From: Laetmonice hystrix | Taxonomy: Eukaryota | Length of the DNA: 64,000 nucleotides | Reading direction: 5' to 3' | NCBI GenBank assembly: GCA_965235115.1 | Contig: OZ249440.1 | Location: forward strand, 16,926,001-16,990,000 | Part shown: positions 1 to 64,000 of the stretch, one piece after another | Layout of the letters: each line of letters opens with the position of its first letter | How positions within the stretch are numbered: position 1 is the first letter of the stretch | Position numbers and translations under genes: made by a program | The notes under the pieces: model-generated | Told to the model about the DNA's origin: nothing | Seen by the model: only the letters and a program-made list of their open reading frames with translations | Database searches by the model: none

Positions 1-270
1 CCTAGCAAAGATGATGAGTGGTCATCAGAATTCAGACAGAAACCGAAAAAGGCGTGATTGAGAGGGAAAGAATTATCAGGATTGGTGCACGAGAAAAAAA
101 GATGGATTTCATACTGTAAAGGCCATCGGCGACAGCCCATTCTGGCCTGAAAAATAACTTCTCATAAATGGTCATTTTTATCGCTCATTATCATGAGCCT
201 TGTTTTCTTTTTGAACTGATTCAACTTTCCAATTGGACTAAAGAAGTTCGGAAGACTTTTTCTCTCCACC

Positions 271-300
271 CATGCCACTGTGTCATGCATACTACATGCA
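271..300 (-). promoter_or_regulatory. Cluster of three GCAUG (two UGCAUG) Rbfox-type motifs on the CPEB sense strand
   Basis: Plus strand has catgcc (271-276), catgca (284-289) and catgca (295-300), which read GGCATG, TGCATG, TGCATG on the minus strand within 30 nt. Confidence 0.5.
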
Positions 301-837
301 TCCTATTTATCACATGTGACAGGTGAATTTCAAATGAACCTCACATTAAAACAGAAAATCACATTACAAAGAGCTTCGAAGTTATTTGCCTACCATTCTT
401 TTTCACTGCACGGACTTCACTTCTGATTAAGATAAGAGAGCCTGACTAATTTGAGTAACTCACAAAATCTTCCGTGAATTACAGACTTTGGCATTAATGT
501 TGTCTGCAACAGCGGAGGCCACTAACTGTGCATTCGTAGTAAACAGACACAACTCACTCTGGCTGCTGCGCCTACCCCCTCCCACCGTAAATACCCTCCT
601 ACACCGCCCCCTCACAACCAGCCTAAGCCAGCTTGGACAGCACCAAGTCTCGCAGAATCCCGCTTGTGACAAAACCCTTGCATCAGCTTACCAATGTCAC
701 CTATCCGTACTCATCAGTGGAAAGCTTCATTTCTTTCTCTTTTCTTTCCTTACTTTCATTCTCTTTTTTTTTTCTTTTTTTTTTTTTGCCAAGCATCCGA
801 TTTAGTTTGCCCTAAGCCAGACATTTATAACACCTAC

Positions 838-1017
838 CTTCATCTATATCAGGTGGTAAGCCTCCTACAAAGACCTTGCGTGAGTAGCGCTCGATTCGTT
901 CTATTCCTGACTGTGAGCTAGGCGACCCCCGCGATGGCGAGCTCATGTTGGGCACCGTCTGGTCGCAGCCCTCCTCCTGGTAGTGGCCGTCGTCTGCGTA
1001 CCCGAAAGGCGACTTCC
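838..1017 (-). CDS. CPEB2/3/4: CPEB2/3/4 (Orb2-type) coding exon: end of N-terminal region and start of RRM1 (180 nt, phase 1-1)
   Basis: Translates as (G)KSPFGYADDGHYQEEGCDQTVPNMSSPSRGSPSSQSGIERIERYSRKVFVGGLPPDIDE. ERYSRKVFVGGLPPDIDE is the invariant start of RRM1 in the CPEB2-4/Orb2 subfamily. Flanked by acceptor atgtgttttccag (AG at 1019-1018) and donor GAAG|gtaggt (GT at 837-836). Both boundaries match my recollection of the vertebrate CPEB4 exon GQSSLFPMEDG...DIDE. Confidence 0.97.
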
Positions 1018-3957
1018 CTGGAAAACACATAGGCATACCTGCTTCAATATAACATACACCTACCCCGCCACTCTCACAGGCCGGTGTCGCGTTCTCAAAT
1101 TTCCGAGTTCCGCGCATTGATTCGGCGCTTGCGCGAGAGGAATACATAATACTGCTGTCATGATCAAATAAATAAATTAACAAATTGATTGATCTCATGG
1201 GGAAAGTTTTTCTACAATGGTGGAACCCTCAGAATTATCACACTGGCCCGTTATACGAACGAACCACACAAGAAGTGGCAGTGGTGCCATAGTTACCGCA
1301 CCAACCTGGGCACAGAAACCGACCAGGTCCAAGCTTCATCTACAAAATCATTTCTTCACGGGCAATGTACAGCCTAGGCATAATAACTCAACTCTCCGCA
1401 TGTACTCCAAATTAAGCTGATTTATCGGCATCGCTTATTATTCTACTCAAGGCCTGATAAAAGACTAACACAGCCATCTTCTCCACTTAACAATGGTAAC
1501 GAACACAATCAAAACGACGATGTCACAATCACGGGAACGATATTTGATAAAAGAAACCAAACTAGCACTTAAGGACAACGTGAACTTTCAAATCATCAGT
1601 TTAAACCTAAATAAGTGCAAGCCAACGAGATAGTGTATTCACTAATACGCTGTTGCACCACATTTCTCAATTATGAAAACTGCTCAGTGCTTGAAACTCA
1701 ATTTGACACAAATCCTGAGGCCACCATTATAACGGTATAAATATCTTTCTTTTTTTTTTTGAAAACAGAGGTTGTTTCTGGTTCTAACATGAAACACCCA
1801 TAAAAAGTTCTTTCTGGAGTTGTTCGCCATCAGGCACGAGTCGGGCCTATTAACCCTATGCTTCATGCCTCATTTATCTCAGGAATAATCTGCTAGAAGC
1901 GCTATGCAATCAGGCCCTCTGACACGACACACATGGGACTACTTCTGACCAAAGAACCGTTTCCAACCCTCTCCCGGAGAGCTTTCCCACTCCCGTATGT
2001 CCCAATGCTTGTTTGTTCGGCCATACTTATCACTGTCCTTAAACAAACACGAGTTTTACTTTTTCCAAAAAGCTTGATTTCTTAACGGGCTCCCTGGGTT
2101 TGATCCCCCCCCCCCCCCTCCCCCGCGCCCAACCCCCGGCCCCAGTGACGGACCTGGGCTTGGAAGGTCATAGTGTCAGGGCAATCCCCTAGGGGTCAGC
2201 AGTGGTGCTGCGGTGTGATGACCGTGTGACATGGGGCGATGCCCACGTCCCCGTGACCACGTGAGAGACAGGCGGCCGTTCTGTTATTTTGACCGTGTAA
2301 TCCCCACGTGGCGGGGGGTGGTCGTGGGGGCGGGGTTGAACTGCCCCGCCAAGTCGGCCATCTATTCCATCAAGCTGAGTCAACAATGGCGACGTGACCC
2401 GCCCTGCTGGCGACGACTACCTGCGGCACAAAACGCCGTGTTTCTCCTCGGGCAGGACGTGCAGGCAGGGCTCTGTGAGTCGGGAGAAGCAGCCAGGCCG
2501 TCAGACTTCTACACCGGTGGATTTACGGGCCCCTGCCAGCCGACCGCCTCAAGGACATGTGCTCTCACGACCATTTCAACCGGCGGCAGCAGTGGCGATG
2601 ATCTGAGGCACCACCTATGGGAACCAGTGGGAACCACCTAAAGTGGCACCACCCCGTCTATTATTAGCTCTCATAATGATCGCAGACAGGGGCGGGGGTG
2701 AGAGAGCCGATCATGAGGTTAACCACACGTCCGTTCATGTGTTCTGCTGACCACCACAGTCCGCTGCCTCCATTGAAAGTCGGTCTTTCATGGCCAATTC
2801 CGATAATCCTCAGGTCAACCTATTAACGCGGCTACGCCTATAATCATTAGTTTTAGTAAATAAAAATCCTTCCCCCCAATTACTCCACCGACATATTCGG
2901 TTAATTATATTGGTTTCTGGTCATAGTGACAGAGTCAGACTGTCACGTTTGACGTCCCATCAAGTCGCCAACTTGTCCGCGAGGCGGCGCTGTGCTGCGT
3001 GACGACACCAGACCCCGCGGATCCACGCAGCCGATCTGTCGCTGACGGCCAACTCGTGGTTAACTCTTCAGTTTCATACTCCATTATTATTTCATTACCA
3101 CGTCATCAACGGAAAACACCACCTTCACATGATCATGACTGAGAGCCTATTATTTTCTACGCTCTAAAATTTCAACAACCCAAGTTCCCAACAAGTGAAG
3201 ATAGCCACAAAAAATATACCGGCGCTCTTTTAGTCGTTATAGTTACACATCATCATTAGCGCCAAAGGCCTTCTCCTCTACCCTGCCTCTGCCTCTCTAT
3301 CTTTCTTGGTAGTAGAACTATTCTTTATCTATTTCAGCCGTTTACATATGTCTTCTGGTAACATAAAATACCACGCTATTATACCTCCTCTTTGAGAATG
3401 TCACGACGTTGCAGTATTTGTCCGTGCCTGGGTACAGTGAGCCATCAAAGCCTGGCATTGATTGGTTGTCGGTTTCGCTGCCCGCCCCCACCCCCACCCC
3501 AATTACCACTGCCTCCTGGGTCCGTCACTACAGAGGACAAACCTACATGTATACCAATGTTAACGTTCTGGGCTCTATCAATCAGAGAGTCATCGGATCA
3601 GTATACACATTCCCAGAATGTACTTAGTTCTAACGGTGATGTAGCACCGCAAACTATCAACAGCTGAGATCAAGCCTTTTGAGGCAAATTACCTGTAAGG
3701 TACCTTATGGCTCCCTTCTATTGGATAGACACACAGTGGCTAGATGACGGCGAAAATGTACAGAAGAAAAACGTACGCGTAGAAACTAAACATTGCGTTT
3801 GTGTATATTTACTTCCACCATTCCCTCTATGCTTTGTTCATCTTTTCACTGAATGACGAGCATTCTTAAATAATAGAGAAAGCTTGAGGGCCCAGCAAGG
3901 AGTGGTTGTATTTTTGGGTGAGCCTGGGTCCCGGCGGAGGCCGCCGTTGACGGGTGT

Positions 3958-3987
3958 GCCGGTTGTCATGACGCCGGTTGTCATGAC
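3958..3987. repeat. Perfect 15-bp tandem duplication (gccggttgtcatgac)x2
   Basis: Directly visible; each unit contains the palindrome gtcatgac. Confidence 0.9.
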
Positions 3988-4131
3988 GTATGGGCCAACG
4001 TCAAGGTCCAATGCCATTATGGGTTGCGACCGTCGGAATGACTGCAAACATCACTGGTTGTTCTGGGAACGCCAATGGACCACATGACAGACCATGTCAG
4101 ACAACTGAGGTGAGGGATACATGAGGTCCGT

Positions 4132-4191
4132 GGCATACGTCATGGATGGACGGCATATACGTCATGGATAGACGAGATATACGTCAGGGTC
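4132..4191. repeat. Degenerate about 21-bp tandem repeat, 3 units, core atacgtca
   Basis: ggcatacgtcatggatggac / ggcatatacgtcatggatagac / gagatatacgtcagggtc. Confidence 0.75.
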
Positions 4192-7100
4192 GGCAATAAA
4201 GTTCGGCAACCACCACCTTTATAAATCGGTTGATATGTGCCGTGCCGTAATTCTATGGCCTGTGGAGGGTTGTGCAGTGCTGTGATTTTGTGGAGTGCTG
4301 TTGTTCAAGAGGACTGCTGTGATTTACTGGACTGAGCATTGTGGTCCAATGGGCTGTCGTCGTGCTGTCCCCAAGGCCGACTTCAGGCAACTTGGTCCCC
4401 ACCATCTTACTTACACCCTCCGTGTAACTGCTTGGAGGGAGGGAGGGGAGGGAGGGAGGGCGGGAATTGAATAATTGAGGAAGACTGGAGGCTGTTTGGT
4501 GGGTGCACACCGTCTGGGGCCTCCCGCTTTCACTGCACGGCTTGCCGTCAGACACGAGTCGACAGCCGGCGAGCTCTCACCTCTACCAAAGTGGCCCTAT
4601 TAGACACAACATGCTGACGCGCTATCAGTCAAGGTTTTAATCGGAACAAAAATTCTGCTCCAACTAACTGAGCTTCTGTCAAGTCAAGTTTGCATGCTTA
4701 CGTCATACTGATATTGAACGACAGACAGTGGCATGTGTATTTTACTCCCCCCCCCCCCCATGTGTCACTTTATTTCGAGATTATCATTTATCAACAGAAA
4801 TGGAAAAATGACGGATTAATGAGGTGTCTTCAGAATATCTAAACTCGATACATAATAAATAACTCCTTTAGGATATTTTCTATCAGTGAAGATTATGCAT
4901 TTCTAGTCAGCTACTAAAATGAGAACTCGTATCGAAACTTTCATTATTGTTCTCATAGCTAAACTTTATATTTTTAGAGGGGCCAACACTGATACATGGA
5001 CAGAATGTGAAAATGTCCAAAGAATATCGATTTCGGAAAGACTAACGTGGTGAAATTGAAATCAGACACAATACGTCTAAGGTCACCCTTCTCAGCATGT
5101 CATAATCTGACCGAATATAATCTCCCTTTTTTAGAACTGTGTATCGGCTTTGAAGGAAACAACGAAAATTTGGTAAAGATCCCTGTTGTCAAGGTTATTG
5201 TGAAGCCGAGTTTCTTCGCCAAAAATTAAACGGCGGTTAATTGGTGCAGTACAAATGTAGTCAGTTTGCCGCCCCGAGATTATCCCTTTTTTTGCCGATA
5301 ATCAGAAAGAATATTCTGTTAATCTATTTTTGAATTTAAAACACATCCCCTAGTGTCCTGACTATTGCTGCTTTTCCCTTTCGCGACCAAGGGATGTTGA
5401 AACTGCATAAAATAGTCCATTTATTTAAGGCTTCAGGTTTCTATGTTTTGTATTCATAGAAACACTCACACTGCCATATTTATCTACTCAAAAAAAACAG
5501 AGCTACAGCACAATACTTAATAATATTGTCTGGTATCAGTGTTATTAGACACCTCCAAATCAGTCTTAACGCAATCCAATTGCTCCAGGTTTTAGACGTG
5601 ATTGTTGACTATGTTGAACACCTACGTATACACCTAATGCTAATGACAATGACATTTCAGGACGCACACATACTGGTGCATGTAGAAGACAGCTTGATGA
5701 ATAGATCCCGACTCTACTAACACGAGTCAGCTTTTCACTGATTTTATCATAAACATATCAATCTCTATCCATATTATCATGACCGACATTGAAATCATGA
5801 CGCTGCTCTCCTTGCTCGTTCTCCATCTGGCCGTCTCTCAGTAGGTAAAACTCGGGATTACCAAATGGACTTGCGTGGCCATTTTGTCTATTAGCTTTGC
5901 CATGGCTGCTCAGCCAATTACCCAAGTGGAACTCTGTTCTACTTTTCTATCCAAGTTCCCTTTCAATACCTACCGTTTCACATCACATGAATGGCCAATT
6001 TATGATGGAATAACAAAAAAGGTAGAAACTGTAAATGCAGATAGAGCGTGAATGCCGAGTCGGGAAGGGAGTGCACTACAACGGTACGCCAGACGTAGAA
6101 TTCACCATCAAGGCAGCCCCCTCCCTTTTTATACTCTCCAGCAAAGCTCCCTTGATTATCTGCAATTCAAAGTCAATTTGGAAAGCGAAGTACACTAATT
6201 TTGATTGCTTGGGACATGGAAAACAGGCGAAATGCACGGGGAATATTGTACCACGAGCTATATACACAGCACCCTATCCACTTTCTTTCTGTCCGTCTCT
6301 GGCATACTTTGTCTCATTTAGTTTCTCCGTGTGTGGGTGTCGATGTGATTATGTGTGTTTCGCTCCATCCGGCAGACGTAAAATGCTGATGGCACAACTC
6401 AGGAATTCAAAAGAGTGAAATTTTCTTTATTGAAATAAACCAAATGACTTTGGTAGACCCTTGCCATCCAATCAGTCTAACAGTCCTTCCTGCAACCTCT
6501 AATTGGGAATTCTTGATTCTCTGGCATATTCTAAAAACACCCTCAGTCTCTCTGTCTTTTAGTTTCTCCACTAGGACCGTTTGTAAGCTAACACTCAACG
6601 AAGACCCAGGGCTGTCTGACAATTTCATGAATTGCATAAGACGAATGTAATTGTTAAAATTATTGACTCCGTTCAACTGGCACTTAACATGTATTGCTTC
6701 AGCCATAAAATATCTCTATCATTAATGTACAACAAGAGTTCTAACAACCCAACGTGCCGACATTATAGTGACCGTGTTACTGATGGGTGGACTATGCCCA
6801 AACTGTGACCCACGGCCATAGCACTCGCCCTGAGCGCCAATAACAAAACTTAAATCTTGTGGAAAACAACAGTTCATGATTTTCAACCAATTAAGGTATT
6901 TCTTCAATGTGCAACATTTTGCTGACTGGAAACGTCCTGTTTAGCGCCTTGATTTGTCAAAGGTTACACGGGCAATCCAATTAGTAATTTTCATGCCCTT
7001 GCTCTTTGATTCCAGCCCATGGGGTCCAATCCCCGACGAAAAATCAATCGTGATATTTTGAGGCCAAATGCAGGAAACAATGGCCTCGTGTCAAAAGCTA

Positions 7101-9183
7101 CTCCTCGATCAATATTTTCTTAACCAAGCACGCAAACTTACAAAATCTCGGTCGATGAAAACTAAGGATAAAAAGGATCAAACTGGAAGTATTTTAAAAT
7201 GATGGCAGGTGTCTTTTGGGCAGAACAAGAGTAATGTCTAATTAATCAAGTGTTACAACATGAATATACAAAAACACAAAACTAAAAATGTAGCTCTATA
7301 CTTTTTACCGGAGGTTAAAATAAAAACAAGTCAGAGACACACAAGCACCCATCCTTTGTTTACAATGCCTACGGGTGAGTAAACCCAACCCTAGAATATT
7401 GAAGATCACTGGCAGTGAAAAGTGCCTAGTATTTCCAAAATTACTGAACCTTAAAATAATCACACTCAACATTCAGAAGGACTTTTTGCCATGAATCCAC
7501 CAGACTCTATCAACCGTGAGACTCCCTTCTAACCGACTTCAAACCCCCCTTTTTAAAGATGTGACAAATTTAACGAGCGCTCTTTTACTCTTGTATTGAG
7601 AATAAATGGGTCCTTTAAAAAAAAAAAAAGTTTATGCGATTGTCATCGCAGCGGCAACCACTCCGAACACGACTGAAATGCGTTTCAAAGTAATGCCACA
7701 TGATTTAGCCATTGTGTGAGGCTCTCGATTCGCCCTGCTGGTAGTGATGCCCAGACAGTGCCCCCCCCCCCCCCCCCCCCCCAGTTTGGCCGCGGAGTCC
7801 ATATATTACACGGAGCTCTACGCATGGTTGATATTTAAAATGTCTCAGCCGTACACCAAACCTCTCGAGCTACCTTGGAACCGTCCCTGATTACTTCTAC
7901 AGTCCGCCACATGCCAACACAATCCACCATCCAATTCACACCTAGATACCAACTTATCGACTGCGACTTTTTTTTCTATCTCGCTCCCTCTCTCTCTCAG
8001 TCAGTTTCCGATGTCGGTTGAGAAATTGCATTGGGGCTGAGATTCAGCAGTGTTGACTAATTGCTGAGGAGATTTTGCTAGCTAGGCCGGCCATGTCTAG
8101 GTTGCTCCGGCATGGTTTCCTTCCTCTCGGCCTTAAGGTAATTGGCTGAATTTAGTGCACAAAAATGGATGGCAAGTGCTGCCTAACAAGCAGTCATCGG
8201 CTGTGTGCTTAGCTGGCCCGTCACGTGACGGATTTGACCTTTTTGCCTTCTGGGGACATGGGTGGTCGGGCCACCGGTATAAGTTAGCTTGGTGAAGGGC
8301 AAGGGTGAATAGAGCCAGGGTAGGAGCAGGCGAAGGGGGAACTAGCCAAGTCCGGGTACCAGTAGTAACAATACGCAAGGGTTAACGACTGTAGACGGTG
8401 TAGTAGGAATCGTTTGAGTCAAGATTCCTTCAGCCTCCAGACTCGGAGCCATCTGCTGGCATTACTGGACACTACGCTACCTCCCACGTCTTGATGTATA
8501 CGAAACATATTGCAAATATTAGCGCCCCCCCCCCCCGCTTTCTTTCTCTTTACTTTTGTTGGTATTAACTGGCATAAGGCTGGTATATATGTATAAAGCC
8601 AGTCTTCTCGATCTTGACTTCCTAACATATAGGGTTTCGGTGCAAATACTGTGCCTCTCATGGAATTCAAATACTACACGACAATACAGCAGGCCAAATA
8701 ATCAAGAAATAAAAACCTATTCTGCTTAAAGGTTACAAAAGTAGGAGAAAAGCATAAAACGGATTCACTGTCTCAGCGAGACTCGTTTCACAAAGACTGA
8801 TTAACAATAGCCGAGTATTTACACAAAGATTTCCTGTCCCAAGCCCACGCTGAGGAAATATGAGGAGTAAGAAATTACAAGTGAAATTCTAGCGGACGAC
8901 CACAATGTGACGGCTTCAAGTGAAGTACACATGGAACAAAAACCAAGCTACCACCAAGAAAACAACGCCACACTTAGGTAGGTAGGTAGTGAGGTAGCTA
9001 GGTATGTAGGTTGAATGTTAGTGTTAGCAAAGGATCAAATATCACGGAAAAATAGTAATCAACCATCACGAAAGCAGCAGCAACAAGGTTTAAGGCTAAA
9101 AACTGGTGCATCACCGATATAGATAACAAAAGACAAAAAGTGACAAAATGTGAATAGATGCTGCATATAACAGTCATAAATAC

Positions 9184-9207
9184 CTCTACGTCTTCCATAC
9201 GTCCGGG
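9184..9207 (-). CDS. CPEB2/3/4: 24-nt CPEB microexon encoding (A)RTYGRRR(G)
   Basis: Minus strand reads gactaatacctctttcttctttaactcacgcag|CCCGGACGTATGGAAGACGTAGAG|gtattt. Branch-point-like CTAAT (A at -28), pyrimidine tract, CAG, 24 nt and GT donor. In phase 1 it reads xCC CGG ACG TAT GGA AGA CGT AGA G = ARTYGRRR-G, identical to the vertebrate CPEB4 microexon peptide, and splices in frame to the 1017-838 exon. Confidence 0.93.
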
Positions 9208-9509
9208 CTGCGTGAGTTAAAGAAGAAAGAGGTATTAGTCAAAGGGTCTGTCGCAGTGTAAAGGGAACAAAAGTCGGGGTTATTATTATCATTATCAAAG
9301 CCCAAAAATCAAGTTTGGTTATTATGAATGATTGTGTATATTATTTGTTTCCTAATGGAGGAGTTCTTCTCTCGGCTGAAAAGAGAAATGGAGAAAGAGG
9401 CTCATCTTTATATAGTGAGCTGAAGAAATTGCGTGTTTGGAATTAGCAGTGGACCGGGGCAGGGTAGGGTTGGCAGATCGAACTGGGTGACCGACCCGCC
9501 GGCTCCCTG

Positions 9510-9558
9510 TGACTCAGCCCCGTGATTAGATCAAAAAGTGGCCAGATCAAAGATCAAA
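9510..9558 (+). promoter_or_regulatory. AP-1 site plus three AGATCAAA(G) TCF/LEF-like motifs
   Basis: TGACTCA at 9510-9516; AGATCAAA at 9528-9535, 9544-9552 (AGATCAAAG) and 9551-9558. Motif match only. Confidence 0.35.
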
Positions 9559-12500
9559 CATGCTAACTGCCATCTTCCATTTGACCCAGTTTTCTATTCA
9601 CCCACTTTCAGTTCGGGGTCGTCCCCGCTGGAGTGTATGGTGGGGTTCTACAACCCCCTCCCCTTACCCGGGTTAGGGGGGGGTGGTGGCTGGGGGGAGG
9701 GGTCCCCCTAGGCTGAGTGCAGACTGGCTTAAAACACCCATCCGTCTCACAATCCCAGACAGAGAAGCCCTGGGCCAGCCCTGGGCCGTGGCCCTACGAT
9801 CTGGGGCCAGTCGTCACAACGGGAGGAGATCGACCACCAGCCCTGATGGGGTTTACAGTTTGTCTGCTGGCCAGATTGAGCTCAGGGCGGCCGGCCGGCC
9901 GGCATTCTAACCCTTAAACTGGTCTTCTCAACGATCTCACGTCCAACACTGATTATAGAATAATCCAAATATTACTCTCTCTACAGACTGGTATCTCTGG
10001 ACATGAAGATAAATCACACATAGCAGAGGGGATGACAGACCTAGGATGATGTTGACGATATGACAAATCGTGCACTTCTAGCGCTTACTGTTAAAGATTA
10101 CATATCCTATCCTTGACGCATGTTACAATTGTCAAACACATCCAACAAGAAACGAGGCCCTTCCACAGAAAGTCCCCTGTAGCATATGGACCCATATGGA
10201 CGCCCTCCCTCCCTCTCCCGACTGACGACAGCTGGCCGGAGGCGGGGGGGGGGGGTTGACCTCGGACACTACTCCGGCCATGGCCTGCAGGCATTGACCG
10301 TATTACCCGCCATACAAGTGGAAGTAAATTGGCAGGACGGGATCATAAGCCCGCATATTGCACTGTGCCCCGCTCCCGGTGCCAGACGGGCACACATAAA
10401 GTCACCCGTCCGGCGGAGCGTGCACCCCATCCCCTCCCCATCATCGTTCGACCCCCTGACCCCTAACGTGACTTACTGCCACCGTGATTCCAGTGTAGTG
10501 TCCTTGTGCTAACCTTCCTTGTTCCTTTTATGGTCCATTGTTTTAAGAGGTTGAGAAGTCACTCACTTCATCTCGCTACGTTTTCAGAGACAAAATGCGT
10601 AAATCCGTTGAAAAACATTTTCTTTTACTGCTATTGAAATGTAGTTTTGGGAAGGAACAAAATAATCTGTTAACCAATAAAATGTAAGTCAGTATGACCA
10701 TTTAACCTGCGAAATCCGATTTTTTTTTATAAGTAGCATGAACGAACATATAAATATAGGACATCCATGCACAAAAATAATATTTTCTTCACTGCAAGCA
10801 TAGTGTCATTACATCAATGGGCCCATTGATAACGTTGGAACCGTTTATGTATAGTTCCTCTATACTGTCAGCAACGAAAAAAGTCAATCCTTACAAACTG
10901 TCCCTTTTTACACTGGCATCTCCCAAAGACAAGCTAACAAAATGTCCTGATAGACACAGAGCCACTCGGTGTCGTCCTCGTGAACGAACCGTTACACGGT
11001 ACCATTTAATACATCATGTAGGTCTATACTTGTACTCCTATCATGGTTCCAGCCCTCTCTAAACAATTCCCCAGGAAGTGCGTATTAACTGGTGACTTGC
11101 TGTAAGAACACCAAGCAATCAGACTGTCCTTGTCATTTCAATACACTCGGCTGGCAGACAGAGAGACAGAGAGAGAGATGGGAGAGAAGTGGTGTCGGGT
11201 ATAAAGCCAACTACTCCTCGTTCGCTCATGTTGTTTTGTGTATTCATAGTCCCGCCTCTATCGGCCCAGAGCAGTACATACTGACTGGATCCAATCACTA
11301 GCCTCACAATACACATTGCCAGTGTGTATTGTCACCAGATGATGAAGACGGGGCGAGGCAAGGTGAGAGGCCACGGACTATAATTATTACACCAGACACG
11401 CGAAAAAAAACCCTGTTGGTTAATTAGGTCACATTTCAGTTTACACATTCAATTATCTTCCTATGGTTTTTTTAATAATAATATTTATGAAATTCGAGAC
11501 TCGTCTTCTTTCATTATGTTAACCCAGTAAGGTTACTTCCTCACAGTTGTCCTGATCCTCGTGTTAGCCACGATCGGTAAAGTTCATACTTGCATGTCTC
11601 GGCCACTGACACCTGATCATATGTTTTTTAGGCTGTTCTCGCCCATTGTATGCCCAGTTATCCGAATCAATGTTCACACCAGCCGGCTGAGAGGGGCGCC
11701 TTGTGCAGGTCTCACAGCTCCAGGTGTGCCCTTCCAGTCACTCAGGTAAAACGTGTTCACCCACGCACCCGTTCTAATCTGTGAGCAATCTCAATAGTTC
11801 CCGACTCGGCCACACAAACACAAGGTTCTACAATTAATACTAAAAAAAAGTATATCTGACCCCCCCCCCCCCCCCCCCCCGCGACCCACTAATTGATCCT
11901 AGGGGTGACCCCCCCCCTCTTTACACCACAAATACTACGATCCTAAGCTCCTCCCAGTGGCAACCATTCGCATCCAACATCAATCCTTTCCACGATCCAG
12001 AACTTGTCAGGTTTTTATATGGCAGGTATAAATTGTCGACATTTGACGTTAAATATTTCAAAAGTCGTATGTCGCAAGCTTTTGAGAGTACAGAAGAGTA
12101 AACATCTTAGTACTATTCTTAACATCTGTTGAAATTTTCAAGCTGGTATCTCAAACAATTCTTACGTGAGACAAAAATTGAAAGTGTGTCTCATTGACCA
12201 CCTGTTCAAGTAAAACCATGTAGGACGTTATTATAACTGAGTATGAAAGAACAATTTCTGAGATCGAGTTTTAATTTTGGTCTCAAGTAAGGACTATTTG
12301 ATATTATCAACTTGAAAAAGATATCAAGAATACCGAGTTGTTTACTCCTTATAATCATCAGAAGCTTATGACATAGGGGTCTTTCACATATTTCACGTCA
12401 CAGTTCGACCGTTTTTTTTTATGCCCACCCGATATATAGTCACTCACTGGATAACATTGCTTTAGTTGACAACCTCCCCCGCATTATGAACAAACCCGTG

Positions 12501-15500
12501 TGTGACGAGAGTTTAACCAGGTATAGACAACCACGGGAGTATGTCTCAGCCCTGACCGAAACTGCTCAGACACATCCGTATTTCCCGCCCTCTTCAAAAC
12601 AACCTCCCCTTTCTGCAATGCCACCAGTGTTGCGTAGTTTTTCCCCACCACCGTATCATATTACCCGGTGTGTTTATGTTTTTTTGATTGGGACACTCCA
12701 TCAATGCTGGCTGCCCGGAACTCATTGGACCCGGGTGTGCAATCAGCGTGGCGTGGTAGTTTAATGAGGAGACCGGCCAAGACGAGGTGTTCCGGCCAGC
12801 AGGACCTCCTGATCAGTTAGTTACTAGTTTCCTGTGGACAGACTCTCTCCTCCCCTTCCTTCGCCCCACTCCTGTAGGCATCCCCCGGAACCAGTGATTG
12901 CCCGCCAAGCCTGTCCGGCCTGTAAATTCCTATCACCATTAGGATTCAGTGGAGGTGTGAGTACAAATCGTAGCTAGCGTAACAGCTCGCCACTTCCAAC
13001 ATGTCCAAAACACCTGAACCACCGCCGACTTGCCCCTGGGCGGGGTTCCAAATTATTCTCACAAGGCTATAACATATATTCACCTTCTGACAATAGCAAC
13101 ATATCCTTTTCCTTATACCATTAATAAGTCCACTCAAGGCATGATACGTCATCTTCTGATGACAGCGAAATGTCCTTTCATTTGTCATCTTTTATATTTC
13201 AACTACCCACTACTGGTTACGCCTCGTAGTTGGCAGTGCCAGGGACCAATATGGGTGAAATACAACGGCGTCCAATATTAAGCAAGAGTTGTATATGACC
13301 AGCTCAACCCCATCAACAATACAGCGAAACTTGACGTGTAGACATTTTCGGAGGTCAAACCACTTTCTGGCAGACTGACCTCTGGAGTCGATGAGAGGCC
13401 ACGCAGTCGGTATTCAGTTTCAGACATCCAATTAGCAAGTTGAATGTTGATGTATCATGCGGGTTGGGATTCAACCGAGCACAAAATGCTCCTAAACCGT
13501 TGTTTTATTGGGACTGTCCGTGGGTGGAGGCAGGTCGGCACGACCATGCTCACCGACCGGTCATCTCTCTAAGTGATTTTCTGTGTGAACTGCTATAAAA
13601 CATCTCAGGACTGACTCCTCAGTCAGACAATGGCATGCAATCGCTGATTGGCTCTGAGCAAGGCGGGGGATTATCCATTTGGGTATTCAACGCTGGGGAT
13701 AAGATGCTCTCTGAACGAACACTCGGGTTTGTGTACGGCGTGGGATTCAGCAGGGAAACCGATTACGTGGCGGCTTCTTTCTCTGCAACAAATCCGACAC
13801 TAAAATGTTTAAGATAACACCACCGGCGCAATATACTCACATCTTCAATGGAAGACTTGCTCGTAAATCAGTTACTTCAAGGATCTAATACATAACTTTA
13901 TATGCTTTTTAGTTCCCTACAATTGATATTCTAGTGTAATGTCCTATGATATTACGCGTAATTAGACCTTTCTTGGGGGAATTCCATTCTGAGGTTCACT
14001 GTATGGTCAGACTCAGACAGTATTGCTCCTCTATAATAAAAGTTTGCCGGAAGCAGTTTATTTTGCCATCCCTTAAGCCTACTAACATGCAAGAAAATCC
14101 TGATCACCAACGTCAGATCGGTTCTTGTTCTCATGTTTTATTCAGGAGGTAAGAGAAGATGTTTACGGCGGAGACTTTTGAGTGTAGCTTACTGTGCCAA
14201 CCTTGTAGCTTTTCTATGGGCGGGCGGGCGGGCTCCCTTGCATGGCTTCAAGCTCGGAATAAGCAATTTCCAATGGCCTCATCTCATGTAAAACCCCACC
14301 CATTTCTTCATCCGCTCGGCATTCACATAGAGCGGAATATCAGCCACTGCCTTTGCTGCACTGAGCGGTAATACAGGGACCTTATCGTGGGAGGGGAGGG
14401 GGGTCCTAGGCTGGTCTCTCCCTTGGTAAGAAGCCGCCAGCTTCGTATTCACACTGGCCTGAGATTGTGCTTGGAATCCGGTGGTGGCCGGCAGAAAAGG
14501 CCCCAGTTGTAAGCCTGTTACCAAGCGGAGCCGGCTGGCTACCTTCAGTGTGGGGTCTGTCCATGCAAGCTGCGGCAGCCCTATCCACCCCCAACCCTCC
14601 CCTTCCATCCCACCCCCGGGTGTCCGGCTTACCAGGTGGTGCACTGGAGGAGCAGGTGGACCCTGTCAGTAAACTAAGTCGGTCCGCCCTGACGGCTCAC
14701 CCCCACTGGAGGAGGGCTAGGCCAAATCTCCGCCCTGTTATACTGCTCCATGTTGGGTCGCCAGGGCCCACAGGACAACCAGGCGATCATAAAATTCCAG
14801 AATACCCATTTTCAGGTTTAACCATTCTCCCCTAGTTCAGTTCTCCACCGACTTCTCCACAGGTGTTAATGACCGCGGCCTCTGGTGATACATCCCCAAT
14901 GTAGCACGAATTCGGCTAACTTCCTCGCATCTGAATATCCTAATCATGAAACGCGAAGCATGGCATCACCCAAGTAGACACGACAGCCATTAAGTGAAAT
15001 CCTTCAACTTGGAGTTAGCCCAGGATTTTGAACTATATGTCAGGGAAGCCCTAGGATAGCGTATTACATGGAGGTGTGCCCGTCCGATGGGACAACCATT
15101 TACACCACCTACAGCCTCATCATACACACTCTATATTCATATACTACTTAGACTGCGACGAAATTTAATACTCAAGCTCACACGAGCTTTAAGCTTCAGA
15201 AGTAAAGTTGGACTCAAGCTTCGCAAAAAAAAACGGGCCCTGTAGCCCCTTGAATTTGCACAGTTAACGCGGCTGCTATAGTGTCGTAGCTAACAGTGAA
15301 TGCCTACTACTGATGTGCTCTCGTTGGTAAATTATGCATGTTTGTATTTCACGTGCTGATGTTGTTGAAGGAGTTTGTGCGCGGGGCCGGCCTGGGTTGA
15401 CAGTTGTATAGCAGAACGAGGCCGGCGGGGGAGTAGGGACTGTACTACAGCGGCACCAAGCTACAAATGATGCTTGACAGATGAACACTTACGAATTAAA

Positions 15501-18500
15501 CCGACGAGGCTGGGGGTGCCTCCTTCCTCGGCTATGTCTCCCGGGAGGCCCCGGCTTTGTGGCCGGGGTACAGATTGATGCTGGGAACAAACTTCCCATG
15601 TCCCCTCCCTCCACTATATTTAAGATAACCACGTCCCCTGCAATCTGCCTTGCCTGCCCGGCCCTGGAGACCTGGAGAAACGACTCCAGGGTCAGCGTGT
15701 GCGCCTGTCGTTATATGACTGAATATCATTATACAGGGAGTGGTGCACACCTCCAACAATACACACCGTCACCTGCATCAATGATTAAAGACCATCAACG
15801 ACCGACGGAATTCTCTCAAAATGAGGCCCTTCGCTGGAGCTTGGTCAACACATTCAACGGCTGTGTTCGTTGGTATGGTGTGGGTGGCACAGACTAAGAA
15901 CACCCGTCCATTTACAGCCTACACGTGGGGCACCATCACTTCACACCTTATACGTGTACTGACCGTCAATTGACACCCAACACGTGGCGGGACTATCCAT
16001 TTCCACCCATCACGTGAACAGGCCGTCCTGCCAGCAGTAAGACCGCCCCGAGGTGGGCGAACACAGTGGTCGAGTGCCCTAGGCCATCCCGCCCTGATCC
16101 ATCCCCATCCTGCCCCCGGTACCATCCAACACCACTGTCACATCCTACTGTCTGTGGAAGTCACAATGATGAAGAAACCCACTGCTGTGGCGGCCCGTGG
16201 TCAGTCAGGGGATACCTATAGATGACCCCTGTGGTCAAGGTGACCATCGCATCCATCAGGGTTTTGTACTGGAGAGGACGTGGGTGCGGTGGGTGGATGG
16301 GTTGGGGGTACAAGAGATGGATGGTTGATCCCATACAGCCGTACCCACCCTCCACCAATAACAGATCACATCCATCCACCATTGTCCACACCGGGTCCCA
16401 TTGTCTCCATGTGGGCCAGCACTGATTCAGTCCCCCGTCCAGGACAGAGGATGTCTCCCAACCCCCTGTCCCGGCACGCACGGTCCCCTCTCCCTGTGAT
16501 GAACGAGCCACAGCCCTCCGACCCCGGTCCTTGTCAGTGGGCTTTTCAGCTGCCAACACACCGGTGTTCAAAGTCGACTTGATCTCTGTAAACGACCCTC
16601 CATCAAAACTAATATCATTATGCGGTGGGACACGATCCAGATGGACCCGTGCCGCTCGCCCCCCCCCCCCCCCTTTGTAACACGTCACTATGGAACTATC
16701 GGCCGCCGGCTTTGGGGGAGAGGCAGTATCTACCGCGAGTTTATCTTCTCTGGGTGTTTTAGGTTGAACTAATTCAACTTCTCGGTGGCGTTCTATTTCT
16801 AAAGCTCCACCAGTGCGCGCCAGCGTTGATTCCATCCCGATTGAGCCCAGCACGGACGAGCGTTTGGTGAAGGTACTGTTAGCCCTGTTGGCCCGGTGCT
16901 AATTTATAAACGTGCAAGGTTTTTTGGAAGGGCGTACGGCAATGGCTTACGTAACCGTACGGTATTGTCTCCACGACCATGCAGCATGGGTTACGGGTCA
17001 GAGACAGGCAGTTCATTCCGTCATAATCTCCCCTCCATCTTAATTACAAAGGGATCGCACCTCCCCCAAGCCGTGGAGGAGCAGCCGATCAGGACAGTCT
17101 CCAGTATCTACAACCCTTATCTCCAGTGTCGTTTATTTTTGCTAACCCTATGTCACGATGATGTGGGCAGCTGGTGACAGGCTGTGGAGGCGTATACTCC
17201 AGTGGACAGAGAGGACCTCAGAGAGTCGATCGGTCCCCTATCTACCCAGACATGTATCATCCTCATCGGCTCTCACCATTCCCCGCCACCGCTTTCATAG
17301 TCAACAAAAACAACTTTCACCTCACACCATGTTCTTTTATACCCTGGGACACCCACATACTCCATCTATCCATGGAGTCATAATTGAATATGGGAGAGGG
17401 CGTCGGGGTTTATGAATCATTCAATGAATTCATCATTCTCCTCCGATAAGTGTAATTTTCTGCTCTTGTTAACAAAAATGCAGCCTTTTTTCTCTCATTA
17501 TTTTTATCTACAGTCTGTGGTCTTTCACTACCCTTCCATAGTGTACACGTGTCCCACAGAGAACGCCATACAAAATACAAAATAAAATCTGAAAACATAG
17601 TTTTTCACTTTTCAAATCAGGGGTAATCATGACCAATGAGACCTGACGTGAAAGCCCCATCCTCACTCTCTATCATTTAAGGCTGGGGATCCCTCCCGAA
17701 TACATCAATGAACAACCTGTCTCCGAGTTCTAACCTTCCGGTAATCCGTGACCACTTCAATCATTATGTGAGTTCTCGATGGCTAATTTTAACACTGCCA
17801 CGGGTTTAGAGAAGATTGCCCCAGATACTAGGTTACAAACAAACACAGGAAGGGCAATTTCAACAGGCCCAGGAACATTAATTTTATATTATCGAGTTCC
17901 CTGTAAAACTATCTGTTGTTGGGCAGAGTTGTCGGCAAAGTATTGGACTTTATGCACAAACTTTAAGAAGTGGCTGTATTACATCTGCTTTGTACTGTGG
18001 TGTTGACATTTAAAGCTAAGCATTGTATTCCGACCTGCAGCTGGTGAGAGAGTGTCAGTTATTAAAAGCATCACGACCGGTCGTCAAAAGAATGCCGTTC
18101 TTTAATAAAGATATCTTTTGAAAACTGAAATTCTATTCTAGTCAGAAAGGGCATTAGTTATGAGTTTGAGTTATAAGTGGGTGTTTTCTGGGTCCAAGGG
18201 GACACAGGACGGACCCCCCCCCCCCCTACCTCCACCGGATACGATCCGGGGGCGCCCAGGGTGAGGACTTCCTCCTCACCCTTGGAACCACCCACCCCCC
18301 ACCCAAACTTAGATCCGCCTGAGGGAACATTCCAACTGTGGGATCTGTAAACTACACGGCACTGAATCATGCAGCACTCTGCCGAGCATCTAGTTCTTGG
18401 TGCCATTAGGAAATTAAGCTTACAGCCCAGAAGGTCCGACTCCATAATTGGAAAGAAGTCTTCCTTCCATTCACTACATGACAGAGGACAGGTCGGTTTG

Positions 18501-19420
18501 ATTGGAAAACACTTAAAACGTTAATCTCTGACAGACAAAAAGGGCTTTGAAAGTCAGACTGGGGAGAACAGTGCCTGACAAAAATGACAATGACGACGCT
18601 GACTTTGATTCTGAAGTCAGATGATAGAGCAGCGTCTTTATTCGAGGAAAGTAAAGCGAACGTTCTCCTGTCAGACGTATACGTATGCGAGCCCTGATCG
18701 TAAATATTCGCCACTTAACGCATCTGAATGCGAGCGGAGAGGACAGCAATTGAAAGGGCCTGTCCGGTATATGACACGATGAATTAAATATCAGCGATCG
18801 CAGTCCCCCAGTGACAACGGCATTGGTAAGCAAGGAAACTGTCCTTGCCATGTAAATAGCTGAACGGCAATTGAATTCGAGATGAGCCGAGTTTTGGATG
18901 AGGCAATGGGCGCATGTAGATTGGCGGTGGAGTGCGCCTAGCAGAAGAGGCGCATTGGTATGCAGGCCTGGCGCACGTCAGCGGACGCTGCACGTGAGGC
19001 ATGTCAAGCACGCTGCCACATGCCGTGTCAGCTTCTTCATGCGGCTGGACACAGCGGCAGCAACCGGACAGCCGGACCATGCCAAAGGTCAAGTTATCTA
19101 AAGTGGACGAGCAAGTTGTCCGCCCATGGCCGTATCAGGGTGTTGATGTCTTCAAGGCCAGAAGATGTGAGGCAGTCAACAGTTTGACCTCACTTATACC
19201 CCACACCGAATGCTGACGGAGGCGGCCAGCTTGCTGACTTGGCATCACCATTCACGTTATCTCCATCTGTAATGCCCTCACCATCTGACGGCCTTTCTTA
19301 TTCCGGTGGAGGAAGGGGGTTGATTGAAGCTGACACGCTTCCGTCAACATCTCTTTGTACCTTAACCTTCACGTATCCCTCGCCTGACAGACACGTAAAA
19401 ACTCTGTCAACTTAATGTCA

Positions 19421-19633
19421 TTACTTTTTCATCCTTCTTCCTCTGAAAAAAACAAACTTGACTTCAAGAATAAAGCATGCAATATTTCTCTCATGACCAA
19501 CCCTACGGATTTGCTGAATGGAACCGAATTTTAAGCCAATCCGGTGGACGACTCCAAAATTGCAATCAACTTTTTCGGGAACATCTTTAGAAGAATTATG
19601 ACTAACAAATTTCTTGCGAATGCATCCATTCAA
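19421..19633 (-). mobile_element. Possible decayed LINE ORF1-like fragment
   Basis: VHRIG...ILEVKFVFFRGR resembles the AHRIG...PIIVKF..R pattern of L1/L2-type ORF1 proteins; weak. Confidence 0.2.
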
Positions 19634-22600
19634 AATATTGCCTTGATGAAACAGTTAAATAATCGGGGGTTCCATTTCAGGGTAAGAAACAAAACGAACA
19701 GATTGACAGGCAGCCCGAGTAAATCTGTTTTGCTGACCAAGATTCTCTTTCATTAGAAAACTGACGGAATCAAACTCACGATGCCCTCTCCTCCCTCCAT
19801 CACTGCCGCCATTATCATTAGCCCTTCAGACGACCTTTCCTCAGAAGGTGCTGGACTATTTTCGGGACAATCAGAAAGATGGGGGTTTCCTGCCAAGCGG
19901 TAACCTCCCTCTCACATCCCAGACTCCTCTTCTCTCACCCTCCTTTTCCGTTGTCATTCAAAGAGATGGAGAACCCCTCATATGGCCGGGGGAGGGGGCA
20001 AGCAGGCCCTTGAGAAGAGGGGGTAAGGTGAAGGTGAGGGTAAAGGTCAGTGACTGGGATTCTCTGGGACGGTGGGCAGTCAGTCATATATCACTGCCTT
20101 CAGTCGACTGGGCCACTCATGTTGACCTCGTCATCCATTTACGGCTGAAGCCCAGAGAAAGTGATGTCCTTCCCGTGAGCCGGCCTTTACCAGAAAATCT
20201 GACCGACATTCACAGATTTTACTTGGTTTGGTTTTGACACAAGCCAAACGTTGTTTCTGCCTGTGCCGAAAGTCGGCCAACCCGCCCTAAGGCCCTTTTA
20301 TTCATGGAGCATCACCAGGGGAAAACGAGAACCCCATGTGCAGAAACCCAGAGCGGCATACCCAGGAGTGATTAAGGTAAAATTCCAACTACATGTACTA
20401 CTACTACTAGTCTACTATACTCTCTTCTTCACTGCGTGTACCACACCAACAGACGATTATAGTACTAGACCGCATATATCTACCCTTATGGGAAACGCTC
20501 TGCCGAGAAATTAGATATTTTCTTTTATTGTGGGCCCTTCATTGTCTAACCACTCAAGGTAATTAGCACTGAAGACGAGGGCAGCACAATTATAGTTAAT
20601 CTTATGGCGGAAAATTAAAATTTCTTTAGTGAATATAATTATAAATGCCTGTGTAGCTTGGATGACAACACTTCATACCATTTCAAGAAATATGCCTGTG
20701 ATAAAAAGTCTTTAAAACCAGTAACGCTTAAACCTCTCAGATACGGCGGTATTTTCATTGCAGGTGTAAGGTTTGGGTAATATAAAAGTGATGATGTTGC
20801 TTTCGAGTTTGACCGATGTAAATACACTGAGGCCTTTTGTTTAAGACCCTGCCGCTTTATTTGTGCGAGTTTTTACAGGGACCATTCAACCTCGCGGCAA
20901 TATGAAACAATGTTCGGATGGGCTGAAGATGATCTCATATAACTGTGGGCATCGTGTGGCGGCCGCATTAAGTAAGCTTGGGTCACATCATTAATCATAG
21001 AGAGCCATGATTACTTTCACTGAGTGCGGCAAACAGATAAGGGTCTATCTGCTATTTAATATGGCTGCTATCAACCCCCCGGTATATCAACCATCGCTGA
21101 GTCCTTTCAAACAGCCGCCCCTCCTGATGGCCGGGGTGGGGTGGAGACTTTTTTTTGTCCTCTCGCCCCTTTGCAGTGGTTGTTTCTGCCTGAAACAGCC
21201 GGCCAACCAATTAAGAATTGCCGTGTATTACGGGGTATCAGTTTTCGTTGTGGCTGTAGTCGGTGGCGAGGTAGGACGGAGGACAGGGTCGGTGATTCAT
21301 GGCCGACAGAACGGGCCGGCCCGCTGTCTCCATCCATCACTGGCCGCCTGTACATCGGAACACAATACAAATTACAGGCGTCATGGGCCGGCAATGGACC
21401 GACTCCAGGCTCCCGGCTTCACTATCTGGCCGGCTGGGGGATGGCCTGAAACTCCTCCTGGGGGTGGGGTGTGTGTTCTGTTGTAACTTGTGGGTGTTGG
21501 GCAGAGATCACTGGGCCAATCCCGACTTTCACTCACCCACCGGAGAGACTATCGTACTGATGGTACCGTCAACCCTGCGGCAGCCACACACCCCTCATAC
21601 GAGGGTTACGGGTGTCAGTGCTGAGACAATCTGTCCAACTTAATCAGGGCCACTTTGGGAACACGTCCCCAACATCAGCTATAATATAGAGGGAAAACAG
21701 AACGCCCCCGCTGCTCTCTATGGTGGAGTCGGAAAACTGCCCTTTTCATCTGGGTCACACACACACCCCTTGCCTCCCCAGGCTGGTCCTTAACTTGCTT
21801 AATCACACTAATGATCAATGCTGGCAGGGTGAATTTCAAAGATACCGGTGCATGACAACAAAAGCTGCGGTCCCTTGGCTGTGTTGTCCTCAGCAGCCAC
21901 CGTCCCTCCCCCCTCCCCCACGCCCTCCCACCGGGCGCCTCGTGTCCCCGCCTGCTGGCATGCATGCAGGGCGGGGCCGTCACCCAGTTACGGTGAACCC
22001 TACCCCTCTCACCCCCAACCCACCCCCACACGTGACGCCTTGATTCAATCTGCCACTCAGCGGTCACCGGGACTGATGGACCCAAGGTGTGGATGTGACG
22101 GGGTCTATCACAGCCACCCGCCTGGATCAGGTGAACCCCCCACCCCCACCCCACCCCATCCCCTGACCTTAATGAGTACCCTACTCGAGGTCACTAGCCA
22201 CCGGGTCAAAGCGACCCTTCCGTGCTCCGCTGTTGTCATGAACAGGGAGCGGTGGCCACGGAGGCTGGCCGGGTCGTGACCTCTCCTGGCAGCGGTCAGG
22301 TGAGAGAGCTTAGGAGGATTGAGGATGATACCTCCCACCCACCGAGTGAAGGGATTGCCTGGCTGTGAGGGTCGGAGCAGAACCAGGCCAAGGCCGTGGC
22401 GGCGCTATCATCTTCTGATCCCGAGGCTGAGTGGACCCTATCGTCGGCTGACCACAGCAAAGTGAACTCTCATGTCGGGCCATCCTACCGCTCACGCCAT
22501 TACTCAGACAGGCCTTCCATCATCAACGGACGACATGATTTGTCAGTTACTTGCTGTGATCGGTAGTTTTCTCCGTCTACTCCGGTTTCCTCCACTAGTC

Positions 22601-25260
22601 AAACTAAACGCCCTTTATATGACCATGGCTACTCCTGAGGCGCAAACCCATAATCAAAATGAAAATCCAAACGACCTGGCCACCCCCTTTCCCACCCAAC
22701 CAACTATCCCTGATCCAAGGCCAAATATCATTTGAACGACAAGACTCCCATATGGTAGCATTCTTTACGCTGCAACCAAACCACTGACACCAAAACTCCA
22801 ACTCTTCTTCATCTATAATACCCGACCGAGCTGACTACTGCCTCCTGCTTGCCCCCACACATTGCTAATTGCTCCTCCCTCTGTGATGGCCCGCTCTGTC
22901 CCCGCCTCTATTGCTCCAGTCATTACTCAGAGCCCGGTAAGTGTTTCCGAGCTGGGCCCAGATTCCGACAACCTCAAACTGACACGCCAAGATTTCTGTC
23001 CGTCCCAGCGTCCCACTTTCTGACCCCGAGCGGCGCCATGATCCATGCTCGTACTAATCAATTGCGTCCTTCCACTCCTTGTATGGCACTAATATGTTGA
23101 GACATCGTCGGTTTAATCAGCCGTCAACGAATGTAGGAGAAAGCTGTAATTATGACCAAAGGTATTGCCTTACACAAAAGGCATGACAAATTACTGTTGT
23201 GGTGCGGCGACTTGCTGGATTTTGATTGAGGCTAATGTCCCTAGGGTCGGTGGGTGGTCGACGACTGTCATCGTGGCTTACTCAGGAGAGGGCACCGTAA
23301 AGGAACCATGTAACGGAGTAAATTTCAACCAGAGTATCTGGTAAAAGCACCGACCTACAGCATGTATTATACTTTTATAGTGAACCGGCAGAGGTGGAAT
23401 ACTTGCACCAATAAACTTCTGGGTCCGCTCCCCTCTCGCCACTAATACAGAACACACGGACTCGCCGTAAAGCAGGGTGGGAGTTTGCGAACAAAGCCGG
23501 CCCCAGTTTTATGAACAGTCACCACCGTTGCATGCTTTATGCCCTGACGAAATGCGCCCCTAGAAGTCAGGAGCAGCAAATCACGGGCGAGCGAGCAGTA
23601 AAGCATGGTCAAGTCGGCTGTTTTGCGAGCTGGAAAAAGTTTGGGATATGGCCGGAGTGATGACTGAGGAGGAGTGAACTCTGAACTGGGCCCCTATTGC
23701 TGTCATCCGTGGGCGATCTATGACCAGTGAACACCATCCCGGCCCGCTAGCCCAGGGCCAGTGAACACCGTCCCAGCCCACTAGCCCAGGGTGAGGGCCG
23801 GGGGGGCGCACTCCGACTGGATCTAAGCGATTTGACCTTTCCGACGGGTCCAATAATTCTCTCCATGTCTTCGTGTTGACTAATATATCACCACTAAATC
23901 ATCATTTTGTCTTTTTCCTCTCCTCCGAGGTAAAGCCATCCTAGAATTTACCCCACTCGTCTAAACGCTTCTACAACTTACTGCATACTCTGGCCCTATT
24001 TCAATATCGTATATCAGCTTAACCTCAGTGCAACCCTCTCTGATAAAAGAAGGCCACTTTCCAATGGTGGAGACCAACCATACAATGGGACCTCCATGGC
24101 GTCACAGAGTCTCTGCAGCCTTCGTGCCCCACTAACTACCTCACCCCACGTCCCTCCCGTTACCTCCGGCTTGCGAGATCTGGGGTTCTTACCCCCCCCC
24201 CCACCGCTATCCACCTGACCAGGACGCTTCTATTCATCATCATTACCGGCGGCAGGTGCTACAGCCGCCATGTTTGCAGGTTCGTTTAGTCCCCTGTGAC
24301 GAATCAAACATCTTCCGTCCAACGCCCCGTCCCGGGGTTTACAACCAACCACGAACACGCCCGTGCTCTACACACCGTATACAAACGGCCTATACTAACT
24401 GCACTGCATGGATGACATCAGTTTATAAGTTGCACATTACATGTAAGATTTGACAAATAGGAGCTATAGTGTCGGGGATAATTTTACGGGGAACTTATAC
24501 CCCCGCCCACGCTAAAAAAAACAAGATGAATCATGACATCTTGGCACTGATTTGACTAATTGGAACTACAGAAATGTGGTGAATTAATCGGAAAGAGCAG
24601 GACAGTACGAAGTATCTATCGGTGAGATACCGGTATACTGCAAACATGAAGGTCGTATGCTAAGGGCCCTACAAGATTTCAAACAGCAGCCTGGTACGCT
24701 GGAAACAGCAGTCCGGTCCGCTTGCTATACGGTCAGGATTGCTCTGGACTGTGGACCAGATAGTGTCACCCTCCCCGGTAGGTCACCGTGTTGGCTAATT
24801 GGCGCAGGAAGACGAGGGGCAGGGTTCGCTCCATAAGTCCTGCCTGGAGGTTGTCATTGAGTCGGGCAGGCATTCCCAGATCCGCCGCACCTTCCCCGGC
24901 GCGCCGCCTTTACCGGGAAATCACGCTGGCAACGGCTCAAATGTCCATCAATCGGTGAACCTAATGAGGTCATTTGTAACACCCTAACTGTCCTAGCCAT
25001 CCTCCCCACCCCTGGTCACCACGCCGACCCGTAATGCGGCCAATGTCCCTACTCTCTCCCTCTCTCTCCGGCCCCGCCGACACAGACGCCAGCCGGGAGG
25101 GGGTGAGGTTGTTGTGAAAGGAAACACTCTTCCCACAGCCACAGCTTTCACAGCCCACAGCCACGACTACAGGATCTCTTCTCTACAGGTTGCGCTCCTT
25201 CTCTCCATAATACCTGACTATGCCAATACACGTATATCTGTCCCCCTACCCCCAATCATA

Positions 25261-25400
25261 TGTGGCTTTAGCAACCGCCGGCATTATGTTATCATGTTAT
25301 CCATTGCCATACCTCCCCACACGGCCCCGCTACACGTCGCTCAGTGCAATCAATCATCGTCAACCTCTCTGAAGTACGGTGTACCACAGGGGTCAAAACT
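25261..25400 (+). mobile_element. Non-LTR retrotransposon (CR1/L2/Jockey-like) reverse transcriptase fragment
   Basis: One frame reads FSNRRHYV...SSSTSLKYGVPQGSKL, matching the YLSNRxQYV...GVPQGSVLGP block of LINE RT. There is an about 15-aa insertion and no following YADD. Confidence 0.65.
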
Positions 25401-25938
25401 CAACAAAAAGTTCCGATTTCCATTCACAGCGCTCGATTCCATCATGCATTTTGTATCAGTGATTTTGTCAATAAAACATTATACGCGGCAGGAATGGTGC
25501 TTATATCGGCAACCTGTGGGGAGGAAGCCTATACAGCCGGGCTGGGTCGACCTTGGTGGCGGATGACCTTTTGCTACATAACACGCGAGTTTGCAATGCT
25601 CACAGCGGGTCCCAGAGCGGTTGAGTTAGCGTCAGGGCTGGGTCTGACCCCGGTCACCTTGGTCACGTCCCCAGGGTGTGGCACTATTGTCGACAGGATG
25701 TTAGCCCCCCCCCCCCGCCCTCCACCTAACCAACGGGGACCGTATGAAGCTGTACGCCAATGTCTAAATCACTGCCTCCTGTCCAGATACGACCTTCATG
25801 CTGTGCTGAGGGAGGTGGGGTGGGAGGTAACGGAATGAGGGCTCAGGGGTAGGTTTAACTAACCTAGCCCCAATCAGTTCATCCAAACAACACAAACATT
25901 CATTGTTCACCGGCTCACCAGATGAGATCCCCCATAGT

Positions 25939-25963
25939 TTATCTTATCTTATCTGATAGATAA
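25939..25963. promoter_or_regulatory. GATA-motif cluster / (TTATC)3 repeat
   Basis: ttatcttatcttatctgatagataa holds three TTATCT plus TGATAG and AGATAA in 25 bp. Confidence 0.3.
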
Positions 25964-28679
25964 CACGCTTTGGGCCGGGTAAGCTGACCTACACCCATAC
26001 ACCCACCACACCCACACTCTCTGGTGGCCAGATCAGAACACTACACCACTCGGACACAGGTAAACAACCCAGCTTTCGGTCAGTATTAAATTCTGTTGAT
26101 GGAGACAATCTACCATTATGCTGGAGGCCAATTGTAAGTAATACACGCTGACGGGGGCCACCTTTCCTAGTTTCCTCTCCACAGTATCCATCCAGGCCAC
26201 ACGGGCAGGAGTTCCCTGACCACCATCCTAGTGTCATGTTCACCAAACGACACTGCCACCGAGGACTGAGCCAGTCAGCACCACACGTTTCCTGGTGATA
26301 TACGTTACGTTAACATGCCACCCAACACTTTGTTCCCTGATCCGTGCTCACAATCTCATAACCTCCTTTGAGAACTGTTAAAAAAATCTAACATAGAAAT
26401 CTACAAGGGGGGTATTCAAATGGTTCCATCTCGCTCCATGCTGATGTATCAACCCCAGAGTAACAGAAATCGATACTGCCATCAAATCTTTCTCTAATTT
26501 AAACGTTGAGTAATGTGAAGTCTGCCAGACAAGACGTTGAAGGTAATGTCTTGGAGATCAGACAGCCAGGGCCTGGGGAGGGGTGGGGGTTGAGAAAAGT
26601 CCAGGGGCTGGACGGCCACTTCACCTATCATCTTACTGAAGCGTGTCCTTCCTACAATCCTCTCCTCACGGAGCCAGTCAACCCACGGTCACTTATCAAA
26701 GTCAGCCTCCCCGGCCCTGACAGCGGCCCCGTATAAAGTCTTTGATCCCCTCCGCCTCAGACCCGGCCGTCCTTAGGATCCCATCACAGCGTCCATAGTG
26801 AAGTACGCGCTCATTGCTCAAACATCCCACATTGCCCGATACAAACTCTCATTTTCATATACTTCTCACCTCCTCCAACCTCCGCACAGTAACCAGCGTG
26901 TCACAAACAAAGGCCCTACTAACTATGCCAATGGACAAAACAAGCTGCAAAGTAGAAACACCTTGCAGGTCGTCTCTTGGGCAGTTAGTTCACGTTGGTT
27001 GGGAGTTGTGCGTGCACTGTGTCACCCGGGGAGTTGCAGTCACACGATGAGGCACTCCGTCACAGCGCCGGACCTGTCACACTCTTATTGATGCGGCGTA
27101 CACTCCCGACTCGGATCTTGTTATCCCCGACCATACGCCGAATGCACAATTTCTTCTCAATCAGCGGCCGCACAACAGACCACTCCATCTCGCGGGTTAT
27201 TGTCTCGGCGTCACAAAGAGAACAATGCCTGATAAACTCAACACTTTCTGAAGAAATCCCGCAGCGTTTAGACACGAGTTTTGTCTGATCATCACAACTT
27301 CATTGTGAGCTGATTTCAACTGGTAATTTACTCATCGACAATGCAAAGATTGGGATATTTCAAATTGCCTTCTAAACATTTACACCTGAAGGACTCTGAT
27401 ACATCAAAAACTGCGCAACTGAATGCTCTGAAACGAACACCCACCTATCTGTCTTTATATTAAAGCTGAACTAATCATTGAAATGGAAGTAGTCGATCAA
27501 AATATTGACAAGAAAGGATCAAAAGCGACGTTGGATCACTAACTAAGTACGAAATTCTTAAACCGTTTGAATGAGTGTCTAAGTTACGATGGCGAGGGAC
27601 CTTAAGAGGGCAGAAAATTATCAACAGCATTCCTCTTTGATGGAACTGTTCAACTGATGTGAATACAGAACACAGAGGGTTTGGATTGTGCTGCTCGAGC
27701 CGTGCGCTGTGTGCTGATGACGATGTTCAGGAACTGATGCAACGGATGACTTCATGTAGCGCGAAATAACAAAGCCCACTCAAAGCAAATGAATATAAAA
27801 AAACTTTGCTTTTCATCCACGCTGTTAAACGATAACCTTTCGACCCATTACATTTTAGACATATAGCCCCATCTTTAATGGCGTTGCGTGCTATTGGTTC
27901 CAGTTTAGCCCATTCTGGCCCCATCATTCAAACTCCACTTTGATGTTGGCTGGCCAGGCCGGGAAAGGAGGAGATAGGATCCCTCTGTAGCTTTCCGATA
28001 AGCACCTATTTTTTCCCGGAACCAAAATCAATTTGGAAACGCCTTCATCATCTTCCATTAGGGCCTGAATGGTAGCCATGAGGCTTCCCCCTGTGGACCG
28101 CTTGTAATCCACGTATACTTGTAGTGAAATATATAATCTATACACATACACGTATTTATATGTGTGATATATGACGGCGCCCCCTATGATACCATGTCAG
28201 AGAGGAGTGTGGAATATTGGTTACATAGGAGCCATTCTACCCTGCTCTGTCCACGGTTCCCGTGACCTTGTTATCACGGTAACAGCAGGCTGACCCATAC
28301 GGAGACATATCATTCATGTTATACTGCACCCTGCGCCCTGTGCCCTCCACACGGACTGGTCAGGCACGTTGGTGATGGGCACATCCCAACTGTGCCCGGT
28401 TTGTTTATGTGTATTGATTCAGAAAGACTGGACCCAGCCTGATGAGAAGGGTCCATCCAGGAGGCCATGTGCATCAAGAGTCGGGTCTGCCTGCTTTCCT
28501 TCCTGATGGCCGGCAGGACCTGTCCGTGACCCCCCGATACTATCGGGCAACTTCCACTAATGACATTATGAGAGCCAAGCAAATTGTAAAAACCTATTAC
28601 TTTTATCGGCCACCGCAGGCACCTCCGCTGTGCTGGCCATATCAGTGGTAGATATAAGGCCTGGGTCAAACAATAGCCG

Positions 28680-28770
28680 GACAGACAGAGAGAGAGAGCG
28701 AGACAGAGAGAGACATAGACAGAGAGAGAGAGACAGATAGTCAGAGAGAGGGAGATAGAGACAGAGAGAA
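28680..28770. repeat. Degenerate (GA/GACA)n microsatellite
   Basis: gacagacagagagagagagcgagacagagagagacatagacagagagagagagacagatag... Confidence 0.9.
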
Positions 28771-30504
28771 AGGGCCGGGTGAAAAGCTACGGAGATCAGC
28801 AATGATGGCCAAGGTCACAAACTGGGCAAGGAAAACAAAAATACCGGCCACAGCTGCGTCATGTTAACTTTTTTTTGCGGGCAGTGACGTCGAGTTCTGT
28901 ACAATCAATGAGACAATGCATGTCAACGTGGCCGGCCTATCTAAATAGTGGCGTGGAAGCTGTCAGTGTATGCCAAGCTCTCTATATCCACCGTTTGGCT
29001 ACGTCTGCACGGTCCCCAGGCCCTCCACCCAACAACAACCTGACTGCACAAGTTGCCATTAGACCGGCTCCTATTGACATTTTGTCCCGTGGCGCTGATG
29101 CGTGCATGTACACACTGTTAGCTGCTACCTGTACCGTACGCAAAGCACCGATTCAAACATTTGGCATCCATTTGTGTGTAGTAAAAGTTAGGAGCGAGTT
29201 GTGGCAGCCTGACCGGATTGTCCGGGGGAGGGGGTGGCTGGCGTTGGAAGTGATGGCTGGGATGGCTGATGGATCCGGACAGATCACATGAGTGCAGTCG
29301 TCCTCTGACAGACTGGCTATCACTCAGTCAGCTCCGCCCATACACACAACAGACCTAGACCATTGTAAACACAACCTCCACCACACACAGAGTGGGACAG
29401 ACCCTCCTCAACACCCACATCCACACCACCCCTTCCTGGCTAGCGAGCAGGTTAATCTATAACCGCGACTTCTAAAGGACGTAAAAAGATGCCAGTGATG
29501 AGGACGCATCCCAGTGGCTGCCTTCCATTACTTCAGACGGTCAATAGCTGCACTGCCTCTTCTAGACACGCGTCATCCATCTTTGAAAGACACTCATCCA
29601 AAAATAAAACATATTACAGTCCGATGACGGTCCCATGGAGGAGGTGACTCGACAGGGGCATTCTATTCTCTGTCCAACATAAACACCGGCCCACATTATC
29701 CTACACCGCAACTATATCTCTCTGTCAATGATAGCCGTTTTTTGTGCTTCTAGCATTCTACAAGAAGATATATCGAGATGTCGTGCTTACTGCTCACTCT
29801 TTATTTATGACTACCCTGTTTAGATATCCCAATTGTCCTAGCAACATGGAACACGAGCGCTACACAGAGCCGGTAGGTAAAGAAGATCGATTACATCCTC
29901 TCCCACGGTTGAAAGTCCAACGTCCCGATCTAACATTTTGAACGATGGCCCAAAGACACCAGGAGTAACCCGGCCAATGAGTGGTTGCCTCGAGTCCGGC
30001 AGCGCCCCCTCCTGGACTGACGACTTGAGGAAGAGTGGCTGACAGCTATCATTGGGCGCTGACTGTGGTCACTCCTGGCCGTCTGAGGTCACTTCATCAA
30101 GGTTAAAGGTTCCTTGCATGTTCCTCGTTACTCGCACCACTCATACTACCCTCACCATTCCCGCACACTTCCATACGGTGCGAACAAGCAAGGCCTCCAA
30201 ACAACCACCCTCTAGGTCTCTAATAAGAGATTTCTCTATTTTTGAAGGACCATTGTGATAACAGAGCAATGGTGATTATAAAACTGGTGGGCGAGCGTAT
30301 AGAGGGTGTCAAGATGTTGACAGGACGTCAAGGGTGGGTTCTCCTATTAAAGGGTTAACGCTGTCCCTGCCGGCATCACGGCCGGTTGTCCGACAAGTGT
30401 TACCAAGGTTACAAGGACGTTTCTGGCACTCTCCCAACCAGGCCCCTGCCCCATATGGTGTGACCTTGTTTCTGTGAGAGAGGTCAAGCCGGGGCTGAGG
30501 CGGC

Positions 30505-30570
30505 GAGGAGGAGACCGGGCGGCTGACCAGATCAGCAACTCACGCCCGATTAATCTGACCACTGCTCTCT
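30505..30570 (+). mobile_element. Tiny LINE RT-like relic
   Basis: GDRAADQISNSRPINLTTALS resembles KGDxxDPSNYRPISLTSVLS; single motif only. Confidence 0.3.
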
Positions 30571-31538
30571 CTCTTACACGACCCCGACCGTCGCCAGGGA
30601 AACGAAACCACAAGTATTTAATCTATCCTAATGCTACGTTTAACCCTCTCCAACCTCCTCACGGAAACGTGCTTCTCAAAATGCATCTCACGCGAAACAC
30701 TCAACATGACCCGTCCCTCCTCCCGGGCGCACATTCTGCAATGGTAATTTGGCGGTAGCGGTGAACAACTCGTTGAGCACTACTGCCCGTTGGATGCCCT
30801 AGCCGCCCCCGCCGGGGTCTGGCAGTCCTGTACCGACACGGACCCCGGCTCCTGTACTCATCATGTAGACTGACACGTTTCACGCAGAGTCTGTGGCACC
30901 CAAATTGGCCTTGCCTGTTAGTTGAAACGACCACAATGACAACCTTGGGTTCCTTGTTGAATGACTCTATCAACAGACGTGTACAAGTTAATAATACCCA
31001 TCACATAGCGTGTGATACATGAGTTTTCAAGAAATATTGAAGCACCGAAACAAGATATTATTTAAAATCAGTATTTACAGTTCCAGAATCTTCCATATAG
31101 TCAGCCAACGGATTTTCTAAGCACCTATTCACTTCCGTTCCCTGGCTACGCCAGTCAGACCTTAATAAGTAATTCATTTAATATAATCACCAGCATTATT
31201 CTCTGTCAGGAACACTTTATATCTGATTTCCCATGTGCCACGGATCTCCGACTCAGCCTTACCAATACATTCCTCGGCAGTCATTATTATGCCAACTTCT
31301 GATTTTTTATTCTGAACATGGGGAGATATTTTATTCACACATTTATGGAAAGTCTTGTTTGTCAAGCCTGCACCTGTGGCCGAGTTCTGCCTGTGGTTGG
31401 GTGCCCACCTGGCCCGCTGGACAAACACCCATAGTGATGGCACCAGTCAATACTGGCGGCAAGGGACTCAGTCAACTTACATAATACAACGGCCCCAATA
31501 CATGTACCAAGTGACACAGAAAGGGCAGCACAACATAC

Positions 31539-31586
31539 CGTCAGCCTCAATACGCACCAATGGAAACGTTCCCAAACTTTGCTTAC
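31539..31586 (-). CDS. CPEB2/3/4: Probable 48-nt CPEB cassette exon (G)KQSLGTFPLVRIEAD, beginning with a 5'-splice-site sequence
   Basis: Minus strand reads ggctaatttgtgtgtgttttttcttctttccag|GTAAGCAAAG...GAGGCTGACG|gtatgt. Branch point CTAAT (A at about -27), about 25-nt U/C/GU tract, CAG, 48 nt open in phase 1-1, donor ACG|GTATGT. The final G plus CC of the microexon gives GCC (Ala) of ARTYGRRR. Size and position resemble the about 51-nt alternative exon preceding the microexon in vertebrate CPEB2-4, but peptide similarity is weak. Confidence 0.7.
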
Positions 31587-34500
31587 CTGGAAAGAAGAAA
31601 AAACACACACAAATTAGCCAGTGTATCGCAATAATCCATTTCATGACTGACTTTCTGAAACAATGATGAATGAGCTTGACATCTACTGTTGCTATTCCTG
31701 ATTGGAAAGTCTAGAAGGCGATATTGATTCTCCACAACAGCTTGAGTCTTACGTGTTCTTGTTTTAAAAGTCATTAAAAGCTGTGCAGCGCATTAATCTA
31801 AACATCAAACCTGACGGAGTGGATTCAAGTGAGGCCTGCACCGATCATGATCTGACTTCGGTTTAATCAGATTGTGCATGCCGACAGAATTATTTCCATA
31901 AAATGAAAATGTCAGCAAAAGCTGAGATAACTTAATTCTAGCCAAATTATAGATCGACTATTGGTTCTCCCCGGATGCCTTGTCCAATACATCGACAGCC
32001 ATCTCAAATTAATCAATGGATTAAATTCACAGGTTCATTAAATGAAGGTTGAACACAAATCCAACCGTAAATTTGGTTTGTCCTGGGCAAACCGTGAACA
32101 TTCCCCTATCTCTGACATTGTTTTCAGTTTACTGAATCCATAGGTATCGGCTCGACACTGCACAAAATCTTGATAGCAAGCAAAGAATTTAAGGCGGAGG
32201 TGTGGGTGGATTTTCTTTGTCTGGTACTCTGGTGGCTGCATCATTTTTTCCCTGGTACAAGCAATTTACTTTGAAAAGAATATTGACGCCGTATCTAATA
32301 TATCTTTGTGCACAGAACTATTAAGATACTGTGCAATGGTAGCACCCAATCCCACCGTGTCTACAATATGACCGTGCATTCCTTCACGCTCATCCTCAGT
32401 GAGAATAATTAAACTTTCCATAATAATACTAACATTGGACACTCCTTAGATTAAGTCTTTCTGTGCGCCACTAATTTCCCTGTGTGTGGCTCCCGTTGTA
32501 TTCAATGGCCACATGAAGGTCAGGTTGGGACATCATTCTGGCTGGGACATGGGACAACGGTCAGGTCGCCTTATCACCCCTACTCTCTGCAGACCTACAT
32601 ATCTCCATAAGGCCCGCCCGCCCGCTCACTCCCCGCCTCCATCTGTATGCGGCGGGAGGTTATAAACTCGCTATCAATTAGTCCTAAAGTCGGCGCTAAG
32701 CATTATCAGCAGCAGGATCAAGGCATTTGCTTTAGACCTCAGGGCATTTCCCCTACGTGTCTGTCGCCAGTAATCTGACATCATATCCTGGACACCAGAC
32801 CAAATGGCCAGTATCGAGCCATCATCGGACAAAATGGCGGCGGCAGGTCTAATAACGACGGTCACCAACTCTTTGCCGGACGCTTTACGGGCCCGATAAT
32901 ACACTTTAATTGGCTCGCTCCAAATCTACATTTAAATGCACGCACAAAATGTCACCCCCTGCATCACTCCACAACAGACGTGCTGGCCGTCAAATCTAGA
33001 ACTGTAAACGTCTCGGGAGACTACCATTCCTGTTCAATAAAATCATGCCGTTATTCAGTGTGGCTTCTAGTCTATCGTATTAATTGGATTTACTGCTATC
33101 CTATATGGGTTAATGTATTTCCATGAGCATTTAACATGACAAAAAGGCATTGGTCTTTGGTCCAATCGCCAGTTGCTTCTTTTTTCGGCTTATGTTAAAC
33201 GCCACCCTAAAGGCATTGACCTGACTTTGCCCCTGGAGTAGAATCTTTGTGTCTGCATAGACTACCTTCTTTGGCATACTTTGATCTCCTAATGGCCTCA
33301 TAATGTCGAACCATGTGACACAAACCAGACTTAATGTGGTAAAAGGCCGTTAGCCTACTGGCGACGGCGGCCGACACGGTTGAGGCAGAGTCCTGGGTGG
33401 CAGGCATTGCCTCTTCTATTTCCGTCTTCATTTCCGGAAGGCGTCTCAATGTCTGGTTTGGCCTGCTACCATGGGCCATTTCCTTATACTTCTTATGTTA
33501 AATATCTGGTATGGATGGTGGGCCTTGAGTTTGTTCACTGTCGGCTGATACTGCCTTACCGCGCCAAATATTAATTTCCGAAAGACATACTAATGGCAGT
33601 TTTCATTATGAACTCTTTTGAGCATCTATTCATAGAGATTTTAAAATAATATAATCTTCTTTAGAACACAATCACTCTGGTGTCCACCAATGTGTGTCAG
33701 GCTCATAGCACCTCTTCTATGTGATATTTCGAAATCGAAGTCGGATGATCGCCTTCGAAAGGCAGGAAAGAGGAGGACCTGCCATACCGCGTGAGGCATT
33801 CCTTTAACTGTATCTTCACGTCAGACCTTTGTAACAAATGGACACGACTGGGGCTTGTTCTATCATTATGGTGATACACGAGTATCTTCATCACATGTCA
33901 GCACAGCAGGCCCATTACGTTTAGAAAACCTGCAAGTAATGCGATATGTACTGTACATAAAGATGTGTCTGACAGATGCTTTTCAGAAAGTACCAACGTG
34001 ACACTACTTTTAGAATGAGTCTCAAGGATTAAAAAAAATGAAAAGAAAGAAAATCATGACACCATCAGTACCTCAAGTTCCTGCCATTTAATCAAGTTGG
34101 CAGCCTTGAAGAATGTCGTCTTCGAACATCAGTTGACAATATCACAATATACTGCCTATCAATTTCATTGTCTGTTCTGAATAAGCTGAAGCAAAAAATG
34201 AGACAAATATTTGAAATCCCGATATTTCCTGCAGACGTGTCCCAACATATACCCTACCTCGAGAGAACTGTGACTGTGCCAAAGCACGTAACACGACCAG
34301 GTGAAGAGGTAACACGCAGCGGGGACGACAATAAATGAATAATACAATGGGACGCAGAGAGCCCTGTACATGGCTGCCGGCCTCTCTTCTTTGAAATATG
34401 TATGTCAGCGTCCCTGCATGCCGCCAGCCCCATACATACTGCTGGCCGGGCGCGTTATCGACAACGGCCATGATAAACCTAAATTAACCCAGTAACCTTT

Positions 34501-35311
34501 CTGCGTGCGCTCACCTTGCTCTCGCCTATTCCCATCTGTAATTGAGGGATAACTTCTTGAAATCTAATTGCCCGGGCAGTGATACTTCGACACAAAGCAT
34601 GCTTTATCTGTAATCCAAAATAGGGGAGGCACAGAATGAATTGGACATGCTATAACGTCGACTGTCACGAAATTGCCGGATCTGACTTGACAATGCTGCC
34701 TTTGCAAACAAATATAAAATACGAGGTGGTAATGGGAAGATGACACCCACATGCCTGGCCTCAATGGAACATTAATGCCAAGGGACTTAACTTATTTAGA
34801 ATGCCATATTTCGAAGTTTGATTTTAAAGATGTCTTTCAATAGCTATCTAAAGTGCATCAAGATTGGTGATAAAAAGCCAAACTCTCTGTCTCTTTACTC
34901 CAATCTCCAAGGGCACTTGGCAACTTCAGGACCGATATAACTTACGAGTTTCTTGAGAGTTCACGGGCGGACCCCTCATTCTACACAAAGCAGAATCTAT
35001 TAGATATTTCTGCCCAGTTTCCTGCCACTTCCGTGACGTTGACAACACTTGAATCATCCGCGGGGACTCAGCCAATAAAGCAGCTGCAATGCAGCGTACA
35101 GTTAATGTACACCACTGACAGTGGTCGTGGGAGTTCCCTTGGAGATATTGAAACACCGCCTTCCAGAAACCGGGGTGGGATAGTAAGGGGGGCCTTAAAA
35201 GACGACTATGCTTCATCTTCACAATTCGAAATATTCGACGGATGGAAGCCGTACAATCAATCACTCAAGAGGGTTTTCAAATGCAATGTGGCCCGGAATG
35301 AAATTCATTAC

Positions 35312-35374
35312 CAGCCTTCTTCAGGCAAATCAGTCTCAAGCCGGCTCCTGGGTCGGCGAGGCGCATTTTGCTGC
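35312..35374 (-). other. Candidate additional 63-nt phase-symmetric exon (unconfirmed)
   Basis: Acceptor catttgtcatttcctgttgcctctttttgacag and donor CTG|gtaatg; open in phase 1 (xSKMRLADPGAGLRLICLKKAG). No convincing homology. Confidence 0.3.
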
Positions 35375-36519
35375 CTGTCAAAAAGAGGCAACAGGAAATG
35401 ACAAATGCTGCCTACAGCCACTGCCACCGACATTTGCAAATGTCACAGACTCAACGTGTTCATAAATCTGAGCTTAGTTACATGTCAGCCACTGTGCTGA
35501 AAGAAACCTAGCAGGGTGAATAAAAACTAACAGCCCCCACCCCCTGCAACCACCTAACCCACAGGCAATGATCACCACACTCAAATTCATCTTGTTTTAA
35601 AAATCGACCGAGGCTCCCATACGTTTATTTTGCAAGTAAGATGTAAGTAATCAGGAAATTGTCTCTGAAACCATCGCTGGTAATATAAGTAGCCAGAATA
35701 GAAGGCCTCTAGGGACATACGCCCCGCTTTTATTTGGAGCTGTTCAATTCCAAATCCGTCTTTGGAATGTAGGTCCTCAAGATGTGACTACAGTCCGGAC
35801 CTTGGTTTGACGGAGTGTACCTTAGTGCTGACACCTGGCGGAAAACGCTTGATTTTCCAGGTCGGCGTCCAGAAAGGGACCATTTGGAATGGGCTGAAAC
35901 CCCACTCCTTTCATTTAGAGGTTCACTCCACAGGTATCGGGTTCGCTGAACAGTAAGTAACAAGACCTCGGGAAGTGAGCCAAAGCCAGATCTGTGAGCG
36001 AACACCATCCTACAATAACATGAGTCGCCTATACCCGCTGTATAAATGTTGGCGAGTTCAGCACACTGCCATCAATTCCTGGCCAATCGCCCATCGGGAA
36101 CAATAATAAAGCACGCAATGAAATAAAGGTTTGGCAACCATTACAAAGGGCGTGTCCTCGGTATGTGACTAAAGGATCTTCTTGTAAGTATTTAACGCTT
36201 TCTTTCGGAGATACATTGGAAGAGTATGCTCCCAGCTGGGGCGCTGCTGGCACCCAGCTGTCCCCCGGCAATACTGGGGTTAATAATACAGAGTTACTAC
36301 AGGCGCTGCTGACCTCCACATGACACCCAGTCCGGCAATTATAACGGGGCACTCCGACATACATTTAGAAATTGTAAACAAAAGTATTAGTCTTTGTGGA
36401 ACAAGGACTAGCCATACCTGTAATTCTATCATTTTATTCTAAGTATCTTTATATATTACTGCTGACTGTATGGTAATACTGTATTATATTTTCTAATACG
36501 TCCATTTGAGAAACTGACA

Positions 36520-36660
36520 TTAGAATAAAGGATCTAAATATAAAATGTAACATAAATCTGAGGACAATCTCCTCACTTTACAGAGGTCTCTTCATAAATA
36601 TCATAATATTTTTTTAAAAATCAAGTTACTGTCAATAACTGAGGGAAAATGGAAACGAAT
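36520..36660 (-). mobile_element. Decayed CR1/L2-like RT C-terminal fragment
   Basis: One frame with stops reads FPSVIDSNLIFKKIL*YL*RDLCKVRRLSSDLCYILYLDPLF, which parallels FLGVIIDSNLxWKxHI...LYKVRRFLxxDILxxLYYSL. Confidence 0.5.
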
Positions 36661-38586
36661 TCTGAACAAGTGAATGTTATATTTCCACATCCCTTTGTGG
36701 AATTCTGTAAGCAAAATTACTGTGCTGTCAGAACCAGCTACTGTAGCATGCAAATTACGGCTTTGGCCATGAATCTTTAATCTTTGCAAATAAAAACGGG
36801 TCCATGACTTTTGCATTCGTGGAAACGGCGCTTTATTTTGCATGATGCTGATGGGTGGGTGGGGCGGGGGTCTCCACAATGGTTGTGCTGGGAGGCGGTG
36901 CAGTTCTTTGGTTGTGACTGGGCCATGTTCCACGCCATCCAATGAGCGACCACTAAAGTAAACGTTCAATGGTTGACATACTGGCGGGTGTAGGGGTTCA
37001 AACACTTCCGAAATAGCCGACCGTTTAGGTTGTTATCTGTGCGGGGCTGCGTTTGTAGCCTTACCCGGGCCCATTGTCCCGTCTGAATGCTGCCCTTGAC
37101 GGGAGGTGTCTAGAAGCCCACCAACGGGTTTCCAATGGGGAAACGGCGCTTTATGCCAAAACACAATAAGATCAAATCATCGCAGGGTTTGAACGACCAA
37201 TGATCAATAAAAACGCTCTCCGTGGTAGTTTCGATATTAGTGCGCGTTTGTGTGTGTTTCTGTGCATGTTGGTCGTGCGGGACCGCGGAGGGGGACGGGG
37301 GTCCCTGTATTTGCGTGGAGATGCCGTCAAACACAGTAGCTCATCAAAGGGATCTCCAAACCTCCAAATGCACCACCCCAACTTCCACTGCTCACACCAG
37401 TGTCCCTGACTCTGTTTAACACCAAACTAGGCCCCAGGGCCTGCACCATTTCTCCCAGACTGTATCAGTAAGTCCAACGCCTTCCTTGAGTCCACAAACA
37501 ACCCTATTATATAAATGATTTTGCACTACTATTATAATGGTACAGCTCAGGTCAACAACTGACCGTTATATGTGGGTAATGCGAGCAGCAGGAGAACAGA
37601 TTGTTGTCATTCGCCTCACGATCTAGGAAGTACACAGCTGAGCGCGTGTTAAAACGCCGCGTTTGACGTTACGGCATGGCACGGTTCCTAGTGGCGTCCT
37701 CCATGGCATTCTGACAGCCTCATTTTATAATGCCAATCCTGATTTCTCGAGTCACAAACGGGAGTAGGAGACGATTAGATACCATTGTTGTTGCCATAAC
37801 ACTGTTGTGATACAGTATCTCATCCCAACCTGTGCAGCCCCAAAGCCATTATTCGTATCCAATAATAGCACGTGCCCCACCCCGGCTCTGGTGTTGACAG
37901 CCGTGGTGGGCCACCAGTGTAGATTGATCGAGCAGGAGCCCTCAACTCTCACGCACTTTGAAGCCAACATGCTTTCTCCTGCTCAGTGTCAGGGCTTGTA
38001 CCACAACCCAGGTGGCAGCACTGGTGGAATGACGGCCCAGTATCACCCTAGTGTCTGTGAGTAGTATAACAGAATGTCATTCTGTTGTTGTTTCAACGAC
38101 ATAAACAGACATTGTGGCATGATTTATTAAAAGTAAACATTGATACGACAGGTGGATTCATAGTTTGGCGGTGGGTGACCAATTAAATCAGAATCGCCCA
38201 TAATGACATGATGTTTTGCCGTGTACAAACTCCATCTGACAATCTTCTCGTGTGACGCCTCATTTTGCGCACCATGTGACTCATCAGATGATAATCACAT
38301 CAATCAGCTGCAACATGTTTCAACATCTGACTTACATCAAGACCGCTAGAGGGGGTATCTTCCTTAATCACTTTAAATATACGCTGGTGGATTTTTAATA
38401 CTGCCTCAGAGACCTTCCTTCAAACTCTGTCTGCACGGTCTGTCACCAGAGTGAACCTTTGGGGTATTTTTCCTGTGATTTGACTTGCAAATCGACAGCT
38501 GACTCGACAGAATATCGTACAATAAGCGGGAGATCACGGTATACACATCGCACCTGTGCCCAGCAAGGTTAGCACAGTCGATGAAT

Positions 38587-38612
38587 GACGGTGGACTGTA
38601 AAGTCCACCGTC
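38587..38612. other. Perfect 11-bp stem, 4-nt loop hairpin followed by C17A11
   Basis: GACGGTGGACT-GTAA-AGTCCACCGTC; C run 38620-38636 and A run 38637-38647. Confidence 0.85.
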
Positions 38613-40820
38613 TTGAAGTCCCCCCCCCCCCCCCCCAAAAAAAAAAAGGTGGAGACACCATACTCCACACTGGCACGCGCCTTTGGATCCTGCAGACCCT
38701 AATTCATCCCTTGTTGTATTACAACTCATTACTGCCAGGTTTCTGGGGGACACTGCCTGGCAGGGGCAGCACACCTGAATCTAACTACATGTACAGTCTT
38801 TCCATGCCTTCAGCCATCCATTCACCGAGGGCACTAACGTGACTACCTTCACCACCCACACTCTCACCCTAATCCCTACCCCCAATTTAATCCGATACTT
38901 GCCTCATGGGTTTAATTAGTTAATTTGCTGATCATCTGCCACATTAAGAAGAGGGGGATAAGATTGGAAGGGCCGTGAATGCGACACCTATACACGCTCT
39001 CTCCCACGTGCCGTGCATGATAATGCCGCAAGGCGACCTCCTCCCTCCTACACTAGCGTGACTGACTGCTCCACGCTTCCAATCCTCAAGCACTATCATC
39101 GCCCAACACAGCCGCCATTCTGTCGCATACTTTGTTTAACTCAAATGAAAAAGCATTTCGAAAACGAAACATAAACAAAATCAGTCATCATCTGGACAGA
39201 TGCATTGCTTATTTCTGTTTTCAACTTTCAACCAAATCTCTGCCATTATGTTGTATCCACAGCACCATTAAGCTGCACGTTGTCCTTCCGTTTAACGCCT
39301 GTCAAGGATGCATTTTGACCGGTACATTTGTATTTGTGTCAGGGGGAAAGATGCGTGCCGTTCACAGCAATGTCCGAGTGTCAAGTGGCGAGGGGGGTGT
39401 CGGGTTGACGGTGCCGGAGGGGTGACCCGGGGCCCGCTTCAGGCTGCTGCCATCTTCAGCTCCAGGGCATATCAGTGGCCCTTTGATTACTGAAGGCACT
39501 GAGGTCGACTGCCTCGAAGGGATACACCGATACGACAGAGTTAGGTGACCAAGCTGACAATTTCCATGTTAATTTTACTAAACGAAGATAATAACCTCGG
39601 ATCAAATGTGGCATGGCTGACGCTGTATGCCCATGTGATTGAGAGTGTGGCATCAAAGGCACGTGTCAATGGATGTCTCTATCCATACGGTCAGTCGGCC
39701 CATGCGGGCGGTAAAGTTGTCATTTGGGATTTCGACGGGGGTGGGGCCGTGTTATTACTTCATCCCAAGTCCACCACTGATGACGTCGTTGAAGCCACTA
39801 TCAAACGTTATTACCGGCCAAATCTACGCATCCGCCGTCTTGAAGCTTACTTTGTGCTGCTTCAGCACCATTGAGAAACCTCTGATGGTAATCCGCGAAC
39901 GTTTTGTATCGACTAGCACGGCGCCCAAAGTCCAGTAAACAGGATCGTGTATTGTCCGAACGACACCGACACGCCGCTGAGTTATTTGGTACAAGACCAC
40001 GAAGTTAATTTGTGCGCTGTCCGCCATGGCTCCTTGGCCTTTCTCCCTGGCTTATTAATAGGTGCTCAGTATTGATCTGTTACTGTTTGTTGAAAGCGGA
40101 GTCTGTCGGAATGACATTGATTAAACCGCCGTGAACGAGGCGGGGGCGGCGTAAGAAGTCGTGATGTTAGAGGTCGGCTGACGCCCGGCATGGTTGGGGC
40201 CCCAGCGTTAGCCGGTCCCCTTACCCCCGGCCCGGCAGCAAACCCCGGAGATTTGGGTGTCGAGCCGGTGGGTGGGGGTGAGGTGTCGGTCAGCGGACCG
40301 TGATTGGTGAAGGTGGAGATGGAGACGGATGGACTCGGCCCTCACTTCATCACGGAGAGTAGAGGACACGGTCACACCAAACTCGACCAGGCATTAATGA
40401 CCGCCGAGGTCACACACCCACCCGCCCCTCTAGAAGGACCTATGGCGAAAACATCATTGCCTCTGCCGGTGTGTACCACTCCATACGGCCACACAACCAC
40501 CCCCAGCCACACACACCAACGTGTCCAAACTCTTACCGCCAGATCCACAAGGCAACTTGTCCCTTGCATCTGTTCCAATAAACATCTGAACTGGTAGCAA
40601 ATTGCGAGATATCTAACATAACGACCCTCTCTTTGACCACCTTTCAGCAAATCTGTCCCAAGCAAATGACATTTAAACCGTAATGTATTTCCCCTACAAC
40701 AGCTATTGGATGGACTTTCTGGACTAGCCTGGTCCACAGCACGCATCACTGTTGGGTGATCCCATCTCAAGCCATCGCATCCACACCACGATCGTTACTT
40801 CAAATACATTGATTTATTGG

Positions 40821-41215
40821 CATCGTGCCATACCACAAGGTCCTTTATTGATTGAGATCAGGCCACATATGCTTGACAATCTTTATTTACTTTATTTATT
40901 TTCAGCCCCATTCTGTTTTTTAACTACATGTCTGCAAACATTTCAGACCTAGATTACAAATATGTGTAGAGTGATCCTAAATGGTATGAGACAAACAGCC
41001 TCAAGGCTAACCTGATCAATAACTTCATTCTCCTTGAACAAACTTCATAGATGAACAGAAGCCCTCTGACAAATATTACCACAGCCTCGCTCGTCCAGAA
41101 GTCAACGATAAATATTACACAACACTTGATTAAATTAAACATACCATTTCTGCTACATATGGGACATGTATGTGCATGTGGCCTAAGCCACAGAATCATT
41201 ACCTGGGCCTACAAT
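40821..41215 (+). mobile_element. Decayed CR1/L2-like RT fragment
   Basis: Ordered motifs IPQGPLL (40830), SANISDL...KWYETNSLKANL (40931-41014; compare WFxxNxLKxN) and YLGL (41200), with stops and frameshifts. Confidence 0.55.
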
Positions 41216-44200
41216 CTGGCCAATACATCATCCTCCATTCATGTATGTAAATTGCGTTTCCAATTATGGAGATTTATTATGGTGTAATGAGATTTGTCCA
41301 AAGACAATCCTAATTCAAGAAACCACGTTTTTCTCAATTAGTCGCCGCTTTCTTTTCCATTCACCATACATATTGGCCTTCAGTCACTTTAGTAATATTT
41401 TTTTCTCACGCTTCTATTATATACCAGGGTCAGTCCTCTCGAAGCAGCATCTTGGATTATGTATGTATGCAGCTTGGTTGAGCAGACCGGGCATACTACT
41501 ACCACTACGACCACTGGGCGCTGTCGTGGTAGTAGAAAGGCGCCAGCCCATGACCTGGTGGTGGTAGCTGGCAGCGTGCCAAGATGTTGGCTGGAGCTGA
41601 CCTACATATCAGTGCAGGGATCCCAACCAGCTCGCAAACCTCCCTGCAGGCTGGTCTCGGCGGCTGCTGTTACTGCTGCCCACCTTCACGTCTGCCTGCC
41701 TGCCTGCCTGCCAGACCTGAGACAGGTAGACGCGCAGGTATACATACGACTACACAGGCCACTTCAACAACGGCTGACTCAGCAAAGACTGTATTCTAAT
41801 TTTGGCCAAGGCTTTTGCATTAACTAAAAAAAATGACGCAATAATACTGTTTCTAGAACCACATGATGGTGATGCTCTGTATAGCACATTGACGCAGCAG
41901 CTACCAGCATCCATTTGAGTGCAATATGGGGCAGCAGAGTTCGTTGCCCGCAGAACCTGGATGTCTACAGCCACAAAACTAATGTACCGCCGGCCTGTAA
42001 TCCACACTTGATTCAATACGTCGGTGATCTAAGACTACACCGCTCAGGTCCCAGAAACATACCTCAGGATGTGGCGGCATTGGACGGTGAAGCCTCATCC
42101 AATCAGGCCCAGCCACTGGCCCCACCCACTCCAGGGTAGATGGGGGTGGGGGTGTCGGTTGGGGGTAAATATTGACATAACTGACCTAGTTATTGGACTC
42201 TTAAGAGCCGGCAATCAATACAACTAACACGCAGTTTAATGAGGGGGAAGATATTCAACAAGGAAGGGGCCTTGATTAGTACACACATCGCTTGCTCGGA
42301 TCAAGACAAGGCTTGGATTCCTGGAGACCTCAATCCTCCAGTACTGAAAACTACACCTGGAGGACGTGCCTCCATGGTGGAGGAGACCATGCCTTGGAGG
42401 ACAGAGGATTCCCATCCATCTTCTCTATTTCCCGTTCCCGTTCACTCCAGCACGAAGTGCCTGTCAATGTCATATGGAGCGAAACTCGGTGCAAACATTA
42501 ATGGGGTCATCTGGTGAACAAAACCTTACCAACACTGCCTGCATGTAATCTTAATTTCATTATCATTACCCGCGCCGTCAAATTCTACCTTGGAGGGGTG
42601 GGGAATGTTAGCATCTGTGAAAGGTATATAGTGAAACATTTGTAAACATACTATCATTCAATGCAAGTGAAAGTTATTTTGCTTGAACTCAACACACCAT
42701 ATCAGTTCCTGGCGTTGTTGTCACGCCTCAGGGCCTTGAGGGCCTCTTGAGGGCCTCGGATAACTGACCATACCCTAAATGAACTTTTCGCTGTCGACGG
42801 CCATCCGTCTTACAAGATTCTCAACTCTGACGGGATTATTATTCCTTCCGAAGAGATCGACTTGAAGCACTGTTGAAATATACCGACGGTAAATAAGGAA
42901 ATGCGGGGGCGAATCGTTGCCGACAGCTAGCGAATCGGGGAACGCGATACGTCATCATTAACTGCCGCAAATAAATTGCTTGTAATATGGGGGCGTAAAT
43001 AACCTGTTGTATATGGTACGTCAGCGATAAAAAAAAAGTCGGCGATAAAAAAAATACGACGAGTTTCCCCGGCCGACAGGTACACACATAAACCGGAGTT
43101 CTGATTGATAAGGATTCCCATTCCACGGAAATTTATGCTATTCTCTTGGTCAACTCAATCACTCAATCGCGATCTTCTTCTCGTAAATTTTCGAAAACAT
43201 TCGGTATTAATATTGATCCGACCAGGTAGATTGCCCACATGTAAAAGGTAGCAAAATGGCAAACTATGTTTGTCACGTCTCCACTGTTCTCGAAACTCGC
43301 CCCTGATCTGAATCGAGGAAGGCTGACTATAGCATGAAAATCAAATCAAACTGATTAAAGCCGTCAGAAACCGAAATGTAGGGGTCTTAAATCATGCAAT
43401 GACTGTCACTGACTCGCAATCTTCACACAATGTACATGCTACCAATCTCTTGTGATCGAGGGTGCCCCATACAAGTTTGTATTTTCTGGAGCCACTGGCC
43501 CGGCCCCGACAATGACCAGTATGCCATTTAGAAAGTCCATCCTACACCAACGAGTATTAAATACTATTATTCTATACTCGTTGCATGGCTCCATGGGGCG
43601 GTGCTGTGCATGTATTATATTACTGCCTATCCCCTAAGTTTCTGCTAAGGAAGAGGTCCTCCAATAGAAACCAAATAATATGGCATATAATGCAGTTTAA
43701 AAGAATATTAAGAAACTTCAGGAATGTCGTGCTGAGCATTATACCCTTGCGGATCTCACAGACATGCTCTGGATCATTCAATGGAACTTTTTGTGTAGCG
43801 GAACTTAGCAAATGTGGCACCAATCCGAGCCGTGACATGAACCGGCCCCTGTGCTGGGCCCTGGCCGACCCGGGACCCCGGCACACCATGGAACGTTATC
43901 TTCCCGACTCCATGGCCGCGTACCCCGCCGGCTGACCACCTCCAATCTGTGGGGCTCCACGCCCAATGTGATGATGCAACACCACCGTGTGCTCTCCATG
44001 CCCTCGGTTCAACCCCCTCCAAATTGTGCGCAGCCCAGGCCCAGCCCTGCATCGCTCTGATAAAATATTTGAGGACAGCCCATTGATAGCCCGTGTCAAT
44101 AATAGGTAATTTGTTATCCAATCCGGACTGGCGACGGCCGTGATGCGTGAAGAGCGTAGATGTCCCCGTGCCGCCGGAGGATGATTCCGGCGCCGCCTAC

Positions 44201-44218
44201 CAATCCAACAACCAATCC

Positions 44219-44581
44219 AACATCCCTGGATACCAACACCTCACCGGGCGACACCGGTCGGTTCGGGGGGGGGCACCACGGCCGGGGGGGGGGGGGCTGG
44301 GACCGGGCAACGCCTGCCACCGACCACACCCACACCCACACCCACATCAACATCCACACCCACACACCGGGTCGGTCGCTTCCACCCTCCCGGAAACACA
44401 GACCGGCTCTAACCCACGTCGGTCGACATCCAACCGGCACCTCGGAGCAAACCGAGAGATAATTGGTCGGATTTACCGTCATCCCCATGCAAACTCTGTC
44501 CACAAGGCTTCCACGGAATATAAACAAAGGATCGATGAATTGTCCTGCTTCATCATCCTTCCACCAGGCACTCTGGGAGAC
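44219..44581 (+). mobile_element. Decayed LINE AP-endonuclease fragment interrupted by a G run and a (CCACAC)n repeat
   Basis: One open frame has NIPGY..R..RGG...IIGRIYRHP...CFIIL....LGD, the motif order of CR1/L2 APE domains (IPGY, RGGG, IYRPP, LGDFN). Confidence 0.6.
44324..44366. repeat. (CCACAC)n hexanucleotide repeat
   Basis: ccacacccacacccacacccacatcaacatccacacccacac. Confidence 0.85.
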
Positions 44582-46798
44582 CCGGCACATCTGTACAGGA
44601 CTGCTTGATATTGCGGTACAAAATACCGGATTTAAATATTACATGTATTTTGAGACTTACTATACATGTGTACGTATATCAAGTTCATGAAAACTGGGCA
44701 TCCCGAACCATCTATGCCCGAACTAATATCATTATACTAGTATGTCATTAGTATGTTAGTCAGGTATCTCGAAGTTGAAAACGCACATGACACATTGTAA
44801 GTCAGCTGTACTTCGGTGCTATAATCAATGTCATACTGCGTATATCTTGTGTCGGAGTGATAATTAATATACAGACACCAAACTCAATGGCTTGGAGACA
44901 GGCTGGAGGGTATGTCCTCTAGAGATGACCTCCCACTCGGATGTCAAGTAACTCTCTGCATACATAACCATAAACAACGGCACGGTGACCAGACCCTGCC
45001 CAGACCCTGCCCAGACCCACAATCACCTGAGGCTGCGAGGCCGCACAGTGGACCAGTCTCCTTGTATACGCGTTACCTGTACCCGCGGCCCAACCATAGA
45101 TCTATGGCCCAACTGACCACTCATTACACTCACACTTACAACACCTACAGCGCCGGCCCCATAGTCATCTACCGCCCGACCCAGTGGTGGGCAGGATTGA
45201 GGTTAATATAGCCACCAGGTGTCACGTCGATCGGCGCCAGGTGTGGCCGTTATGGATGGCGGGGGTGGGGTGTAAATAGATGTGTACTTGGTCGCCGTCA
45301 ATACGTGTCACAGTCTCACTAAGACCACCCTCACTGACCACACTGACAACGGCCATTGCCCATTGGTAACATCCCTGACATATCAGGGGCTAGGGGCGGC
45401 TGGGGATGAGTTCGTGAGAGAGTCTGGTTACCGAAGAGTAGAGAGCTACAGCTCAAGGCGATTTCCGAATAACATATAGTTCAATCAATTAAACAGCTCG
45501 ACAGAATCTGAAATATCTAAGTGGCAGTATATCTGAATTATATTTATGGTGAAACCGTGGAGATCAGAACTGGTCCTACCAGGGGACGCCAGAGCACCTG
45601 GTAAATGCTGCCGAACAGATTCACTGGTTGTGAACTCTTGCACTGTCGCACACAGTTCTCTCAACGCATTCATCCATTATCCTTCACGATATGCATGGCT
45701 GCAGCGGCAGCATTCATTTCCCACCGACTTTTATTATTTAATCCCGGTTATCTGGGACCGATCGTAATTAGCGCCACCATCCAAACGTCTCATTGTGTCT
45801 ATGTGTGCATCTCAAGTTGATGTGATCCATTTTCATTGCGGCAGGTTTCACTTTATCTATGCCCACTGGCACCTCCCCCTCCCCCAGGCCGCCGCCCCCC
45901 AATCCTTCCATACCCAGTCCGTAGGCTCCAGGCGCCGCCACCTTCCCAGGGCCAACCTCTCATCTCATTATGGCTGACCTACATTTTCTACGTGCTGTTA
46001 TCTCCGGGTAATTCATTACACCACGTAGGGGTTAATTGACAGCCTACATTACCACCCATCAACTCCGATTTCAATTAAGAGTATTTTTATTGGGGGTTTA
46101 AAAGAAATTCGCCGTCTTAAGTCTCCAGATAATAGGTGGCTGTAAAGGACTCACCCTAAAAAAATCTTAGTGAGGTGGAAATTCTGTGACCCGGGCATGA
46201 CAGATACAAATGGCAAAAATAGGGCCAAGGCAACCCTATTTCAATATCAGCTAAAAGGACTGTTCTTGGTTTTACGCACAGACATCCTCTGAGAATCTTC
46301 TTTTTTTCTGTCTCTCATCGCCCACACATTCCAACAAGTCTACAGGCCCAAGGGCTTTACTAATTTGCAAATGCATTATTTTATGAGGCGGTGTACTGTT
46401 CTGGGAAGCAACAAGTGCACGGTCCGACTTACTACACTGTATGTGTATCTGTCATCGCTGTTTTATAGCTAACTTCATACCGACATTGTGTCTCCTCCGG
46501 CTCACAAAGAAACTCTCCAATGTTCCAAGTCCTATACACATGACTGCTGTTAATGTGATTACATAATTTGAGAAAATTAACAGTCTTTAAAAAAAACACG
46601 CTCCCAACTTCTCAAGCAAACGAAGCATCTTTCTGCTCAAATTACAGAAACGTTATTTCTATAAGAAAAACAATTAATCATGTGGACGTTTCAGGTGTCA
46701 GAATATTTATTAAGGCTTTTTTTCAAATGGAAAAATAAGAAAAGATGCGCCACCAGGACATGGCAGCTTCTTCCACAGGAAGTGCCACCTCAGATGGT

Positions 46799-46990
46799 AC
46801 CAGATGGTCGCCCTGTGTGAATAACCTCACAACTCACAGCCCTGTCCCTGGCCTCACATCCCAATGTCCCACGTCAGTCTGTACCACGTATTATCCAGAG
46901 TGTCACCCCGACCAGATGGCCGCCCTGTGTGAGTGATGTCACAACCTACAGCACTGTCCCTGGCGTCATGTCCCAAAGTCCCACCTTAGT
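46799..46990. repeat. Local duplication: two 80-bp ungapped copies with 112-bp period
   Basis: 46799-46878 versus 46911-46990, about 14 mismatches in 80 by manual comparison; both begin accagatggYcgccctgtgtga. Confidence 0.85.
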
Positions 46991-47475
46991 TCATGTCCCA
47001 TTCTCTATGCAACACGTCAGTATACTAAAGGTTAGGTTTCTGTGTGAGCATCATGGTCAGAAGAAAGAAGATACCCCAACTTGGGATGGCTAATATCTTG
47101 TCATGTTTGCGAGTTTATGCTTTTGTCATATCATAAATGAAATATAGTGTTACTGTTAACACCATAGCAGAGAAACAACAGATTCATATTTTTCATCAGC
47201 AGTGCGGGGATGTTGACAAAAACAAAGCTCATAGCCCGGCTGGGGTAACACAAACACCAATCTATTTATTCCCCGAACGTCAGGAGTACTTCACGAGAGC
47301 CACGCTTCCGTGTTGTGCGTCGTAAAGAAAAAAAATCAACATCTCTGGCACATGTCGCAACAAGGAAACAAGAATGAAGGCAACAAGAGACGTGATAGGG
47401 ATGGGAATGGCCCTTGGTTAGGCGGGAGATTGCGCTGAGGGCCTGAGTGTTCGGCGCTGATACCCACGGCTGATG

Positions 47476-47520
47476 GCCCACCGTGGGCCCACCGTGAGCC
47501 CATCGCTGGCCCACGATGGG
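47476..47520. repeat. 11-bp tandem repeat x4 (gcccaccgtgg-like), probable MITE-internal relic
   Basis: gcccaccgtgg gcccaccgtga gcccatcgctg gcccacgatgg. Similar GGCCCA/TGGGCC-rich patches occur near 16380-16420, 37045-37140, 48405-48460 and 50900-50950. Confidence 0.7.
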
Positions 47521-49985
47521 ACTATGCCGCCGCTATCCGGCCATCACACGACTACCAGTTGCATCCTTCGACTGTGATTAAACAACCGACTTTGGGTTAT
47601 CTTGCCTACTCAGGCCCGAGTACAGGCAGTCCAACCCGGCGCTCACAGTACCCGGTTTATACCGAAAATCTGCGCATCGTAATCAATCAAAAGAGACCGT
47701 GCTTTATTGTCCATCCTCTCTTCCCCCTCGATGGAGACGGGACAATATCCTATCGTTATGATATCCTCGGGGATTACCGAGTTAGTTTATCCCCGCTTTG
47801 CTCTACACGCTACTATTAAGATCATGTCGGTATGTATAAAGACAATCGCCGGATTTAAAGCTCTGAAATTCACAGCACCAGGAGGAAATAAAGATGTCAC
47901 CCACGTCCAGCCCTTATCATGTCATCGCAAGAGATTTTCTGGGATCGAAGAGCTCTAGATCACGATGTTCACGTGCAATCAGTGATGCCATGATCACAAT
48001 ACAAATATGTGAGTTAATTTCACTTTGCCTCCAGGAATTGGTATTGGACTTATCACCCACTGAAAGCTGCCCATCAATCTGCCTTTAGCATCGTCTTCCA
48101 CTGAGCTATTGTCCTGACGAAGCAAATTGAATAGGGGTGCATCTCTAGCGGGTTACAATAAAATAATCCCCTCCCTTTCGCCGATTCGGCAGGCAGGATT
48201 TGTTGGTGATGTTGTTCACCTTGGGCCTGATACTCTTTGAGCCTTGTGGATCGACATAAATCAGCTGTTTGATCACTGGGCCCCAGCGTCGGGGGCTCCC
48301 ACTGGCAAGTTCCGGGCCCAGATAGGGCAGCAGAACACATTACCACTAGTTTTATACCTTCCTGCCAAGTGGCAGAGGCGGGCGGCCTCCCCAACCAACG
48401 GGGACCGTGTCTTACATGTGGTATAGGCCAAGTGGGCACCCTCCACATCATAGGGGATCTACCCCAAGGGTATGGAGTGGGTGGGGATTTCTTACCTCGC
48501 AGTATTGTGTGGGGATACAACCCGGCGGGGCAAGGAGCACCACAACAAGCGCATACTCCACGCATCAACAATGATATGATTAGTGGTACTCCATGTTTGC
48601 GATTTAACCCTGGATGTCGTCAGTTAACATGGCCTTGTTCACTTTACTCTGATCACTCAATGCCAGAGGGTTCTTCTATAATGCCAGACACCAATGCAGT
48701 CTGCTCAAAGGCCAAACAACTAACATCTCTGTGAAGAGGAGCCCCCCACCCCCTCGAGATCGGCGCCTGGGGAAAATGACCGATAACGCTGCTAGGTAGT
48801 TTAACCGAGTTTTAACCAAAAGGGTGGTCAGGTAAGTATTTGGATGGCGACGTTAACAACCGAAGGAGAGTGGCATCTTCCATGACGTCAATAATATTAT
48901 GAAAAATTAAATCCTCATCACAATGACACAGACGTCAGACACTCTACTGTCTACTTGCCTGCCGTCCCCAACCACACAGCACTTCCTGCACAGAGGAAGC
49001 TGAATGCCTAAGTGACGCCGATGAAATGGATACATTGCTGGGGTCAGAGGCCGGGCCCAGGTGGCGCTGGTGTTCCGTGTGAGTTGCACACAGATTCTGC
49101 GCGGGGACAAGAACCCCCCCCCCCCCCCCCCCCCCCCAGGTGTAAAGTGTAGCTGTCCCAGTGGCGGCCTAACACGACACCCTCCTCACGCGCGCCGCTC
49201 GCCATGGTAACCGAGAGCCTTCCTTCCTCCGCATCCAATTTGCCACTGCACCTGCAGTGCCCTCTGTGAGTTGGAAACTGAATTAATCCTCTACCTTCTG
49301 CCTGATGGACTTCCGACGAAGGGAAGCAGACCTTGGCTCTACCTCCAACCCGGCCCACAGCTCAACCTTCCACGCATTGACATATGTCCTGCTGAAAGGA
49401 TCTAGTTTAAGGCACGACCACACCCCTCGCATATTGGCAGTATACACATTACAGGGCACTCAAGCCTCTAGGGCAGCGTTGCGCCACGCTCTGCTAAAAG
49501 CCTTCCTCAGTACCGGGGACAGGCTTTCTGTGATATGCACTTAAGTAATTGTAATGATGAATAACGCAGCATTGGGCTGATCGCCTTACGCCGCCAAGTT
49601 ATTTTCTCTGTTTGTCCCGACCAATATCCAGAACCCCAGAGACTGTTCATAGCTAGAGCACCTACTGGGGTGTGTTCTAACATGTTAATTATCAACTCCA
49701 GGTCGTCCTGACTATTACAATCAGGTCCGGCAGCTGCGGCACAGATCATTGCTGATAACTGGTGAATTATGGAAGCCTATCTATATTTAAAAAACGACCC
49801 TTTCGTGGAAAACCTGGTTGTTTCGTGTCATGGTCCGATGGCGGGAGATGAGGAGAGGCGCCGTCCTAGACTAGAAATCCAAGAATGGCGTGTTGCCTAG
49901 TGCCCCTCGCCATCAGGCTCCAATTTCCGTCCAGTCGACGGCCGGTCCGGTGGCCGTGCCCCTCGTGAGGTCCTCCGTATCTCGG

Positions 49986-50080
49986 CCCTCCTCCACCACC
50001 ACTTTCTGCTTCCCTTCCTCCTCCTCCTCCTGCTCCTCCTCCTCCCACTCCTCCTCCCCCACCGCGCCATCTCCTCCTCC
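49986..50080. repeat. Degenerate (CCT)n trinucleotide repeat
   Basis: cctcctccaccacc...tcctcctcctcctcctgctcctcctcctcccactcctcctcc; it explains the poly-E, poly-G and poly-S ORFs in the track. Confidence 0.85.
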
Positions 50081-50425
50081 ATAGTGAGCTTGCGTGCAGG
50101 CCAAAGTCTCTACATGCCCTTTTCATGATCCAGAAATTCCATAGCCATGGTAACCGTGCCTGTTGAGACGCGTGTTAAATATTGGGGGGCGTGTGTAAAG
50201 ACCTCTGGGCCATCTCGGTAAGCTGACAATCCGAGTTGTCCCACCGGGGGCAAACTCCACCCCCACCCCCTGGAAAATATTAATTATCGCCACATCTTGG
50301 GGTCTCAAAATGTTCATCTGACGCCCTCCTGATTATCATAGTTACTCAAAAGATGGCGATCACCCATCAGTTCGTGTCATCACTGGCGGCAGTGTGGAAT
50401 AGTATACCTTTGGGAACACCGGTCT

Positions 50426-50622
50426 CAAACATATGACCAGACTACGTCCATGGCGGTTCAAAGTTTTCGCAAATTCTTTTAAAATTTTACCAGTTGCTGG
50501 AAATTAGGAGAATTCGGGCAGGGTCCGGAAGTAAAATATGCCTGCCGGAAGTTGGCAATACCTACCGGAAGTTAACCATTGCTAGCGGAAGTCATCCAAG
50601 AACTTACTGAGTTTGCCCGTAA
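50426..50622. mobile_element. Dispersed non-autonomous repeat, copy 1 (contains a CCGGAAGT array)
   Basis: Shares aaacatatg.cc, ttttcgca(a)attctt.....attttacca and the end agaact...tgccc(g/t)taa with 54299-54588. Confidence 0.5.
50525..50592 (+). promoter_or_regulatory. Four ETS-type CCGGAAGT motifs at exact 20-bp spacing
   Basis: ccggaagt at 50525, 50545 and 50565, and gcggaagt at 50585; the spacers are divergent. Confidence 0.55.
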
Positions 50623-51588
50623 CAAAGAAGAGGCGAGGCAATCACTTGGCGACCGGACCGCCCCCCCCCCCCTCCCCCATAGATATAGCCGGGCGAGACG
50701 GGCGCCGGTCTATAGCGCCCGGTCAGGTCACTTAGTCAGCACCGCTGGTACGGCAGGTTTACACGTAATCTCTCTCCGACCCTACCATTGACAACGTCAC
50801 GTCAGTTAATCAGCATGCTTGCTTTTTCTTCTGGTTATGGCCCTGGTGTAGGAAGTACGCGCCCATCGCAAAGTGGGATTAACCGTGGGAAAAGAAGCAT
50901 CTGGGGCCGTGTTTGTCCATACCGGGGCTGCTCGTCCACATGGGCTGACCAACCACTCAGCACAAGGTCTGTTTGGGTCAGTCCCCTCAGCCCTTACCGG
51001 CATACTAGTACTACCAACCCACCATCAAACATTCATAGTCATCTGCCTTCTGTAAACATATCACACTTAGACACCAAAGCGAATCAAGATTCTGTTTTTC
51101 TCAGAGTTAAGCCGATGTCAAGAGTAACCAACTTCTCTTAGCTTCCGCATTTTGAAGAAATGTTTTAAGTAGTTTTGTTACGTGAAGCTATTGAGACAAT
51201 ATTCTCAACTCACATGGAGTCACCACATTGCAAAAATAACCATAACCTTTACAAAGTTCAGGATTCATAACATCTTTCCAGTTAAGCGTACTAACACTGA
51301 CAGAAATTCTTTGGATTGCCCTAACTCTTCTGACTACTAACCTTTCTGAAATAATTCTCCATTCGGAAGTGACAGTTATTGTGGGCGCAACGCGGCAGTT
51401 TTAAGGGGAATGACTATTTCATTTGAGAGCCGGCCAGCATAGGCCTACAATATCTATGCGCACCCACTGCTGTCTATTCCATCTGTTCATTTCCCAGATA
51501 TGTAATAGATTATATAATGCAACATTATATTGCACTCTGAGAGGGTCATGACAGCAGTCAATGTGTGTCTGTGTGTGGAAGGGCCATA

Positions 51589-51650
51589 CGTCACGTGACG
51601 GATACATAAAACCTCACGTGACGGATACCAATTGATATCCATGACGTCAC
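51589..51650. promoter_or_regulatory. Two TCACGTGA E-boxes in a 15-bp direct repeat plus a full CRE
   Basis: tcacgtgacggatac at 51591-51605 and 51614-51628; TGACGTCA at 51642-51649. Confidence 0.45.
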
Positions 51651-51771
51651 GAAGCAGCGTCCCTCACACGACATGGACAGATATTCAGATGTTGATTACA
51701 TCAGTGTCAGGTACCGGTACTATCATGGGAACGTGAGTGGATTTACGGTCGTCAGCGAGGGTCGTGGCTAG

Positions 51772-51868
51772 CGAGAGATAGACAGACAGAGACAGGTAGA
51801 CAGGGACAGGTAGACAGAGACAGACAGATAGAGAGGCAGAAAGGGAGAGATATCCAGAGATAGAGAGA
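51772..51868. repeat. Degenerate (GACA/GATA/GA)n microsatellite
   Basis: gagagatagacagacagagacaggtagacagggacaggtagacagagacagacagatagagagg... Confidence 0.9.
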
Positions 51869-51885
51869 AACGATTATATTTGAAT

Positions 51886-52620
51886 ACAGGTGTGATAGCG
51901 TATCTGCGGCACGACTTGTCAGTGACACAACTGACATACTCGGCACACTCCCCACGTGTCCCCACGCACGCCCGAAGCCTCCATGACGTACACGCCCGTC
52001 ACCCGAGTAGGCAAACCTTTTTTTTAGGTGTCCCTAACAACAGAATCCTCTTTAATCCTGTGCAGAGATCGCTCGCACAGATGGTCTCAGGTATAAACTT
52101 CAAACTCCTTATCTACAACGCCCTCTCTGTGTTCAAAATAAAAACAGTTTTGAAGCTGAGCCTCATACCAACGGTAAGATTTTTGACCTTGTCTGAAAAC
52201 CATTGCTGGCACTTGGCTGGCGAGCTCGGTCCACACTGAGACCAATAGAGTTCCGGCGATAGGTGATGAAGCTCTGGTTGCTAGGATGCGGGCAGTAAGC
52301 CGACCCTGACCACAGGCAGATCTGGTGTGGATCAATCCCCGTGAAGTGCCCGTGTTGAGAGGGGCCGGGGGAGCTCAAGTAGTGTGGGAACTCGGTGATA
52401 GGACTGGGATGCTGCTCTTGGCTCCATGGCCAGCTGCCATGACAGGACACATACCCCATCCACCACCTCCTCAACCCCATGGCAGATTGTAACGAGTCGG
52501 ACCTCATCCTACACCTGCAACTGACTGAGGCCTTTCTCACATCTTCTCCCGGCATAACCTTAAATCATACCTTACTTATATCTCCCGTATCGGGAATCCA
52601 TACTGGAGGAAGGAGAGTAA
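51886..52620 (+). mobile_element. Scattered LINE-like motif relics (APE and RT C-terminus)
   Basis: TGVIAYLRHDLSVTQL (compare GGVAIYVRxDL), INFKLLIYNAL (compare IxFKILLLTYKAL) and DLILHLQLTEAFL (compare DIIxLTETWL). They are not in the order of one intact element. Confidence 0.3.
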
Positions 52621-54298
52621 CAGCGACAGATTGCTACTCGGGTCGACACAGAGGATTCCTGTCGGAGGAACACTCATCTGTCAACTCGGCCCACAAACCC
52701 ATGGACGAAACTACCAGTATCAACAACAAATATCTAAGTGGGGTTTCAGACTGGGTAAACAGGAATCATAGGAAACAGATCAGTTGTAAGAGACGAGTGT
52801 TGAACGAGACCATAAACCTAAAAGGCCTAAATCCCCACGAACCCAGGATGCCCATGGGTCCTCGGTACTAAGTATATCCACCAATTCAACCAAGCCAAAA
52901 TTACGACGAGCATTTTCATCGAGTCATCAGATTTTCTGATAGTGGCCATAAATGCGAGAAAAACAGATGCTTACTCATCCCCATTCGGTCCGAATTTCTG
53001 AAATTCAGTGCAGTTCTAATTTCTTTGCATTCCCAACTTCAGATACCCTTCTTTACATCTCTGTCGCCACTTCTATGACAACGTATTCTTACACATCTTC
53101 ATCTGAGACACTGGTTGAATTTTGGAGAAGGCCCAAATCTCCGGTTTCGTACACCCATGATTTCATCATGTATTACCTGCCCTGGATGGCGGTGACTAGA
53201 TGGCAGCACGGTCGCCCTCCCATCAAGACATGAAGTCGGCACATAACCCAGATATCACCTGAGATGTTGTGATGGCATTGAACAGCCTCGCTACCCTTAC
53301 ACATATACAGTGACAGACGTCAAAACGTTGGCTCCAGATCAAACCGACCTTTAACGACTCTGATGTTTCACATTTCTCGGGTTACTGCTCCGTGACGACG
53401 CCCCACGATCCTTGATCCTCGCACCCAAACTGTCTTCAGTTGGGGCAAGGGCATCTAATAATGACGACTTGTGTGGGGCTTCCTCGCCAAACTCTGTTAT
53501 GTTTAATAACTAATATGTTGGCACAGGGCCAACCTTACTGTAAAAGGTCAATCAGCGATACCTCACTATGTTGAGTGAAAGCTATTTATATTTGACATTC
53601 GTGCCATTAGTCTCAGTGTTATATCGAATCCCTGAGGAAGTCGCTTCGACACGAGCACACGGTCTTATTTGAGATACCGACAGGCAATGTTGTGTGAGAC
53701 GAATATCACCGATACTGACTGACGTTCAGGGATTCCGAGTCCAACATGAAAAAGCCATCTTTCTGACCGGCCATCGCTTGTAGTCGGTTTCAACACACAG
53801 AAAAAAGCGTCGGCTTTCAGGTTTTGTTGATGAATACAAACCTTACTGGTCGGCTCTTTATACGACCAGCCAGGCTGACAGTCTGCCTGAGACGTGTCTC
53901 TCTCTGATCCCCGCTCACATCAACTCGGCCCGTCCTTGTCTAAGTGCTGATGGCACACATGAATGGGGGTATCCTGTACGGTTCTGTAGCAGCCATCAGT
54001 TCTCCCGGAAACGCTTTCAGCCACGTCGCCCAGTTTATTTGCTGCGGGATTGAGGCGGTGAAATAGTGGAGCGATCTAAAGACTTTACCTTGCCACGACC
54101 TGTCCATTTGATCGCCACCTATCGAAGCTCCCAACTGGCCAAAGCAGGTCTCTAGCACGCCTGAACGCGACGGCAGAGCACCCCCACCCCACCCCCACCT
54201 CGCCAGCTTTGGGTGCATGCCATGGCGTATGTGTAACATCTTAATGTATTAGAACTTATGACGACCTCTGCATTTTGCACTCCGACAGACTCTACAAC

Positions 54299-54588
54299 AA
54301 AACATATGGCCGTCAGCAGTATGTTCGCCTGGGAGAACCTGGCGAGTTAAGAGCCATACACAATCAGCCGATTTTGTTAGTCCCGTGAACTTTTTCGCAA
54401 TTCTTATGAGATTTTACCATAGACCTAGGTCCGTGGAGTTACTTAGTTCTTCGGTTTTTCATACCAGCTATTTTTGGCTTGCGAACTCCATTCACACTGT
54501 TTCGTAAGAAGCGCGATTTTTCCCCTTGCGATTTCGCAGTGCCTTACGAACTTCCTGCAGAACTCGTGAGAGTGTGAACTGCCCTTAA
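54299..54588. mobile_element. Dispersed non-autonomous repeat (MITE-like), copy 2, right end gtgtgaactgcccTTAA
   Basis: Similar to 50426-50622; internal sub-repeats gtgaact/gcgaact/acgaact and ttcgtaagaa versus ttcttatgag; TTAA at 54347-54350 and 54585-54588 with only weak terminal inverted similarity. Confidence 0.5.
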
Positions 54589-57500
54589 TGTGGCTTGGTG
54601 CACAGAGAGTTGGGAGTGGGGGGACGACGGCGTCGGCCGCCTGCTCACTGAGGGGTAGACGGCTTCAGAGGCGAGCCCCCTTGGTCAAAAGGCAGTGCCA
54701 CTGTCGAGGGCAATGAGCCATGCAGCTCTGGGGTCGACCAGCCCCCAGTCCCTATCAGCACCGACTTAACGTTGTACTAGCCTTCACTGCCAACCGCTCC
54801 CCAAAGTCTTCGGGTGCCGAGTCGATAGTCCTGTTATCACTTCATTACAGCTTTCTTTTAATCTCTCCTCTGCTGCAACTAAGCAGGATCATGCACCTTT
54901 ACACAACAATGAGAGCAGTTCATGTTCGATTTTATCCCAATTATCTATCCGTGTGTGTTCCACTGTGTTCTTAGCCCAGGGTAACGTCCCAATCCAGCTG
55001 CGGCAATTCATGGCGTAATTTCAGGCGTACCATTGCTTCAAAAGATCTTATTTTGAACACGTATTTCTCTTGCATCAGCACTTGTATACATCTAAAATCA
55101 ATGGCCTATCATGGCTTCAGAAGTGTTGGGGTGGCTACGAGGTTCTTATAGAACAGTTCCTTACAGTATTGCCTTTATCAAATTGGATGCTTTAAACAGA
55201 ACTCTGTTTTCAGTTTTTCTTTATAGATACTATTCCTTCCCTGTGTGACGGATAGTACTTTACTCTTGTTTAATAACTTAAGTGAACTGTAGGGGTTGTA
55301 AAGTCAATCCTCTATATGCCTAAGTGAAGGCTAGGCCAACCTCTTAAACAAATTGCCTTTACTTGTTTCCTTTCTTTCTGTTTTTGAAAACGAAGTATGT
55401 GCCTGTACTGTTGCGGCTTTATGTATAGCTGAGGTGTTCATTGCCTGAAGCCAGGGTGAAAGATTAACGTCTTTCTGAAGGTGTCTCATCCCGGCCTCCA
55501 TACACTATCCACATTTAGGACTTGACACGCCACCTTAGTTACACACACAATATATATATCCCGTGTACATTCGCTTTTCTCTTGATTTCCTAGATATCCA
55601 TATTTTTTCCTTTCGCGTTCCACTGTGGATTTCTTATTTAGCCACGTCTGCTGTTTTCTGTAGTGTTAACAGTTACTCGACATCAGTGAACTGGCGGCAT
55701 GGCTGCAGCAAGTCGCTCGTGTGGAAATGGCGGATTAAATGTCATTGTATTTGCCTTGGTGCATAAGGTTGATGATGGATGATGAAGCTGCAGCTCAGGC
55801 TAGAGCCGACTCGGTGGCTCCCTGGCGAGCACTAGGCAAACACCATCAGCATCATCTCCAGGCTTTCCTTGCCATCACGACACACCCGGCGCCCATCTTA
55901 CTATTTACATTTCTCTTCCCTCAAATGACATCCACAATGGGTCAAAGTGGCTGCATTACCAAATTATTAGATGAATGTACAACCTATACCTTTATCAAAT
56001 AAGTTGCCTGCTGAGAATTTGATTTCGTGCTGAATCCGAGCTTCCAAGTGTTTAGCCTGCAGGGGGTATAGGACAGAATTGGGGTCGAGTATGTCGGGAG
56101 GATATGCAATCAATGACGGTTCTATAACACATGGGAATTGTCGTCAACAGTAAACTAACTCTAAGGAGTTTCTCTGTGAGCCTGCGGCTGGCAATGCTTG
56201 GACATTTGAAGGACTTCCAAGGATATACATATCACCCCTGCAATATGCTTGATGAAATATCGCACAAAGAGCTGCTAATGGGCGTCATGATTATTTCCAA
56301 TGCTTGATTACACAGTAGCACTTACAGCCCAAGAGGAATAAAGCCGAGAATATGGAGGACAATTTTATTGTGATCTTTATTATCGCCCGAACCAACCATA
56401 CATTAGCCCAGAGTACCCCCTCACTGTTTTCTTAATAAATACGTTTTCTCCTCTTGCCTCTTATTTCATATTTCTTGAGAGTAATCGTTAATAATTCATG
56501 ACATTCCATCCCCCGATACAAAGACGATTAAAAAGAAATCTGTCCATACAGTCTTGATTAATCATCATTGCGCACGTTTGTTTTTGCCTGCGTGCATCTT
56601 TCTACTAATCCAATATATTCCTTGCAATAAGGCACTGGTGTTTGTTTCAAGAAATCATTTTTCACCGTGCATCGATATCATCTATACCATTAATGCTTTA
56701 TGTTCCTGTGCGTCCGCTTGACTGGCTACCACCTTCGTAATACATTACCACTGAAATAGATATGGGATTTGTTTTTAATCCACGTAAGCAAATTCTTTGC
56801 GGCATGCGCTAAGAGTGATCAACGGCTTTAATGGCGATAAAATAAACCCCATGGAAATCATTAGTAATAGGAGCGAATCGCTCGGCCTCGCCTGCCGTGC
56901 AGGTGGGAGGCCGAGGGCGGTGGTATTCAAACGGGTTTAATGAATAGTCTAGAATTAGGAAAATTATTATTTGTCAACATCTGCGGGTGACGGCTAACTG
57001 CTGATCTAGCCCGATATTATCACACAGCCACGGTATGATGAGCGACATGCTTCAATGTGTCAGCTAAAACGGATGTCAGCGGCACAGCCAAGTGGAGCAG
57101 ACAATCTCCCAAGCGGGTGTAATTAGAAGTCGTGTTCAGCTACAATACCATGGTATGTCGACTCCCTCCCATCATCCAATCCACCCTTGGTGGAGCCAGA
57201 AGATTGCCATCAGCCACTGATGGATTATCAACTGAGGACACTGGTAAATGGTGCTGTTGGTGATTAGTATGCTACTATCTGTCATTACATGACTGTCCGT
57301 CAGCCGCTCCAATCACGGTTACATAGCACGCATTCCCCCGGCCCATTGCCAGGCCAGGTCTGGTGTCAGATCTAAAACACACGTCACAACTCGCCGCTCG
57401 GCCAACTCTTAGTGTACTCCAATTATTGACAATTTTCTTATATAAAGTTCATGAAATGCACACTCAATTGCTGGCTTCATCGTTTTACACCGTTTTACAT

Positions 57501-60493
57501 AAGTAGTTGGTGACAGTTATCGTTTCATCGTATATCACCCACGGTGGTGTTGGTTTAGTGGTAGTAGTATAGGAAAGGTTGGGTACACGACAACCACTGG
57601 TTAACAGCTGTCATCAAGGTGAATCGTTGCTAGAGTTTACTTTTCACAGACTAACCCACTTTTCCCGTTTCATCTGCACCGGCACGCCGCACCATTTGGC
57701 CTGCCCCAATGGTCCATTCCATTATACTACTCGCGTTGGCACGGCACAGCGGCAGTTTGAGTAGACCTTGACAGAGAACCCCACAGAACCGATTACGCCG
57801 CCCTAGATGCATTGCCAGAGGTTTTCCTTGTTATTACATTTAGCTATAGGATAAAAAGTTCATCCCCGAACCTTTATCAATACATTACCTTATCAAAGAA
57901 AGCCACGGGATACATTTTCAAAATCAAAATAATACTCACACGCAACAACAAAAAATATCTACATGATCTACATTGCTTTTTAACAAAAAGTCAACCAAAG
58001 CAGGCAGTGGCAGGCTTGTAGAGGGTTTTTTAACAAATGGGAGGGGCTGGTTATGCCGTTACCAACTTTAGCCAGCAGGTGGAGTTGTGTGCAAGCAGGC
58101 TCAGCCTGTGACATCACTCAGCTCTGTGATCAATAGCGTATGTGATCATCATCGTTATTAATCCTGGATCCTACCGGAAGATTATTATAATCTCTCCCTG
58201 CTTTTCCGTTGGAAATCTCCCCAAGATATTGACGGAATGAGGCCCATCACGTATCAATTTAAAAGCACTCTTGTAAGCTACCGGAGAGGCCAAAGCTGAT
58301 GGCCTGCCATGCATAGTGAGGGCTTTGTCATTTAATGGATACAAGGAGAAGGGAAAGGTTTGCAAACATTTAAAATATCACATACAGACGTGCACAAGAA
58401 TGCCCCGCCGCTTTCTCATCGCGGACATTGAAACCCCATTCTCTGGGACACGGGAGGTTGGGGGGGGGGGGCAAAATTAATTGTTATATTCTTGTCACAC
58501 GCTGTTACCGGCTCCATACACCATGCCTTCACGGCAGCGGCGGTTGATGATGGACCATGCCCTTTCCGCCGACCAACTTCCAGAGTGCTATACTCCACCA
58601 GTTCGGTTGTTAGACACCCCCTCTCCCCGACCCCTCCTCTGCTGCGCCGCAATGGCCCAGAGGCATGGCCCGTTTCACAGCACCACCTACACACGGCTTT
58701 CTACTCAGAAAATGTTCAGGTAGAAACCGACAAACCGGGACGCGGCGGTTGCGTCAGTTGATGCGAGAAATGGACATTGTATGAAAGGCCAAGGATCCGA
58801 TCAAGTATGGGGTCAATACACAGGGTGGTGGTCGCTACAGGAGCCGGTTCGGGACCCCCGAGGGTTCGGTCAAAACGGCCAAAACATGTCCGAGGTAACG
58901 CACCTCTTGTTCCTTGGGCTGGCAACCACGACGGATTATATCAAGTGGTGTTCTGGTACCTAACCATGGGGAAAGGTGAGTGAAAAATGGTCCTGTTCCA
59001 ATCCATCAAAAGTCAAAAGTCCCCTGTGATGAAAATAACAGTGGATGCGTTGACGCTACGCATTTGTCTGCCTGATGTCAGTGGTAAGTGTTAAGTAAGT
59101 TGGAGATCAGCCTGCGTACGTTTGGAGCGGGTGGGGGTGGAGGGCGACAAATAGGGCAATACTGTAAGGCTTTCTGCGAGTGCTGTGGGATACCAGCCAC
59201 TGACGTAAGGATGGTGGTGGGTGGGGGGAGGCGTGTTCCCAATACACACGGCAATCAGCTTGATTGTGTAAGACCTTGCATAATAACACCTCAGTCATAG
59301 CGACACATGGTGGCGGTCGATTCGGCTCAACTCTCCAACCCTCCCAACCGCATCGCCTGCAAGGCCGTGGGAGATTCCGTGCACCCCCCCCCCCCCCAGC
59401 GCACATCACTTGAACATAAGATTACATACTGACCAGTCTCCGGACCTTAATCCACCATACCATACCTTCCACAACAGCCCCACTCCACCCCCCCCCCCTC
59501 CGGGTCGGGCCTCCTGCCACTATTCAATATCATTCTCAAGGGCTCAAGAGCAGGACCCAATCACGCAATCCCCACACTTATGTAATCAACGAACCTGGGC
59601 TGGTTGGACAGATCAATCCCCCCCCCCAGCCACACCCGGTCTATAGGGGCGGGTCTTTGTGGCTCAATGATGACACTGATAACATTGTCAAAGTTCCCAC
59701 TCCCGCCTGTGCCAACGCTGTACACCGCACACAATCAATACACCACAAACTGTGAGGCAATATTCAACCTAACCTGAGTATATCATGAGCAATCCCATGC
59801 CGCTTCAGCTCCTCAAATTCTTTAGTCATTCATATTATCATGAATATATCGTAATCAGCTTGTCTTCAATATGAGTGTAATTCCAACATTAGTGGAAGAA
59901 TAGCACTGCGTCTACCGCTGTAACAAAACAAAGGAAGCCTAATTACAACTACCGAGCAGCCTTACTAGCTCTATGAGAGGCTAATGAGACGACCACTGCA
60001 TACCCATCAGTTTATTGAGTGCACTCGGAGATTTGGCAACCAAAGATACAAAACACACCATGAATCAAGGGGAGCTTCGAGACATAAAGCTGGAACGACA
60101 AACTAGCAGAATCTACGTTTATCAACTGAAGAAATCCAACACCCTGGTTTCTGCCCGTGCTGCAGTCACTGGAATCATGAAGCCAAACACTTTGAAAGAA
60201 CACACCGAATGAGCTTCATTTCGGTAGAAAGTACCAAAAACAACTTCTTTTGCTGTTTTGGTGACGTGGTCTTTCGTTGAAATTGATTGATAAACAAAGG
60301 GCGCAGAATTATCGTTATTTTCCGTCAGAAATCAGCTTTTCTGAACAAGCCGCATTAGACTTGGCAGACTTGGTCGAGTATAGTTTTTTTCCGCGGCATG
60401 TTGTTCTGACCGTGGCCATGCAGGGATGGAAGGAAGCGCGTGTTTTCTATTTAATATGCTGGTGTACATAATAAAGTGACGTTGCACACAGTT

Positions 60494-60529
60494 ACAGGGA
60501 ATCATGGGACAACAGGGAATCATGGGACA
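60494..60529. repeat. Perfect 18-bp tandem duplication (acagggaatcatgggaca)x2
   Basis: Directly visible. Confidence 0.92.
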
Positions 60530-61653
60530 ACAAGATGGCCTGCTTATATCAGAATATGGCGCCCAGCTAGAATGAAACGGTGTGTACAGAACCAATCATC
60601 TTTTAATGCATACGCTGGGAAAAGACTGTCAGCCCGATGTCAACGGTATGAATTTATATTTAGGGTCGCTTTACACTGTCAGATAGGAGAAAGGCCAACC
60701 CGTACTCCACGAATATATCAAGTGGGATGGGGATGAATAACACCTCAAAGAAGGCAACCAGAGAAACGCTGGCAACACTGGGGACAGAGAAAGTCTCAAT
60801 GGAAGCGCAGATTACCAGACAATAAAGCCTGCTCTAGTGGTGGTGCCCAGTCCTTTCCCCTCTCACTGGGAACTCCTGGCGCCTACCTCCTTTGGTAGGG
60901 CGCCACCTAAAGCCTAGAATCAGCAGCAGCTGGTGACAGCCGTCATAATCTGTTGGATAATCATCATCTGAGAGGAGTATCACCTCACCCCACCATAAGA
61001 AGACGAGTCTAATCCAGTGGCAGGGATTAACCCATGAGGAGCCCGTCTAACTCCCTCGCCCCACCCATGTTACGGTGCAGTCTCCGGCCGTCCATACTGC
61101 TGACGCCAGCCGTTCTCAGGACCGGCACACCCAGCTGCATCCAGTCCACTTAAAAAAACTACATTGCCTGCCGTCACCCCACACGGAGTGCCCCGCCGCG
61201 CCGGGCGAGGTTACAACTTACCCTCTAATCATCCCTGGCCATTCATCCCTGGCCTTCATCGTAATCTTCAACCAGTGAGAATAATGAGAAATAAATATTA
61301 ATCTTCAACTGAACAACATTAATGAAATCTTTCTGAGAAATCACTACTGTTTCTCATCATGTTTTATCACACACACACACACACACCCCTTTTATCTCCA
61401 GCTTTAGTTTTGGTGACACTATAATTAATCCCGACAGCCCTGTACACAACAGAGAATGGAGTCCCCGTCCCGACGTATATTTGGAAATTCCATCCACCTG
61501 GCCGGTCCCTGGTCAACAGTGGCGCTGCTGTTGCACGGGTTGGGAGATTTTGTTGGTATAGTCGGGGCATCTGGCTGCTATAGCCAGGGGACATATTGTG
61601 GCCAGTGCACTGGGAATCTCTGCTTTCTGACTGATGAAATCAATATGATGGGA

Positions 61654-61829
61654 ACTTTCTGGGTACCGATACGAATGGACGCACACAGGGAGAGCCCTGC
61701 AGGCAAAGCACTCAAAGACATACGACATACTGTAAACTCTTAAGGGAAATGGGAAAATGCCTTCAAAATAACGTAGCACCATTTCATTGTCGGTAATTTT
61801 ATGTTTAGGTATGCCATATTGCATTATGA
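61654..61829 (-). mobile_element. Decayed LTR-retrotransposon (gypsy-like) integrase core fragment
   Basis: IIMQYGIPKHKITDN...VFECFACRAL...HSYRYPES parallels RYGIPxxIxTDNG...FxxFC...SPYHPQS, with an about 15-aa insertion. Confidence 0.45.
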
Positions 61830-61953
61830 TGTGTGGGTGTGGGGGTGCGTGTGTACACATACGTTATGGTATGGGTGAAACTGGGGTCCCCCCTCCCCAC
61901 TTTTCCAAGTCCCATCCATTATTCATCAAAATTCCCGTGTTAGTAAAACATGT

Positions 61954-62190
61954 TTGCAGCTGAACTGGAATAATTTCTATAAAAAATTTCTAAAATCCAG
62001 AACGCATGCTGATGTTTATCAAAACAATGTATGGAGGTTGGCGTGCGGTGATGGTTCCGATTCTGGTTGTGCCATCAACATTGCATGCTGGTCGCTATCA
62101 GGCCGCCAACAATGCACGCTGTACTTCTACAATGAAAACGTTGTTGCGTGCCAGAATTCATCACGGGAGCACATGTTGTACCTGATGTGG
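61954..62190 (+). mobile_element. Possible L1/Tx1-like 3' region relic
   Basis: LNWNNFYKKFLK...QCTLY...REHMLYLMW loosely resembles the xNWxxIYK...C..C...ETxEHLxWxC end of L1/Tx1 ORF2. Confidence 0.25.
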
Positions 62191-64000
62191 GACCTTGGTA
62201 CGGCGGGCATGACCAGGAATTACATCGGCCAATTACACCGTGTAATCTACATCGTCAAAACTTCATTAATCCTCATTAGCATGGGAATTTTTACATATTT
62301 GATCACTATCGCCTCATCGCTTTCTGCTCAAGAATGCACGGTTCTGTTTGTCGCTGGCCGACCACTGTATCATACAAACTGGCCGTACCGCCGCCTCGCA
62401 TGCAACCCTCACATCTCAGCCCCCACTTCCTCCCTCCACAGACACACACCTTCAAAGACCACAGTTCATACCCTGGCTTTACGCATCCCACCTTCTGACA
62501 TCAGACAAGGGTAACCACTCAGGCATATATCACAGTGTGCCTCTTGTTGACTTAAACCGCGCTATTCCCTTTGTTTTCCGAACAGGAGCAACACTTGGGA
62601 GCCCACCAGAATTGTTGCCGGCAGAGTCAATATTGGCCTTTCACGAGGCCCACCTGCTACGCCAAGAAGAATGCTATTTTCACAGCGTGTCCTTGTATTG
62701 AATTGGCTCCGGTCGTGAGCTGTCCAGCTGACGCTTGCCGTACCGCACCCACCCACTTCCACCCCCACCCTTTCCCGTATGTTACAGGACCCTTATGGCA
62801 TGCCCCCACCGAGACCAACTTTCACAGCGCAATCCATTTTTAGTTTAATAGACCGGCTTGACAGAGAAAACGACCCACTTTCAATCAGACCGACAGCGCC
62901 CCGCGCCTGACGGTGCAGTTTCGCACCACCTCAGGCCCCGGTAAAGCTGCACCGACGGAGCGCCCCTTGCTGTTGGTGCAGATTTATGCGCCGAGCGGCG
63001 CGCATTGATGGCAAGAAATTCCAGCTCGCACCATCCCACTTCTGGCCGGCCAGGCAACCATTCATCTCTTTCATGCAGACTTTGGCCACACCTCCACTGC
63101 ACCGGGTAAAAGATCAATGATGCCATGGGCTGGCCGGCCCCCTTCCCGGCCTGGCCGGCACGCAGCGAGCACGGCAATTCGACGTGAAAATAACAGGTAC
63201 CTCATTCAGTACAACACCCAACACGGCTACCCTGGGAGGAGGAACAGCGCAGAGGTACCGGTACAAAATACCCCATGTCTACCAGCACTCAGCGCACCTA
63301 TACAACACCGGCCTACTGCACCGGCAGGAAACCACCGACAGCTCATATAGTTACTGCTTACGGCAGATTATGAGGTGGTACGTTATTGTCTTTGAATAAA
63401 CACGGTCTTGCATCAAATCCCAAGGCCTATTGGTTATATATGTACCTTTAATACTGATGAAGGCAACCTCCTGCTGACAGAAATGCGCTTATACGGAAGA
63501 AGCTGCCGCTATAGATCTATACCAATACGACAAGACGTTTTTAGATGTAAGTAGTACAGAAATGGTCCACATAATCTGGCAGCATAAGTAACAAACGCTG
63601 CAATGGAATACCAATCAAGGCAGCAGTAAATTGAACAGCCGACAGGAAAATGATTTCCGGTGTTAATCATGGCCAATTAGGACAGAGCTGAGGCGAGGTC
63701 CCTGTGTGGGTGGTCTGTGTGGTGGTGCTGGTGGTGGCTGTGGTGCGTGCAGGAGGCGGTGACACCTACAACAAGGAGGCGGCGGCCTCCTCATCCTCAT
63801 GCAACCAACATCTGCCAGGCCCGTTCTCCACTCCTCACGCCACCACCACCACCATCATCATCACTGCCGTATCGCCCTCATTAATTAAATCACACCATTA
63901 TATCTCCGATATTACTTCGAACGACCTTCACATTGAAGGTCATATTACGTTGTCGTTCATTATAACTCTAAACCTGATTCCCATCGTGTTGACGATTCCT

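What the first reader, a model, noticed from the sequence alone, without database searches (positions are those of the whole stretch)
9184..9207. The vertebrate neuronal CPEB4 microexon (ARTYGRRR) in a divergent, apparently invertebrate CPEB gene
Seen: a 24-nt exon with branch point, pyrimidine tract and canonical sites, invisible to the ORF track, 8166 nt upstream of the RRM1 exon and 22331 nt downstream of the 48-nt exon. Established: the 24-nt microexon of vertebrate CPEB4 encodes ARTYGRRR, is neuron-enriched, modulates CPEB4 condensates, and reduced inclusion is associated with idiopathic autism. Inference: the peptide matches at all 8 positions while neighbouring residues have diverged strongly, which implies deep conservation; automated annotation could easily miss it.
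Basis: partly seen in the sequence, partly recalled or inferred. Interest (0 to 1): 0.85.

Follow-up and report, generated by a model that had tools for sequence, protein, structure and literature searches.

The report
Ancient CPEB microexon in a polychaete worm
A 24-base mini-exon encoding ARTYGRRR, the same eight amino acids as the autism-linked neuronal microexon of human CPEB4, sits intact and under selection in the single CPEB2-4-type gene of a polychaete worm, so the exon probably dates back to the first bilaterian animals, although gene models of some other invertebrates already include it.

Summary
On the minus strand, 9184-9207 reads cag|CCCGGACGTATGGAAGACGTAGAG|gtattt. The degenerate pattern occurs once in the window and once in the whole 627-Mb genome.

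The host is the only CPEB2-4/Orb2-type gene of an invertebrate. The mitochondrial code and ND4L hits point to an errant polychaete (Phyllodocida).

Three related genomes carry the same 24-nt exon at the same intron position: ARTYGRRR, ARFYGRRR and ARPFGRKR. Nucleotide changes are mostly synonymous, while the flanking introns are no more alike than shuffled sequence. It is therefore a coding exon under purifying selection.

Public gene models already hold the octapeptide A-R-x-Y-G-R-R-R in octopus (isoforms with and without it), Lingula, spiders, a horseshoe crab and an acorn worm. Deep conservation is therefore real, but the novelty is modest. The exon is absent from the Owenia and Haliotis genes.

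No RNA data exist here, so inclusion and neural specificity remain untested.

The likely function is a switchable Arg-rich insert that creates an RRRGKS kinase site in front of RRM1. The scan had not noted this exon on other DNA.

The parts
9184..9207 (-). 24-nt phase-1/phase-1 cassette microexon encoding (A)RTYGRRR. It is the orthologue of the vertebrate CPEB2-4 8-residue alternative exon (CPEB4 me4).
   Evidence: Conserved as a coding unit in three related genomes.
9208..9252 (-). 3' splice region: CAG acceptor (9208-9210), pyrimidine tract cctctttcttcttt (9219-9232) and CTAAT branch-point candidate (9234-9238).
   Evidence: The acceptor is CAG in all four genomes. Three relatives read TGCAG, this window reads CGCAG.
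9178..9183 (-). 5' splice site gtattt, following exon-final GAG. It departs from the consensus at positions +4 to +6.
   Evidence: GAG|gtattt is identical in all four genomes although the rest of the intron is no more alike than shuffled sequence.
838..1017 (-). Next exon downstream: linker plus the start of RRM1 (G KSPFGYADDGHY...ERIERYSRKVFVGGLPPDIDE). It supplies the Ser of the RRRGKS site.
31539..31586 (-). Candidate 48-nt in-frame exon upstream (G KQSLGTFPLVRIEAD), phase 1/1, beginning GTAAG. It is not verified here. The microexon fits equally well directly behind exon 2.
Evidence: Exon 2 lies outside the window at G000:C5:17044179-17044278 and also ends in phase 1.

Best explanation
This is a genuine coding cassette microexon of the worm's single CPEB2-4/Orb2-type gene. 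It is orthologous to the 24-nt alternative exon of vertebrate CPEB2, CPEB3 and CPEB4 (CPEB4 me4) and was inherited from the bilaterian ancestor.

When spliced in, it inserts ARTYGRRR into the disordered linker just in front of RRM1. That adds four arginines and a tyrosine. Together with the first residues of the next exon it forms R-R-R-G-K-S, a site for basophilic kinases (RxRxxS type). The exon therefore acts as a splice-controlled switch for phosphorylation of the regulatory N-terminal half of the protein. By analogy with CPEB4 it may also control its self-association.

Shown here: the exon, its splice sites, its frame, its uniqueness, its selection as protein-coding sequence and its homology.

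Inferred, not shown: that it is alternatively included (about 0.7), that it is neuron-enriched and depends on the eMIC form of Srrm234 (about 0.5), and what it does biochemically.
For: Anatomy and uniqueness.

Host gene: searches give a full CPEB2-4 model of about 175 kb. It runs from an ATG exon (MGDYGFGLNS...) to the ZZ exon (...VPFRWC).

Selection:
- In L019 the RRM1 exon is 95% identical in protein (the L017 contig). The microexon is again ARTYGRRR, with 4 of 24 bases changed, all synonymous. About 0.009 is expected for that if changes fell at random.
- L027 has ARFYGRRR with 9 base changes, 6 of them synonymous.
- L018/L026 have ARPFGRKR.
- The 100-nt flanks are 0.61-0.67 identical, against 0.59 mean and 0.66 maximum for shuffled sequence.
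- CAG acceptor and GAG|gtattt donor are kept in all four genomes.

Homology:
- Octopus isoform X1 (991 aa) and X2 (983 aa) differ by exactly ARAYGRRR at the same junction.
- Other taxa carry Lingula ARPYGRRR, spiders ARSYGRRR/ARNYGRRR, Tachypleus ARGFGRRR, Ptychodera TRTYGRRR, vertebrate CPEB2 ARSYGRRR and CPEB4 ARTYGRRR.

Kinase site: G-x-S follows the octapeptide in 90 of 93 proteins. In mouse CPEB3 the alternatively spliced region next to S419/S420 is needed for PKA and CaMKII phosphorylation (PMC4767366).

Machinery: one SRRM_C (eMIC region) exon lies above Pfam's cut-off at C18:20459758-20459838.
Against: There is no transcript evidence for this species. The only public runs that hold the locus are DNA, since their contigs run straight through exon and intron.

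The closest full-length transcript of a relative (P0357, 71% identical N-terminal part) lacks the microexon and carries a different 17-residue insert.

The 3' splice site here reads CGCAG, not the UGC motif typical of SRRM4/eMIC targets (this motif is from my own knowledge). The three relatives do read UGCAG.

The worm's N-terminal exons show at most about 3 His in any 24 residues (read from the translation). Human CPEB4 has a cluster of 9 His that its microexon is reported to contact. The condensate mechanism may therefore not carry over.

The exon is absent from the whole gene in Owenia and Haliotis, so it is dispensable in some lineages.
Confidence: 0.85

Rival explanations
1. The exon is real and coding but constitutive in this annelid. 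It would be always included, with no splice switch and no neural specificity.
For: Protein-level conservation shows coding use, not alternative use. The acceptor has a good pyrimidine tract. No RNA data exist to show skipping.
Against: Octopus RefSeq models show both forms. The transcript of a relative at 71% lacks it. The donor gtattt is non-consensus and is kept in four genomes, as expected of a regulated exon. The vertebrate orthologues are cassette exons.
Confidence: 0.12
2. The octapeptide arose independently (convergence) in annelids, and is not homologous to the vertebrate exon.
For: Neural exons often evolve recurrently in the same genes (preprint 10.64898/2026.09.05.749416; PMC8797185). 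The exon is missing in Owenia and Haliotis.
Against: Length (24 nt), phase, position directly before the G-[KRQ]-S exon and the motif A-R-x-Y-G-R-R-R are the same in deuterostomes, ecdysozoans and spiralians. Repeated loss is far more economical than at least five independent gains of the same eight residues.
Confidence: 0.02
3. It is a chance open frame or a dead pseudo-exon that is never spliced in.
For: Only the lack of RNA evidence.
Against: There is one match in 627 Mb, in the right intron, strand and frame. The changes seen in three other genomes are mostly synonymous, while the introns are saturated.
Confidence: 0.01

Closest known systems
Human and vertebrate CPEB4 microexon 4 (me4, 24 nt, ARTYGRRR, residues 403-410)
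   Same: Same length and same peptide (8/8). Same place, directly upstream of the exon that begins G-x-S and ends ...ERYSRKVFVGGLPPDIDE. Same frame-preserving cassette geometry.
   Different: The host is the single pre-duplication CPEB2-4 gene of an annelid. The His cluster that me4 contacts in human CPEB4 is not evident in the worm's N-terminal exons. Neuron-specific inclusion, SRRM4 dependence and the anti-aggregation role are known only for vertebrates.
8-residue alternative exon ('B-region') of mammalian CPEB2 and CPEB3, which supplies the PKA/CaMKII consensus next to S419/S420 of CPEB3
   Same: The Arg triplet followed by G-x-S is kept: RRRGKS here, RRRGRS in CPEB2. The paper shows that peptides lacking the region are not phosphorylated (PMC4767366).
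   Different: Phosphorylation of the worm protein is untested. The residue before Ser is Lys here, where CPEB2 has Arg and CPEB4 has Gln. The paper's text is inconsistent about which label (B or C) carries the 24 nt, so I rely on its statement that the region abutting S419/S420 holds the consensus.
RefSeq isoform pair of Octopus bimaculoides CPEB3-like (XP_052828706.1, 991 aa; XP_052828707.1, 983 aa)
   Same: Another spiralian with the cassette at the same junction (…HYK|ARAYGRRR|GKSPFGF…). It is annotated both with and without the exon.
   Different: Position 3 is Ala. The animal is a mollusc, not an annelid. No publication on this isoform pair turned up in my searches.
Bilaterian-ancestral neural microexons reported so far (APBB1/2/3, 6 nt; MADD, 9 nt)
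   Same: A very short in-frame exon shared by vertebrates and protostomes in a neuronal regulator.
   Different: Those two were inferred from tissue RNA-seq as neural-specific in both clades. For the CPEB exon only genomic and gene-model conservation is shown here. It is not listed among the four mouse-fly shared exons or the two bilaterian-ancestral ones.

Membership tests
CPEB2-4 24-nt microexon (CPEB4 me4 / 8-residue alternative exon) | The host gene belongs to the CPEB2-4/Orb2 subfamily (RRM_7 plus CEBP_ZZ, conserved ERYSRKVFVGGLPPDIDE start of RRM1). | tested here: met
   The RNA-binding exons are about 76-100% identical, exon by exon, to Octopus, Lingula and nemertean CPEB2-like proteins.
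CPEB2-4 24-nt microexon (CPEB4 me4 / 8-residue alternative exon) | A 24-nt exon flanked by phase-1 introns with canonical AG/GT, whose skipping keeps the frame. | tested here: met
CPEB2-4 24-nt microexon (CPEB4 me4 / 8-residue alternative exon) | It is the last exon before the exon that begins G-[KRQ]-S and carries the start of RRM1. | tested here: met
   The junction is the same in Octopus, Lingula, spiders, Ptychodera and vertebrates.
CPEB2-4 24-nt microexon (CPEB4 me4 / 8-residue alternative exon) | Peptide motif A-R-x-Y-G-R-R-R. | tested here: met
   ARTYGRRR, 8/8 to human me4. The motif was derived from 93 proteins.
CPEB2-4 24-nt microexon (CPEB4 me4 / 8-residue alternative exon) | It creates a basophilic kinase consensus (RRRGxS) with the next exon. 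| tested here: met
   At sequence level only: RRRGKS. 90 of 93 proteins have G-x-S. Phosphorylation itself was not tested.
CPEB2-4 24-nt microexon (CPEB4 me4 / 8-residue alternative exon) | Alternative (cassette) inclusion, enriched in neurons. | not testable with these tools
   The only runs holding the locus are DNA. No RNA run is on offer for this organism.
eMIC/SRRM4-dependent neural microexon programme | UGC motif between the pyrimidine tract and the 3' splice site, and an eMIC-bearing Srrm234 gene in the genome. | tested here: inconclusive
   The window reads CGCAG, the three relatives read TGCAG. One SRRM_C exon scores 29.9 bits against a cut-off of 27. The motif rule is from my own knowledge.
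CPEB4-type condensate stabiliser (me4 contacting a His cluster) | A histidine cluster in the N-terminal disordered region as partner of the Arg-rich microexon. | tested here: not met
   By my reading of the translation, exon 1 has at most about 3 His in any 24 residues. The human cluster has 9.

The most novel reading that the evidence does not exclude
The autism-linked CPEB4 microexon would be a third bilaterian-ancestral neural microexon, more than 550 million years old, after those in APBB and MADD. Studies centred on vertebrates and insects would have missed it because Drosophila and other insects lost it. In annelids it would still be included in neurons under eMIC/Srrm234 control. Its ancestral job would be a splice-gated RxRxxS phospho-switch on CPEB2-4, with the anti-aggregation role in vertebrate CPEB4 added later.
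Probability: 0.4. Interest if true: 0.7.

Novelty: new member of a known kind. Interest (0 to 1): 0.5.

Why it matters
Mis-splicing of this 24-nt exon in human CPEB4 is tied to autism and schizophrenia, and its biochemical role is under active study.

Recent comparative work holds that vertebrate neural microexons are almost never shared with protostomes. Four exons are in equivalent positions between fly and mouse, and only two are confidently bilaterian-ancestral. CPEB is on neither list.

The exon is kept, as protein-coding sequence, in annelids, cephalopods, brachiopods, chelicerates and hemichordates. That makes it a further candidate and gives a natural series of variants (T/S/A/P/N/G/F at position 3, invariant R-x-x-G-R-[RK]-R). 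The invariant RRRGxS context points to the kinase site, rather than the vertebrate His-cluster contact, as the conserved function. The question also becomes testable in tractable invertebrates such as Platynereis-like worms and octopus.

For genome annotation, this exon cannot be found by ORF-based methods and needs homology or junction reads.

Tried and rejected
1. RNA support. The look-up of sequencing runs on the RRM1 exon gave three runs of one sample. Read laying showed their contigs crossing exon and intron, so they are DNA. The read laying cap is then spent, so expression stays untested.

2. My first pattern for the chance test had one N too many and found nothing. It was corrected.

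3. The representative search with the 59-residue RRM1 exon returned mostly exon-sized ORF fragments called on genomic contigs. It was useful for finding relatives' DNA but poor for isoforms.

4. L017 ended about 0.8 kb short of the relative's microexon. I solved this by looking up a neighbouring called ORF.

5. The MAFFT alignment of the three loci misplaced the most distant copy. I used fixed exon coordinates instead (after correcting an off-by-one error).

6. Species identification by COX1 failed. Twelve in-frame TGA codons leave pieces of at most 55 aa. ND4L has none and worked. Cluster look-ups of the unnamed ENA and Logan relatives gave no names.

7. Look-ups of the Liolophura, Lineus and Ostrea proteins found no gene on record, so their introns could not be scanned.

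8. Literature searches for an invertebrate CPEB microexon found no paper that describes it. The 2019 eMIC paper is not in the library, so I cannot exclude a mention there or in VastDB.

9. No Rfam family and no repeat explains the site.

Full report
**What is there**

The window is G000:C5:16926001-16990000 of a 627-Mb assembly in 35 pieces. The minus strand at 9184-9207 reads CCCGGACGTATGGAAGACGTAGAG. A CTAAT branch-point candidate, a 14-nt pyrimidine tract and a CAG acceptor precede it, and gtattt follows it.

The upstream exons end in phase 1 with a G. This holds for exon 2 (…CTT AAA G|gtaagt) and for the candidate 48-nt exon at 31539-31586 (…GAC G|gtatgt). The microexon is therefore read as Ala-Arg-Thr-Tyr-Gly-Arg-Arg-Arg. 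Its last G completes a Gly codon with the first two bases of the exon at 838-1017, which encodes GKSPFGYADDGHY…ERIERYSRKVFVGGLPPDIDE.

A degenerate pattern for AG + the eight codons + GT matches once in the window, against none in 100 shuffles. It matches once in the entire genome, at this site, with no match for the reversed control. No Rfam family and no repeat lies on it.

**The gene**

Pfam RRM_7 and CEBP_ZZ searches of the whole genome find two CPEB loci. One is compact, on C2. This one is on C5.

tblastn with nemertean, brachiopod, octopus and hemichordate proteins gives a complete CPEB2-4/Orb2-type model of about 175 kb on the minus strand:
- an ATG exon (MGDYGFGLNS…) at C5:~17048400-17049381;
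- exon 2 (DRGSPYDAMRFPSLESHLLDIMRTSTDPHDQLK) at C5:17044179-17044278;
- the exons inside the window;
- five RNA-binding-domain exons ending in …VPFRWC at C5:16875687.

Joining exon 2 directly to the RRM1 exon gives …DQLK-GKSPF…, as in many annotated spiralian proteins. Inserting the microexon gives …DQLK-ARTYGRRR-GKSPF…, which parallels Octopus …HYK-ARAYGRRR-GKSPF….

**The organism**

The mitochondrial contig (C35, 16.8 kb) has a COX1 with 12 in-frame TGA codons. It also has six in-frame AGA/AGG codons at positions that read as Ser in conserved motifs, and ATA where Met is expected. This is the invertebrate mitochondrial code, in which AGR is not a stop as it is in vertebrates.

ND4L has no TGA and could be searched. 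Every named hit is a phyllodocid polychaete: Eulepethus 61%, then Aphrodita, Namalycastis, Perinereis, Goniada, Glycinde and Glycera. The N-terminal exon finds a graded series of unnamed ENA assemblies (98, 76, 71, 67, 63% …). The closest named proteins come from a chiton, nemerteans, an abalone and annelids at 44-57%.

The source is thus an errant polychaete annelid. Family and species remain open.

**Is it a real exon?**

No RNA evidence could be had. The only public runs holding the locus belong to one sample, and their contigs run through exon and intron alike, so they are DNA. The case rests on comparative data, and that evidence is strong.

I fetched DNA upstream of the orthologous RRM1 exon from three related genomes in ENA assemblies.

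| Genome | RRM1 exon protein identity | Microexon sequence | Peptide | Distance upstream of RRM1 exon |
|---|---|---|---|---|
| L019 | 95% | CACGGACTTACGGAAGGCGTAGAG | ARTYGRRR | ~11 kb |
| L027 | 78% | CACGCTTTTACGGGAGAAGAAGAG | ARFYGRRR | 2.5 kb |
| L018 (and L026, second contig of the same sample) | 75% | CCAGGCCATTTGGACGCAAACGAG | ARPFGRKR | 1.4 kb |

- Against L019, 4 of 24 bases differ and all four are synonymous. About 0.009 is expected for that if changes fell at random, since 21 of the 69 possible single changes are synonymous.
- Against L027, 9 bases differ. Six are synonymous and the other three fall in the single variable codon.
- The 100 nt on either side are only 0.61-0.67 identical, against a shuffled baseline of 0.59 mean and 0.66 maximum.
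- All four copies keep CAG| and GAG|gtattt.

This pattern is that of a translated exon. The kept non-consensus donor fits regulated inclusion.

**Homology and depth**

Human me4 is ARTYGRRR, residues 403-410 (PMC11417990). A region-restricted search with the octopus protein returned 120 CPEB2-4 proteins. At the same junction they carry:

| Taxon | Octapeptide |
|---|---|
| Vertebrate CPEB2 | ARSYGRRR |
| Vertebrate CPEB4 | ARTYGRRR |
| Ptychodera | TRTYGRRR |
| Lingula | ARPYGRRR |
| Octopus | ARAYGRRR |
| Spiders | ARSYGRRR / ARNYGRRR |
| Tachypleus | ARGFGRRR |
| Nemerteans (a looser form) | [GN]RGYGKRQ |

Octopus bimaculoides and O. sinensis RefSeq isoforms X1 (991 aa) and X2 (983 aa) differ by exactly these eight residues. 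The spider Trichonephila clavipes protein named "translational regulator orb2" also has the octapeptide.

The exon is therefore present in deuterostomes, ecdysozoans and spiralians, with the same length, phase and position. Common descent from the bilaterian ancestor is by far the simplest reading.

Retention is patchy. The complete gene DNA of the annelid Owenia fusiformis (44-kb intron) and of the abalone Haliotis rubra (2.4-kb intron) holds nothing like it. Many annotated bivalve and gastropod proteins lack it. A transcript of a relative with 71% N-terminal identity lacks it and has another 17-residue insert at the junction.

The 8/8 identity with CPEB4 is partly luck, because position 3 is free. 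The linker that follows shares only about a third of its residues with a vertebrate CPEB4, and needs gaps to align, until the invariant ER-x-ERYSRKVFVGGLPPDIDE.

**How it probably works**

The insert adds four Arg and one Tyr to the disordered region just before RRM1. With the next exon it forms RRRGKS.

In 90 of 93 proteins with the octapeptide the next residues are G-x-S. In mouse CPEB3 the alternatively spliced region abutting S419/S420 is required for phosphorylation by PKA and CaMKII, and its inclusion rises after neuronal stimulation (PMC4767366). I therefore rate a splice-gated kinase site as the conserved function. This is an inference from sequence.

The second known role is stabilisation of CPEB4 condensates, in which me4 arginines engage a histidine cluster. 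It is less likely to be ancestral, since the worm's N-terminal exons show no such cluster.

On regulation, the genome has one SRRM_C (eMIC region) exon above Pfam's cut-off (…RRKGSPSHLDRRRIT). Three relatives have TGCAG at the acceptor, but this window has CGCAG. eMIC dependence is plausible but open.

**Novelty**

My literature searches found no description of this exon outside vertebrates.
- Torres-Méndez et al. [quoted passage not shown]
- A 2026 preprint infers only two bilaterian-ancestral neural exons, in APBB1/2/3 and MADD.

The exon is nevertheless already in RefSeq models of several invertebrates. What is new is this annelid member and the explicit statement of bilaterian depth. It is not a new kind of element.

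I rate it a new member of a known kind, interest 0.5.

The earlier scan note on the 48-nt exon (s1-317201) concerns a neighbouring feature. I confirmed only that this exon is in frame and begins GTAAG. The scan had not recorded this microexon on other DNA.

Noticed in passing
window 31539-31586 (-): Candidate 48-nt in-frame exon (G KQSLGTFPLVRIEAD) that begins GTAAG right after its acceptor. A transcript of a relative (P0357) has an unrelated 17-residue insert (GNNWIFNGPHDGRISGK) at the same junction, so this position seems to host variable exons. The 48-nt exon itself is unverified.
   Followed up: partly
G000:C18:20459758-20459838 (-) = L020:1501-1581: Single genomic match to Pfam SRRM_C (eMIC region of Srrm234), 29.9 bits against a cut-off of 27. 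It reads …RSPSIRRRKGSPSHLDRRRIT and ends at a splice donor. It probably encodes the microexon-enhancing domain of this worm.
   Followed up: partly
G000:C35 (16,826 bp; L021, L024, L025): Mitochondrial genome. The ORF that ends one base before COX1 looks like ND2, and that ORF, COX1 and ND4L all lie on the + strand. COX1 has 12 TGA (Trp) codons and 6 AGR (Ser) codons. The ND4L best hits are phyllodocid polychaetes at no more than 61% identity, so the family may lack a public mitogenome.
   Followed up: partly
G000:C2:12394600-12396580 (+): Second, compact CPEB gene (RRM_7 67 bits, CEBP_ZZ 87 bits within 2 kb), presumably the CPEB1/Orb-type paralogue. There is one in-frame TGA in the RRM match, most likely an intron.
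   Followed up: no
window 1107-1140 and 635: A cluster of seven substitutions and one 1-nt insertion in the intron just upstream of the RRM1 exon, seen in the contigs of runs X1 and X2 but not X3 (same sample). It is probably the second haplotype. The exon 838-1017 itself shows no difference.
   Followed up: no
G000:C5:16898445-16898600 (intron, minus strand): Long CAG/AGC-type microsatellite that translates as poly-Ser or poly-Gln and gave spurious tblastn hits to low-complexity parts of CPEB proteins.
   Followed up: no
L022 (Owenia fusiformis CAIIXF020000005.1) and L023 (Haliotis rubra QXJH01000345.1): The whole CPEB2-like genes of a basal annelid and an abalone contain no [RK]-x-[YF]-G-[RK]-[RK]-[RKQ] frame on the gene strand, so the microexon was lost there. 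Owenia's linker exon is also strongly diverged (no GKSPF start, YSKKVF instead of YSRKVF).
   Followed up: yes

Follow-up and report, generated by a model that had tools for sequence, protein, structure and literature searches.

The CPEB locus examined here raises the question of how to understand a mini-exon of 48 nt that starts with its own donor signal and lies, in frame and on the minus strand, inside a 117-kb intron: as an ordinary exon, as a point at which the intron is removed stepwise, as an exon that may be either kept or spliced out again, or as a chance juxtaposition of motifs. Recursive splicing has been described from both insects and vertebrates, and the CPEB4 exons 3 and 4, which occupy this spot in vertebrates, matter for vertebrate neuronal function. 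An earlier reading of the DNA alone (the sequence-only reading) had singled out the unit as a candidate recursive-splicing switch and as the best candidate there for an undescribed system. Coordinates below are those of the window, the whole 64-kb stretch of DNA that was analysed, and a slash marks a splice junction.

The 48-nt unit and its place in the CPEB gene

The unit sits in an interval of 117,161 nt between CPEB exon 2 and exon 5 (Table 1). The end of exon 2 lies outside the window, at C5:17044179 (window coordinate 118179), at a distance of 86,592 nt (86.6 kb) from the unit; with the 22,331 or 30,521 nt to the next acceptors, this places the unit inside a long intron, as recursive splice sites are. 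At the N-terminal CPEB exon, identity with a chiton, with two nemerteans and with one further transcript is approximately 54%. Downstream of the unit, the ARTYGRRR microexon and the exon after it are where the sequence-only reading had placed them; the microexon is kept in a relative (87% identity over 38 nt), and isoforms that contain it are annotated for octopus, Lingula, a chiton and vertebrates.

Table 1. Features of the CPEB locus around the 48-nt unit (window coordinates).
Feature	Position	Strand	Description
Acceptor of the unit	31587..31620	-	CTAAT branch motif, pyrimidine tract and CAG; sequence read
Donor-like start of the unit, GTAAGC	31581..31586	-	sequence read
48-nt RS-type exon (candidate)	31539..31586	-	phase 1-1; phase-1 reading, open and without stop, codes GKQSLGTFPLVRIEAD; sequence read, translation
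Own donor of the unit, GACG/GTATGT	31533..31538	-	GT at 31538-31537; sequence read
Second donor, TAT/GTAAGT	31475..31480	-	GT at 31480-31479, 106 nt past the acceptor; sequence read
24-nt microexon ARTYGRRR	9184..9207	-	same phase as the unit; first acceptor to follow, at a distance of 22,331 nt
Constitutive exon 5	838..1017	-	GKSPFGY...RKVFVGGLPPDIDE; phase as in the unit, which lies 30,521 nt upstream

The junction at the head of the unit reads ctaat...ttttttcttctttccag/GTAAGC (31620-31581), an acceptor directly abutting a donor, with pyrimidine tract, YAG and GTRAG in place. Its CTAAT motif (31617-31613) precedes a tract in which 17 of the 20 positions from -23 to -4 are pyrimidines, and the CAG (31589-31587) is followed immediately by GTAAGC, just as had been described from the sequence (31617-31581, minus strand); as an acceptor it surpasses those of the CPEB coding exons examined. 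A donor within about 100 nt downstream, as is characteristic of an RS-exon, is present in the GTATGT that follows after 48 nt, and the earlier description of the intervening segment as in frame holds as well. GTATGT is also the inferred donor type of CPEB exon 8. The further GTAAGT likewise lies where it had been reported; the frame stays open as far as this donor, and its use would shift the frame.

The genome contains one copy of the stretch around the unit (31380-31720), and a repeat origin of the unit was therefore ruled out. DNA contigs of another data set carry identical letters at the unit. Searches of sequencing runs with 5.9 kb around the unit and, separately, with the last exon and 1.5 kb of its 3' flank returned three DNA-like runs of one sample and no RNA run; the three matching runs are continuous DNA contigs, with no joints and no difference at the unit. 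Among the SNPs listed, none falls within 31398-31941, from which no inference was drawn.

A second unit in the intron and a matching unit in a relative

A unit of similar build lies in the same intron at window coordinate 86090, 54.4 kb upstream of the 48-nt unit and 32,088 nt below exon 2. It comprises 57 nt, begins at ...tgtttcag/GTAAGCAG and ends at the donor CTG/GTGAGT, in frame and with no stop. The GTAAGCA with which the 48-nt unit starts recurs here, and it recurs once more in the unit of a relative whose exon 5 protein is 95% identical and whose introns do not align with those of the present gene. The relative's unit (ctaac...cttctttctttcag/GTAAGCA, 45 nt, then CAG/GTAGGA) is again in frame and open, and is the single such site there, 34.9 kb above the microexon as against 22.3 kb for the 48-nt unit. 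The relative's unit and the 48-nt unit are alike only in pyrimidine tract, CAG and GTAAGCA, with the body at background identity. In this one relative, orthology of the unit is suggested by position and shared motif rather than by alignment.

On the conservation of the motif in relatives, about which the sequence-only reading had asked, CAG/GTAAGCA recurs at the matching place in the one relative examined for it. Two relatives with short introns here, Tubulanus (39.6-kb gene, located from isoform X1) and a chiton (11.6-kb gene), have no such unit, which was counted in favour of the RS-exon reading. In the closer relative P0347 the intron flank is nearly identical. The assembly of the relative with the 45-nt unit holds two copies of the locus that are 93% identical overall and identical across the unit and some 50-60 nt on each side; this identity is not significant because equally long identical runs occur elsewhere. 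The Tubulanus segment SKHHTQPVN, which the relative's GKHH... resembled, stems from an exon 2 that continues beyond its donor A/GTAAGCATCA and ends at an alternative one 27 nt further; it is not a cassette, and was rejected as a sign of unit expression. The CPEB proteins fetched contain no significant match to the 16-residue body, searches with the full-length CPEB protein found no protein with the 16 residues, and the matches in the protein searches include no CPEB protein or transcript of the species itself.

The predicted regenerated donor and its competitors

Exon 2 ends in CTTAAAG, with the final G that had been presumed for the upstream exon, and joining it to the start of the unit would therefore regenerate a donor, AAAG/GTAAGC; the exon's own donor reads AAAG/gtaagt. 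The predicted duplex of the regenerated donor with U1 has an energy of -9.5 kcal/mol, within the range of the real donors of the CPEB gene (-6.6 to -12.3 kcal/mol), exon 2's own donor being placed at -11.4 kcal/mol. The two donors that could end the unit pair less well, with -5.5 kcal/mol predicted for its own GTATGT and -5.4 kcal/mol for the second donor at 106 nt. Because the regenerated donor outpairs the unit's own (-9.5 versus -5.5 kcal/mol), the model predicts skipping of the 48-nt unit as the default outcome. This rule is confined to the 48-nt unit, since the own donors are the stronger ones in the relative's unit (-11.0 versus -9.5 kcal/mol for the regenerated donor, both predicted) and in the 57-nt unit, where U1 pairing favours the own donor (-10.3 kcal/mol) over the regenerated one.

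Chance expectation and alternative explanations

The minus strand of the window holds five AGGTRAG sites, and only that at 31586 is pyrimidine-rich upstream. Over 184 kb of the gene and 66 kb of the relative, both strands included, just three YAG/GTRAG sites have a donor 24-105 nt downstream, and all three of these units (48, 57 and 45 nt) keep the frame and are open. A first-order Markov model with matched composition, in which each YAG/GTRAG site had to show at least 14 of 20 pyrimidines, a donor at a distance of 24-105 nt and a body open in frame, gives 0.03 expected units per 117 kb as against the 2 observed (Poisson P ~4e-4), and approximately none in the relative as against 1. The joint chance that three of three units are multiples of 3 and free of stops is estimated at ~0.3% ((1/3)^3 x ~0.09), with which simulation agrees. 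Across the genome, Y8NCAG/GTAAGT occurs 67 times compared with 26 for the backward control; among the 52 sites outside one tandem array, taken by sequence alone, 25 are followed within 24-105 nt, mostly at 36-64 nt, by a consensus-like donor, against a background of 15.9% (P = 6e-8). The bodies of these sites are mostly stop-filled.

These figures make it very improbable that the unit is a pseudo-exon, a chance juxtaposition of splice-like motifs that is never used. Decoy motifs are plentiful in long introns, a weaker look-alike, with GAG instead of YAG, lies on the plus strand of the window at 14149, and the run searches with the unit stretch and the last exon returned DNA runs only, all of which would suit such an origin; the excess of observed over expected units, the relative's similarly placed unit and the lack of any further YAG/GTRAG site with a nearby donor on either strand of 250 kb speak against it. 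A somewhat doubtful alternative is a purely cryptic ratchet point that serves stepwise removal only, the 48 nt never entering mature mRNA and the open frame being due to chance or acting as a safeguard against leakage. This is a sub-case of the RS-exon reading, from which it differs solely in whether inclusion ever occurs, and it accords with a regenerated donor far stronger than GTATGT, with the unconserved body, with the likeness of the genome-wide set to cryptic RS-exons of ~50 nt, and with Logan protein P0157, the closest of the full-length transcripts recovered, which joins ...DQFK directly to GKSPF. It is the frame that argues against a purely cryptic role: that all three units preserve it and are open in the required phase indicates selection on the outcome of inclusion.

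Frame and openness are equally what coding exons should have, and the unit could accordingly be read as a plain alternative cassette exon that corresponds, in its own lineage, to exon 3 of vertebrate CPEB2-4 and is chosen at exon definition and never re-spliced, its GTAAGC start being a by-product of a split Gly codon followed by Lys. The unit shares with CPEB4 exon 3, the neighbour of neuronal microexon 4 (51 nt for exon 3; Parras 2018; bioRxiv 10.1101/2023.03.19.532587), the slot between an exon ending in ...K and the ARxYGRRR microexon, the open phase 1-1 reading, a similar size and an initial Gly from split G/GT, and mouse Cpeb4 exon 2 ends similarly in ...ATTAAAG (primer sequences in the same preprint). 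Short in-frame exons that differ between lineages occupy this slot in many bilaterians, among them vertebrates, chelicerates, Ptychodera and two nemerteans, Lineus and Tubulanus, and in two of the three units the own donor is at least as strong as the regenerated one. However, the body is not conserved between the gene and that of the relative, two species with 95% identity in the neighbouring exon, and yet GTAAGCA persists down to its synonymous T and G; the nemertean and mouse alternative exons lack a donor-like start (GTCGTC in mouse exon 3), which is confined to giant introns; and the same build recurs genome-wide with mostly stop-filled bodies. Nor is there peptide likeness to the vertebrate, chelicerate or nemertean exons beyond the initial Gly and a basic residue (best short-BLAST E ~2). 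With CPEB4 exon 3 dissimilar in peptide and not donor-like at its start, the two exons have no proven homology and do not share the recursive feature, and we judge the cassette explanation unlikely.

Proposed mechanism and relation to known systems

Taken together, the second unit, the matching unit of the relative and the genome-wide signature favour a genuine splice unit of the recursive type, and we think it reasonably probable that the 48-nt unit belongs among the recursive-splice (RS) exons, in the manner of Ubx mI/mII and the ratchet points of Drosophila. Its very strong acceptor and modest GTATGT donor would define it as an exon, to which exon 2 would be spliced with removal of the first 86.6 kb of the intron, possibly in two steps by way of the 57-nt sister unit at 86090. 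The resulting junction, CTTAAAG/GTAAGC, would be a near-consensus donor, and two outcomes could follow: use of the regenerated donor, with which the unit would leave along with the 22.3 or 30.5 kb still to be removed, or use of the unit's own donor, which would place 16 residues in frame between ...DQLK and ARTYGRRR/GKSPF, in a disordered linker ahead of the RNA-binding domains. We infer every RNA-level step of this path from the DNA sequence. The three-way switch put forward in the sequence-only reading, with its NMD isoform and suppression by the exon junction complex, would likewise be a possibility at the RNA level. As GTAAG codes Gly-Lys in this phase (G/GT AAG), part of the motif could be kept by coding.

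The suggestion that the system is undescribed does not hold, as a short in-frame exon headed by a regenerated donor, with retention or re-splicing to follow, is the published RS-exon model (Sibley 2015; Joseph 2018, 2021; Blazquez 2018; PMC8605326, PMC6224609) and the case of Ubx mI/mII. These two are in-frame exons of 51 nt in an intron of ~73 kb for which both re-splicing and inclusion have been demonstrated (Hatton et al. 1998, via PMC8605326). The CPEB gene resembles Ubx in having two short in-frame units (48 and 57 nt) in one giant intron (117 kb) and, by prediction, in regenerating a donor on joining, in the choice between keeping and re-splicing, and in the resulting linker isoforms; it differs in gene and phylum, and in that re-splicing and inclusion, shown for Ubx, are deduced for CPEB. 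Drosophila ratchet points with cryptic RS-exons (Burnette 2005; Duff 2015; Joseph 2018, 2021; PMC8605326) share (Y)nNCAG/GTAAG, long introns, a donor some 50 nt on, a splice motif that is conserved where the body is not (PMC8605326), as the one relative suggests for the present gene, a regenerated donor that is usually the stronger one, as is true of the 48-nt unit, and a genome-wide population of sites, such as is suggested here too. The differences are that position +6 is C rather than T in all three units, and that these are all frame-preserving and open, whereas the cryptic RS-exons of Drosophila as a rule shift the frame or contain stops (PMC8605326), a point that was counted against the RS-exon reading. 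Vertebrate RS-exons (Sibley 2015; Blazquez 2018, PMC6224609) are similar in the two-step model, with exon definition preceding a competition between two donors on part-spliced RNA; they are mostly annotated exons retained by the exon junction complex, a repression of RS-exons that was not found in Drosophila S2 cells (PMC6224609). The literature searched holds no report that links recursive splicing to spiralians or treats it in molluscs; one review covers both recursive splicing and CPEB, without connecting them.

A broader and more tentative possibility is that this spiralian-like animal generally deals with its giant introns by recursive splicing through cryptic exons of ~50 nt, that two of them in CPEB became frame-preserving, and that the two-step mechanism which would remove the 117-kb intron may also decide on the insertion of 16 or 19 residues beside the conserved neuronal ARTYGRRR microexon. 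The genome-wide signature provides a ready list of candidate sites. If the units are used, they would extend recursive splicing to another animal clade and would constitute a second Ubx-like case in which recursion is coupled with the choice of protein isoform.

A candidate short CPEB exon that begins with a donor motif

Rereading of the sequence bore out every detail of the anatomy that the sequence-only reading had proposed for a 48-nt unit of the minus-strand CPEB gene, from its acceptor, GTAAGC start and two donors to its frame and the exons downstream. In phase 1 the unit translates without stops as GKQSLGTFPLVRIEAD, and the stretch around it occurs once in the genome. Within an assembly of 627 Mb, the window corresponds to C5:16926001-16990000 (C5, contig OZ249440.1); by Pfam models, the exons coding for the RRM and ZZ domains lie past its downstream end, and exons 1 and 2 were located 54-59 kb past its upstream end with an octopus homologue (P0007, itself found via the last CPEB exon) as the probe. 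The coding part spans ~174 kb, and the exon 2-exon 5 interval measures 117,161 nt, with 86,592 nt from exon 2 to the 48-nt unit, a further 22,331 nt to the microexon and a further 8,166 nt to exon 5. The upstream exon had been expected to end in G and does so: exon 2 terminates in AAAG, and its predicted junction with the unit, AAAG/GTAAGC, differs from exon 2's own donor at +6 alone. On another chromosome, a second CPEB-family gene (C2:12394600-12396580, RRM_7 and CEBP_ZZ matches) is probably a CPEB1/Orb-type paralogue.

Features of the CPEB gene and of the relative's unit (window coordinates unless stated; slashes mark splice junctions)
Feature	Coordinates	Strand	Sequence or remark	Predicted U1 duplex (kcal/mol)
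End of exon 2 and its donor	C5:17044179		...CAGCTTAAAG/gtaagtga	-11.4
Unit 2, 57 nt	C5:17012090-17012034 (86090-86034)	minus	...tgtatgtttcag/GTAAGCAG; CTG/GTGAGT donor	-10.3 (own donor)
Acceptor and start of 48-nt unit	31620-31581	minus	tggCTAATttgtgtgtgttttttcttctttccag/GTAAGC	
48-nt unit	31586-31539	minus	GTATGT donor directly after	-5.5 (own donor)
Further donor	starts 31480	minus	TAT/GTAAGT, 106 nt past acceptor	-5.4
Microexon ARTYGRRR, 24 nt	9207-9184	minus	downstream of 48-nt unit, same phase	
Constitutive exon (exon 5)	1017-838	minus	same phase; continues into ...RKVFVGGLPPDIDE, start of first RNA-binding domain	
Relative's unit, 45 nt	ctg39006		ctaacgtgttgccttctttctttcag/GTAAGCA, then CAG/GTAGGA donor	-11.0 (own donor)
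Regenerated donor, all three units				-9.5

A second unit and the departure from chance

A sense-strand scan of the whole gene revealed a unit of the same build (unit 2) outside the window. Unit 2 has exon 2 at 32.1 kb upstream and the 48-nt unit at 54.4 kb downstream; it is frame-preserving, stop-free and encodes GKQTSCNLFDVYRTISGLS. Together the two units would divide the distance from exon 2 to exon 5 into pieces of 32.1, 54.4 and 22.3 (+8.2) kb. In 184 kb of L. hystrix and 66 kb of a relative, scanned on both strands, the combination of YAG/GTRAG and a consensus-like donor lying 24-105 nt further on is found only at the 48-nt unit, unit 2 and the relative's unit. First-order Markov sequences of matching length and make-up give an expectation of 0.03 in-frame open units per interval, compared with the 2 observed (Poisson P ~4e-4).

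Genome-wide, Y8NCAG/GTAAGT occurs at 67 sites as against 26 for the backward control (2.6-fold). Fifteen of the 67 fall in one tandem array (C12:26313684-26316377), where one strand carries 15 copies of the C/T-rich ...CCCCCAGGTAAGT, each resembling an acceptor-donor motif. These were left out of the downstream-donor count, in which 25 of 52 sites (48%) are followed after 24-105 nt, in most cases after 36-64 nt, by a consensus-like donor, relative to 15.9% at random positions (binomial P = 6e-8). Many of the 52 carry CTAAT/CTAAC branch motifs, and the bodies mostly contain stops. As a set, the 52 sites resemble ratchet points that carry cryptic recursive-splice (RS) exons of ~50 nt.

The intron in a relative and in other CPEB genes

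The relative was found by an exon 5 search leading to ORF calls on unannotated genome contigs, and 66 kb of ENA ERZ25767047 ctg39006 was read (exon 5 protein 95% identical). Apart from one short element, its introns are unalignable with those of L. hystrix, and the only other matches are exon 5 and the microexon. Its sole strong YAG/GTRAG site opens a unit whose 45 nt are in frame, open and encode GKHHVHLPSQQQYFP; in a junction-anchored alignment with the 48-nt unit, the pyrimidine tract, CAG and GTAAGCA match and the rest shows background identity. Drosophila ratchet points likewise conserve the acceptor-donor motif and not the body (PMC8605326). From its position, we infer that this unit is orthologous to the 48-nt unit, and the relative's intervals scale roughly with its 1.37-fold larger microexon-exon 5 intron. 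As to conservation of AG/GTAAG, the relative has such a junction 34.9 kb above the microexon. Tubulanus (a nemertean) and a chiton lack YAG/GTRAG in the corresponding interval, so that the donor-first build is seen solely in the species with a giant intron.

The alignable intronic stretch (8114-8190, 75% over 77 nt) has a core of 19 identical bases (CTAAATTCAGCCAATTACC, about 8137-8155, minus strand) ~1 kb below the microexon, and may serve to control splicing or transcription. The microexon and its weak GTATTT donor (9177-9214) are kept in the relative at 87% over 38 nt; its counterparts in annotated isoforms are ARTYGRRQ (chiton), ARAYGRRR (octopus), ARPYGRRR (Lingula) and, in nemerteans, NRGYGKRQ or GRGYGKRQ. 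In the relative's assembly the CPEB intron is present twice (ctg39035 and ctg39006, 93% identical over 20 kb, equal depth); the two copies are probably haplotigs, the animal being very heterozygous. A search for RNA runs of L. hystrix found none, and the three runs that contain the stretch around the 48-nt unit consist of DNA contigs. Contigs of DNA from a different data set depart from window 28777-34500 at ~50 places over 5.7 kb; bases 33710-33744 are deleted (35 bases) and several small indels occur, which indicates high heterozygosity.

In Tubulanus (CPEB gene of 39.6 kb), two cassette exons start with CCTGG and TGCAC, and the SKHHTQPVN isoform arises by use of an alternative exon 2 donor, 27 nt past the usual one; the chiton exon 2-to-microexon intron is ~0.7 kb. 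The first ten bases of the relative's unit, GTAAGCATCA, also stand at the Tubulanus polymorphus exon 2 donor (A/GTAAGCATCA, 3438-3470 of the CPEB gene sequence), GCATCA being common to both.

Inclusion, removal or accident

Donor strength was taken as the predicted U1 duplex energy. The donor-competition rule for RS-exons (PMC8605326) predicts that re-splicing would remove the 48-nt unit in most cases, and inclusion is plausible for unit 2 and the relative's unit. The best-supported reading, which we hold to be reasonably probable, is that the CPEB intron contains two functional RS-exons, of which the 48-nt unit is one; a ratchet point that is purely cryptic would be a special case of this reading, and the confidences of the readings overlap. 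A chance pseudo-exon is unlikely. All three units keep the frame and lack stops (joint chance ~0.3%), which would favour inclusion, or at least selection on its outcome. The freely evolving body, the weak own donor and P0157, the protein of the nearest full-length transcript found, in which exon 2 is joined directly to exon 5, would instead speak against inclusion of the 48-nt unit in mRNA.

The main rival, in which the unit is an ordinary cassette exon and its GTAAGC start incidental, is rather doubtful, though less so than a chance pseudo-exon. Short in-frame alternative exons occupy the same CPEB slot in many bilaterians, differing by lineage; mouse Cpeb4 exon 2 ends in ...AAAG and exon 3 starts with GTCGTC (published primers; bioRxiv 10.1101/2023.03.19.532587), alike in phase and GT start to the 48-nt unit but not donor-like. 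The 16 residues of the 48-nt unit have no significant match among the CPEB proteins fetched.

The undescribed system first proposed was not borne out, since the architecture and the kept-or-re-spliced logic predicted for the 48-nt unit are those of Ubx mI/mII, Drosophila ratchet points and vertebrate RS-exons. Repression of RS splicing by the exon junction complex is reported for human cells and mouse brain, and its absence for Drosophila S2 cells (PMC6224609). Our literature search found no paper connecting recursive splicing with CPEB, and none linking it with spiralians or covering it in molluscs. What is new here is a candidate RS-exon, of a known kind, in a new gene and, probably, in a new clade.
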